Shown here one piece after another: positions 1 through 46,402 of a DNA stretch of 46,402 bases. The notes under the pieces were generated by a model. The model made no database searches, was not told the origin of the DNA, and worked only from the letters and a program-made list of their open reading frames with translations. The position numbers were made by a program, and so were the translations under genes. Source of the stretch: a virus (lineage: Duplodnaviria > Caudoviricetes); IMG/VR virus record IMGVR_UViG_3300033487_000013, positions 1 through 46,402 of that record. One strand, written 5' to 3'. Positions within the stretch are counted from its first letter, which is position 1. Every line of letters begins with the position of its first letter.

Positions 1-71
1 AGGATGGTTTGTTTTTACGTACATCCTATAAAGAAAAAATTGGAAGGAAACTATTATGTGATCATAAATTA

Positions 72-105
72 CTGCCAATTAAATCTTAGAAAAGTTAATT
101 GGCAG
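72..105 (+). promoter_or_regulatory. Intergenic stem-loop (possible terminator or RNA-processing hairpin)
   Basis: 11-bp perfect inverted repeat CTGCCAATTAA (72-82) / TTAATTGGCAG (95-105) with a 12-nt loop; only a weak U-tract follows. Confidence 0.35.
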
Positions 106-148
106 ACATTTGTGATTAAATAAACTTTCAATGAAAGAGGAAAATAAA

Positions 149-325
149 ATGAGAGCATTAGCATCTTTTATAATTTCTGGAATAGTAACAACATTAATAA
201 TTGTAATTCTATTCATTATTTATCCCACAAAAAATATTCCGTTTTTATGCGGAATGTATTGGATAGTGGGAATAATAGTATGGATCTTATCTTTAAGAAT
301 TATTAATTCAAGAGATAATGAATAA
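149..325 (+). CDS. Small two-TM membrane protein
   Basis: Start moved from 131 to ATG 149, after AAGAGGAAAATAAA; two hydrophobic stretches. Confidence 0.6.
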   Translation: MRALASFIISGIVTTLIIVILFIIYPTKNIPFLCGMYWIVGIIVWILSLRIINSRDNE

Positions 326-425
326 GGAGGAAAATGAAACTTTATATTATAAGACGGTCGAGTATCTCCCGTTGAAAAAAGAAATAAATATTTGCCTTAG
401 ATAAAAAATGAAAGAGGAAAATAAA

Positions 426-752
426 ATGTGTGAAATGATTGAAAAATTCAATGAAGATACTGTAACAATTTTTGAAGGGTTTAAGAAAGAAGATTATTCA
501 GTAATTTATAAATTGTGGGATTCTGAAGAATCTGAAAAAGCTGGTTCTAAATTTAAAGTTGGTGATAAAGTATTTTTTCCTGATATGATGGATGTATTTG
601 AAATTAAAGGTATTAACTATATGGGGGATGATGAAATAGTATTAGAAAATGGTGATTTACAAAAAGTAAAAATATTTGAATATGCTTTAAGTGGATATAA
701 GTTTTTAGTTTATGAAGATGAATTAGAAATTCCAGTTTCAGGGAGTAACTAA
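426..752 (+). CDS. Hypothetical protein
   Basis: Start moved to 426, after the same RBS motif; acidic; FKVGDKV suggests an SH3-like barrel. Confidence 0.65.
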   Translation: MCEMIEKFNEDTVTIFEGFKKEDYSVIYKLWDSEESEKAGSKFKVGDKVFFPDMMDVFEIKGINYMGDDEIVLENGDLQKVKIFEYALSGYKFLVYEDELEIPVSGSN

Positions 753-849
753 ATATGTTATCTACAATTTGTTTTTCAGCAGTAATATTGTTTATTGCTG
801 TAATTTGTCTATTAATTATGCAACCAAAAAATGAAAGAGGATAAATAAA

Positions 850-1011
850 ATGCACACAATAACTATTACTACAAATCAAGGAACAAATATTATAATTAAA
901 TTTGCTGAAGTATCATTTATCAACAAAGAAAAAGTAATTTTTTACGTTGATGAAACTCGGTTTGAAGTTTCATTAACAAATGGTACATCAATTCAAATTG
1001 AAAGGGGATAA
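850..1011 (+). CDS. Small hypothetical protein (53 aa, not in ORF track)
   Basis: AAGAGGATAAATAAA-ATG; reads MHTITITTNQG...IQIERG*. Confidence 0.55.
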   Translation: MHTITITTNQGTNIIIKFAEVSFINKEKVIFYVDETRFEVSLTNGTSIQIERG

Positions 1012-1018
1012 ATAAAAA

Positions 1019-1147
1019 ATGCACATTCCAGAATATTATTATTTCTTTATAGGACTAGCTATAATGCTATGTTTAACATGGATTCTAATTATTTGTTTTG
1101 ATAAAAGGAAAAAACAAAAGGCAGATAAGAAGAGGAAAATAAAATGA
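1019..1147 (+). CDS. Small single-TM protein (42 aa, not in ORF track)
   Basis: AGGGGA RBS; hydrophobic core then basic tail; ATGA overlap with next ORF. Confidence 0.45.
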   Translation: MHIPEYYYFFIGLAIMLCLTWILIICFDKRKKQKADKKRKIK

Positions 1148-1320
1148 AAGTAAAAATTGTAAAAAACCAAAATGGAGATTTATATTTAAAAGTTTGTAAA
1201 TTGGGTAAGTTTCCTAAATATATTAGAGTTGATTTGTTAGTCCAACCACAAGAATTAATTTATCAAACTGATTATAAAAAATTAGCGGAAGAGTATTTGG
1301 ATGAGGAAAAAACAAAATGA
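1144..1320 (+). CDS. Small hypothetical protein (58 aa, not in ORF track)
   Basis: AAGAGGAAAATAAA-ATG; MKVKIVKNQNG...; ATGA overlap with 1317. Confidence 0.55.
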   Translation: MKVKIVKNQNGDLYLKVCKLGKFPKYIRVDLLVQPQELIYQTDYKKLAEEYLDEEKTK

Positions 1321-1517
1321 ATACTAAATATAATAATTTCGGAAAGTTATTTAATAAAATATTAAATTTTTCAGCTAATTTCTTTTTGGCGTATATTTTT
1401 ATTACTTGGATAAATACCTTGTTTGATTTTAAAAATATTTTAACTATCCTAGCGATACTTATTGGGGGTTCATTAGTATTATCTATTTTCTTTTTTGTTT
1501 TGGGAAGGAAAAAATAA
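1317..1517 (+). CDS. Small two-TM membrane protein
   Basis: GAGGAAAAAACAAA RBS; two hydrophobic segments. Confidence 0.55.
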   Translation: MNTKYNNFGKLFNKILNFSANFFLAYIFITWINTLFDFKNILTILAILIGGSLVLSIFFFVLGRKK

Positions 1518-1518
1518 A

Positions 1519-1710
1519 ATGAACCACTTCTTTGTTATTTATTTTTACTTAGTATCAGGAACTTTTCTTATTAAGAAATTTGAAACTGAAACGGAAAGGA
1601 ATAACTTTTATAAGGAACAAAAAGCCAGATTAATTATGGGAGCAAAATATATTGAGTTAGAAAATCATATAATTAATGTGGCTAATTTAGAGTATATGGA
1701 AAAGGGATAA
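1519..1710 (+). CDS. Hypothetical protein
   Basis: Start moved to ATG 1519, after GAAGGAAAAAATAAA. Confidence 0.55.
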   Translation: MNHFFVIYFYLVSGTFLIKKFETETERNNFYKEQKARLIMGAKYIELENHIINVANLEYMEKG

Positions 1711-1714
1711 ATAA

Positions 1715-2980
1715 ATGAATCAATATCCAATAATAACTAGCGTAGGAATAGAAATTGAAATTGAAAATGTTAGTGTTCATAAATTAGGAAATAGAAATTT
1801 AATTTCTGATAATATTCAATTTCATTTAACTCATGATGCTAGTTGTGAAACTAATAAAAGAGTTTTAAATGGATTAGAAGTAGAATATGATGATGATTTA
1901 TCCTATTTAATGAATATGATGTTAAGAAAAGAAACTTTTGGAGGTGAATTAGTTTCTTCAGTAATAGATACCGAAAATAATTATTTAGGAGATTTAAAGA
2001 AAATAACAAAAACTCTTTTAGATTTAGGCGAAGAACCAAAATCTTTTAGAGCGGGTTTTCATATTCATATTTGTTTACCAATTAGTTTAGCAATCCTAAA
2101 AAATACAATGAGATTAGCAAGGCATTTAGAACAAGTTTTTTATTTATTAGGTACTGCTGGTTATGAATTTAGAGGAATTAAAAATGATTCAATTTATTGT
2201 CGTCCAATAACTAAAAAAGGCCCGGTTGTAGTTCCATTAAGTAAAGGATTTGCACAGGTATTTAATATCACAGATTTATTAAAATCTAATTCTGTAATTG
2301 AATTTAAAGATAGATACGGAGATTTAGATCAATTAATGACTAGATATATTCCAGTAAGATATCATTTTATTAATCTTGTTCCTTTATGGACACAAGGAAG
2401 TGTAGAATTTAGAGTATTTAATAAAACAACTAATCCATTTATTATGAAAGCATGGATAGATTTTTGTAAAGGAGTTGTTGAATATATTGTTTCTACATCA
2501 TTTAATGATTTAAAAGATGAAGGATTTTTAAAAGAAAATTCAGTTTTTGATGTTGATTTTGATTCTAGGGAATATATTATTGAAACATATAAAGCTTTTA
2601 CTACTAAAATTAAATTGGATGAAAGATCGGATGAAATTTTATTAGATATTTTAGAAAGAGGAGATTTAAGTTCTATTGCATTACCAAATGAATTTGTTTA
2701 TTCTCATTTAGGTGAAAGATCTATGATTCATTGGAGAAATAGTACGTATAAACCAGAATTAATAAAAGAATTTATTAAGAATCCAACATTTGTTGATGTT
2801 CATATTTTAGATAGAACAAATCAAACTTTACAAAGAAGAATAGGAAGGGAAGGAAATGAAAATATAGATATAACAAGATTAAATCCTGATTGGTTTACTT
2901 TATCAACAAATACTGATGAAATTAATGATCAAGAAGATGATGATGAAGAAATTTTTAATTCAGAAGAAGAAGAAGAATAA
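1715..2980 (+). CDS. Putative amidoligase (Amidoligase_2, COOH-NH2 ligase fold)
   Basis: Motifs GIEIEIE, HDAS, ELVS, GFHIHI, RYHFINL and VEFRVF in the expected order; acidic C-terminal tail. Confidence 0.85.
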   Translation: MNQYPIITSVGIEIEIENVSVHKLGNRNLISDNIQFHLTHDASCETNKRVLNGLEVEYDDDLSYLMNMMLRKETFGGELVSSVIDTENNYLGDLKKITKTLLDLGEEPKSFRAGFHIHICLPISLAILKNTMRLARHLEQVFYLLGTAGYEFRGIKNDSIYCRPITKKGPVVVPLSKGFAQVFNITDLLKSNSVIEFKDRYGDLDQLMTRYIPVRYHFINLVPLWTQGSVEFRVFNKTTNPFIMKAWIDFCKGVVEYIVSTSFNDLKDEGFLKENSVFDVDFDSREYIIETYKAFTTKIKLDERSDEILLDILERGDLSSIALPNEFVYSHLGERSMIHWRNSTYKPELIKEFIKNPTFVDVHILDRTNQTLQRRIGREGNENIDITRLNPDWFTLSTNTDEINDQEDDDEEIFNSEEEEE

Positions 2981-2992
2981 AGGAAAAATAAA

Positions 2993-3880
2993 ATGTATAA
3001 TTTAACTTTTGGAGCAGATCCCGAAGTATTTGCCACTATTAATTTAAATGGAGAATATGAAGTTATTTCTCCAGCTCTATTAAATAAATTTAGTGGCATG
3101 GAATTTATTACAAAAGATTACAAACATCCTACATTTATAGAAGAAAAAGATTTTATTTGGATGATGGATGGAGTAGCAACAGAATTAACATTAAATAAAC
3201 CATATCAAGATCCATTTTTAATGAAAAACGATTTACTTAACAGTTTAGATTCATTGCAAGAATTCTTATCTAAATTATCTTTTGAAGGAAATGATCTTCA
3301 CTTATATAAAAAACCAGTAGTAAAAATTAATCCAGAAAGATATTTACCTTATTTAGAAGATGAGTTAATTTATCAAGGATTTATTTTTGGTTGTGATCCT
3401 GATAAAGATGCTATTTTACCTGATTATAGATGTCAAACATTTAAAGTAAAAGATCATAAATTAAGATATGGAGGAGGACATATTCATTTAGGATCAAATG
3501 ATTTAGAAATTAGAAAAGCAATTAAAGAAAATGTACATAGATTAGTACATTTAATGGCAATTGGAGTAGGAAATTTATGTATTTCTACTTCTGTATTTCC
3601 TGAAGAAGATAAATTAAGAGTATTTCATTATGGAAAACCAGGAAGATTTAGAGATGATAAAGAATATGGAATAGAATATAGGACACCAAGTAATAGTTGG
3701 TTAAGTAATTTAGATATCTTACCTCAAATATTTGAAACATGTAATAAATGTATTTATTATTTACTACGTGAAAAAGAAGGATTGGAGAAAACAATTCAAT
3801 TATTGCCTAAAACTATAGAATCTATTACTACTGCCAATCAAGATTTAGCTGAAAATTTATATAAGGAATTTATGGAGTAA
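2993..3880 (+). CDS. phiEco32-like COOH-NH2 ligase type 2
   Basis: GADPEVF, DGVATE, GCDPD, RYGGGHIHLG, YGKPGRFR, YGIEYRTPSNSW. Confidence 0.9.
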   Translation: MYNLTFGADPEVFATINLNGEYEVISPALLNKFSGMEFITKDYKHPTFIEEKDFIWMMDGVATELTLNKPYQDPFLMKNDLLNSLDSLQEFLSKLSFEGNDLHLYKKPVVKINPERYLPYLEDELIYQGFIFGCDPDKDAILPDYRCQTFKVKDHKLRYGGGHIHLGSNDLEIRKAIKENVHRLVHLMAIGVGNLCISTSVFPEEDKLRVFHYGKPGRFRDDKEYGIEYRTPSNSWLSNLDILPQIFETCNKCIYYLLREKEGLEKTIQLLPKTIESITTANQDLAENLYKEFME

Positions 3881-3887
3881 ATTTAAG

Positions 3888-4931
3888 ATGGATATAACTT
3901 TTGACTATCAAACAATTTCAGATAATAATTCTCTTTTTACCGCATTGCTTTTTGAGGGAGATTTATTTTTACACCTGCCATATACATTTTATTTATATAA
4001 TGCAGATAATATAGCAATCGTAGAAAAAATAGGAAAAGAATATAAGTTTAAATTAACAACTTTAATACAAACAAGTAGAGATAATATTCTAAAAGAAAAA
4101 GATACTTTTATAAATAATTTAGAATCTTATTCTGATGCAACTAAATTTTTACTTGATTTGAACAGGAAACTTGTAATTTCTTATTATAAAAAAGATGGGA
4201 GTTATTTATATCATCCTAATTTATTTAGTAAAATTCCTCCAACAGAAAAAACTGGTTCTTTTATTCTTAGAAGTGAACAAGATAATAAACTATATAAAAT
4301 ATATAAAAGGACTTCTTGGAATTTAGTAGTTTATATGGCAAAGTGTATAAAAGAATATCAATTAGATTGTTCTAATATTATCAAAAGGGTAAATGAAAAT
4401 TCGATAAGTCTTATTTTACAAATGCTTGCTAAGAAACATTCATTCTTTATTTGTAAATCAGACGTTGATAATTTTTATTATACAACCCTTGTAAAAATGT
4501 TACAATCTCCTTATATGAAAGAAAAATCTATAGCACCTTTTCCTTATTTAGAGGAGAAAAGTTTAGAAAAATTAAATAAAACAATACAAAAAAGTCTATT
4601 TAAACTGGAATCAACAAACGAGAAAGAAGATATAATAGAAGGAAAAGAAAAGATTTATCTTTCAAAAGTATTGAAAAATGGATTAGATCCTCATTGGAGA
4701 TTTGAAAAAGTACAAATTGATATTAATGTAGGAAAAGATATAGAAGAAATGTGGGTAAGTAATTCATCATTATATGTTTATATTTCTACAGGAATTCTAG
4801 ATGTAAAAAATTATGAGGAAAATTATGATTTGTATTTGGCAGATTTAAAGAAAAGATTGAATTTTGAAAAAGTAACGTTAATTGAATCAAATGATGATCC
4901 TGATGTAGATACTTTAGCATTATTAATGTAG
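3888..4931 (+). CDS. Hypothetical protein inside the ligase cluster
   Basis: 347-aa ORF, tight spacing, no recognised motif. Confidence 0.7.
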   Translation: MDITFDYQTISDNNSLFTALLFEGDLFLHLPYTFYLYNADNIAIVEKIGKEYKFKLTTLIQTSRDNILKEKDTFINNLESYSDATKFLLDLNRKLVISYYKKDGSYLYHPNLFSKIPPTEKTGSFILRSEQDNKLYKIYKRTSWNLVVYMAKCIKEYQLDCSNIIKRVNENSISLILQMLAKKHSFFICKSDVDNFYYTTLVKMLQSPYMKEKSIAPFPYLEEKSLEKLNKTIQKSLFKLESTNEKEDIIEGKEKIYLSKVLKNGLDPHWRFEKVQIDINVGKDIEEMWVSNSSLYVYISTGILDVKNYEENYDLYLADLKKRLNFEKVTLIESNDDPDVDTLALLM

Positions 4932-4943
4932 GAGAAAATTAAA

Positions 4944-5678
4944 ATGGAAGTGAATTTTTATTACACTCGATCAAAAGAATTTCCATATAGAAGTTCTTTT
5001 ATACAAGCAATTAATTCTAATGAGAATATAGTAGAAACTGTAAGTGTAGAACAAACTATAATATCAATTTTAAATGGAGATATAGATGCCAATCATATTT
5101 TTTGTAATGCATTTTCAAATTTTTGTAGGGAATTACTTTTAGAAGATGCTAAAAAATGCTTTTCCTTATTAGTTAATTACAATTTTTTTAGAATGGCTTA
5201 TGCGAAATTTCCTTTTTCACTTAATCATCAAGTTTATGGTATATTTCGTCCAGAAGAAAATTTAATTAATCTTAGAAATTTAAAAAATATTGCCGATATC
5301 TCAATGATATTTTTCCTTCATAAACATTTAAGAACGTTTACTGATGAAAAAGACATTGTACGAGTAATTTTAGAAAATAGTTATGAATGTTTTTCTCATC
5401 CATTGCAAAAAGCTTTAACTGCTTACTATTATTTTACTAGATATAAATATCCAGAACTTATTAAAATATGTCGTTTAGATAATATAGATGGGCCGACTAC
5501 TTATATGGAAGATGATTTGTTTTTAGATAGAAAAACAGGTAAAATAGGAAATATAACCTTTTTAGAATTTTGTGTTCGTTATAAAAAAGAATTAACTCCA
5601 ATCCTTAAGCAAGAGTTTAAATTATATTATAAAATAGATACTTATAATGCAATGTTAGAAACTATAAGAGGTGTCTAA
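4944..5678 (+). CDS. Hypothetical protein inside the ligase cluster
   Basis: 244-aa ORF with GGAG RBS. Confidence 0.7.
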   Translation: MEVNFYYTRSKEFPYRSSFIQAINSNENIVETVSVEQTIISILNGDIDANHIFCNAFSNFCRELLLEDAKKCFSLLVNYNFFRMAYAKFPFSLNHQVYGIFRPEENLINLRNLKNIADISMIFFLHKHLRTFTDEKDIVRVILENSYECFSHPLQKALTAYYYFTRYKYPELIKICRLDNIDGPTTYMEDDLFLDRKTGKIGNITFLEFCVRYKKELTPILKQEFKLYYKIDTYNAMLETIRGV

Positions 5679-6038
5679 ATGTTAAGGCACACTAAATGCG
5701 GAGAAATGGTCGTTATAAATTTAAATGAATTAATTTCTTTAGATGGAATTGGAATTATAGGATCTGATTTAAACATTGTAATTGGCAAAATATATTTCAA
5801 AACTAATAAAAAGAAATCAACTAAGGTTAATTTTGTATGTCAACATTGTAAAACAGAAAATCTTTCTCTAGAAGAAATTTATGATAGTTGTAATAATTGC
5901 AGTAGAAATAATATCTTAAGTTCTTTATTTATTCCACTTGAAAGTGGAGGACTTTTTTGTGACAAATGTATAGTTAAATTCTTTAAAGAAGAAAAAACAA
6001 TAAATGTTACTGAAATAAACGGAGTAACAATTCCTTAA
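5679..6038 (+). CDS. Zinc-finger protein
   Basis: HTKC, CQHC, CNNC and CDKC pairs. Confidence 0.7.
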   Translation: MLRHTKCGEMVVINLNELISLDGIGIIGSDLNIVIGKIYFKTNKKKSTKVNFVCQHCKTENLSLEEIYDSCNNCSRNNILSSLFIPLESGGLFCDKCIVKFFKEEKTINVTEINGVTIP

Positions 6039-6047
6039 GGAGATTAT

Positions 6048-7208
6048 ATGTGCGAATTAACTTTTATCAATTTACATAATAAAAATATGAATTCGATAGA
6101 GCTAATCACTCAATTAATTACAAATTCTTTTCTAGATAATAAAGACGGGTTTGGATTTTTCTCTCAAAATACTGGAATTTTTAAATTAGAAAAAAATCTA
6201 AGAGAAATAGAAATTGGGCCAATTGTTAGAAATTTTATAAAAGATGATTTACCTATTTTAGCACATATTAGATCTGCATCTTTAACTGATGGGAAAAAAG
6301 AAGTTAAACAAGAATTTAATCATCCTTTTGAATCAAAGCATTTTATTTTTGCTCACAATGGTACTTTAGAATTTAAAGATAAATTTCTTCAAGAAAAAAA
6401 TAAAGAGAATTTAGATTCATTAAATTTCCTAAATAGAATGGAAGAAATCTTATCAACAAAGAAAAGAAACTTTCCAATAGAAGAATTGTTAGTAGAAACA
6501 ATGAAAGAATTTACTGGAAAATTTGCTTTTCTTATTTTCGATAAAAGAGATAAAAAATATTATGCGGCAAGAGGAAAATTAGCTAAATTAGCTTTAGCTT
6601 TATTTTCTTGGGAAGAACTTCCTATTGGCTATATTATAAATACATCTCAATTAGATTTAGATAAAAATTTAGATTATTTTGAGGTTGTTACATCTTTATA
6701 TGGAGAAGGTAAATATGATTTTATTAAATTCTCAGAATTAAAAGAAGAATCCATTTTTAGACTTGACGATTTAGAGGTTGTAAATATCGGTGAAATTAAA
6801 GAAAATACAAAAGAATATGTTGGAGTAAGAGTTCCTTATAATCGTGTTAATAGAAGTTATTATGATATTTATGATGAAGAAGATGATGGTGATTTAAACT
6901 CTTTTTTTACTGACAAGTATAATTCACCTTTAGACATATCAGAATTAAATTATCTAGCTAATGTAATCTTTAAAACACCATTGATTTATTTATCTGATAT
7001 TGAATTGGATGATGTATTAACTGTGGTAAAAGAATTAGAGCGTAGTAATTCTAATCTAAAAGCAAAACTTTGGAGATTAATCTTAAAATATAGTAACATT
7101 AGTTCCTTAGAAGTTTATAAGACATATCCATTTATAAATTTTCCTTACATGTTAAATGAAACTTCGGATTTAAGAGAGTTAGCTAATTTACTAAGGAAAA
7201 AAGTATAA
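6048..7208 (+). CDS. Class II (Ntn) glutamine amidotransferase domain protein
   Basis: N-terminal nucleophile M-C, DGFG, HIRSAS, NHPF, HNGT, DS, GKFAF. Confidence 0.88.
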   Translation: MCELTFINLHNKNMNSIELITQLITNSFLDNKDGFGFFSQNTGIFKLEKNLREIEIGPIVRNFIKDDLPILAHIRSASLTDGKKEVKQEFNHPFESKHFIFAHNGTLEFKDKFLQEKNKENLDSLNFLNRMEEILSTKKRNFPIEELLVETMKEFTGKFAFLIFDKRDKKYYAARGKLAKLALALFSWEELPIGYIINTSQLDLDKNLDYFEVVTSLYGEGKYDFIKFSELKEESIFRLDDLEVVNIGEIKENTKEYVGVRVPYNRVNRSYYDIYDEEDDGDLNSFFTDKYNSPLDISELNYLANVIFKTPLIYLSDIELDDVLTVVKELERSNSNLKAKLWRLILKYSNISSLEVYKTYPFINFPYMLNETSDLRELANLLRKKV

Positions 7209-7939
7209 TGTATATATTAACTAAAAGATTTTTATTTCCGTCTGCCAGGATTTTAAGGGATTCATTACAAGAAATTACAAAGGAAAAAATACTAATAACA
7301 ATTGATCCAACTAAAGTAAAACAACCTTTTATTAGATTTGGTAATTCAGATCTATTACCATTTGAAACTCAATATAATTCTGCTAATTTTGTTAAATTTT
7401 GTACAAATAAATTAAATTTTTCTAAAGTAATGAAAGAAAATAATATTCCTTCTCCAGTTTATAATAAAAATAAACCAGAAGAATATCCAATCTTAATCAG
7501 ACAAACTTTATTTGGATCTAGAGGAAAAGGAATTGTTTTAGTAAAAGATGAAAATACTTTTCAAGATATTTGGAACATGAGTTATTTTTGGACACCATTC
7601 TATAAAATTGATTTTGAATTAAGAGTACACATTCTTGGAGGTAAAATAGCAAAGATATTCAAAAAAGAATTGGAAGAAGATTCTGAATATCCCATAAGAA
7701 ATAATGAATTCTGTCACTTTGCAGTTAAAGATTCTATTAAATTTCCAAAGCTATTTCCTTTTGTAGACACTCTTATTCAAGTTCCAGAAATAAATTGTGG
7801 TAAATTTTATTCTTTAGATGTAGGATGGGATAGTTATAATAAAAATTATTTTGTATTTGAAATGAATTCTGCATCAGGATTAAATGAAAACACTTCTAAA
7901 TTATATGCTGAATATCTAGCTAAAGAAATGGAGTTATAA
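7208..7939 (+). CDS. ATP-grasp ligase (phage RimK-like)
   Basis: NK, GSRGKGI, ELRVHI, LDVGW, FEMNSASGL (ExN motif). Confidence 0.85.
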   Translation: MYILTKRFLFPSARILRDSLQEITKEKILITIDPTKVKQPFIRFGNSDLLPFETQYNSANFVKFCTNKLNFSKVMKENNIPSPVYNKNKPEEYPILIRQTLFGSRGKGIVLVKDENTFQDIWNMSYFWTPFYKIDFELRVHILGGKIAKIFKKELEEDSEYPIRNNEFCHFAVKDSIKFPKLFPFVDTLIQVPEINCGKFYSLDVGWDSYNKNYFVFEMNSASGLNENTSKLYAEYLAKEMEL

Positions 7940-7940
7940 A

Positions 7941-8144
7941 ATGTATGAAGTAATTGAAATAAAATCTAGAGATTTTATAAGTAAACTATTTTCTAAATTA
8001 ATTAGAATTGAGTTTCAAGTAATAAATGATAAACTTCATGGAAAAGTTACTACAATTGGTATTGATATTTGGAAATTTTGGTTATATATTTGGATTAAAG
8101 ATGGTAGTAGTCCAGAAATAGAGCTTTTCTTTAATGCAGAGTAA
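7941..8144 (+). CDS. Hypothetical protein
   Basis: GGAG RBS, in operon. Confidence 0.5.
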   Translation: MYEVIEIKSRDFISKLFSKLIRIEFQVINDKLHGKVTTIGIDIWKFWLYIWIKDGSSPEIELFFNAE

Positions 8145-8183
8145 TATAAACTATAGTTTATTAGTATAAAAAAGGATTAGAAT

Positions 8184-9005
8184 ATGACAGCACAATTAGT
8201 AAAGAGATATTTAGATAAATATTTTATAGGACAGGAGTTAATTAAACAAGAACTAAGTATTTTATTACAAGCAATGGTTAATGGATATAATTTTTCTATT
8301 TTATTTAGAGGAGGATCTGGTTCTGGAAAAACTTATTTATCAGAAGTTTGTGTAAATTATCTATTAATTAAAGCGCATGAAGATTTTTCTTATTATTTAA
8401 TGGATACAGATAATTTTAGATTAACAGATAAAAGGATACATATCTTAGATGAAGTACATAAATTTAAAGACCAAGAATTAATTTATCCTTATTTAGATAG
8501 TGGAAAGTATACAGTTTTTATATGTACCAATGAATATGATGAATTAAAAGATCCATTAATTAGAAGGTGTATAAATTTCACATTCGAATCTTATTCGATT
8601 GAAGAATTAATGCAAATGGCACAAAAATATTTTATGAAAAGAAGGGTAGAATTAAAAACTTCTTATTTAGAAATAATAGTTTCATCTTCCAGATTTAGTC
8701 CGGCAAGTGTTTTAATGTTAAGTAAAAGATTATTTTACATCTTTAAACAAGAAGGAATTCCAACTAATGAATTAAAATTATTAGAATTAATTTCAAAGTA
8801 TTTTAAAATTGAGGAAGGATTATCCGAAGTTGATAGAGAATATTTATCTTTTCTAAAAAGAAATGGAATGGCTGGATTAAATACTTTAAGTGTAATCTTA
8901 GGAATTCCAAAGAAAATAATTACAGACGAAATTGAACCATTTTTAATCAAAAGGAATTTAATTAGAATTACCCCAAGAGGAAGGATTTTATATGAGTCTA
9001 CTTAA
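8184..9005 (+). CDS. ruvB: RuvB-like Holliday junction branch-migration AAA+ ATPase
   Basis: Walker A GGSGSGKT, Walker B ILDEVH, PLIRR; RuvB C-terminal signature GL..DREYL...GL.TL...LG...DEIEPFLI...ITPRGR. Confidence 0.8.
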   Translation: MTAQLVKRYLDKYFIGQELIKQELSILLQAMVNGYNFSILFRGGSGSGKTYLSEVCVNYLLIKAHEDFSYYLMDTDNFRLTDKRIHILDEVHKFKDQELIYPYLDSGKYTVFICTNEYDELKDPLIRRCINFTFESYSIEELMQMAQKYFMKRRVELKTSYLEIIVSSSRFSPASVLMLSKRLFYIFKQEGIPTNELKLLELISKYFKIEEGLSEVDREYLSFLKRNGMAGLNTLSVILGIPKKIITDEIEPFLIKRNLIRITPRGRILYEST

Positions 9006-9642
9006 TTTGTTTCATAAAGATAATAATCTTTTAGAGGATATAGCAATTGCTACTTATCCATTTATGAATTCTTTTAGAGATGTTTTTGATCAACAAATTA
9101 ATATAATTGGACATCCAAATTTCTTTAATGAAAATGCATTTAAGCTTGCTAAACTAATTATATTTAGTGGAGGAGAAGATATTAATCCTGCTATTTATGG
9201 AAAGAAAAATACACATTCTCATTTCAGTCTATTAAGAGATCAAGTTGAATTAGAAGTATTAGAAAGAAGTCTAAAAGAAAATAAAAAGATATTCGGAGTT
9301 TGTAGAGGACACCAATTAATAAATGCATTTTTAGGTGGAGATTTAATTCAAGATTTATTCCTTGATTTAAAAATCGACCACGAATCATATCATCCATTAG
9401 AAATAGAAAATGAAAATTATTTGACTCCAAAATTCTTTGATTCAGTTAATTCTATGCATCATCAAGGAGTAATAAAAGAAGGAAAAAATCTAATTCCAAC
9501 AAGTTTTTATAAAGGAATAATTGAATCTTGTGAATCTGAAAATATAATTACTGTTCAATTTCATCCTGAATTTATGGGAAGACAAAGTAAAGAATTTTTT
9601 TCCTATTTAAAGAATTGGAAGGATAAAGGAAAGGAAAACTAA
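8992..9642 (+). CDS. Peptidase C26 / gamma-glutamyl-gamma-aminobutyrate hydrolase family (class I GATase)
   Basis: SGGEDINP, RD..E, GVCRGHQLIN..GG, VNSMHHQ, VQFHPE (Cys-His-Glu triad). Confidence 0.92.
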   Translation: MSLLNLFHKDNNLLEDIAIATYPFMNSFRDVFDQQINIIGHPNFFNENAFKLAKLIIFSGGEDINPAIYGKKNTHSHFSLLRDQVELEVLERSLKENKKIFGVCRGHQLINAFLGGDLIQDLFLDLKIDHESYHPLEIENENYLTPKFFDSVNSMHHQGVIKEGKNLIPTSFYKGIIESCESENIITVQFHPEFMGRQSKEFFSYLKNWKDKGKEN

Positions 9643-9643
9643 A

Positions 9644-9949
9644 ATGTTTACAGTAGATGGTTATAGAGTAAAATTTGAATATGCTAATATGATTTTACCT
9701 TTTGTACATCATAAAGATTTTATTAGAAAACCAGCCGATATTACTTTTTGTATAATTATTTCTCCAGATAATACAGTACAAGCTTGCTGTCCGGTTGTTA
9801 GATATTATAAGGATCAAAATAATAGAAATAATGCAAGGAAATATTCTTTAACTCATGCATTAGATATGTTATTTCCAGGAAAAGAAAATAAACAAATTCG
9901 AGCTAAATTTTGGAACGCTTATTTTGAAAAACTTGGAAAGGTAAAATAA
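9644..9949 (+). CDS. Hypothetical phage protein
   Basis: RBS present; D..NR..ARK.SL..AL pattern recalled from small phage proteins. Confidence 0.6.
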   Translation: MFTVDGYRVKFEYANMILPFVHHKDFIRKPADITFCIIISPDNTVQACCPVVRYYKDQNNRNNARKYSLTHALDMLFPGKENKQIRAKFWNAYFEKLGKVK

Positions 9950-9953
9950 TAAA

Positions 9954-10412
9954 ATGACTACAGGAATACAACAATTAGTTTTAGATTATATTCAAGAGGA
10001 AGATTGTTCACCATTAATATTTAGAAATAAATATACAAATCCAGACTATGAAGTAGACAAAATTAAAGAAATGCCTTTAGATGATTTAGTATATGAAGTG
10101 GTAAAATTATCCAATACTTATAATTCTTATAACGCTATTTCTACTTATTTAGAAACTTATAGAAACAGATGGCGATCTAGTTTAGATATTTGGAGACATT
10201 GTTTATACTTTAATAATGCAATTACTATTTTTCAAGTTATGGATTCTTTAGCTAGAAATAGATCTTTATATAATGGACATTTTTGTGGAGATATAGAAAG
10301 AAGAGTTTTTCGAGCAAAAATTTATACAAGAGAAAGTACATTATATGATCATGATACCGATGAATATGGTTTACATTTATATGAATGGGAAGGAATACAA
10401 AATGGAAATTAA
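9954..10412 (+). CDS. Hypothetical protein
   Basis: 152-aa ORF in operon. Confidence 0.65.
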   Translation: MTTGIQQLVLDYIQEEDCSPLIFRNKYTNPDYEVDKIKEMPLDDLVYEVVKLSNTYNSYNAISTYLETYRNRWRSSLDIWRHCLYFNNAITIFQVMDSLARNRSLYNGHFCGDIERRVFRAKIYTRESTLYDHDTDEYGLHLYEWEGIQNGN

Positions 10413-10746
10413 AACTATTTCTACAATTGATTATGATGAATTAGATAAAATGGTTAATGAATTATTCCCGAAAAGTAATTTTGAATTTGTTGCAGATAAT
10501 GAGGCTAATAATTATTCGGCATATCCTTTTAATGATGTAAAAAAAGAAGATTTCTTAAGGAACATGTTTCCTAAAGCAGAATTTGATGATCTTGATTATA
10601 GAGTAACTAAAAATAACTTTACTGAATTTCTGCAAAGAATTTCTGGAGAAAAGAATTTTCTATATCATGTATACGATATGATTCAATATTTAGTTTTCAT
10701 TGGTAAACTTCCAGAAGGAAATATTTTAGTTGAGGTTTCTTGGTAA
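10402..10746 (+). CDS. Hypothetical protein
   Basis: Start moved to MEIKT, after GAAGGAATACAAA. Confidence 0.65.
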   Translation: MEIKTISTIDYDELDKMVNELFPKSNFEFVADNEANNYSAYPFNDVKKEDFLRNMFPKAEFDDLDYRVTKNNFTEFLQRISGEKNFLYHVYDMIQYLVFIGKLPEGNILVEVSW

Positions 10747-10827
10747 TATAGAATACTAAAACTATATAAGTAGTCCAATTATTAAACAGGATTCTATTTT
10801 TAAAACTAAATTGAGTTGAGGAATAAA

Positions 10828-11241
10828 ATGGCAAGCATAGATAAAATTTATGGTACAAAAGAACAACACGATTTATTTTATAAATGGTGTGAAGAAAATT
10901 ATCCTAAAGCTTTAAAATATTTCTATGATTGGGATTTAGAATGGAATAATAATTTAGAACATCCAATAACAAATTTTCCTACAAAAATAGATATTTGGAT
11001 GTATAAAAATTGTCCTTTGGAATTTGTTGTAGAAACTATTAAAGAACAATATGGAGGCAGTCCAAAAGAAAATTTAAATTATAACTTTATTTTTCCTTGG
11101 TATTCATCAGCAAGAGAACCAAATCTGTATTTTTGGTTTGAAATAAATATCTTAGGGTATACTTTATTAGGATTAAATTTTGGATATAGATATTTTTGTT
11201 TCTCATTACTTGGATTTTATATTTCATTATGGAAGGATTGA
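10828..11241 (+). CDS. Hypothetical protein
   Basis: Start moved to MASIDK, after GAGGAATAAA. Confidence 0.6.
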   Translation: MASIDKIYGTKEQHDLFYKWCEENYPKALKYFYDWDLEWNNNLEHPITNFPTKIDIWMYKNCPLEFVVETIKEQYGGSPKENLNYNFIFPWYSSAREPNLYFWFEINILGYTLLGLNFGYRYFCFSLLGFYISLWKD

Positions 11242-11244
11242 AAA

Positions 11245-11403
11245 ATGATTCTAAAATGTACTTGCAAAAGTAATTATCAAGATAATTTATATGGAAAAGG
11301 ATATAGAGTATTTACTTCTACAAAAGATGGTTATCGTTGTAGTATTTGTAAAAGAGAAATTAAAGCTGGTTCAATAAAAGAAGAAAAGAAAGAAGGAAAA
11401 TAA
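11245..11403 (+). CDS. Small zinc-binding protein (52 aa, not in ORF track)
   Basis: MILKCTC...QD.LYGKG.RV...RCSIC; AAGGA RBS. Confidence 0.6.
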   Translation: MILKCTCKSNYQDNLYGKGYRVFTSTKDGYRCSICKREIKAGSIKEEKKEGK

Positions 11404-11490
11404 AATGATTACCGATCCAGATCCAAAAGATTCAGATTTAACTGATGAAGAAATAAAAATATTATTAATTGAAGGCGGAGATGATATGTG

Positions 11491-11835
11491 ATGTATAAAT
11501 TACTGACAATTAAAGATATTACAGAAATAGAGTTTGATAAAGAACCTGATGAAGTATTTATTACATTTAAACAAGGCGGAGAATGGGATGACTTTGTTGT
11601 TTTTACTAATATTTATACTTCTCTTATTAAATTATTAACACAAGCTAGATTTGTTGTTAAAATTCCTGACGGAAAAGAATTAAATATTTATTTAGATACT
11701 TCACAAATAAAGGAAGATATTTATTATTTAGCCTTTCCAGATCAATATTTAAGTTATAGCAAAGAAATTATAGAATATTTTCCTACTGTAGTTCAAATAA
11801 GAAAAATAAAAATGAATGGGAAATTTCAACTATGA
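11491..11835 (+). CDS. Hypothetical protein
   Basis: GGAG RBS; overlaps the ligase start. Confidence 0.6.
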   Translation: MYKLLTIKDITEIEFDKEPDEVFITFKQGGEWDDFVVFTNIYTSLIKLLTQARFVVKIPDGKELNIYLDTSQIKEDIYYLAFPDQYLSYSKEIIEYFPTVVQIRKIKMNGKFQL

Positions 11836-12722
11836 TTAAATATATGCACATAGAAAGATTAAATACAGACGATGTTGAAGGAATTTTAAATGGTACTATT
11901 TATATTCAACCTAAAATAGATGGTACTAATGGACAAGTTTATTTTGAAAATCCAACTATTCAATGTGCAAGTAGAAAACTTTTATTAGATGCTAATAATA
12001 CAAATCAAGGATTTTATAATTATGTTGTAGAAAATTCTGGAATGTTTATGGCTTATTTTCTAAAACATCCTTACCATATTTTATATGGAGAATGGTTAGT
12101 ACCACATACTTTAAAAACTTATAGAAAAGATGCTTGGAGAAAATTTTATATATTTGATGTATTTGATTCTTATTCCGGAATGTATTTAAATTATGATAAA
12201 TATTATTTAGAATTACAAGAATTTAATCTTCCTTTTGTTCCTGTAATTGGTAAACTTTATAATGCTAAAGAAGAAGATTTAATTAAATATTTAGAAAATA
12301 ATAAATTCTTAATAGAAGATGGTAAAGGATCTGGAGAAGGAATTGTAATAAAAAATTATGAATTTGTTAATAAATATGGTAGAGTTACTTGGGCTAAATT
12401 AGTTAGGAATGAATTTAAAGAGGATCATATTAAAACAATGGGATATCCAGAAGAACAATTAAAACCTATTGAATTATCTATTGCAGAAACGTTTGTAACA
12501 GAAGGTAGATTAAATAAAATCAAAGCTAAAATATTAACTGAAAAAGAAACTGGTTGGAATAGTAAATATATTCCAGAATATTTAGGAAGAATTTGGAATG
12601 AAATAGTTACAGAAGAAATGTGGAATATTTTAAAAGAATTTAAAAATCCTATAATTAACTTCAAGAATTTAAATAGATTTATTATTCATGTAACTAAAGA
12701 AATAGATAAAGAGGTTTTCTAA
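11832..12722 (+). CDS. RNA ligase, Rnl2-like nucleotidyltransferase
   Basis: Motif I KIDGTN, ASR, LYGEW, FYIFDV, EGIVIK, WAK. Confidence 0.85.
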   Translation: MIKYMHIERLNTDDVEGILNGTIYIQPKIDGTNGQVYFENPTIQCASRKLLLDANNTNQGFYNYVVENSGMFMAYFLKHPYHILYGEWLVPHTLKTYRKDAWRKFYIFDVFDSYSGMYLNYDKYYLELQEFNLPFVPVIGKLYNAKEEDLIKYLENNKFLIEDGKGSGEGIVIKNYEFVNKYGRVTWAKLVRNEFKEDHIKTMGYPEEQLKPIELSIAETFVTEGRLNKIKAKILTEKETGWNSKYIPEYLGRIWNEIVTEEMWNILKEFKNPIINFKNLNRFIIHVTKEIDKEVF

Positions 12723-12855
12723 TGAAAAGAATGTTTTTAAGTTGGATTTGTTCTTGGGTATATCTATTTTTAGATATAGGCGATATACTTACATTCACTT
12801 ATTTTAATTTAATGAGATATGGAATTATGTTTTCTATTTGGATGTCAACAAAACT

Positions 12856-13098
12856 ATGAAAAATAAAAAAGTAGATCTAATTACTAAAGAAGAATTACTT
12901 ACATTAGAAGATATGGCATCTACAATTGGAAATTATTCTACGCTATGTGCTCAATTAACTTTATCCGATAGATTAACTAAACAAACTAAAAAAGAATTAT
13001 GGAAAACTTGTTTAGAATTAACTAGAATTTCTACTAGATTTTCTTGTATGGTTATATTCAGTGATTTAATAGAGGATAAAATAAAATGCCAGAAATAA
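12856..13098 (+). CDS. Hypothetical protein
   Basis: ORF with ATG 12856; weak RBS. Confidence 0.45.
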   Translation: MKNKKVDLITKEELLTLEDMASTIGNYSTLCAQLTLSDRLTKQTKKELWKTCLELTRISTRFSCMVIFSDLIEDKIKCQK

Positions 13099-13265
13099 TA
13101 GATACTTCATTACGAGGAAAAATAGTTAATAGATTAGAACAATTAGAAATTGGTGAAGATGATTTGGATGGTTATATTAGAATATATTTTGAAGATGGTT
13201 CTTATGTAGAAATATCTTCTGCTTGTTCTTATCATGAGTTAAGCTATATAATTGAGGATAAATAA
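13086..13265 (+). CDS. Small hypothetical protein (59 aa, not in ORF track)
   Basis: GAGGATAAAATAAA-ATG; MPEIIDTSLRGK...IYFEDGS. Confidence 0.55.
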   Translation: MPEIIDTSLRGKIVNRLEQLEIGEDDLDGYIRIYFEDGSYVEISSACSYHELSYIIEDK

Positions 13266-13266
13266 A

Positions 13267-13500
13267 ATGAGAATTCTTACAAACAAAATCACTTATTTTG
13301 ATGATAATGGTATTGAAGTTAGTATAGTAGAACAAGATGAAATGTTTAAAGAATTATCTATTTTTGATTATACAATATCAAAAGGAGAATATTATAAAAT
13401 TATACTTAATAATCCAGAAAAAGTAAGATCATTAATTAAAACTTTAGATTCTGCTGTTCAATATCTAAAAGAAAATTATAGTACAATGATGGAGAAATAA
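13267..13500 (+). CDS. Hypothetical protein
   Basis: GAGGATAAATAAA-ATG. Confidence 0.6.
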   Translation: MRILTNKITYFDDNGIEVSIVEQDEMFKELSIFDYTISKGEYYKIILNNPEKVRSLIKTLDSAVQYLKENYSTMMEK

Positions 13501-13701
13501 AAATGGAAACAAAAATGAAAATAAATTTGATAGCTTATATGGTTTATATTGCATTAATCATGATTAATATTCCATTTATTCATAATGATTTTGATATAAA
13601 TCTTTTTTCAGTAGGATTTGTATCAGGAATATTAGTAGTGTCTATTATAAAAAATCTTATGGATTATTATATTTAGTAATAAATTTAAGTGGAGAAATAA
13701 A

Positions 13702-13899
13702 ATGACCCCGTTAGAAATTCTTTTAGAATTCATTAAAAATTTAGATATGAAAGAATATATTGTAGAAAATGGGTATGCAAATTTAACAAAAACAATTAGA
13801 ATTAGGATTAATAATCGGTTTTTAGAATTTGGATTTGATTCCAATACTGGTATTTTATTATGGAAAGACAGTGAATGTTTTTATTGTCAAGATTATTAA
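13702..13899 (+). CDS. Hypothetical protein
   Basis: GGAGAAATAAA-ATG; last gene before the terminator. Confidence 0.55.
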   Translation: MTPLEILLEFIKNLDMKEYIVENGYANLTKTIRIRINNRFLEFGFDSNTGILLWKDSECFYCQDY

Positions 13900-13920
13900 A
13901 ATAATTTCTTAAATAAGAAT

Positions 13921-13952
13921 AAAAATACCCCTCAATCGAGGGGTATTTTTTT
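13921..13952. terminator. Bidirectional rho-independent terminator
   Basis: AAAAATACCCCTC-AATC-GAGGGGTATTTTTTT, with A/T tracts on both sides, at the convergence of the + and - blocks. Confidence 0.92.
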
Positions 13953-13990
13953 GCCTTGTGATTCGTAATTTATTAAATAACTCCAGGTAA

Positions 13991-15871
13991 TTAGTCTTTG
14001 ATTCCTACATTTAATATCTGAAAACTTTTACTATTGTTCCTATAAATGGTAGAACTTTTTAATCCGCTTTCATACATTAACATATAAGCATTATATATAT
14101 CTTCGGGAGTTGAATTCTCTTTCATATTTATTGTTTTACTAATAGAATTATCAATAAATTTCTGCCACGCCGCTTGCATAAAAATATGCCTTTCCCAAGA
14201 AATATCAAAAGAAGTTAAGAAAGCAGATCCAATCGACTCCAAATTTTTAGGAATCCCTTTTAGTGTACCATGAATTTGAATATAATTTTTAATTTCTTCT
14301 CTGTCAGATTCTGAAAATCCATACTTGATTAATTTCTTTTCTAGAATGGGATTTATTTCTATAATTGAATCCTTAGCTACATTACCTATTCCTTCTGTAA
14401 TATTTCTTTTATAAGCCAAAGCAAAAAATGGTTCGATAGAACTATTTACTCCTGCTAATAAAGCAATAGTTCCTGTGGGTGCTAAAGAAGTAATGGCAAC
14501 ATTTCTTAATCCATTTTCTCTAATCTCTTCCATATTAAATTTATTCTTTTGAAATCTAGAGTGTAGGGATTTTTCTACTACATCTAAATTTACTTTCTTT
14601 TTATTGTATAGGTAGAAAGAACCCTTTTCTTTTGCTAGTTCAATTGATTCTAGCCAAGAAAAGAAAGAAATAAACCAGCTTAAATATTCTGCTAAATCTA
14701 AAGCATCATCAGAATCATATGGTATTTCTAATTCTGCTAATAAATCCGCCCATCCCATTACCCCTAATCCTAATCTTCTTAATCCTTTTGATTGTACATT
14801 TATATATTTAATGGGGGATTCAGAAACAGATTGTACATCATCTAAAAATCTAACTGCTAATCTAACTACGTATTCTAAATATTCTAAATCAATTGAATTA
14901 GTTTCCTCAATATAAAATGAATGTAAATTAATTGATCCTAAACAACATCCCTCTCCAGGAAATAAAAATAATTCTGAACAGGGATTACTAGAATTTAATT
15001 CCCCTATATAATGTACCATATTATCTTCGTTTATTCTATCAAAGAAAGCTATTCCAGGATCTCCACTTTCCCACGCCATTTTAGCCATTTTCATTAATAG
15101 TTCTTTTGCTTTTATAGTTTTTACAACTGATTTTCTATCGCTTCTAGAAATTAAATTCCAATCTAAATCTTCTTTACAAGCCTCCATAAAATCACTATTA
15201 ACTAATACAGAAATATTAAAATGAGTTAATTGATCGTCTTGTAAAGTCTTTTCTAGCACCTTAAAATATTTGCGTCCTTCTATATTCATTCCATTAACAT
15301 GTAAATTGCGAATATAGTCCTCCAAAATTCTAGCATTACGATCTATTAGTTTAGATTTAAAGGTAATAAAGTTTTCTATATCTGGATGATCAATATTTAG
15401 AAAAGCTATTTGTGCTCCTCTTCTACTTGCTTGAGATATTACTTCTCCTGTTTGATCAAATAAACTCATAAAAGAAAGTGGGCCAGATGCTTTTCCAGAA
15501 GTAGTTTTTATTGGTGCATTTTTTTCTCTTACTTTACTAAAATTATATCCTATTCCATATCCATGAGCAAATAATTCAGCGGCTTCTTTTAAAGTATTAT
15601 ATATACCATCTCTAGAATCTTCCACACCTAATACAATACAATTCATTAGATTACTTATACCTGAATTAGAATTAGCTAGTATTCTACCTCCGGGTATAAA
15701 ATTTTGATTGTAAATAACATTGAAAAATTTCTGGAAATATTCTTCTTTCTTTTCTCCTTCTGCATTAGCTATATAATTAGCCACTCTATAACAAGTTTCT
15801 TCCCAAGTTTCTTTTCCTTCCTTTGAATATTTTAGTTTATGTATTTTTGTTGCGGTGTCATTTAACTTCAT
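13991..15871 (-). CDS. nrdJ: Class II (adenosylcobalamin-dependent) ribonucleotide reductase
   Basis: PGGRIL..N..NC, ASGP.SF, RRGA, GDPG, NPCSE, CCLGSINL, LGLGVMG, APTGTI, SISKTIN; no beta-subunit gene nearby. Confidence 0.9.
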   Translation of the reverse strand: MKLNDTATKIHKLKYSKEGKETWEETCYRVANYIANAEGEKKEEYFQKFFNVIYNQNFIPGGRILANSNSGISNLMNCIVLGVEDSRDGIYNTLKEAAELFAHGYGIGYNFSKVREKNAPIKTTSGKASGPLSFMSLFDQTGEVISQASRRGAQIAFLNIDHPDIENFITFKSKLIDRNARILEDYIRNLHVNGMNIEGRKYFKVLEKTLQDDQLTHFNISVLVNSDFMEACKEDLDWNLISRSDRKSVVKTIKAKELLMKMAKMAWESGDPGIAFFDRINEDNMVHYIGELNSSNPCSELFLFPGEGCCLGSINLHSFYIEETNSIDLEYLEYVVRLAVRFLDDVQSVSESPIKYINVQSKGLRRLGLGVMGWADLLAELEIPYDSDDALDLAEYLSWFISFFSWLESIELAKEKGSFYLYNKKKVNLDVVEKSLHSRFQKNKFNMEEIRENGLRNVAITSLAPTGTIALLAGVNSSIEPFFALAYKRNITEGIGNVAKDSIIEINPILEKKLIKYGFSESDREEIKNYIQIHGTLKGIPKNLESIGSAFLTSFDISWERHIFMQAAWQKFIDNSISKTINMKENSTPEDIYNAYMLMYESGLKSSTIYRNNSKSFQILNVGIKD

Positions 15872-16436
15872 TATCTTCTATCCTCTTTAATTCTTTTTCA
15901 TATTCTCTTTGTCTCTTACTTTGTTCTCTTATACCGCAATAAAACCATCTATTATTTGTTACAATAGATAAAACGTGTGGTTCAAGAACTTCTTTATTAT
16001 AAGTTTCATATCTTGGATAAGTTACAATCAAGGTCATAAATAATTTATTGAATAAACTATGAACAATCCTATCTACTATATCTCTTAGAACTGCATAATC
16101 AATTGTTTTATTTGTTATTAATGCATCTTTATATATAGTCATTACTAATTCAGCATTCTCATGAAAAATTCTTGTAAAATATTTTTTATATTCATTTACT
16201 ATTGCATGATCATCTACCCACTCTTTCCAGCTATATTCTATTCTATATTCTTTTAATGTTTTCTCTACTACTTTAAAATATTTATCAGAGCATCTAATTA
16301 TATCTCCTTCTTCATCTTCAAAAAAGAAATGCCAGTCTGGATCTTTATATAAAACTTTGGCGTATAAAGTAAGTAAGGTAGTAAATCTAATTCCAAAAGG
16401 TATACCTTCTGGATATGTTAAATAAAATGTAATCAT
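15858..16436 (-). CDS. Hypothetical protein (weak resemblance to Lant_dehydr_C)
   Basis: 192-aa ORF; WHFF, IFHENAELV, IVHSLFNKL. Confidence 0.65.
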   Translation of the reverse strand: MITFYLTYPEGIPFGIRFTTLLTLYAKVLYKDPDWHFFFEDEEGDIIRCSDKYFKVVEKTLKEYRIEYSWKEWVDDHAIVNEYKKYFTRIFHENAELVMTIYKDALITNKTIDYAVLRDIVDRIVHSLFNKLFMTLIVTYPRYETYNKEVLEPHVLSIVTNNRWFYCGIREQSKRQREYEKELKRIEDNEVK

Positions 16437-16546
16437 TATTTACTTCTTTCTTAAAGGTTTACTTAAAATTCCCAAGAACTGTAAAAGTTTTATTACTGCT
16501 ACTACTAATCCAACTAATGCTCCAATAACTCCTAATATAAGTAATA

Positions 16547-17518
16547 TTAATTGCATGATAATTTACTCCTTTCTTTTAATATTCTTTCAATAGCTTCTTT
16601 ACAATACTCTTCTTTTCTTTCAATGCCGATCCACTTCCTAGAAAATTTCTCGGCTACGATAGCAGTTGTGCCTGATCCTATAAATGGGTCTAATACGACT
16701 CCAAAAATTTCGGGGCTACACGCTTTGATAGGAGTTTCTAGAAGATCTACAGGAAATACAGCAGTATGATTTGTAGTACCTCTCTCCTTGCCTATAGGAA
16801 TACTCCACACGCTTCTTTTATTCCTGCCTCTCTTTAATAATTTTTCTACATTTTTTCTATTGCCTCCAACTCTAGGGGCATTGGCTTTATAAGGATCTTT
16901 TAGATTAGAATCTATTCTTAGAATATTTCTCCTTTGATCTTTTAGACTCTGTGTGGATGGTTCAAACTGTTGCACAAAATAATATTTCTTAGTATGTAAA
17001 ACAAAATGATATATGAATTCATAATCTACTGTAAACTTCTTTTCATTGCTGGTAGGAAATGCATTGGTCTTATGCCAAATAAGAGTATGCTTTAATAACC
17101 ATCCATCCTTTCCCATAGCTACTGAAAATAAACTGGGTATATTACATAGAGTTCCTTCTGGAAGTAAAGGGACAACTTTAGTTGCTGAAAAAAAAGAACC
17201 GGAATTTGTAGTTTGTTTTGTAGTTTTTCCTCCACTACCGGGAGTTCTAGTAAAATATTTATCTCCTATATTTACAAATAGATTTCCGGAATCTTTCATC
17301 TTTGGTTTTAGATAATGAAAGATTCTAACTAGATTCTGTACATAAAATCTAAAATCTTCCTCCTGTCCAAGTTCATCATCTGCTACATATTTTCTAGCCA
17401 TCCAATAAGGAGGAGAAGTAAATACCATATCTACAGAATTATCTTCTAAAGTAGGAAGAACTTCTTCTGCCTTTCCTAAATACAAAGTACCATAATCATC
17501 CTGATAGTAAGGATTCAT
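16547..17518 (-). CDS. DNA N4-cytosine/N6-adenine methyltransferase (beta class)
   Basis: TSPPY precedes DPFIGSGTT; IWHK, HTAVFP. Confidence 0.92.
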   Translation of the reverse strand: MNPYYQDDYGTLYLGKAEEVLPTLEDNSVDMVFTSPPYWMARKYVADDELGQEEDFRFYVQNLVRIFHYLKPKMKDSGNLFVNIGDKYFTRTPGSGGKTTKQTTNSGSFFSATKVVPLLPEGTLCNIPSLFSVAMGKDGWLLKHTLIWHKTNAFPTSNEKKFTVDYEFIYHFVLHTKKYYFVQQFEPSTQSLKDQRRNILRIDSNLKDPYKANAPRVGGNRKNVEKLLKRGRNKRSVWSIPIGKERGTTNHTAVFPVDLLETPIKACSPEIFGVVLDPFIGSGTTAIVAEKFSRKWIGIERKEEYCKEAIERILKERSKLSCN

Positions 17519-17664
17519 CTTCTTTTTTCCATAACCTTTCTAATTCATAAATTACTTTTCTAAGATCTCTAGCACAAAGAGGACTTTCGTCTTTGGTTTC
17601 CATATAATTAATAACTACTTTTAACATCCTGATCATTTCTTCTCTATCCATTTTCAATTTCCTT

Positions 17665-17865
17665 CTAATCTCCTAAATGATAATTGTAGGCATAAGTAAT
17701 AATTTTTTCTACAACAGAAATTATTTCGTAATCTAACAAAGGAAACGATTCTTTTACTTTACGTCTAATCCCATCTAATAAATCTTCGCTATCTTTTAAA
17801 TATAAATCAAAATAATAATCTATTTTTGGCTTTAATAATATTCTTACACAAACAGAATAATACAT
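17665..17865 (-). CDS. Hypothetical protein
   Basis: GAAGGAAATTAAAA RBS. Confidence 0.5.
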   Translation of the reverse strand: MYYSVCVRILLKPKIDYYFDLYLKDSEDLLDGIRRKVKESFPLLDYEIISVVEKIITYAYNYHLGD

Positions 17866-17867
17866 TT

Positions 17868-18572
17868 TTAATTTCCTTCCAATTCAAATTGAATTCTATC
17901 CTCAGCTAATTGAAAAATAACTGGGTCATTTTCGATACCAATACAGCTACGATTATTCCTGAGACACCAGATAGCAGTAGAACCACTACCGAGAAAAGGA
18001 TCAAGAACAATATCCTCTTCGTCTGTAAAAGGTAAGAGCAAGCGTTCCATAAGCTTGAGTGGTTTCTGCCATTGTACATTATGTCCATCTAGTTTAATCC
18101 TTTCTTTTGAAGTAGTATGAAAGTTTCCTAAGTCATCAAATACATCACAAGGAATCTTTAATCCTGTCCCTTTCTTATCCAGAGAAGTACCAGCAGTTAC
18201 TTTAGGAATCATTATTCTTTCTGGATAAAATTTATAATCATTTCCTTTTGCATAAATTAAAATATCGTCATGCTTTTTTGGGAAACATCTTCTAGAGATA
18301 CCTCCCCATTCTTGTTTATAGATACACCAATTAATAAAATTATCTTCTCCTAAGATAAAATCTAACTCTAATTTATATTTATGAACGGTATGATAATCTG
18401 TTTGTACCATAAAAATTCCATTTGGCTTTAGTAACTGTAAAGATAATGCCATCCAGTAGAAATCATTACTTTCATAAATGCAATCTCCATAGATTAAATC
18501 TATTTTACCTTCCCAAGTGCCAATAAGATCCTCCGCTATTGACACATTATCTCCTTGAAATAATTTGATCAT
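17868..18572 (-). CDS. Beta-class DNA methyltransferase with atypical motif IV
   Basis: Start MIKLFQGD (ATGA overlap); LKPNG, KHD.IL.Y.K, QKP..L.ERL, DPFLGSGST; DCIY in place of DPPY. Confidence 0.82.
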   Translation of the reverse strand: MIKLFQGDNVSIAEDLIGTWEGKIDLIYGDCIYESNDFYWMALSLQLLKPNGIFMVQTDYHTVHKYKLELDFILGEDNFINWCIYKQEWGGISRRCFPKKHDDILIYAKGNDYKFYPERIMIPKVTAGTSLDKKGTGLKIPCDVFDDLGNFHTTSKERIKLDGHNVQWQKPLKLMERLLLPFTDEEDIVLDPFLGSGSTAIWCLRNNRSCIGIENDPVIFQLAEDRIQFELEGN

Positions 18573-18784
18573 ATTGATTTTCCAATCATCCAAGCACAAA
18601 AGATTACTGCTATTCCTAAGACTATCCATAAAATTATTGGCTGATTGAAGATGGTTATAGTAAGGGAGAGATAAAGTCCTACCGCAAGTGAAATAAATAT
18701 AGCTAATCCAATTATAAATTTAATTAAACCAATCCAAAATCCGGCTTCTTTTGTTTCTATTTCTTCTCCGATATAATCGTCCAT
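18569..18784 (-). CDS. Small two-TM membrane protein
   Basis: Two hydrophobic helices; AAGGA RBS. Confidence 0.55.
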   Translation of the reverse strand: MDDYIGEEIETKEAGFWIGLIKFIIGLAIFISLAVGLYLSLTITIFNQPIILWIVLGIAVIFCAWMIGKSI

Positions 18785-18798
18785 TCTATGTTTCCTTT

Positions 18799-19287
18799 CT
18801 AATCCCATCTATTAATTGTAGTATCATAAGTATTTTTATCTTTAAAAAGATTAAGTTGTTCAGGGCCATTCGCTAATTGAACTACTATGCCTCCAGTAGT
18901 TCCTCTGGCAGTTTTCATTCTAGGCTTGTCTGTAACAATTACTTTAGGAGATTCATTCTTAACGAAAATCATTTGACCTATAGGATCTCCTTTAGCAATA
19001 ACTCTATCGTAGTCTAAGGGATTAAATATTTTAAATAATATTTCACCTTCATATGTATAATCAACTACTCCTGCTCCAATTAAATGATCATTCTTAGATT
19101 TAGGTTTAAGAAGTCCTACAAATCCTTCTGGAAATTCTACAGATATTCCAGTCCTTGCAATCTTATAAGAGAAAGAATGAATAATATAGTCCTCTAGAGA
19201 ATAGAAATCCATCCCTGCATCTCCTTCATGGTTTACTGTAGGAGTGTAAGCATTTGAGTGAGACAGTCTTACTTTAACTTCTAGCAT
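18799..19287 (-). CDS. dut: Trimeric dUTPase (divergent)
   Basis: DAGMDF, TGI, GVVD.TY.GEI, KGD.IGQ, RG..GG. Confidence 0.85.
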   Translation of the reverse strand: MLEVKVRLSHSNAYTPTVNHEGDAGMDFYSLEDYIIHSFSYKIARTGISVEFPEGFVGLLKPKSKNDHLIGAGVVDYTYEGEILFKIFNPLDYDRVIAKGDPIGQMIFVKNESPKVIVTDKPRMKTARGTTGGIVVQLANGPEQLNLFKDKNTYDTTINRWD

Positions 19288-19829
19288 TATTCTTTACTCC
19301 TTATATAATCTTCTACTTCAAGTACATTATCTACAAAATTATAATTCAAATAATTATGATCATTATACGGTTGACGAATAAGAATAGTATCTGTATAAGG
19401 GACTATTCTATCTAATATATCTGTCCTATCATCTATATATAACTCTATTTCATTTTTTATAATGTGCAGTTCTTTGTCAAATCCTTCGATGGTAATTAAA
19501 TTTTCTGTAAAAGGAAGTTTATTTTTCTCCATCCAATTTTCTGTAGTATACCATACATTCTTTGGCCTAGAAGTAATATAAAATAATGCATATTTTTCTG
19601 CTAATCTATTTAACATTGATAAGATATCTAAATTAATATTCCTCTTTACATAAAAATCTGGTTGAGATGCTAAAGCTTTCATCTCTTCTTCTGTTGTATA
19701 AGTTCTAAAGTTAGCCCAATACTCTTGATAACTTAATCCATTTATTCTCCTTGCACCTTTTAAATATTCATAAATTACTTCATGCCAACTGTACAGTACC
19801 CCGTCTAAATCCCATCCAATATTTTTCAT
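19287..19829 (-). CDS. HAD-family 5'(3')-deoxyribonucleotidase
   Basis: DLDGVL, ITSR, K, IDDR, PYN. Confidence 0.82.
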   Translation of the reverse strand: MKNIGWDLDGVLYSWHEVIYEYLKGARRINGLSYQEYWANFRTYTTEEEMKALASQPDFYVKRNINLDILSMLNRLAEKYALFYITSRPKNVWYTTENWMEKNKLPFTENLITIEGFDKELHIIKNEIELYIDDRTDILDRIVPYTDTILIRQPYNDHNYLNYNFVDNVLEVEDYIRSKE

Positions 19830-20035
19830 TTGTTCTCCTTTTTCTTTTCAAACCATATTTTATTAATTAAATTTCCATCTCTCCATTCAGTTGAGTAACA
19901 CATAATAATTTTATCTGGTGGAAGATCTGTTAACTTTGCAAATGCACATGCAAACTCCTCAATGTGTGACATTATATTTTTTGCTATCTCATTCGTAAAG
20001 ATATTCAGATCTGAAGAGTAATTGTTTAAACTCAT
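19826..20035 (-). CDS. Hypothetical protein
   Basis: ORF overlapping both neighbours. Confidence 0.45.
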   Translation of the reverse strand: MSLNNYSSDLNIFTNEIAKNIMSHIEEFACAFAKLTDLPPDKIIMCYSTEWRDGNLINKIWFEKKKENK

Positions 20036-20855
20036 CTAAGCTGTTCCCTTCTCTAAAAAAGTCTACTGTATCATATTTCTCTGGATAATTAGTAAATCGG
20101 CAAATCCGTGTTCTAAAAATTCCTAGACTCTTTGCTACTAACTCAGCGGCCTTCTCTCCTGCCTCATCATGATCGGCTATATAATAGATTTCCTTTTGAT
20201 TAGTAAAGTATCTTATCCAGCCTTTATCCCATCCTAAATTTCCACTGGTATGACTCATAGCAGGAAATCCTAATTGATTTAAAAGAATGGCGTCTACTGG
20301 GCCTTCTGTAATTAATACTGTAGTAGTTAGCTGTAGTATAGAACTGTTGAATAAAAGTCCTCCTACCCCTGTATACCAAGGTCTGATAGTTTTAGGTTCA
20401 TCCTTTCTGCATTGAAAATTTCTAAACGCTCCATCCATAAAGATAGGGATTACATTCCAGTCATCTAAATATCCTAATAAGAATCTATCTATTGTAGTAT
20501 CAGTCAGACATCTTTTATACCAGTATTCTCTATTGTTTTGTCCATTTTCCCAAGCTATCTTAACTAGTTCTGGATAGACGGAAAACAATTCTTCTTCCGG
20601 TCTAATAAATAATCTATCTGATATACCTTGATTAATGGGTATAACTCCATTGTCTAGAGTTTTCATAGCCTCTTGAGCAGAAAGTAACTTTACTTTAGTG
20701 AGCCAGTCATATGCATTCCCATATAAATTTTTGCTATTCCAGAAAAATAGATCTCTTTCTCTATCAATGACAAGAGAATTATGCTCCTCTGTTCTGCCCC
20801 ACCTACCAGAACCAATTACTCTATAGTCTTGAGAGATAAGTTCTTCTATAGTCAT
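19989..20855 (-). CDS. DNA primase (TOPRIM)
   Basis: ITEGPVDA, DHDEAG, KYD..D. Confidence 0.85.
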   Translation of the reverse strand: MTIEELISQDYRVIGSGRWGRTEEHNSLVIDRERDLFFWNSKNLYGNAYDWLTKVKLLSAQEAMKTLDNGVIPINQGISDRLFIRPEEELFSVYPELVKIAWENGQNNREYWYKRCLTDTTIDRFLLGYLDDWNVIPIFMDGAFRNFQCRKDEPKTIRPWYTGVGGLLFNSSILQLTTTVLITEGPVDAILLNQLGFPAMSHTSGNLGWDKGWIRYFTNQKEIYYIADHDEAGEKAAELVAKSLGIFRTRICRFTNYPEKYDTVDFFREGNSLDEFKQLLFRSEYLYE

Positions 20856-21040
20856 TATGAAATCTCTTTCAATGTATCATGTACTTCATGAATTTCTACT
20901 TCAATAATTGTATCTAAATCTCCTGATTCCCAAAGATTCCAAAGTTCATTTTCTAAATCTTCTTTACTTTTGTAGAACTTATCCGAAATATAATACACAG
21001 GATTCAATTCATAGTCAATTAGGATGTAGATCTTTTTCAT
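20855..21040 (-). CDS. Hypothetical protein
   Basis: AAGGAG RBS. Confidence 0.55.
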   Translation of the reverse strand: MKKIYILIDYELNPVYYISDKFYKSKEDLENELWNLWESGDLDTIIEVEIHEVHDTLKEIS

Positions 21041-21049
21041 GTCAACTCC

Positions 21050-21244
21050 TTATGGAAAGAATGAAAATAAAGAAACCGCTCCGATAAATAATAACATTAT
21101 AATTCCAGCTAAGAGAAATAGATTTCCAGTTTTACCTGTATTTGGATTTCCTGTTACACTACATTCAATTAATTTACTAACGCCTATAAGACCACAAGCA
21201 ACTCCTAGAAATATTCCAATAACTAATAAAGAATAAATAAACAT
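21050..21244 (-). CDS. Small two-TM membrane protein
   Basis: Start moved to MFIYS, after AAAGGAGGAATAAA; the longer track ORF runs into the tRNA. Confidence 0.6.
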   Translation of the reverse strand: MFIYSLLVIGIFLGVACGLIGVSKLIECSVTGNPNTGKTGNLFLLAGIIMLLFIGAVSLFSFFP

Positions 21245-21273
21245 TTTATTCCTCCTTTCATAATCTTTACCTG

Positions 21274-21349
21274 CACCTTCGGAGAGACTCGAACTCTCAT
21301 GATCCAATTACCCTTTCTTCACGTTAGAACCGTGAGGGGATACGAAGGT
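21274..21349 (-). tRNA. Non-canonical tRNA-Arg(UCU)-like RNA lacking a conventional D-arm
   Basis: Acceptor ACCTTCG/CGAAGGT plus discriminator G; anticodon arm TCACG-GTTCTAA-CGTGA; T-arm GAGAG-TTCGAGT-CTCTC; 7-nt linker instead of a D-arm; 20-nt variable region; no encoded CCA. Confidence 0.8.
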
Positions 21350-21364
21350 ATGCGACAAGTATTT

Positions 21365-21466
21365 TCATGGGTTTCTCTTCAACATCAATGCCACTTGTGC
21401 CAAGATCAATCCAGCCGCTATCAATAGTAGTCCTACAATTACCATCGTTGCAGATTCAGGGATCAT
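21365..21466 (-). CDS. 33-aa single-TM peptide (not in ORF track)
   Basis: [33 protein letters not shown]; ATGA overlap with the LPXTG gene; GGAGGGAG upstream. Confidence 0.5.
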
Positions 21467-21957
21467 CTCTCCCTCCATACGTATCTGTATACATTAAGTA
21501 CAAGAATAATTGCCAAACACACCAATGCACCAGTAAAAAGCAACCTGAGATCATCGTCTATGCCCGTCTGTGGCAACATCGGTATCGGCGTGGGCTTAGA
21601 TGGCTTATCCTGCGTTGCCGTTATTGTGGGCGTGTAGGTTGCAGGGGTAGGTGTCAGCGTCTGCTCAGGTACAGTCGCCGTCATAGTTGGGGTATCCGGT
21701 GGTGGCGTTTCTCCTGGCGTATCGCTTGGCTGTGGTGTATCCGTAATCTGCGGTGTGTCTGTCAGTTGTGGTGTATCCGTAGGGACTGGTGTATCAGTCG
21801 GAAAAGGTGTATCTGTAAGGAACGGTGTTTCCGTAGGCGGCAATGGAGTTTCACTTGGCTGTGGTGTGTCCGTTGGTGGGCATACTACTTCCGCCTTTGC
21901 TATACCAACCCATATCCCTGCAATTGCCAAGACGATAACGATTATAAACAGTCTCAT
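21463..21957 (-). CDS. Secreted Pro/Thr-repeat surface protein with LPXTG sorting signal
   Basis: Signal peptide ending AKA; TDTP/ETP repeats; LPQTG, then a hydrophobic TM, then RYVWRER. Confidence 0.88.
21690..21880 (-). repeat. Imperfect 18-bp tandem repeat encoding (P/L/I)-T-D-T-P-x
   Basis: Repeated GGTGTATC/GGTGTGTC cores on the + strand; about 9-10 peptide units; boundaries approximate. Confidence 0.75.
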
Positions 21958-22181
21958 GTCTTATCTCCTAATACTGAATCTAGAATTGCTCTTACTACTT
22001 CTTCTACTAATTCAAAAATAAATATAAGCATAATAAGTATTATCGGTAAGGGCCATAGAATTGAAAATCCAAGCCATGCAAAAATATTTTTTATATCAAG
22101 ACTATCAGCTAAATAACTCCCAATAAAAAGATAGATTACAATTATACCTATAACTAATCCTAATAAAAGATCTTCATTCAT
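21954..22181 (-). CDS. Small membrane protein
   Basis: Two hydrophobic segments, LWP motif. Confidence 0.55.
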
Positions 22182-22395
22182 ATTCTAATTCCCATAGTTT
22201 TTCTTTAGCCTGTCTATTTTTATTAATTATTTTGGTTCTTCTCTTTTGCTGAATGCGTTGGATATTCTTTACAGAATCTCCATCTCTTTTCATTCCATTA
22301 ATTTTCTTATATCTTTTTTTATCTCTGCGTAAAGCCTTAGTAATTTTACTCATAGTTTTTAAAAAAGGGAATGTCTCTATCATCCAGATAGGCAT
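22174..22395 (-). CDS. Small basic protein
   Basis: K/R-rich; true start may be MSKITK. Confidence 0.5.
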   Translation of the reverse strand: MPIWMIETFPFLKTMSKITKALRRDKKRYKKINGMKRDGDSVKNIQRIQQKRRTKIINKNRQAKEKLWELEYE

Positions 22396-22555
22396 CTAAA
22401 TTTGAATCTGATTTTCTATCCACTTTAATATAACCTTTACCAAGTTCTAATATAAACCACTGATCACAGAAATCACAATATATATACGCTCTTCCGTTTA
22501 TATGTTTCTTTTTTGAACAACCATTACAAATTGGACATTTTCTGGACATAATCAT
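22346..22555 (-). CDS. Small zinc-ribbon protein
   Basis: CPIC...CDFC. Confidence 0.55.
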   Translation of the reverse strand: MIMSRKCPICNGCSKKKHINGRAYIYCDFCDQWFILELGKGYIKVDRKSDSNLDAYLDDRDIPFFKNYE

Positions 22556-22793
22556 CGTCTTCCTTAGTTAAAGTTACTGTTCTAAAAAACATATCTAATT
22601 CTACATCTACTATTTCTTTTCTAAATTTGTCACAAATTCTTTCTAAAGCCTCATCATAGTCTATGTCTGAATCTACATCCTCTTTAATTACAATCAAATC
22701 ATCTATAGCATGTTCATATGTAAGGTCATCAAATATAAAATTATCAAACATCCAGTTGCCAACATAATCTTCTTCTGAAAATAGATCTTCCAT
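22524..22793 (-). CDS. Acidic hypothetical protein
   Basis: Start moved to MEDLF, after AAAGGAG. Confidence 0.6.
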   Translation of the reverse strand: MEDLFSEEDYVGNWMFDNFIFDDLTYEHAIDDLIVIKEDVDSDIDYDEALERICDKFRKEIVDVELDMFFRTVTLTKEDDDYVQKMSNL

Positions 22794-22820
22794 ATCTAGC
22801 TCCTTTCTTGAGTTACTCCT

Positions 22821-22829
22821 ATTATAGCA
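22821..22829 (-). promoter_or_regulatory. Extended -10 promoter element
   Basis: TGCTATAAT in the intergenic gap upstream of 22793. Confidence 0.55.
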
Positions 22830-22859
22830 CATAAATCCTGTAGTGAGATTAATAGATCC

Positions 22860-23819
22860 TTAGAAACTTTTCTTGATACTTCCACTTCCAGCCTCAATAA
22901 ATCTTGCTCTCTGTCTGAGTTCATTCAAATTTCTAGCTCCGACATAGGTACATGCTGATTTGATCCCATAAGAAAATTCAGAAATAAAATCTTCCAGCGA
23001 TTGAGTTTTCTCTGTAGTCTTTTCCATTCCTTCTACGGATTTTACACTTTGATAATATTCTTCTTGAAGCTTTCTGGATGCCATCCCATAGATAAGTCCG
23101 TTGTTAGAAGATTCGAAAGTTGTTGCCAAGAGACTTCCTAACATAACTAAGTCTGCCCCCGCTACAAAAGCTTTAACTGCATCTCCAGAATTCCTGATAC
23201 CTCCATCAGCTACTGTAAATATATACTCACTACAATCCTGTATAGCAGTAATTTGTGGTATTCCAACTCCGGTTATATTTCTAGTAGTACACAACTGACC
23301 AGAACCAATTCCAACTCTAATCAAATCTACTCCCGCTTCCTGTAAATTTTTTGCTCCTATTGCTGTAGCTACGTTCCCTGCCATAAGTAAACACTGGGAA
23401 TTTTTAATTGTAATAAGTGCTTTTACTGACTCACAAAAATTTAATACATCGTGGGTATATCCATTAGCTACATCAATACAAATTATTTTAGCTCCTGCAT
23501 CTAGAATAGCTCCTCTACTTGGAGAACCTAATCCTATAGACGCTCCCCAATTCTCTGTTTTATCTTTAACTTCATAGATATCTTTAAACAATTCTATTGC
23601 ATCTTGATAAAATCTATGTAAGATTCCAATTCCTCCTAAATTACCTAAAGCAATTATAAGTTCTGGACTTACAATTCCTTTCATTGGAGATGCTATAACT
23701 GGAATCTTTAAAGTTAAATCATCACTTAGCTTTACTGAAAGGTCTACATCATCCCTAGAATTTACAGTAGATGGCTGAGGCTCGATCAAAACATCGTCAA
23801 AGTCCAATCCTTTTAACAT
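22860..23819 (-). CDS. IMP dehydrogenase / GMP reductase family protein (no CBS domains)
   Basis: Start MLKGLDFDDVLI; SPM, GGIGILHR, IDVANG, AGNVAT, GIGSGQLCTTR, ADGGIR..GD..KA, YGMAS. Confidence 0.92.
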   Translation of the reverse strand: MLKGLDFDDVLIEPQPSTVNSRDDVDLSVKLSDDLTLKIPVIASPMKGIVSPELIIALGNLGGIGILHRFYQDAIELFKDIYEVKDKTENWGASIGLGSPSRGAILDAGAKIICIDVANGYTHDVLNFCESVKALITIKNSQCLLMAGNVATAIGAKNLQEAGVDLIRVGIGSGQLCTTRNITGVGIPQITAIQDCSEYIFTVADGGIRNSGDAVKAFVAGADLVMLGSLLATTFESSNNGLIYGMASRKLQEEYYQSVKSVEGMEKTTEKTQSLEDFISEFSYGIKSACTYVGARNLNELRQRARFIEAGSGSIKKSF

Positions 23820-24271
23820 TATTTCATTTCCTTTCCTATATTTTTTATTGGCAGAGCAATAACAAACCTTACTCCCCAAGATTTTTTCCCATTCTTTTCT
23901 ATACAAGTTTGTAAGATTAAATTATCCCTGTATAAATTTTGAACAGTGTAATATATTTTGAATATATTAAATTCATTATATCTTGTCCCGTCTTTCAGAT
24001 CTATAAATATATCGAATCCATTCTTTATAACTCTTTGATATTCATCTATGTGATAAACATAATAAAGATATGTACTTCCATCTTCAAAGCCTATAGTTAC
24101 TTTATCTCCTTCTTCTAAAGATAAAACCTCTGGATTATTATGAACCAACAACCCTATAGTGCTTGCTAAACCAAACTGAGTAAAATATGTATCGTCCACG
24201 TATGAATAATTTCCTTTCGGTTGTTGAACTACAGTTATTAAAATAGTTATAAAGATGAATATAATTCTCAT
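23819..24271 (-). CDS. Sortase-like protein
   Basis: N-terminal hydrophobic anchor; GLLVHN (His), L..GD.V.I...DG..Y.Y.V, LILQTC (Cys), SWGVRFVIA (Arg). Confidence 0.78.
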   Translation of the reverse strand: MRIIFIFITILITVVQQPKGNYSYVDDTYFTQFGLASTIGLLVHNNPEVLSLEEGDKVTIGFEDGSTYLYYVYHIDEYQRVIKNGFDIFIDLKDGTRYNEFNIFKIYYTVQNLYRDNLILQTCIEKNGKKSWGVRFVIALPIKNIGKEMK

Positions 24272-24282
24272 AAGTTTGGGTC

Positions 24283-24308
24283 GGTGGAGGGATATTAATC
24301 CCTCCACC
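24283..24308. promoter_or_regulatory. Strong intergenic hairpin without U-tract
   Basis: GGTGGAGGGAT-ATTA-ATCCCTCCACC (11-bp stem). Confidence 0.55.
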
Positions 24309-24319
24309 CTAATTAAATA

Positions 24320-24640
24320 TTACTTTTTTAATTCTGCTCTATATTCCTTCAAGGGTTTCAAAGCGCCAGCATAACCTAACAAAGCGGCTAATGAAGCAAT
24401 CAAAACCATAGCAACGTTTCTAGCCCATCCAGTCCAGTCTGTAGGCATTACATAACCTTCAAAACCAACTAAAGCCATTACAGGAATAAGTAAGATACTA
24501 AGAACAGGAATCCCAACCTCATAAAATCCAGCAGGAAAATCATAAGTAGGGTTCTTTAAAACAAACTTTCTAAGTAACAACTTAATCCCTTCCAATAACA
24601 ACATGGCTACAGCCCCCGCTGATACACTAGTCTCAAACAT
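24320..24640 (-). CDS. Three-TM membrane protein (holin-like)
   Basis: 106 aa, three hydrophobic segments, charged C-terminus; AAGGAGG RBS. Confidence 0.55.
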   Translation of the reverse strand: MFETSVSAGAVAMLLLEGIKLLLRKFVLKNPTYDFPAGFYEVGIPVLSILLIPVMALVGFEGYVMPTDWTGWARNVAMVLIASLAALLGYAGALKPLKEYRAELKK

Positions 24641-24641
24641 T

Positions 24642-25292
24642 TCATTCCTCCTTTATTCCTAAATAGTTTTTAATAGTTTCTACTCCTTTGGATGTAAATT
24701 CTCCAAAAGAAGTATCTAAATTATTTTCCAATTCAATTTCAAAATCCTGATAATTATCTAAAGAAGTTTCACTTATATCAAAATATTCTTTTGATCCTTT
24801 TAAACTTTCTCTTTCTGGTGCTTTTATTTTAATTCTAATAACTTTAAATTCTTCTGGAAATCTAACAAAATAATGGGCTTCATTTGGAAATCTCCAATCA
24901 TCAATAATTATAAAGTCCGGAGGTAAATCTCCAGTAGATGAGAAAACCCTGTCCATCAATTCTCCTGCCCAAAAATTTAGATCTACTTCCCTTCCTAAAT
25001 TTCCTATATCTTGTAACAATTTTCTGCCTTTTTTATCCTTAGCTCCGTTCCAATGAAAACATTCTTTAGCAATTAATTTAACTCCAGTTGCAAAAGACTC
25101 GCCAACAACAAGTGGAGATTTAGTTTTTAAATATTCATATAAAGCTAAGGCTAAAGTTGTTTTTCCTACTCCAGCTTTTCCGGAAATCAGGACAATATTA
25201 ATAACTTTATTAGGCCAAAGAACATTTTCCCAATCTTCTTCTAAGGCTTCCATAAAATCTGTTACTGGAATATCGGTTCTTAATTTTAACAT
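24642..25292 (-). CDS. Deoxynucleoside monophosphate kinase
   Basis: SGKAGVGKTT, SFA..VK, RKLLQDIG, DDWRFPNE, SET.LD. Confidence 0.85.
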   Translation of the reverse strand: MLKLRTDIPVTDFMEALEEDWENVLWPNKVINIVLISGKAGVGKTTLALALYEYLKTKSPLVVGESFATGVKLIAKECFHWNGAKDKKGRKLLQDIGNLGREVDLNFWAGELMDRVFSSTGDLPPDFIIIDDWRFPNEAHYFVRFPEEFKVIRIKIKAPERESLKGSKEYFDISETSLDNYQDFEIELENNLDTSFGEFTSKGVETIKNYLGIKEE

Positions 25293-25294
25293 TC

Positions 25295-25507
25295 TTACTC
25301 CTTTAATTCTGATATAATTCCTTCTAATGCTTTAATGCTTAAACAATTAGTCTTAACTAAATATTTAATTAGGGCTGTAAAATTAGGAATACTTATGATT
25401 ATAGAATCCCTTGTCGATAAAAAATATCTACTTCCCGGCACTAATTTAATAACTAATACATTTAGATTTGGTATTTTAGATATAGTTATTTTATTATTCT
25501 GCTCCAT
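25295..25507 (-). CDS. Hypothetical protein
   Basis: AAGGAG RBS. Confidence 0.55.
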   Translation of the reverse strand: MEQNNKITISKIPNLNVLVIKLVPGSRYFLSTRDSIIISIPNFTALIKYLVKTNCLSIKALEGIISELKE

Positions 25508-25536
25508 TATTTCTCCTTAAGTATTCCTGAAGTAGT

Positions 25537-25815
25537 TTACATATAAACTGTTGTTTCTTTAGAAAACAAATCATGCTGTAAAGCATTAAGATACTGAGCA
25601 GTATCCAACCAAGATCTAGATAAAGCGGCTTCTACTTCTTTATCTACAGATACAAACTGAACTTGTTCTGTCTCCCAAGTATTTCCATCTAAAGAACGTT
25701 CTTGTTTAACAGCGTTTGTTATTTTCCAGTCTCCATCTTCTAATCTAAAAAGTGAAAGTTCTGTTGTAAATTTCCAATAAGCGTATGGGCTTTCATTAAA
25801 TTCTTTTGAATTCAT
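25537..25815 (-). CDS. Hypothetical protein
   Basis: AAGGAG RBS. Confidence 0.6.
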   Translation of the reverse strand: MNSKEFNESPYAYWKFTTELSLFRLEDGDWKITNAVKQERSLDGNTWETEQVQFVSVDKEVEAALSRSWLDTAQYLNALQHDLFSKETTVYM

Positions 25816-25826
25816 TCTTAACTCCT

Positions 25827-26531
25827 TTATATTGATTTCTTAATCCATTTTCTAGAAAACTCTAGTTTATCATGTAAAATTTCTAAGATTTCTACATCTC
25901 CAATATTGTGTGCCACCACTTCTTTTAGTGCTTTTGGATCTCCATATCTAGCTTTTCTCCATACTTCCCTTCTAAGAGGAGTCTTTCCGGAAATATTTAG
26001 AAAATCACATGCGGCATCTAAAGAATTTCTTGACAATTTTAGTTTAGATTTTACAGTATAGAATAAATCCCAATGGAAAAGATCACCATAGCTAGGAAAT
26101 TCTAATCCGTAATGTAAGGCTTTTGATCTCATAAAAGGCAAATCAAAATTAGTTGAATAGTACCCTATAATAATTCCGTAACTATTTAATTCATTGACAA
26201 AAGCTTCTACTACTCTCTTATCTTCTAAACCATTAAACAAATCTTCTTTAGTTATTACAAATGTTTTTGTTTCTCCTCCTTTTTCTTTTATTGCCCAAGA
26301 TAAAACTGCCGAAAAATCTGCATCAAATCCTGTAGTTTCTATATCAAAATACCCTATCTTATATCCCGGAAAATTATACCAAGGAAGTCCAGTAGCTTTT
26401 ATCCATTCTTTTTCATTAACTTCTTCTTTCAATAACCCTTTAACAAAACACTTTGGATGCTCTGATATAGTATGTCTGTGGATACATCGTAATTCTTTTT
26501 TAATCATAAGTCTCCTTTTAAATTCTTTCAT
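25827..26531 (-). CDS. DEDD 3'-5' exonuclease (RNase_H_2/YprB-like)
   Basis: FDIETTG, YY..NFDLPF, SLD, HN..DV. Confidence 0.85.
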   Translation of the reverse strand: MKEFKRRLMIKKELRCIHRHTISEHPKCFVKGLLKEEVNEKEWIKATGLPWYNFPGYKIGYFDIETTGFDADFSAVLSWAIKEKGGETKTFVITKEDLFNGLEDKRVVEAFVNELNSYGIIIGYYSTNFDLPFMRSKALHYGLEFPSYGDLFHWDLFYTVKSKLKLSRNSLDAACDFLNISGKTPLRREVWRKARYGDPKALKEVVAHNIGDVEILEILHDKLEFSRKWIKKSI

Positions 26532-27000
26532 TGTTTTCTATGATAGAAATTAGTTTTTCTACAGCGAAAGGAGGAAGATTATATTTTTCTGATATATAAT
26601 TTATATACCCTCCATCTGTAAATACTCCACCTAAAGAAAAGGCTATTCTGTCACAAACTGCTCTGAATATATTTTTGACTGTTCTTTGATCCATTCCTAA
26701 AGTTGTGCCAATTTCTTTATAAAACTTTCCTAAACTTAATTCATTAATGATATATAATTCTTTTTGGTCTATATCCCCTTTCTTCAAAAGATCGTCTAGT
26801 TTCTTTTCTATAGAAACTAGAAAATTATAATCATCTGTATTAGTTATTGGATCTATATACGCTATCTCAAAGTCTTCTGTTATAGGGACATCTCCATTAC
26901 CATCAGAAAATTCATCTGATAGTTCTATAGTCTTTATTTCTCCCTGTAAACTTTTAATCCCATGTCTATTTAATAATAGGGTTTGTACAATCCAACTCAT
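26518..27000 (-). CDS. HTH protein (sigma region 4/LuxR-like)
   Basis: G..YKEIG..LGM..RTVK. Confidence 0.6.
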   Translation of the reverse strand: MSWIVQTLLLNRHGIKSLQGEIKTIELSDEFSDGNGDVPITEDFEIAYIDPITNTDDYNFLVSIEKKLDDLLKKGDIDQKELYIINELSLGKFYKEIGTTLGMDQRTVKNIFRAVCDRIAFSLGGVFTDGGYINYISEKYNLPPFAVEKLISIIENNERI

Positions 27001-27692
27001 TATCTTTTCTCCTTTCCTAATAGAGTCTTATAACAATGAGTTCTATATAAACAACGATCACAAGCTGAGTATTTGAATAATCCTACTGGTTCAAAGTTTC
27101 CTTTCAAAATATTATTACTAACAAAATAAATTACATCATTGAAAAATATATCAAACAATTTTTCATCGTGCTTATACTGAATAAGCTTTCCATCTAATCC
27201 GGCATAGAATAAATTAGGAGGAGTTTTATAAATTTGTGTATAAGCATAATGATAAAGCATGAACTGTGGATTGTTAGACAACGTAAGTGGATGACTTCTG
27301 GAAGTCTTCCAGTCATATACATTAGATGATTTAGAAAGTCTATCAAACTTTCCTACAAGATTTACCCCCTTTATTTTTGGATAAGGGATTGTAAAGTATT
27401 TTTCTACTACGTCCTTTTCATCTAGTAAATTTTTATAATTATCAAAGAAACCATGCACAGAGCTAAGAGCATGTCGAAGACCCGTTCTAGATAGTGCTGA
27501 GAAAGATTCTAAAAATACTGTTGCTTGATCTTCATCTCTCCAAAATTTTTCTATAGCTTTATGGACTATCTGCCCAATGAAAATTTCCTCAGTAGATACA
27601 GCTTCTTCTGGTTCAAATCTCCTATACCAATACATTCGATTGCATAGAAGGAAATCATTTATAGCTGAGGCAGATAGTCTTAGTTCTGTCAT
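27000..27692 (-). CDS. Cas4/RecB-like PD-(D/E)XK exonuclease
   Basis: LSAS.I..F..C, G..VH, GKFDRL, DWKT, QF.LY, CDRC.YR..C (four-Cys Fe-S pattern). Confidence 0.88.
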   Translation of the reverse strand: MTELRLSASAINDFLLCNRMYWYRRFEPEEAVSTEEIFIGQIVHKAIEKFWRDEDQATVFLESFSALSRTGLRHALSSVHGFFDNYKNLLDEKDVVEKYFTIPYPKIKGVNLVGKFDRLSKSSNVYDWKTSRSHPLTLSNNPQFMLYHYAYTQIYKTPPNLFYAGLDGKLIQYKHDEKLFDIFFNDVIYFVSNNILKGNFEPVGLFKYSACDRCLYRTHCYKTLLGKEKR

Positions 27693-28042
27693 AGTAATCC
27701 TGCCCTTTTGTTTGAAGATTCAGTTTGGTATACACTAATCATATCTCTAAACAACTGCATATAGGTTTTAGCTTTATCTAAATCTGCTGTAACTAAAGCT
27801 AGTTTTTCTCGTAGTGGCAGAATTTCATTGTTTATTCCTGTCACTTTAATTGTACTCTTTAAGAAATCCATTGATGCTGGCTTACCTCCAATCTTAATAT
27901 TCTCCATACCATACTTAATAGCTTGTGCCTCCGAGATCGCGATCTCATCTTCAACTGCTAATTTCACTATACTCATATCTCTAATACTATTAGCCAATTC
28001 AAACAGCACATCAAAATCTGGTAGCTTTATGTCGATTGCCAT
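27689..28042 (-). CDS. Coiled-coil protein, possibly a UvsY-like recombination mediator
   Basis: Helical 117 aa among recombination genes; function inferred from size and context only. Confidence 0.45.
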   Translation of the reverse strand: MAIDIKLPDFDVLFELANSIRDMSIVKLAVEDEIAISEAQAIKYGMENIKIGGKPASMDFLKSTIKVTGINNEILPLREKLALVTADLDKAKTYMQLFRDMISVYQTESSNKRAGLL

Positions 28043-28338
28043 TCATCCATCTCCTTTCTTAACTCCTCAAATCTTTTGCATATTGTAACATACATCTCAT
28101 CAGTTGTCAAGAGGGAATCTCTATCTACTCTATAGAGTCTCCAAGGACTAAAGTCTAAAGTAGTTACAAATCCATCGAAACCTAGATAATAATTTAATGT
28201 CTCTTTAATATCTTCAATCGTCATACCAGTATGTTTAGCAATCCTTTCGTTAGCTATTCCCGAAACTGAAAGAAGTAGTATATCCTTATTAGTCATAAAA
28301 TTTAAATGTTTTAAACTTTTTATATGTCTAAGTTTCAT
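28027..28338 (-). CDS. Small HTH-like protein
   Basis: SG..NE.IAKH.GM. Confidence 0.5.
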   Translation of the reverse strand: MKLRHIKSLKHLNFMTNKDILLLSVSGIANERIAKHTGMTIEDIKETLNYYLGFDGFVTTLDFSPWRLYRVDRDSLLTTDEMYVTICKRFEELRKEMDEWQST

Positions 28339-28741
28339 TTTCTGTTAGCTCCGAAATTAGATTCATAAGGTCAATAAAAATATCTATATCCATTACTACA
28401 AAATCTTCTACGCCGGATCTAGATCCAGAAAATCTACAGATTAGAAAAGGAATTGAATAGGTTCTGTTAGCTTCTTCTGCTACTTTATCTAACCATTCTT
28501 TCTTTACAGTAAGCTGTTTTGCTCCTCCGTACCCTACTTTAGCTTCTATCTTTATAGGTTTTCCTAATCCTACTACTCTTCCTTTTATATCTGAATATAA
28601 AGATGGTTCATCCAGTTGTGTACCCATAGCGCCTGATCCGGGAACTCTTTTAAATGTTCCCTTTTTAATTCTTTCATTTAGAATTTTTACTAAACTACGT
28701 TCCCAAGTTGTTCCCTTTATCTTTTGTTTGTTCGGTGTCAT
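28328..28741 (-). CDS. Hjc-type Holliday junction resolvase
   Basis: KG..WER.L, RVPGSGA, SDI, IEAK. Confidence 0.8.
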   Translation of the reverse strand: MTPNKQKIKGTTWERSLVKILNERIKKGTFKRVPGSGAMGTQLDEPSLYSDIKGRVVGLGKPIKIEAKVGYGGAKQLTVKKEWLDKVAEEANRTYSIPFLICRFSGSRSGVEDFVVMDIDIFIDLMNLISELTENET

Positions 28742-28925
28742 CCTTTCTCTCTTTCGGATCATCAATCCACAGATAATCTAATTCATACAGCTTATATTTT
28801 TCTATATAGTCAAGCACTTCTTGTTCTGTCCATACATGCCAAGAAGCCCGTCCGTGTGCGGCAATATCAACCACAAAACTACCATGAGTTAAGTAAAAGT
28901 GTTCAAAATCAAATATCCTACTCAT
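28695..28925 (-). CDS. Hypothetical protein
   Basis: ATGA overlap; GAAGGA RBS. Confidence 0.5.
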   Translation of the reverse strand: MSRIFDFEHFYLTHGSFVVDIAAHGRASWHVWTEQEVLDYIEKYKLYELDYLWIDDPKERKDDTEQTKDKGNNLGT

Positions 28926-29137
28926 GTTGTCCTTCTCGTTTGTACGGACGGTGGCGTATGCCTTATCCCAAGTAGGGGATAAAAACCAATCAACGCCTCC
29001 ATCAGTTTCGCATTTGTCGCATTAGCCGCCGCCAATTCAGAAGTCAGTCGATCATACTCGGCAAGAATTATCTTTCTTACTGATTTCGGACTATCACCCA
29101 TATCGTCCAATGCCTGTATCATTTCATCCCGTGTCAT
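28922..29137 (-). CDS. Coiled-coil hypothetical protein (paralogue of 36491-36814)
   Basis: MTRDE...AEYDRLT...NAKLMEALI; GAGG RBS; visibly higher GC. Confidence 0.6.
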   Translation of the reverse strand: MTRDEMIQALDDMGDSPKSVRKIILAEYDRLTSELAAANATNAKLMEALIGFYPLLGIRHTPPSVQTRRTT

Positions 29138-29144
29138 CTTTACC

Positions 29145-30428
29145 TCATTTTATCTTATTGGTCTGTTCATCATACTTTAGAAAGATAGATCCAGTAGGGC
29201 CATTTCTTTGCTTGAGTAAAATGAATTCCATTATTCCTTTATCTTTAGTATCTTTATTATATTTAGAGTCTCTGTATAATCCTACTACTACATCTCCATC
29301 TTCTTCTAGATTTCCGGACTGTCTTAGGTCAGCAAGTCTAGGTCTTTTATCATCTCTCATTTCTACTTGTCTATTTAATTGTGAACAAATTCCAAATACA
29401 ATTTCTAATTCTCCGGCTAATAATTTAGCTCTTCTAGAAATTCTACCCAACTCTGCTGTTTGATCCGCACCCCTTTCTGCTAAGATTTGAATATAATCTA
29501 ACCAAGCCATATCAATATTGTATTTATATTTATATTTCCTTACTGTAGTTTCTAAATACCCCAAAGAAGGAGTGAAACTAGAGTCAATATATATTGGTAA
29601 AGTTTTAAATAATTCAAAAGATTTTTTAATTAATTCTAAATCAACCGTGCTTAGACTTCCCATTCTTATATTAGGAGACAAAGGAATTCCAGTCTCCATA
29701 GAAATTAGTCTATCTAAAAGACTTCGCTTATCCATCTCTAGAGAAAATATAAGACTAGAAATTCCTTGTTTAGCCCCCTCTAAAACAAAGTCTAACATCA
29801 GGGATGTTTTACCATGTCCGGGTCTGCTGGCTATAAACCATAATTCTGCTGGATTCATTCCAGCGGTGATCATATCTACTTCTTTATTTCCTGTAGTCAA
29901 TCCACTTATTCCGGGGTTTTCTATTCTCTCTAATAAACTATCCCATGAATCTTTAAGTAGATCCCCTAGCTTAGAAACATAACTTCCGTTCCCTACCTGT
30001 GTTAAAGAATCTAATTGATTTCTTAAAGTTAAAATTAAATTATCTACGTTCGCTGGATTCTTTAGATTAGTATTTGCATCCTTAGTTATCTGTAAAAGTT
30101 TTATAGCTTTATAACTATCTACGACTATCCTTTCAAATTCTTTTAAGTTTGTAGAATCTACACTGAGATCATATAAATATTTTAGATAATCTTCTCCTCC
30201 TACTTCTTCTAAGACTCCTTTAGATTGTAGATTAGCTACTATCAATCTCATATCTGGATTTAGATTTTCTTCTAAAAGATCTTTCAACAATTTAAATATA
30301 ATTCTATGAGGTTCTATTGATAACATTGAAGGATTAAAATCATGTATTTCTAAAATTTTACTAGGATTATTTAATATAATACTAATAAAAGCTACTTCTA
30401 CTTCTGGATCAAATAATTTAATTGTCAT
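29145..30428 (-). CDS. dnaB: Replicative DNA helicase
   Basis: ASRPGHGKT, FSLEM, DYIQ, SQLNR, DLRQSG.LE.D.D, KQRNGPTG. Confidence 0.95.
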   Translation of the reverse strand: MTIKLFDPEVEVAFISIILNNPSKILEIHDFNPSMLSIEPHRIIFKLLKDLLEENLNPDMRLIVANLQSKGVLEEVGGEDYLKYLYDLSVDSTNLKEFERIVVDSYKAIKLLQITKDANTNLKNPANVDNLILTLRNQLDSLTQVGNGSYVSKLGDLLKDSWDSLLERIENPGISGLTTGNKEVDMITAGMNPAELWFIASRPGHGKTSLMLDFVLEGAKQGISSLIFSLEMDKRSLLDRLISMETGIPLSPNIRMGSLSTVDLELIKKSFELFKTLPIYIDSSFTPSLGYLETTVRKYKYKYNIDMAWLDYIQILAERGADQTAELGRISRRAKLLAGELEIVFGICSQLNRQVEMRDDKRPRLADLRQSGNLEEDGDVVVGLYRDSKYNKDTKDKGIMEFILLKQRNGPTGSIFLKYDEQTNKIK

Positions 30429-30810
30429 CAAAAGCACCTTTATATTTTTCTACATCTATATTCTGCTTGTCTATCTTCTTTTTTAATCGAGTAACATAGT
30501 CTGACAAGTCAGTATAAGAAATTGGATCTTCAGTATCTTTAGACATTCTTTTCTTTATAAGATATGATAAAATTCCATATGGGCCTCTATCTAAATCTAT
30601 ATTATCTAAATCATATAAGTCTAAGATAGCAAAGAATACTCTTTCTCTTCCGTATAATCTAACTAATTTGCCCATCAAAACATAATACTTAGAATCCTTT
30701 TCATCTTTATTGAATAAGCTACAATAGAAATTAGACAAGAGTACATGAGGACTTTTAGCCTTATGTAAATTTTCATAATAGTAAGCAGATAAGTTTTCTG
30801 GTTCAGTCAT
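30418..30810 (-). CDS. Hypothetical protein (possible helicase loader)
   Basis: Overlaps the dnaB start; AAAGGA RBS; function from position only. Confidence 0.55.
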   Translation of the reverse strand: MTEPENLSAYYYENLHKAKSPHVLLSNFYCSLFNKDEKDSKYYVLMGKLVRLYGRERVFFAILDLYDLDNIDLDRGPYGILSYLIKKRMSKDTEDPISYTDLSDYVTRLKKKIDKQNIDVEKYKGAFDDN

Positions 30811-30833
30811 TTATTGTCCTTTCAAGAAAATTT

Positions 30834-30899
30834 CGGGAGGTAATGATTTGCACATCTTTTGACTTACTCCTCAGAGTATAACGCCTATTACGCTCTCCC
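30834..30899 (-). pseudogene. Degenerate tRNA-like element
   Basis: GGGAG/CTCCC closing stem; D-like arm AGCG-TAATAGG-CGTT; TACTC-TGAG-GAGTA hairpin; T-like arm GATG-TGCAAAT-CATT. Confidence 0.35.
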
Positions 30900-30915
30900 T
30901 TAAGAACCTCTCCTT

Positions 30916-31719
30916 TTAGTTACTACTTAATTGATTGAAATAATCCTCAACAGATGCTAACAATTCTGCTCTCTTTTCAGGAGTGATATCATCAGAAATT
31001 TCTACATCATCAATACCTACACCAGCTTTTCTAGCCGCAAAAATATCTTTCAAAGAAACGCCAGACATTCGTTTGATCATTTCTTCTTTAGATAAATTAA
31101 TAGCTACTCTACGTGAATCTAATAGAGTAAATTCTGCTGGATCGATTTTTTCAAAATTAGATGTAGGAATAGGAACAGTTGCATTTCCCTGAACATGAAG
31201 AACAATATCATATTCTGTAGGACTTAGAACATTACCTTCTGGATCTAAAATCTTTTGATCTGCAATAGCCTGAAATACACTCCCTGCTCTGCTAAATAAT
31301 TTTACTTTGTTTGAGGGGGCAGGTACTACATTGGCAAGCATCTGACCACACTCGCCGCAAGCGGCGGCAAAATTAGTAGTCATGCCAATAGGGGTATTTT
31401 CGGCATTACATTTTGGACATACTTTAGTCATGGTTCTATCCAAGACATTGACAGCACCACGTTCTTGTTTCCAAGTAAATCCCTGAATATCTTTAGCCCG
31501 TTTAAAATCTCCGCTTACTTCTGCTAAAATCTTTTTATTGAATTCACACTGAGGACAATCATCCTCAAGACAAAATACTGCACCCCCACCAATCCAATGC
31601 TGATTATAAGTAAAGGATTCAGGCTCTAGAATTCTAATCGTATGCTGTCCGGGGGTAAGTCTAAGAAACTCAACCTTTTCAAATTCTCTTGTACTTCTCT
31701 TACTAGTGAAAAATGACAT
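30916..31719 (-). CDS. gp32-like single-stranded DNA-binding protein with zinc-ribbon insert
   Basis: IRIL, HW, C....CP.CE, VNVLDR, CPKC...CGEC, acidic C-terminus. Confidence 0.72.
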   Translation of the reverse strand: MSFFTSKRSTREFEKVEFLRLTPGQHTIRILEPESFTYNQHWIGGGAVFCLEDDCPQCEFNKKILAEVSGDFKRAKDIQGFTWKQERGAVNVLDRTMTKVCPKCNAENTPIGMTTNFAAACGECGQMLANVVPAPSNKVKLFSRAGSVFQAIADQKILDPEGNVLSPTEYDIVLHVQGNATVPIPTSNFEKIDPAEFTLLDSRRVAINLSKEEMIKRMSGVSLKDIFAARKAGVGIDDVEISDDITPEKRAELLASVEDYFNQLSSN

Positions 31720-31720
31720 T

Positions 31721-32011
31721 TTATATCTCCTTGGGGTTTAATAATTCTCTCAGTTCGCCCATTACATTTGACGACAACTCTTCCAATTTAGGAATACTAT
31801 CTTCTAAGGGCAGTTCATCGAGTTTTTCTGATAACTTTAGGTACTTTCTAAATGTTAATTCTATATCTAACAGCATGAGTAATTTGATTTTGTTTGATAT
31901 TATATGATCAGTAGCTACCTCCTCTGGAATTGAAGTAAAATTCTCAATCACTTTCATCGTATTAAAATTACTGATAAAAAATGTACGCTCTATTCCAATA
32001 ATCCTGTCCAT
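31721..32011 (-). CDS. Hypothetical protein
   Basis: GAGGAAG RBS. Confidence 0.6.
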   Translation of the reverse strand: MDRIIGIERTFFISNFNTMKVIENFTSIPEEVATDHIISNKIKLLMLLDIELTFRKYLKLSEKLDELPLEDSIPKLEELSSNVMGELRELLNPKEI

Positions 32012-33024
32012 TCGTCTTCCTCCTCTACAACCTTTTGGTATCGTTTGACACTATCATAACACCCTTTTTTGATTTTGTCAAGAGTTTCTGGATGATCTTT
32101 TAGATATTCCTTGGTTTGATCCATTCCCTGACCCATCTGTTCTTCTTCAAAGAAGTACCAAGTTCCTTTTTTCTTGATAACTCTCAGCATAAAAGCAAAA
32201 TCTATTGCATCTCTATAAAAATCTATCCCCTTTCCGAAGATCAAGGGCATTGTATACTCCCTGAATGGAGGAGAAAGTTTGTTCTTCTTAGTTATAAACT
32301 TACAATCCATCCCTATAGAATACCCATCTTGAATATATTTCTGTCCAGCAGACAGGAAAATAAGTAGAGATGAATAGTGCTTTAGTGCATGACCTCCGGG
32401 TAAGATATAACCTCCATGATATGCTCCAATATTATCTCTTACTTGATTTACAAAAACCAAAGCAATCTTATTCTTTTTTATATTGTGGATATTCCTTCTA
32501 AAAAATGGTGTCAATAATCCTGATTGTAAAGCGACATTTCTATCTTCTAATTCTTTTTCCTTTTCTCTCTTTGGGGCTAAAGCGGCTACAGAATCTATAA
32601 TGATTAATGAAAATTCTCCGGGAATTATTTCAAATTTAGTATCACCATTGATAAACATTTCAACTAAATTCAAAGCATCTTCGGCTGTATCTGGTTGCAC
32701 CATAAGAAAATTCTTAATATCAAATTCTCCTACTATTGCCCTTACAGTAGTAAAGTCTAAACTATGCTCTAGATCTACATAAACGACTTTCTCTCCTTTA
32801 TCTAAAGCTTGTTTGACAATCTCCAGACATAAAGTAGTTTTTCCTACTCCTTCTGCTCCATAGATAGTTGTGATTCTTCCTTTAGGAATTCCACCAACTC
32901 CAACAGAAACATCTAGAGACAATGAACCCGTAGATATCACGTCTATTTCATCTCCTTCCTCGTCAGTAATGATAAAGAAGTCTCCAAATTTTTTAGCTAA
33001 TCTATCTACTAAAGAATTAGTCAT
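31990..33024 (-). CDS. recA: RecA recombinase
   Basis: ISTGSLSLD..GVGG.PKGRI, GAEGVGKTT, IDSVAAL, NQVR, GGHALKHY, KNK..PPF. Confidence 0.95.
   Translation of the reverse strand: MTNSLVDRLAKKFGDFFIITDEEGDEIDVISTGSLSLDVSVGVGGIPKGRITTIYGAEGVGKTTLCLEIVKQALDKGEKVVYVDLEHSLDFTTVRAIVGEFDIKNFLMVQPDTAEDALNLVEMFINGDTKFEIIPGEFSLIIIDSVAALAPKREKEKELEDRNVALQSGLLTPFFRRNIHNIKKNKIALVFVNQVRDNIGAYHGGYILPGGHALKHYSSLLIFLSAGQKYIQDGYSIGMDCKFITKKNKLSPPFREYTMPLIFGKGIDFYRDAIDFAFMLRVIKKKGTWYFFEEEQMGQGMDQTKEYLKDHPETLDKIKKGCYDSVKRYQKVVEEEDEWTGLLE
32053..32081 (-). promoter_or_regulatory. sigma70-type promoter inside the recA 3' end
   Basis: TTGACA-17 nt-TATGAT with TG extension. Confidence 0.7.
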
Positions 33025-33220
33025 GTTTGTTCTCTTTTAGAAATACATAATACTTGTTCTCAACCTCATTAGCTAAACTACTATCTTCTAGAGAAACAAC
33101 CAAATCATCTAAGTTATACTCTTTTATCCCTGTAATAATAACCTCTCCTAGTTTGCTTAGAGTGAATGGAATTAACTCTCCGGTATATTTATTCTTCACT
33201 ACTATCAGTCTCGGATTCAT
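33017..33220 (-). CDS. Hypothetical protein
   Basis: AGGAGG RBS. Confidence 0.55.
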   Translation of the reverse strand: MNPRLIVVKNKYTGELIPFTLSKLGEVIITGIKEYNLDDLVVSLEDSSLANEVENKYYVFLKENKHD

Positions 33221-33503
33221 TATAACCTCCTAGAATTTTTTCCAATGGCATCAGTCCTTCTTCTCCTCTAGCCGCTTTCTGAAAATTTTCAAAAGTGGTT
33301 TGTAAATACTTAAGCTTGAAAACAAAAACTCCAGAGTGAATGTCCTGTGCTGTGGGTCTGCCTCCCTTCGTAAATATTAATATAGCGTTATGTTCTTTGT
33401 CCTTCATAAGAGGAACTTCTTCGTCCTTCATAACAAATTTAGCTATATCATCTACTGTCGGGAATAAAACATATGTAACAAAATCGGGATTCGGTTCTTC
33501 CAT
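33189..33503 (-). CDS. Hypothetical protein
   Basis: Start moved to MEEPNP, after GGGAGG. Confidence 0.6.
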   Translation of the reverse strand: MEEPNPDFVTYVLFPTVDDIAKFVMKDEEVPLMKDKEHNAILIFTKGGRPTAQDIHSGVFVFKLKYLQTTFENFQKAARGEEGLMPLEKILGGYNESETDSSEE

Positions 33504-33504
33504 A

Positions 33505-33690
33505 TTAACCTCCCTGCTCTTTTCGCCCATAATCTTCTCTAATACGCCAAATGTCTTGAATAGGGTACTTATCAACAATCTCACCTTTTCGATAAATACA
33601 ATAAAATTTCCCCTTTTCATACACATTAATTACATCGGTATACTCAATAGGCTGTGATTGAGTTTTTAAATGAACAATTACAAATTTCAT
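33505..33690 (-). CDS. Hypothetical protein
   Basis: Start moved to MKFVIV, after AAGGAGG. Confidence 0.6.
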   Translation of the reverse strand: MKFVIVHLKTQSQPIEYTDVINVYEKGKFYCIYRKGEIVDKYPIQDIWRIREDYGRKEQGG

Positions 33691-33691
33691 A

Positions 33692-35542
33692 TCAACCTCC
33701 TTTAGTCCAAAATTTAGAAATCTTGCTATCAACAGCGGCTGGAATTTCTTTTAGAAAAGGTTGCTCTGCTTTTAGCATTTGATCTAGAATAAATTGCTGT
33801 GCGGGTTCTTTTATTTCTTCTTTTACCATACAAATAATTTCATCATGTACTTGCAATAAAGGTTTTAAATCTTCTCCAAATGGATTATTATAAAATATAT
33901 TGCATAAAGCTATCTTAATAATGTCTGCTCCTCCTCCTTGAAATGGATGGTTAAATCCTTCTCTTTTTATTCTACCCATATACCTACGATAAGATGATGC
34001 ATCTGGAAATAAAATTGGAATTTCAAAATATCTTTTTCTACCTAAAGGAGTTACAGAAAGTTTCCTTTCTATTATTTTTTCTTCAAAGATAGATTTGAAA
34101 GCCGCTAAAGTAGAATAAGTTTTATATAAAGCTTCTATCATTTCCTCTGCTTCTTCCAATGGAATTTCAAATTTCTTTGATAATCCCCAAGCGGATGTTC
34201 CATATAAAATTGCAAAGTTAACGTTTTTAGCAATGGATCTTGGTTTTCCAATTACCGCCGCCGTTTTAGTATGAATATCTTCTCCAGCTAAATAAGCATT
34301 AATGATTTCTTTTTCTCCCGTTACTGCTCCAGCTAATCTATACTCTTGTTGTGAGTAATCACAAGAGATTAGAACATACCCATCATCCGCTAAGAAACAG
34401 TTTCTGTATTCTTCTTCTCTAGGTATATTCTGTAAGTTTGGCTTCTTACTAGAAAATCTACCAGATACTCCACCAAAAGTATGATACTCTGTATGTATCT
34501 TCTTAGTTACAGGATTGATAAAAGGGGAGAAGCTATCTCCATAAGTAGAAACTTTTTTCTCTGCCTCTCTATATTTCAGAAGATAGTCTATTATAGCGTT
34601 GTCTTTATAATCTGTCAATACTTTTTCTTCAGTAGAAGTTATATCAAATCCTAAATATCTTAATACTTCTAGGCATTGTATAGGAGAACTTATCTTGAAA
34701 TTTTCTACAAAGTAAATCCTAATTAGGTCTGTATCTTCCAATGATTTTAATATTTCTCTTATCTTTTTTCCTTTAGCTGGAATACTAAATCTATCGCCCA
34801 TATCTAAAGCATTGCTAAATTCAGTAAAATTTATTAATTCAACGATAGAATTAATAAATTTAGTTTTATATTCTCTAGAAATTCTTTCAGCTTCTTTTCC
34901 TTTTAGTAGCCACGCCTCAAGATCGAATTTGATCCCGTTCAATTCCATTCTGACTACCACAGGGATTACTCTCATTTCCAAATCATAGACTCTTTTTTGA
35001 TTACTCTTATCTATTTCTTCTAACTGAGCAACCATTATTTCATGCAGGTAATTTACGTCTGTAGCTGAATAAACTAGTTTCTCTTGTGTAAGAACTCCGT
35101 CATAATTTATAAAGCTTGCTCGGATATCTTTTTCTATTTCTATATTCAAATATTTTTTCAGTAGAAATTTTAACGATGGATATCGATCTCCTAATCCATT
35201 AGTACAGATTATTTCAGAAATAAAAGTATCATGAATTTTAGTAATTAATTCTCCGTAATGATAGAAAATAAATTTCAGATCAAATTTAGCGTTCTGTAAT
35301 ATACACAATTTTTGACCTGAATTAATCAGCGATAAAATATATTTTGTATTTTTATTTCCTAAAGAATCTACATCAAACAAATAAATATTGTCGTTTACTT
35401 TAGCTTGAACTAATACTACTCTATCTAAGATTGGATCTAGTCCTGTAGTTTCTATGTCCAAAGATATAAAAGATGCTTTATCTAAATCCTTTTGAAATTT
35501 TTGAATCCCTTCCTTAAGATCCGTTATTAGCGTAAACTCCAT
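33692..35542 (-). CDS. polA: Family A DNA polymerase with 3'-5' exonuclease domain
   Basis: DIETTGL, NAKFD, YSATD; GRFSS..PNLQNIP, DYSQQE.R, R..AK.VNF..LYG, QG..AD..K, VHDE. Confidence 0.95.
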   Translation of the reverse strand: MEFTLITDLKEGIQKFQKDLDKASFISLDIETTGLDPILDRVVLVQAKVNDNIYLFDVDSLGNKNTKYILSLINSGQKLCILQNAKFDLKFIFYHYGELITKIHDTFISEIICTNGLGDRYPSLKFLLKKYLNIEIEKDIRASFINYDGVLTQEKLVYSATDVNYLHEIMVAQLEEIDKSNQKRVYDLEMRVIPVVVRMELNGIKFDLEAWLLKGKEAERISREYKTKFINSIVELINFTEFSNALDMGDRFSIPAKGKKIREILKSLEDTDLIRIYFVENFKISSPIQCLEVLRYLGFDITSTEEKVLTDYKDNAIIDYLLKYREAEKKVSTYGDSFSPFINPVTKKIHTEYHTFGGVSGRFSSKKPNLQNIPREEEYRNCFLADDGYVLISCDYSQQEYRLAGAVTGEKEIINAYLAGEDIHTKTAAVIGKPRSIAKNVNFAILYGTSAWGLSKKFEIPLEEAEEMIEALYKTYSTLAAFKSIFEEKIIERKLSVTPLGRKRYFEIPILFPDASSYRRYMGRIKREGFNHPFQGGGADIIKIALCNIFYNNPFGEDLKPLLQVHDEIICMVKEEIKEPAQQFILDQMLKAEQPFLKEIPAAVDSKISKFWTKGG

Positions 35543-35554
35543 TTGTAATCCTTT

Positions 35555-35947
35555 CTAATGCCCTAGAATTTCAACAATTTTCTTTCTAGATATCCAATAA
35601 AATTCTGTAGATAAAGTATTATTAATTAGCTGCTTGACTTCTTTTAGTCTTTTTCTAAGTTCTTTATTAAAGCATCTCTCCTTTTTATTAATTTGATTTA
35701 CCATTAGACTACTATCTGAAAAAATTACCCATTTTATATCTTTACTAGAATAAGAATCTGTTACAGAAATAAATCTTAATAATTCTAGCAGACTATCATA
35801 TTCTGCTTGGTTACTAGTTTTACTTTCTAGTTTGAAAGTTCTTCTAGTTACTTCTTGATCTCCCAAATAAACTGCATAACTTCCATAAGCGTTGTTATGA
35901 TTATGGTTGTTACACCCTCCATCTACATAAGCTGTAAATATATCCAT
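35555..35947 (-). CDS. rnhA: Ribonuclease HI
   Basis: YVDGG, TSNQAEY, SDS.L.VNQ, WISR. Confidence 0.85.
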   Translation of the reverse strand: MDIFTAYVDGGCNNHNHNNAYGSYAVYLGDQEVTRRTFKLESKTSNQAEYDSLLELLRFISVTDSYSSKDIKWVIFSDSSLMVNQINKKERCFNKELRKRLKEVKQLINNTLSTEFYWISRKKIVEILGH

Positions 35948-36135
35948 CCTACTCCTTTTAAATTTTTAAAAATTCAGCGTATCCTTTCACCTAATCTTCT
36001 ATTAATCTTAAAAATCTAAGTCTATATCGCTTAAATCTTAACTCTTTTTTAATTAGATCTCTCCTCCTCACCACCTTTTTTCTAAACTTTTATTTTTTTT
36101 AATTTCTCTTTTTTAATTGGGTCTTGACACCGCAA

Positions 36136-36288
36136 TTATACCATATTCAATTTTGATTGTTTAACTTTACCTATATATAGTATACCATATTTGATCGAGT
36201 CAATGACATTGGATCAGCCCATTTTGGAAAACTCTAATCTTCTCTTAATGTATTGGATGTCATTGACCTACTCAAAGTGTGCTATAAT
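36136..36288. promoter_or_regulatory. Divergent promoter region with paired palindromes
   Basis: Minus-strand TGGTATAAT (36136-36144) and TGGTATACT (36179-36187); plus-strand TGCTATAAT (36280-36288); inverted 11-mers at 36199-36209 and 36257-36267. Confidence 0.7.
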
Positions 36289-36309
36289 AGATTATAGGAG
36301 AATGGATAA

Positions 36310-36338
36310 AGTATAATACATATCAAGGAGGTTGTCAA
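36310..36338 (-). promoter_or_regulatory. Near-consensus sigma70-type promoter for the replication arm
   Basis: TTGACA-17 nt-TATACT. Confidence 0.75.
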
Positions 36339-36490
36339 GATGGGCATAGAAAAATGGTACAAATTTTTGGAATGGGCTGGAGTTATTTTGCTCAGTATGT
36401 GTATGATTGCAGGGTTTATTTCAATTTTACTTTTAATTGTAAGTCTTTTTGTTCTTACAATTGGATTATTCTTCTAGAACGGAGGACGAT

Positions 36491-36814
36491 ATGACACGAG
36501 ATGAATTTGAATCTTTAACTGTAGGAGTTATTAAGGTGGTACAAGATGAACTTATGGCAGAGTATGATCGATTAACTACTGCTAATAGACTACTCCTAAA
36601 GACAGGAGATAAAATGGCGGCAGAATTAGACCGGCTAGAAATCAAGACCACACGCCTGACTGCGCTGAATGCGCAACTGTTGGAGGCGTTGATTGATTTT
36701 ATGCGGATGGTTGAAGAACATTCAACACCAATTATCTTAGCCCATGCAACTATTTGGGGCAAGGCACATGCCGCCATCCGAGCGGCGGAGGGAAAAATAA
36801 TAAATGGCAATTAA
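36491..36814 (+). CDS. Coiled-coil hypothetical protein (paralogue of 28922-29137)
   Basis: GGAGG RBS, MTRDE start; AEYDRLT...NAQLLEALI; higher GC. Confidence 0.65.
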   Translation: MTRDEFESLTVGVIKVVQDELMAEYDRLTTANRLLLKTGDKMAAELDRLEIKTTRLTALNAQLLEALIDFMRMVEEHSTPIILAHATIWGKAHAAIRAAEGKIINGN

Positions 36815-37034
36815 ATCTGGCGGTAAATACCTGTGCTCTTACTGCTATAAGCCTTATACAGATCCAACTAAAGCAGATTCATGTAGAGACAATCATGATC
36901 TAATTTATGTACAGATCTCTAGAGAAGATCTAGCTAGGCTAATGCAGTTTATATTAACTAAAGACGAAGAGGTTTTAACAGAGAGTCTTGTTAGAAGCTT
37001 GAAGAAAATTCCTCTCAGGAAAAAGGAAGAATGA
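36804..37034 (+). CDS. Small zinc-finger protein
   Basis: Y.CSYC...Y.....A..C...H. Confidence 0.6.
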   Translation: MAIKSGGKYLCSYCYKPYTDPTKADSCRDNHDLIYVQISREDLARLMQFILTKDEEVLTESLVRSLKKIPLRKKEE

Positions 37035-37633
37035 ACACACCTATACTTACAGCTACATTAGGAACCAATTCTGATTTATTGCCGAAAGTATTTGAATTAT
37101 ATGTTCCTGATGGTTCTATAATTGCTGATATCACTTATGGACGAGGCGTATTTTGGAAGAATATTGATAAAAATAAATATACTCTCCTCGAAAGCGATAT
37201 AGCCATCAATGGAGTAGATTTTAGACGCTTGCCTTATGATTCTGACTCATTTGATGTTGTGATATTTGATCCTCCTTATATGCATGGTGGAAAAACAGTT
37301 GTAAAGAAAACACTAAACGATCCTTATCGCAATCATGAAGCTCCTGTTGATAGCCATGAAGGAGTTATCAGGCAGTATGCTTCAGGAATATTAGAAATAT
37401 CTAGAGTTCTAAAAAAGAAGGGAATTGCAATTATCAAGTGCCAGGATGAGATTGAGAGTGGAGTACAGCATTTGAGCCATGTAGAGATAATTCAACTATT
37501 GGACTTGTTAGGCTTTCAAGTTCTGGATATATTCATTCTGGTTCAGAATAATATACCAACAATGCGGGAAGATTACCAGAAGTCGGCAAGAAAAAACCAT
37601 AGCTACCTCATCATTGCTAAATTTAGGCGATAA
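37031..37633 (+). CDS. DNA N6-adenine methyltransferase (phage type)
   Basis: DITYGRGVFW, DFR.LPY, FDPPY, RVLK..G. Confidence 0.82.
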   Translation: MNTPILTATLGTNSDLLPKVFELYVPDGSIIADITYGRGVFWKNIDKNKYTLLESDIAINGVDFRRLPYDSDSFDVVIFDPPYMHGGKTVVKKTLNDPYRNHEAPVDSHEGVIRQYASGILEISRVLKKKGIAIIKCQDEIESGVQHLSHVEIIQLLDLLGFQVLDIFILVQNNIPTMREDYQKSARKNHSYLIIAKFRR

Positions 37634-37645
37634 GGAAAAATAAGA

Positions 37646-37852
37646 ATGATAGTAAAAATTAGAACTTGTTTTCATTGTGACAAAGAAATCTATCCAGAAG
37701 ATCTTAAGTTCCAGCTAGGGATAGATTTTCCATACGTAAATTTATGGTTTCATAGAGAATGCTATAAAGCTATTTCAGGAAATGTAGTAGATTACTTGCT
37801 AGAAAATTCAGACAAGCTTATCAAAGAAGCTGAAAAATTTACTAGAATGTAA
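37646..37852 (+). CDS. Small zinc-binding protein
   Basis: CFHC...FHREC. Confidence 0.6.
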   Translation: MIVKIRTCFHCDKEIYPEDLKFQLGIDFPYVNLWFHRECYKAISGNVVDYLLENSDKLIKEAEKFTRM

Positions 37853-37865
37853 TTGAAATGATAAA

Positions 37866-37877
37866 ATATGGTATAAT
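37866..37877 (+). promoter_or_regulatory. Extended -10 promoter element
   Basis: ATATGGTATAAT in an intergenic gap; same core as the 36136 and 36179 elements. Confidence 0.55.
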
Positions 37878-37910
37878 TATTAGTAGAAAATAGTAATTAA
37901 TGGAGGTAAA

Positions 37911-38108
37911 ATGATGACGAATGTTGTAAAAATTTCAGTAACTCCTAATGAAAAATCGGTCGTAGATTTCTTAGTAGACTCTCTTTCATCCCTACCGAAC
38001 ACTTTAATTGTTGAAACAGATTCATGTCCGGTGTGTGGAGAAGAAATTTACAGGGAAGGACATTGTAGTATCTGCTTAGGTTGTGGATACTCCAAGTGCA
38101 ATTTATAA
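37911..38108 (+). CDS. Stand-alone zinc ribbon resembling the NrdJ C-terminal domain
   Basis: CPVCG.....EGHC..C..CGYSKC; GGAGG RBS. Confidence 0.7.
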   Translation: MMTNVVKISVTPNEKSVVDFLVDSLSSLPNTLIVETDSCPVCGEEIYREGHCSICLGCGYSKCNL

Positions 38109-38109
38109 T

Positions 38110-38796
38110 ATGCCTAGACAGAAAACAGGGTTCAATGCCAAGAGTTTAAGAAACTTGCCTCAGTATAAAGATCTGGATGATGAAGAATTCAACGAACTAA
38201 TGTTGATAAAAGAAATAGATGCATCTCCAACTGAGGAATTTGAAACTAGAATTAAAAAGAAAATAGAAGAGTTTGAAGTAGATTATGATTTTTCAGATAT
38301 GAAAATTAATGATATGCTTTTGGTAAGGGCTTTAGCCCAAGCAATCATTAGTTTGGAAGACCTAGAACAAATTTATTATAAGTCACGATTAGTAGGTATA
38401 ACTCTAGATAACATTACGCTCCTCGAAAAACTATCTAAACAGATGGCTGATCTCAGATCAGATATATCTAAAATGCAAGATGATCTAAAAATTACGAGGA
38501 GGATCAGGAAGTCAGATAAGGAGGAGTCTGTAGTGAATTATCTAGAGTCCTTAACTCAAAAAGCCCATGAATTTTATGAGCAGAAAATGAGTTATATTCT
38601 ATGCGACAAATGTAATATGCTTCTAGGAACGATATGGACTTTATATCCACAGTCAGAGAACGTTATCGTTTTAACTTGTAAAAGAAAATTAGACAGTGGA
38701 GAAGTCTGTAATAATAAAGTAAAAGTTACAACCGCAGAATTATTAAGAAAGAAAGGATCTAACAAGCCCGATATTTTACCTGAAAGCTTGTTATAA
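38110..38796 (+). CDS. Coiled-coil protein, candidate terminase small subunit
   Basis: N-terminal KSLRNL, helical core, C-terminal Cys cluster; upstream of terL on the same strand. Confidence 0.45.
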   Translation: MPRQKTGFNAKSLRNLPQYKDLDDEEFNELMLIKEIDASPTEEFETRIKKKIEEFEVDYDFSDMKINDMLLVRALAQAIISLEDLEQIYYKSRLVGITLDNITLLEKLSKQMADLRSDISKMQDDLKITRRIRKSDKEESVVNYLESLTQKAHEFYEQKMSYILCDKCNMLLGTIWTLYPQSENVIVLTCKRKLDSGEVCNNKVKVTTAELLRKKGSNKPDILPESLL

Positions 38797-38822
38797 ATTA
38801 TAAAAGGAAAGGAGAAATAAAA

Positions 38823-39080
38823 ATGGAATCACCCGCTCATAGTCCAGTTGTAAAAAAAATTACCACTAGTGGTATTAATAAAAAAGTAGAAATGAATTTC
38901 CCTGATGCAATAAGAGAGGTTATTGCTGGCAATAAAGTTGCTCGTCTTGAATGGGAAGACAAAGATCCAAATTCTTATATGTATTTAGATGGGCATTTAA
39001 TGATTAGCTTAGAGAGTGGAAAGCATACACTTCTTGTCAGAGATGTGGATATGCTTGGAGAGGATTGGGTTGTTGTATGA
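38823..39080 (+). CDS. DUF2829 / Tad2-like protein
   Basis: MNF.DAI.....G.KVAR..W ... DML.EDW.VV. Confidence 0.68.
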   Translation: MESPAHSPVVKKITTSGINKKVEMNFPDAIREVIAGNKVARLEWEDKDPNSYMYLDGHLMISLESGKHTLLVRDVDMLGEDWVVV

Positions 39081-39664
39081 CAATAATAAAAGAGGGTGGA
39101 AGAAAAAGATCTGATAAAGATTTCTATCCGACTCCAATAGAATTTGCTAGAGCAGTAGTTAATACTGTTATTCCAAAAGAATGTAGTCCAGCATTTATTT
39201 GTGACCCTGGTGCTGGTACTGGAGTTTGGGGAAAAGCTTTAAAAGAAGTAGATAAATTTAAACCTTCTTATCTAGTTGGAGTAGATAAATTTTTTGAAAA
39301 ACCTTCCGAAGATTATGATGAATGGGATATAGATGATTATCTAAACTATACATTCATGTTTGGAACTTACGATCTAATCATAGGAAATCCTCCTTACAGT
39401 TTAGCTGAGGAATTTATCAGACAAAGTTTAGAAATACTTAATGGTGAAGGATATTTGATTTTCCTTTTACGTCTTTCTATGTTAGAAAGTGCTACTAGAG
39501 GAAAAGGATTATGGAAAGAAACTCCACTAAAAGAAGTTAATGTTTGTATCCAAAGAATAAGTTTTACTGGGGACGGTCATACAGATGATACTGCTTATGG
39601 AGTTTTTGTTTGGAAAAAAGATTTTGTAGGTAGTCCTATTTTGAAATGGTTGGATTGGAGATGA
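39077..39664 (+). CDS. DNA N6-adenine methyltransferase
   Basis: DFYPTP, DPGAGTG, IIGNPPY, FLLRL..LE. Confidence 0.88.
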   Translation: MTIIKEGGRKRSDKDFYPTPIEFARAVVNTVIPKECSPAFICDPGAGTGVWGKALKEVDKFKPSYLVGVDKFFEKPSEDYDEWDIDDYLNYTFMFGTYDLIIGNPPYSLAEEFIRQSLEILNGEGYLIFLLRLSMLESATRGKGLWKETPLKEVNVCIQRISFTGDGHTDDTAYGVFVWKKDFVGSPILKWLDWR

Positions 39665-40392
39665 TAACTTTTTTAGAACTTGGTAATTATGGTAGGCTAG
39701 GAAATCAATTATTCCAAATAGCCAGTACAATTGGCATAGCTACAAAGAATGATCATAGTTATTCTTTTTCTAAATGGGAATATTCAAAATATTTTTTAAA
39801 TGAATTGCCCCAAGTGATTATGCATTCTGGATTTCCTTATGGAATAGAAGAAATAAAAGAAACAAGTCCGTATTATAAAGATATAAAATTAGGTGAAAAT
39901 TATCTATGGTATGATCTAAAAGGGTATTTCCAAAGCTGGAAATACTTTGATCATTGTAAAGAATTAATTAAATATTATTTTACTCCTAATTTTTCTACTC
40001 CTCCGACTAAAGGAACAGCAGGTATCCACGTTAGAAGAGGAGATTATCTATATCTTCAACATACTCATCCAGTCTTAACAATGGATTATTATAATAGAGC
40101 AATAGATTATTTTGATCCAGAAAGATATTCTTTTCTAGTTTTCTCTGATGATGTCACTTGGTGTAAAGAAAACTTTATAGGAAATAAATTTTCTTTTTCT
40201 GAAGAAAAAGATGAAGTAAAAGATTTATTTCTTTTGTCTAGTTGTGAACATCAGATAATAGCTAATTCTAGTTTTAGTTGGTGGGGTGCTTGGCTTAATG
40301 AATCACCAAACAAAGTAGTTATAGCACCTAAAAATTATGTGATTGGAGAAGATCATTCAGATCGTATTCCTCCAGAATGGATAACAATATGA
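39661..40392 (+). CDS. GT11 alpha-1,2-fucosyltransferase-like protein
   Basis: GRLGNQLFQ, GYFQS, HVRRGDY, FSDD, IIANSSFSWWGAWL. Confidence 0.93.
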   Translation: MITFLELGNYGRLGNQLFQIASTIGIATKNDHSYSFSKWEYSKYFLNELPQVIMHSGFPYGIEEIKETSPYYKDIKLGENYLWYDLKGYFQSWKYFDHCKELIKYYFTPNFSTPPTKGTAGIHVRRGDYLYLQHTHPVLTMDYYNRAIDYFDPERYSFLVFSDDVTWCKENFIGNKFSFSEEKDEVKDLFLLSSCEHQIIANSSFSWWGAWLNESPNKVVIAPKNYVIGEDHSDRIPPEWITI

Positions 40393-40583
40393 ACGATTGG
40401 ATAAAGTTTGATGAACAAACTCCACCAATGACTGACGATCCTACTAATCCTGGAGCTAAATGGTACGAAGTTAAATTAAAAGATGGTAGAATAATTCATG
40501 AAAGTTGGTGGCTTAATCATTGGTATTGCTCATTTAATAATGGTAATGTAGAATATTGGAGGCCAATTGAAGATAAACCCTAG
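40389..40583 (+). CDS. Small DUF551-like protein
   Basis: WIK..E..P ... V.YWRP. Confidence 0.55.
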   Translation: MNDWIKFDEQTPPMTDDPTNPGAKWYEVKLKDGRIIHESWWLNHWYCSFNNGNVEYWRPIEDKP

Positions 40584-41193
40584 GGGCTATTGGGAAAATG
40601 ATACAGAAGAAGGTCATGGAGTTGATAGAAAATTATCAGATGGACTCTGTGATTTCTTTGAAAAGGAATATAAAGATTTCATGCTGGATTATGACAATTC
40701 ACAAATCTGTATTCTAGATGTAGGATGTGGAACTGGATTTTATACCAGAAAACTAAACACAGATTTTTCTGTATGTGATGGATACGATGGCAATCCCTAT
40801 ACAGAAAAAATTACTAATGGTAGATGTAAAGTAACAGATTTCTCTAAGAGAATAGATCTTGCATCTATTCCTATATATGATTGGGTTCTCTGTTTAGAAG
40901 TAGGTGAGCATATTCCTCAAAGATATGAAAGAATTTTCCTAGATAATATTTGTCAAAGAGCAGAACATGGAATTATTCTTAGCTGGTCTATCCCTGAATT
41001 TGGGGGAGATGGACATGTTAATCCTCTAGAAAATGGAATGGTTATAAAAAAATTGAAAAGATATAAGTTTGATTTTGTACCAGAAGAAACAAATATTCTT
41101 AGGGCAAGTGCATCTCCGTACCCTCAAACTGGATGGTGGTTTTCTAAAACACTTATGGTATTTAGAAAAATGCACTATTGGAGAGAAGAATAA
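40567..41193 (+). CDS. Class I SAM-dependent methyltransferase
   Basis: LDVGCGTG, GYDG, LEVGEHIP, GHVN; start is non-ATG and uncertain. Confidence 0.85.
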   Translation: MKINPRGYWENDTEEGHGVDRKLSDGLCDFFEKEYKDFMLDYDNSQICILDVGCGTGFYTRKLNTDFSVCDGYDGNPYTEKITNGRCKVTDFSKRIDLASIPIYDWVLCLEVGEHIPQRYERIFLDNICQRAEHGIILSWSIPEFGGDGHVNPLENGMVIKKLKRYKFDFVPEETNILRASASPYPQTGWWFSKTLMVFRKMHYWREE

Positions 41194-41195
41194 AT

Positions 41196-41630
41196 ATGGG
41201 AATAATTGTTTACACTGGCGGTACTTTCGATGTCCCTCATGTTGGTCACGTTAATTTTCTAAGACAATGTAAAGAATATTTTCCAGATAGTTATTTAATC
41301 TTAGGACTAAATACAGATGAATTTATAGAGGAGTTTAAAGGAAAGAAGCCAATTTTTTCTTATGAAGAAAGAAAAAAATTGTTAGAAACTATAAATTATG
41401 TGGATGAAATTATTCCTAATACTGGAGGGAAAGACTCCAAACCAGCAATCTCTATTGCTAAACCAGATGTAATTATTATTGGTAGTGATTGGTTAAAGAA
41501 AGATTATCTAAAGCAAATGGATTTTACAGAGGAATGGTTAAGAGATCAACATATTGCTTTAATTTATATTCCTTATACAGATATTATTTCTACTACGGAA
41601 ATAAAGAAAAGGATAAGAGATGCTGAGTGA
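41196..41630 (+). CDS. Cytidylyl/adenylyltransferase (TagD/RfaE-like, HIGH family)
   Basis: GGTFD..HVGH, K.PI..YEER, GSDW, ISTT.IK. Confidence 0.9.
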   Translation: MGIIVYTGGTFDVPHVGHVNFLRQCKEYFPDSYLILGLNTDEFIEEFKGKKPIFSYEERKKLLETINYVDEIIPNTGGKDSKPAISIAKPDVIIIGSDWLKKDYLKQMDFTEEWLRDQHIALIYIPYTDIISTTEIKKRIRDAE

Positions 41631-42363
41631 TACAGTTGTAGTTACTTTTTCTGGAACTCCCATACATAAAGAATATCAAAAAGAATTTGATAGTTTGTAT
41701 AGAAAATATTTTCATAACCATATTAAATGGACTGGAGATTTATTAAAAGAAACGGAGTTTTATAAAAATAATTTAGATATATTTAAATATAAAAAATACT
41801 TTGGATATTTTTTATGGAAACCATATATAATTCTATCCACTATGATAAACTACGAAGGAGAGAATAAAAATATTTTATATTGTGACAGTAATCTAAGATT
41901 TAGATCTATAGGATCTTTTGAGTATTCTTTCAATCAATGGCTTGAGAAAGAAAAAATTTTTTTAGTAAAACACGACCATCATTATAATTATGAGTGGACT
42001 AAAAGAGATACATTTATTTTAATGGATGCCGATGAAGAGAAGTATTGGAACGCTCAACAGCGTTGGTCTATTCTACTTGGTACTACGATCTCTGAATTTC
42101 CATATAGATTTTTTTATAGATATTTAAATTTTTGTAAAGATATTAATATTGTTACAGAAGAACCAAATGTTTGTGGACTTCCTAATCTTGAAGGATTCAG
42201 AGAACATAGATGGGAGCAGAGCGTGTTATCTATTTTAGCTGAAAAATATAATATAGATGGCCCTACTGATATAGAAATGTTAAAATATTACGATAAAATT
42301 TATAGTCCCGAACTATTGGAAATGAAATCTAAAACAAATCCTTTGGATAAAACCGATGTTTAA
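41620..42363 (+). CDS. Putative glycosyltransferase
   Basis: GY.LWKPYII, LYCDS, WTKRD, F.EHR.EQS.LS; lies within the glycan cluster. Confidence 0.6.
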   Translation: MLSDTVVVTFSGTPIHKEYQKEFDSLYRKYFHNHIKWTGDLLKETEFYKNNLDIFKYKKYFGYFLWKPYIILSTMINYEGENKNILYCDSNLRFRSIGSFEYSFNQWLEKEKIFLVKHDHHYNYEWTKRDTFILMDADEEKYWNAQQRWSILLGTTISEFPYRFFYRYLNFCKDINIVTEEPNVCGLPNLEGFREHRWEQSVLSILAEKYNIDGPTDIEMLKYYDKIYSPELLEMKSKTNPLDKTDV

Positions 42364-42871
42364 TTATTACATAAATGATCTACAATTAATTTGTAAAGAA
42401 ATTGATTCAGATTTAATAGAAAAAGTAGTAGATAAATTAAAGAAAAATGTAACTATATTTACCGCCGGAAATGGTGGAAGTTTTTCAAATGCTTCTCATT
42501 TTACGCAAGATCTAGTTCTAACCTGTGGATTAAAGTCTTATTGTTTATTAGATAATACTTCTATACTAACTGCTTTATCAAACGATTATGATTATGAAGA
42601 CTCTGTTTCAATATTATTTGAAAAATTATCTAAACCACAGGATGTTTTATTCCTAATTAGTTATTCTGGAGAGAGTGAAAATCTTATTTCAACCGCTATT
42701 TGGGCTAATCTTCATGATCGTTTTGTTATTTCTATAACTGGAAATCCAGACAATCCTGTACAAAGATGCTCTAATATAGCCATAAACATTCCTACTAAAG
42801 ATATTAGAATGTGTGAAAATATACATTCAATTCTTTTACATTACATTATCGAAAGGCTATTAGAAAAATGA
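42356..42871 (+). CDS. gmhA: Phosphoheptose isomerase-like SIS protein
   Basis: GNGGS...ASHF..D, TA..NDY, IS.SG.S.N, E..H. Confidence 0.85.
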   Translation: MFNYYINDLQLICKEIDSDLIEKVVDKLKKNVTIFTAGNGGSFSNASHFTQDLVLTCGLKSYCLLDNTSILTALSNDYDYEDSVSILFEKLSKPQDVLFLISYSGESENLISTAIWANLHDRFVISITGNPDNPVQRCSNIAINIPTKDIRMCENIHSILLHYIIERLLEK

Positions 42872-43503
42872 GTCCCTGGAAATTTTTTGATTTTATTTAT
42901 TGTATAAATTTAGATTCTAGAAAAGATAGATGGAAAGAATCCATAGAAGAATTTTCTAAAGTGGGGGTATTAGATAAAGTAGTTAGAATTCCAGGAGTTA
43001 ACCATACTAAGCGTTTTTACGGATGTCATCTAGCTCACGCTAATTGTATTAAAGACGCTATTCAAAACAAAGCTAATAATATATTAATCTTTGAAGATGA
43101 TATTGAATTCTTTCCAAATGCATGTGAGAATTTAATTCAAGCAGTTATAGAACTTCCTGAAGATTGGGATATGTTTTATCTAGGAGCAAACTTAGATTCT
43201 TATCCGGCTTATCAAATTTCTGATCATATAATTAAATTAACTGGGGCATTTTCTACCCATGCTTATGCTATAAAAGCTACTTTGTTTGATAAGCTATTAG
43301 AAATAAATCTAGATCCGACTATAGGAAACAATGATGTATGTTATGCACATCTTGTACATCCAGAATATAATTGTTATTTAGCTTACCCGTTAATTTGTGG
43401 GCAAAGGAAAAGTTATTCTGATATTCAAAAAGCAGTTATAGAATCTAATCCCATGTTTGTAGAGAGGGTTCAAAGAAATACAAAATGGGTGTCGAAGCTG
43501 TAG
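42868..43503 (+). CDS. GT25 family glycosyltransferase
   Basis: INL..R.DR, GC..AH, IFEDD, WD.FYLG, THAY. Confidence 0.88.
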   Translation: MSPWKFFDFIYCINLDSRKDRWKESIEEFSKVGVLDKVVRIPGVNHTKRFYGCHLAHANCIKDAIQNKANNILIFEDDIEFFPNACENLIQAVIELPEDWDMFYLGANLDSYPAYQISDHIIKLTGAFSTHAYAIKATLFDKLLEINLDPTIGNNDVCYAHLVHPEYNCYLAYPLICGQRKSYSDIQKAVIESNPMFVERVQRNTKWVSKL

Positions 43504-44090
43504 ACTTTTTAACTTTTATAACTCCGACTCTCGGAAGAAAAACTTTAGAAAGAACTTTCAAATCACTTGAAGCACAGCATGATTGGAATTGGAAGTGGAT
43601 AGTTGTGTGGGATGGCTTAGAACCAAATCAAATTTTCAATACAGATAGACAAATAAATATTGTAACCCCTAAGTTAGCCCATGCTGGATTAGTTAGAAAT
43701 GTTGGAATAGAAAATGTAGAAACTAAATGGATGGCTTTTCTAGATGACGATGATTGGGTAGAACCAGATTATACAAACAGATTAAAATTTCATGTTTCAA
43801 AAGATCCGACTTTAGATATTGTCATATTTAGTTATAAAGACATTACCAATAATAATATTCAACCACCTCCAGGATTAAAAGACATAAGAGAATGTAATGT
43901 AGGAATTTCGTTTGCCTGTAGAACAGAATTTATTTTGAATAATAATATTAGATTTACTCCCTATGCTATAGAAGATTTTAGATTTTTGGATGACTGTAAA
44001 AGGGCTGGAGCTAAATATATACTCACCCATGAAATTAAATATTTGGTTGGAGGGATAGGAGGCTGGCTTGTACAAAGGAAAGGAAATTAA
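43485..44090 (+). CDS. GT2 family glycosyltransferase
   Basis: ITPT.GR, VV.DG, RN.GI, FLDDDD, ED. Confidence 0.85.
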   Translation: MGVEAVDFLTFITPTLGRKTLERTFKSLEAQHDWNWKWIVVWDGLEPNQIFNTDRQINIVTPKLAHAGLVRNVGIENVETKWMAFLDDDDWVEPDYTNRLKFHVSKDPTLDIVIFSYKDITNNNIQPPPGLKDIRECNVGISFACRTEFILNNNIRFTPYAIEDFRFLDDCKRAGAKYILTHEIKYLVGGIGGWLVQRKGN

Positions 44091-44724
44091 TTTATGTATT
44101 CCTACTTTAAATAGATATGATCTATTAACGAAATGTGTGTTAAGTGCTGTTAATGGAACAGTAAAACCAACACAGATTTTGATTATAGATAATGGATGTA
44201 AGTTAGAAAGACCTAATATAGAAAATTTACACGTTTATAATTTTGGAAAGAACATTGGCGTTGCCGCTAGTTGGAATTTTTTTATAAAGAATACAGCAGA
44301 GTATAGAATTATTTGTAATGACGATGTAGACTTTTTTGAAGATACTATTGAAATTTTATTAAATGCTTCAGATGAAAATTGTGTAGCTTACCCTGGAGCA
44401 GTTCCATCAGATAACGCTTTCTCTTGTTTTGTTATTCCAGATAAGATAGTAAATATAGTTGGATATTTTGATGAAAAAATATCTCCAAACTATGCATACT
44501 TTGAGGATAATGATTATTTTAGAAGAATGAACTTGGCTGGTTATTCAACTAGAAGAGTTTTTGAATCTAGATTAAACCACATAAAGAGTTCTACTTTACA
44601 TGGCTTTACTATTCAAGAACAAAATCAACATCACTTCTTATTTAGGAAAGCTAGAGAAAATTATATTAGAAAATGGGGAGGTATACCAGGAGAGGAGAGA
44701 TTAATCATTCCTAAAACTTTATAG
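44068..44724 (+). CDS. GT2 family glycosyltransferase
   Basis: IPT.NR, IIDNG, N.GVA.SWN, NDD, G.FDE, EDND. Confidence 0.85.
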   Translation: MYKGKEINLCIPTLNRYDLLTKCVLSAVNGTVKPTQILIIDNGCKLERPNIENLHVYNFGKNIGVAASWNFFIKNTAEYRIICNDDVDFFEDTIEILLNASDENCVAYPGAVPSDNAFSCFVIPDKIVNIVGYFDEKISPNYAYFEDNDYFRRMNLAGYSTRRVFESRLNHIKSSTLHGFTIQEQNQHHFLFRKARENYIRKWGGIPGEERLIIPKTL

Positions 44725-44727
44725 AAT

Positions 44728-46269
44728 ATGTTAAAAGAAAAAATTACTCAACAAGATTTAGAATTATTTGAACTTATAAAAAATCCAGTTTTATGTAATG
44801 AGTTTATTTATAATTTAGATAGGATGAGTTGGGAGGAAGAGTTTGAATTCACAGAGTACCAAAAAGAAATGCTGTGCGATTTCAATCAGTTCTCAGAATT
44901 CTGCACAGCTAGAGCTACAGGAAAAACAGTATCTCTTACTTCTTTAATCACATGGATGTTAGTATTTAAAGTATATCCAAAAGATTATATTGTTTACACA
45001 GTTCCTAATAAAGCACATCTTCAACCTGTTTGGCAAAATTTAAATAGACACTTCAGATCTAATTCTTTATTACGATCTTTAATTCCCTCCTCTGGAGGAT
45101 TTAATAGTTCATCTTTTGAATTGGCTTTACTTAATCTTTCCAACTTAATTTGTAGAATTGCAGGTCAAACTGGAACAGGAGCAAATGTAATTGGTTTACA
45201 TTCTCCATGTATATTTCTAGACGAGGGAGGGTATTATCCTTGGGGGACTTGGACAGAACTTCAACCAGTTCTAAATACATTTACTAAAGGATATAGAATG
45301 GTAGTCGCTGGAGTTCCTACAGGACTTAGAGAAAATAATGTTCTTTATACTGTAGATCAAGAGGACAGTTCTTATACAAAGCATAGAGTTTCCGCTTACG
45401 ATAATCCTAGATTTTCAGAGAAAGATGAGGTTCATGCAATAGAGCAGTACGGAGGAAAAGATCACGACGACTTTATTCATTTAGTGCTAGGGGAGCATGG
45501 CTCTCCAATTTTTTCCATCTTCGATAGAAACTTAATGCATATATCTAATTACCCAGTTTATAAATTAGTATTAGATGGTATCAAACTAAAAGAAAATTTT
45601 CAAGATTACTTCCTACACTTATCAACTTTCCCAGTTACTAAATCAAAGTATATTTTATTTGGAATAGACTTAGGCTATACAGAACCGACTGCTATAGTCA
45701 TTCTGTATGAAGATGGCGGAGTATTAAAGTTTCATGGAAGAATTCAATTGAATAAAGTATCTTATCCAGTTCAAGAAAAGATAATAGATTATTTAGATTC
45801 TAAATTCAAACCATCCATCATAGGAATTGATGAGGGTTCTTCTGGTAAAGCAGTAATTCAAAAACTTAAAGAGGGAGAAGAATATTTACATAAGAAGTTT
45901 GATAAAAGAATTATGCCAATTAACTTTTCTTCTTCACTTTCTTTAGGAACAGATTCAGAAGGAAATGAAATTAAATCTAAAACAAAACCGTTTTCAGTTT
46001 CAGTTTTACAAGAGTATTCAAACAATCATAAGATTGTTTATACATCTACAGATTTGGAATTAGTTTCAGAACTAGAAAGGATGACCTACTCTAAAAATCC
46101 TAATGGGGAAATTCAGTATAAGACGCTGACAATGAGAGGCGGAAAGAGAGGAGAGGATCACTTTACCCAAGCTTTGCTATGTGCATCCTTGGCTTATTAT
46201 TTAGAAAACGAAACACTTCTCCCCGCTAGGAAAGTGGTTAGATTATTTCAAGCAAAATGGGCTTATTAA
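44728..46269 (+). CDS. terL: Terminase large subunit
   Basis: YQ..., AR.TGKT, FLDEG, nuclease GIDLG..EPT, IGID, DH. Confidence 0.85.
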   Translation: MLKEKITQQDLELFELIKNPVLCNEFIYNLDRMSWEEEFEFTEYQKEMLCDFNQFSEFCTARATGKTVSLTSLITWMLVFKVYPKDYIVYTVPNKAHLQPVWQNLNRHFRSNSLLRSLIPSSGGFNSSSFELALLNLSNLICRIAGQTGTGANVIGLHSPCIFLDEGGYYPWGTWTELQPVLNTFTKGYRMVVAGVPTGLRENNVLYTVDQEDSSYTKHRVSAYDNPRFSEKDEVHAIEQYGGKDHDDFIHLVLGEHGSPIFSIFDRNLMHISNYPVYKLVLDGIKLKENFQDYFLHLSTFPVTKSKYILFGIDLGYTEPTAIVILYEDGGVLKFHGRIQLNKVSYPVQEKIIDYLDSKFKPSIIGIDEGSSGKAVIQKLKEGEEYLHKKFDKRIMPINFSSSLSLGTDSEGNEIKSKTKPFSVSVLQEYSNNHKIVYTSTDLELVSELERMTYSKNPNGEIQYKTLTMRGGKRGEDHFTQALLCASLAYYLENETLLPARKVVRLFQAKWAY

Positions 46270-46271
46270 TT

Positions 46272-46402
46272 ATGACAGATGAACCTAATATAAAATTAGT
46301 TGGTGCTACAGCGGCTTTCATGTATCCTTATGGACAGAACGTTTCTAATAGCAATCCTTGGTCGCCTTCAGATGTTGATCGATTAGAGATTACTAACTTC
46401 GA
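46272..46402 (+). CDS. Partial ORF after terL (portal by synteny)
   Basis: ATG 2 nt after the terL stop, open to the window end; identity from position only. Confidence 0.35.
   Translation, partial: MTDEPNIKLVGATAAFMYPYGQNVSNSNPWSPSDVDRLEITNF

Follow-up and report, generated by a model that had tools for sequence, protein, structure and literature searches.

A probable phage tRNA-Arg(UCU) with a re-routed backbone, and the family of genes with swapped middle blocks to which it belongs

Can a gene that carries the acceptor, anticodon, and T stems of an arginine tRNA, with no D hairpin in the usual place, still give rise to a working tRNA? The locus that raises this question lies in a whole virus record (46,402 bases, hereafter the window), which encodes a terminase large subunit, DNA polymerase A, RecA, DnaB, primase, ribonucleotide reductase, and IMPDH, together with an RNA ligase family protein at 11832-12722. 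An earlier note, made from the letters alone, had read the locus as a rearranged tRNA-Arg(UCU) in which D-loop sequence has moved to the 3' side of the anticodon arm, and had expected standard finders to miss it. The gene is on the strand of its neighbours and sits alone in a gap of ~120 nt between these co-directional genes, flanked by a short ORF that ends near 21365 and an ORF that begins at 21244. ARAGORN found no canonical tRNAs elsewhere in the 46 kb, and its default run returned 0 tRNAs for the whole window; the gene stayed uncalled at thresholds down to 85% and in mitochondrial mode, and Rfam gave no match there at E ≤ 1. Both finders that were tried thus miss it, as had been expected. 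The note had also taken AGA to be the dominant arginine codon of this phage, and the codon counts agree, with 388 of the 523 arginine codons (74%) in the 54 ORFs counted. A promoter scan gave 11 sites against 9.1 +/- 3.2 by chance, and no terminator was found when the setting of the gene was scanned.

Several other features of the window were recorded in passing. A hairpin with T-runs at 13920-13953, placed between convergent gene blocks and giving weak Rfam matches, is likely a terminator. At 1715-9642 on the plus strand, phiEco32-type genes for amidoligase, COOH-NH2 ligase, and glutamine amidotransferase lie clustered, and genes like these also flank tRNAs of the kind described below in two other loci (L376 and L386). 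A Pro/Thr-repeat protein encoded at 21463-21957 (minus strand) has a signal-like N-terminus, an LPQTG motif, a hydrophobic stretch, and a basic tail; it had no Pfam or PHROG match, we take it to resemble a sortase substrate, and it may give a hint to the host group.

In standard tRNA numbering, the blocks of the window gene run 1-8, 21-46, 9-20, 48-73 (Table 1). The 3' strand of the D-stem still lies just 5' of the anticodon arm, while its 5' strand and the D-loop now lie 3' of that arm, and the relocated D-loop segment forms the junction strand that runs into the T arm. The resulting secondary structure is a three-way junction, at which the acceptor stem and the T arm meet a single long arm that combines D-stem and anticodon stem. 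The coordinates and sequence given in the earlier note are correct, as are its 7-nt linker, its D-loop motif within the 20-nt stretch between the anticodon and T arms, and its three fully paired stems (acceptor 7/7, anticodon 5/5, T 5/5, all Watson-Crick).

Table 1. Parts of the rewired tRNA gene in the window, with standard tRNA position numbers in brackets.
Feature	Coordinates	Strand	Remarks
Rewired tRNA-Arg(UCU) gene	21274..21349	minus	76 nt to discriminator G73; CCA not encoded
Acceptor stem, 5' strand (1-7)	21343..21349	minus	7/7 pairs
Linker, U8 joined straight to 21-26	21336..21342	minus
Canonical D-stem 3' strand (23-25), inside the linker	21339-21337	minus
Anticodon arm	21319..21335	minus	anticodon UCU at 21328-21326; odd G32 at 21330
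Connector, from variable-loop 44-46 to position 9	21314..21318	minus	3-12 nt across the family
Relocated D-stem 5' strand (10-13)	21310..21313	minus	10-12 pair with 25-23, on the basis of covariation
Relocated D-loop (A14, A15, G18, G19, A20 at 21303), short spacer, and U48 (21299)	21299..21309	minus
T arm	21282..21298	minus	5/5 pairs
Acceptor stem, 3' strand, and discriminator G73	21274..21281	minus

Set against a canonical tRNA, the gene departs from the cloverleaf order of acceptor, D hairpin, anticodon arm, variable loop, and T arm, and it carries G32 where a canonical tRNA has a pyrimidine. It has the 7-bp acceptor, the 5-bp anticodon stem, the 7-nt loop with U33, and the 5-bp T stem with a standard loop, and covariation supports the pairs 10-25, 11-24, 12-23, and 15-48. 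PMC5766645 names positions 8, 11, 14, 15, 18, 19, 21, 24, 48, 55, and 56 as important for the L shape, and all of these have counterparts in the window gene. Folding energy alone is not significant (z -1.34, with 21 of 200 shuffles folding equally well), and the single-sequence fold favours a slipped D-stem register (-22.7 vs -21.1 kcal/mol). A four-element descriptor of the arrangement had 0 matches in shuffled loci (3 shuffles of 535 kb), and a looser one had 2 matches in 200 shuffled windows.

An assembly artefact is unlikely, because the same gene stretch occurs identical and unbroken in contigs of runs X1, X2, and X4 (3 of 4 runs; they come from three studies, and the window itself may derive from any of them). 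Run X8, which is probably DNA, has it too, in a contig of 197 nt. The single RNA run (X13) gave no contig over the gene. In runs X1-X4, pieces at 21303-21343 also show a similar stretch from a second organism, with 6 differences followed by T-arm-like sequence, which is probably another family member.

To place the gene among relatives, we drew on seven scans of viral contigs (six pattern scans and one protein scan) and one of prokaryote genomes. The counts are samples and give lower bounds, as five of the viral pattern scans covered 10-29 of 64 parts. Matches were filtered with a descriptor that tests the acceptor, anticodon, and T stems and the D-loop motif and does not require the D-stem; it admits 7/5 acceptor/T stems only, and is silent on variants outside that. 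At least 243 distinct genes with swapped middle blocks were found in this way (138 + 63 + 42 new). The anticodons of the first 138 are mostly those of arginine (UCU 66, ACG 20, CCU 18, UCG 6, CCG 5, GCG 3), with the remainder being isoleucine UAU (12) and GAU (6), one valine, and one CAU; no amino acid class beyond Arg, Ile, CAU, and one Val anticodon appeared among the sampled genes. The CAU genes are likely lysidine-type Ile tRNAs, judging from known acceptor sequences. Mean pairwise identity over the fixed-length parts of the 138 genes is 59%. The window gene, itself part of the training set of the family model, scores 81.8 bits on it.

These numbers carry the imprint of the search. The scans demanded U13, A14, G18-G19, and a linker starting with TA or TATC, so that variants outside these could escape, and descriptor matches whose linker was not 7 nt starting with TA were dropped before the count of 138. 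The constancy of U8, A21, U13, A14, G18-G19, and much of the T-loop cannot count as evidence, since the scans selected for these positions. Six descriptor matches without the D-loop motif were left out, since they look like canonical tRNAs parsed out of register. Loci that matched the scan pattern and held no rewired gene numbered 35 of 120 and 21 of 119 in two later viral scans, and 7 of 28 in the prokaryote scan.

Some members and neighbours of the family vary from the general plan. A rewired Arg(ACG) gene (L387:9088-9176, minus strand) has an extra hairpin after the moved D-loop and ahead of position 48, a sign that this new junction may tolerate an arm. A rewired Arg(UCU) gene (L002:1480-1556, plus strand) has C33 in place of U33, and its array holds 37 canonical tRNAs, none of them Arg(UCU). 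A different kind of gene, a tRNA-Ile(UAU) of ~92 nt with a normal D arm and a long variable region, occurs at L125:1483-1574 (plus strand) and in 63 other loci; the variable region has a conserved AGAT loop and mostly ends in a D-loop-like motif, for which the scan pattern selected. These genes could belong to a class of tRNA-Ile with a long V-arm, although a literature search brought up no such class, or be a relative of the duplication intermediate considered below.

The homologues support the topology proposed in the earlier note through covariation in the D-stem, a helix that neither the scans nor the descriptor demanded. Watson-Crick pairs were found at 12-23 in all 243 genes (138/138, 63/63, and 42/42, the last covering one pair type only, since its scan pattern fixed C23), at 11-24 in 242 (138/138, 62/63 with one G-U, and 42/42), at 10-25 in 216 (117/138, 62/63, and 37/42), and at 15-48 in 229 (129/138, including 9 G-C, 60/63, and 40/42). 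All four pair types occur at both 11-24 and 12-23. None of 5000 shuffles matched the observed D-stem pair counts, shifted registers reached 0.70 at most, and in slid controls the pairing dropped from 96% to 38-48%. On a rough tree built without the D-stem columns (about 70 columns, used for rough counts of change and not for origin), both sides of the pairs change together in 24/24 and 38/38 cases, and RNAalifold, given 70 of the 138 genes as aligned by MAFFT without structural guidance, recovered the D-stem unaided. Eight more distinct genes that the descriptor had missed all retain 12-23 and 11-24, in a search whose model includes these pairs. Position 13-22 is mostly U-U (119/138), and 27-43 is often unpaired.

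These results change two details of the original reading. The statement that there is no D-arm holds for the hairpin, which is missing from its usual place, whereas the D-stem helix is kept and only the backbone order has changed. The linker had been thought to pair with GGG and/or GGA on the far side of the anticodon arm; covariation supports the GGG just before the moved D-loop, and we rejected the GGA of the D-loop, as the TCC that it needs is present in only 41 of 138 linkers and the linker covaries with 10-12.

Conserved pairing across the family leaves the state of this particular copy to be considered, as the family may work as tRNA while the window copy decays. G32 occurs in 1 of the 138 genes, namely this one (136 have a pyrimidine there), CCA is not encoded, as in 38 of the 138, and no tRNAs stand nearby. 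There may also be a gene remnant just upstream: a mini-ORF of 14 codons (21368-21324, minus strand) runs into the tRNA gene, and its first 19 nt match 14/19 with the start of a 186-aa gene in the related record L395, where that gene lies directly upstream of a canonical tRNA-Arg; this weak match is possibly a remnant. Against decay, every pair in the three main stems (17) and in the D-stem (3) is Watson-Crick, the gene has retained A20, C35, U36, and G73, and the stems are intact even though the closest relative among the 138 is only 71% identical over the fixed parts. We therefore regard decay as unlikely, while it is the foremost of the alternatives.

The marks by which synthetases recognise their tRNAs also follow the anticodon. 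The tRNA-Arg identity set consists of A20, C35, U/G36, and A/G73, and the window gene has it in full. In scans that left position 20 unconstrained, A20 was present in 95 of 96 Arg genes, in keeping with the earlier suggestion that A20 marks arginine identity, and U20 in 64/64 Ile, 7/7 CAU, and 1/1 Val genes; all 72 non-Arg genes have A73. A scan that forced an Arg anticodon together with a base other than A at position 20 yielded 1 rewired gene in 120 loci. PMC9976931 gives A20 as the main determinant for ArgRS, with A/G73 at the discriminator, and D20 plus the discriminator for IleRS, and the patterns at position 20 and A73 match these determinants; for position 36, it prints U/C36 and, for yeast, G36 or U36. 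The discriminator of the Arg members fits less well, being A/G73 in 71 of 96, U in 23, and C in 2, and the 25 members with U73 or C73 count against the match.

The rewired gene appears to stand in for its canonical counterpart. The test covered 116 de-duplicated loci with at least four canonical tRNAs, which are not whole genomes and, through shared descent, not independent. Of the 66 Arg cases, 1 also had a canonical gene of matching anticodon, where 13.7 were expected (Poisson P ~2e-5). Contrary to such exclusion, a canonical Ile(GAU) gene is present in 2 of 4 loci with Ile(GAU) members. A Leu gene in locus L401 that passed the filter in this test is a false match and lies outside the anticodons tested. 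One complete record of 207 kb (G002) has 23 canonical tRNAs, none of them Arg(UCU), plus a rewired UCU gene. In 123 of 125 cases the nearest canonical tRNA shares the strand of the rewired gene, and in 73 it is no more than 100 nt away; most relatives are inside tRNA arrays, while the window gene stands alone. The same replacement can be seen in L395, the sole relative of the window phage found via its primase (53%; IMPDH 60%). This 65-kb record has no rewired gene and carries a canonical tRNA-Arg(UCU) at L395:3569-3642, on the same strand and within the interval that the same two genes bound. The two phages have IMPDH, a kinase-like gene, and a small gene in common and in conserved order, and as the shared interval spans several kb in which other genes differ, this is synteny of the interval and not of the immediate neighbours.

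The distribution bears on a further possibility, namely that these RNAs are decoys or inhibitors that bind ArgRS or IleRS, or soak up host tRNA-cutting defence enzymes, and deliver no amino acid on the ribosome. Synthetase marks would be retained here too, host defences that cut tRNAs have been described as a force behind phage tRNAs (PMC10264068), and retron Eco2 cuts host tRNA-Arg (PMC12916289). Against this, the gene takes the place of a canonical gene of equal anticodon, and the anticodons include six Arg and three Ile-type variants, a spread like that of decoding sets, with full T and acceptor stems retained, so that we consider this somewhat less probable than decay. Less probable again is that the RNA is no adaptor but a tRNA-shaped mark, which tells RNase P or 3' trimming enzymes where to process phage messages. 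The top half of a tRNA suffices for these enzymes, and the lone position of the window gene between co-directional genes would suit such a role, but a mark of this kind has no need for A20/U20 and A73 linked to the anticodon or for a conserved anticodon arm, the exclusion of the matching canonical gene would not be expected, and most relatives lie within tRNA arrays.

Rewired genes are also present in cultured phages. One family member matched 278 cultured phage records, 198 of them over at least 80% of its length. Partial matches were also obtained in Streptomyces, Vibrio, and Mesorhizobium phages. In the cultured E. coli phage Felixounavirus AYO145A, the gene is unannotated and lies among 25 canonical tRNAs without Arg(UCU) in a 14-kb stretch; in 121Q, another cultured E. 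coli phage, it carries the label tRNA-Leu, and Rhodococcus phage Trina has it as tRNA-OTHER. BLASTN of the window gene itself against cultured phages returned T-arm pieces only, with 0 of 492 records covered to 80%. A search of 185,579 prokaryote genomes with the Arg pattern returned 28 loci, 21 of them with a rewired gene, and 16 of these lie beside at least four canonical tRNAs. In eight of the prokaryote loci, for which the larger ORFs were examined in part (41 proteins), one (L391) is clearly a prophage, four have phage-type metabolism genes, and the other three are ambiguous. With 21 loci in so many genomes and phage-type surroundings, the rewired tRNA is therefore not a housekeeping feature of cells.

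ARAGORN passes over most of these genes. Given alone in native order, 0 of the 138 were called by ARAGORN, and in their loci 5 of 136 overlap an ARAGORN call. When the two blocks were swapped back in silico, 137 of 138 became ARAGORN tRNAs with their own anticodon. Since 135 of 138 were also called with another gene's linker, and 82-123 with the breakpoint moved by 1-2 nt, this test is permissive and shows only that all tRNA parts are there. Maturation by cutting the transcript and rejoining its pieces in canonical order, which is known from circularly permuted tRNA genes, is very improbable: the phage does encode an RNA ligase family protein and the swapped-back genes are called, but the swap-back test is permissive, an internal swap should take three cuts and three joins rather than one circularisation, no splice-like flanks were seen, and the connectors vary in length as tolerated loops do.

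Taken together, the sequence comparisons indicate a genuine and widespread feature on which selection acts to preserve tRNA structure and synthetase identity. We believe, with a probability of about 0.75, that the window gene encodes a working phage tRNA-Arg(UCU) with a re-routed backbone in which the D-stem pairs are kept; the lone copy, G32, the lack of an encoded CCA, the slipped single-sequence fold, and pair 10-25 being broken in 21 of 138 genes speak against it. The RNA likely folds into the normal L shape, because the D-stem pairs are kept despite the block swap, and it is likely charged by the host arginyl-tRNA synthetase and likely decodes AGA, the main arginine codon of the phage. 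Three backbone links would differ from those of a canonical tRNA (8 to 21, ~46 to 9, and ~20 to 48), which would turn the four-way cloverleaf into a three-way junction. The nucleotides joined by the new links are expected to lie close to each other in the tRNA core. The D-stem would stack on the anticodon stem as usual, and the former D-loop would serve as the junction strand, still docking G18-G19 on the T-loop. The gene is most likely transcribed together with its neighbours as a polycistronic phage transcript, from which host enzymes would cut the tRNA and to which the host would add CCA; the RNA would then fold to the L by way of its conserved core, be charged by ArgRS, and be used at AGA codons.

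The arrangement probably arose when 9-46 was duplicated in tandem and complementary halves were then lost, and it may have spread among phages afterwards, with anticodon switches between Arg and Ile. Both neutral drift after duplication and deletion and escape from tRNA-directed defence are compatible with its being kept. A broader reading, which we put forward tentatively and think is rather less likely to be right than wrong, is that this three-way junction with its re-routed backbone is a second natural architecture of translating tRNA, which would have spread across phages of many hosts because recognition by synthetase and ribosome is kept while host defences that cut or modify tRNAs by reading the normal core are evaded.

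If these RNAs do translate, a bacterial-type tRNA can do without cloverleaf order, and another backbone path also leads to the L shape, which would bear on models of tRNA origin, on what core-modifying enzymes and nucleases read, and on the design of orthogonal tRNAs. Phage tRNA sets would also have been under-counted for decoders of AGA and AUA, and studies of codon compensation and anti-defence depend on such counts. As the family is present in cultured E. coli phages (AYO145A and 121Q), these ideas are directly testable.

In the openly accessible full-text literature, we found no description of a tRNA family with swapped blocks, and the accessible part of PMC7609411 does not mention phage, permuted, or rearranged tRNAs. 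DNAVirus_2961 of Fremin 2023 (PMC10690425) is a 56-nt element of Bifidobacterium phages that at times overlaps a tRNA-Arg call. The closest comparison is with canonical class I tRNA-Arg of bacteria and phages (RF00005), with which the rewired gene shares the 7-bp acceptor, the 5-bp anticodon and T stems, the D-stem pairs and 15-48, U8, G18-G19, A20, C35, and a length of 73-82 nt; it differs in that blocks 9-20 and 21-46 are swapped, that a three-way junction results, and that the D-loop is not closed by its own hairpin. Algae and archaea have circularly permuted tRNA genes, whose 5' and 3' halves are swapped and whose products mature to a normal cloverleaf. Parts are encoded out of order in both, but here the acceptor strands stand at the two ends in normal order, the 3' half is not upstream of the 5' half, and two internal blocks have changed places. 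D-armless mitochondrial tRNA-Ser(AGY) likewise has a short linker where the D hairpin would be (PMC9976931 and PMC7609411), whereas in the rewired tRNA the D-stem and D-loop are moved, not lost, and covary, the T-loop is standard, and the setting is bacterial. The allo-tRNAs and selC* tRNAs (Mukai 2017, as relayed in PMC7609411) are also non-canonical and metagenomic, with UAU and GCG anticodons common in both groups; the acceptor domains of allo-tRNAs are 8/4 or 9/3 and their identity is serine or alanine, in contrast to the 7/5 domain of the window gene and its family, which has no V-arm and identity marks that agree with the anticodon. The tRNA-like structures of the plant viruses TYMV and BMV also achieve synthetase recognition through another topology, but these are genome ends without a role in translation (PMC9976931), whereas the rewired tRNAs are free-standing genes in tRNA arrays.
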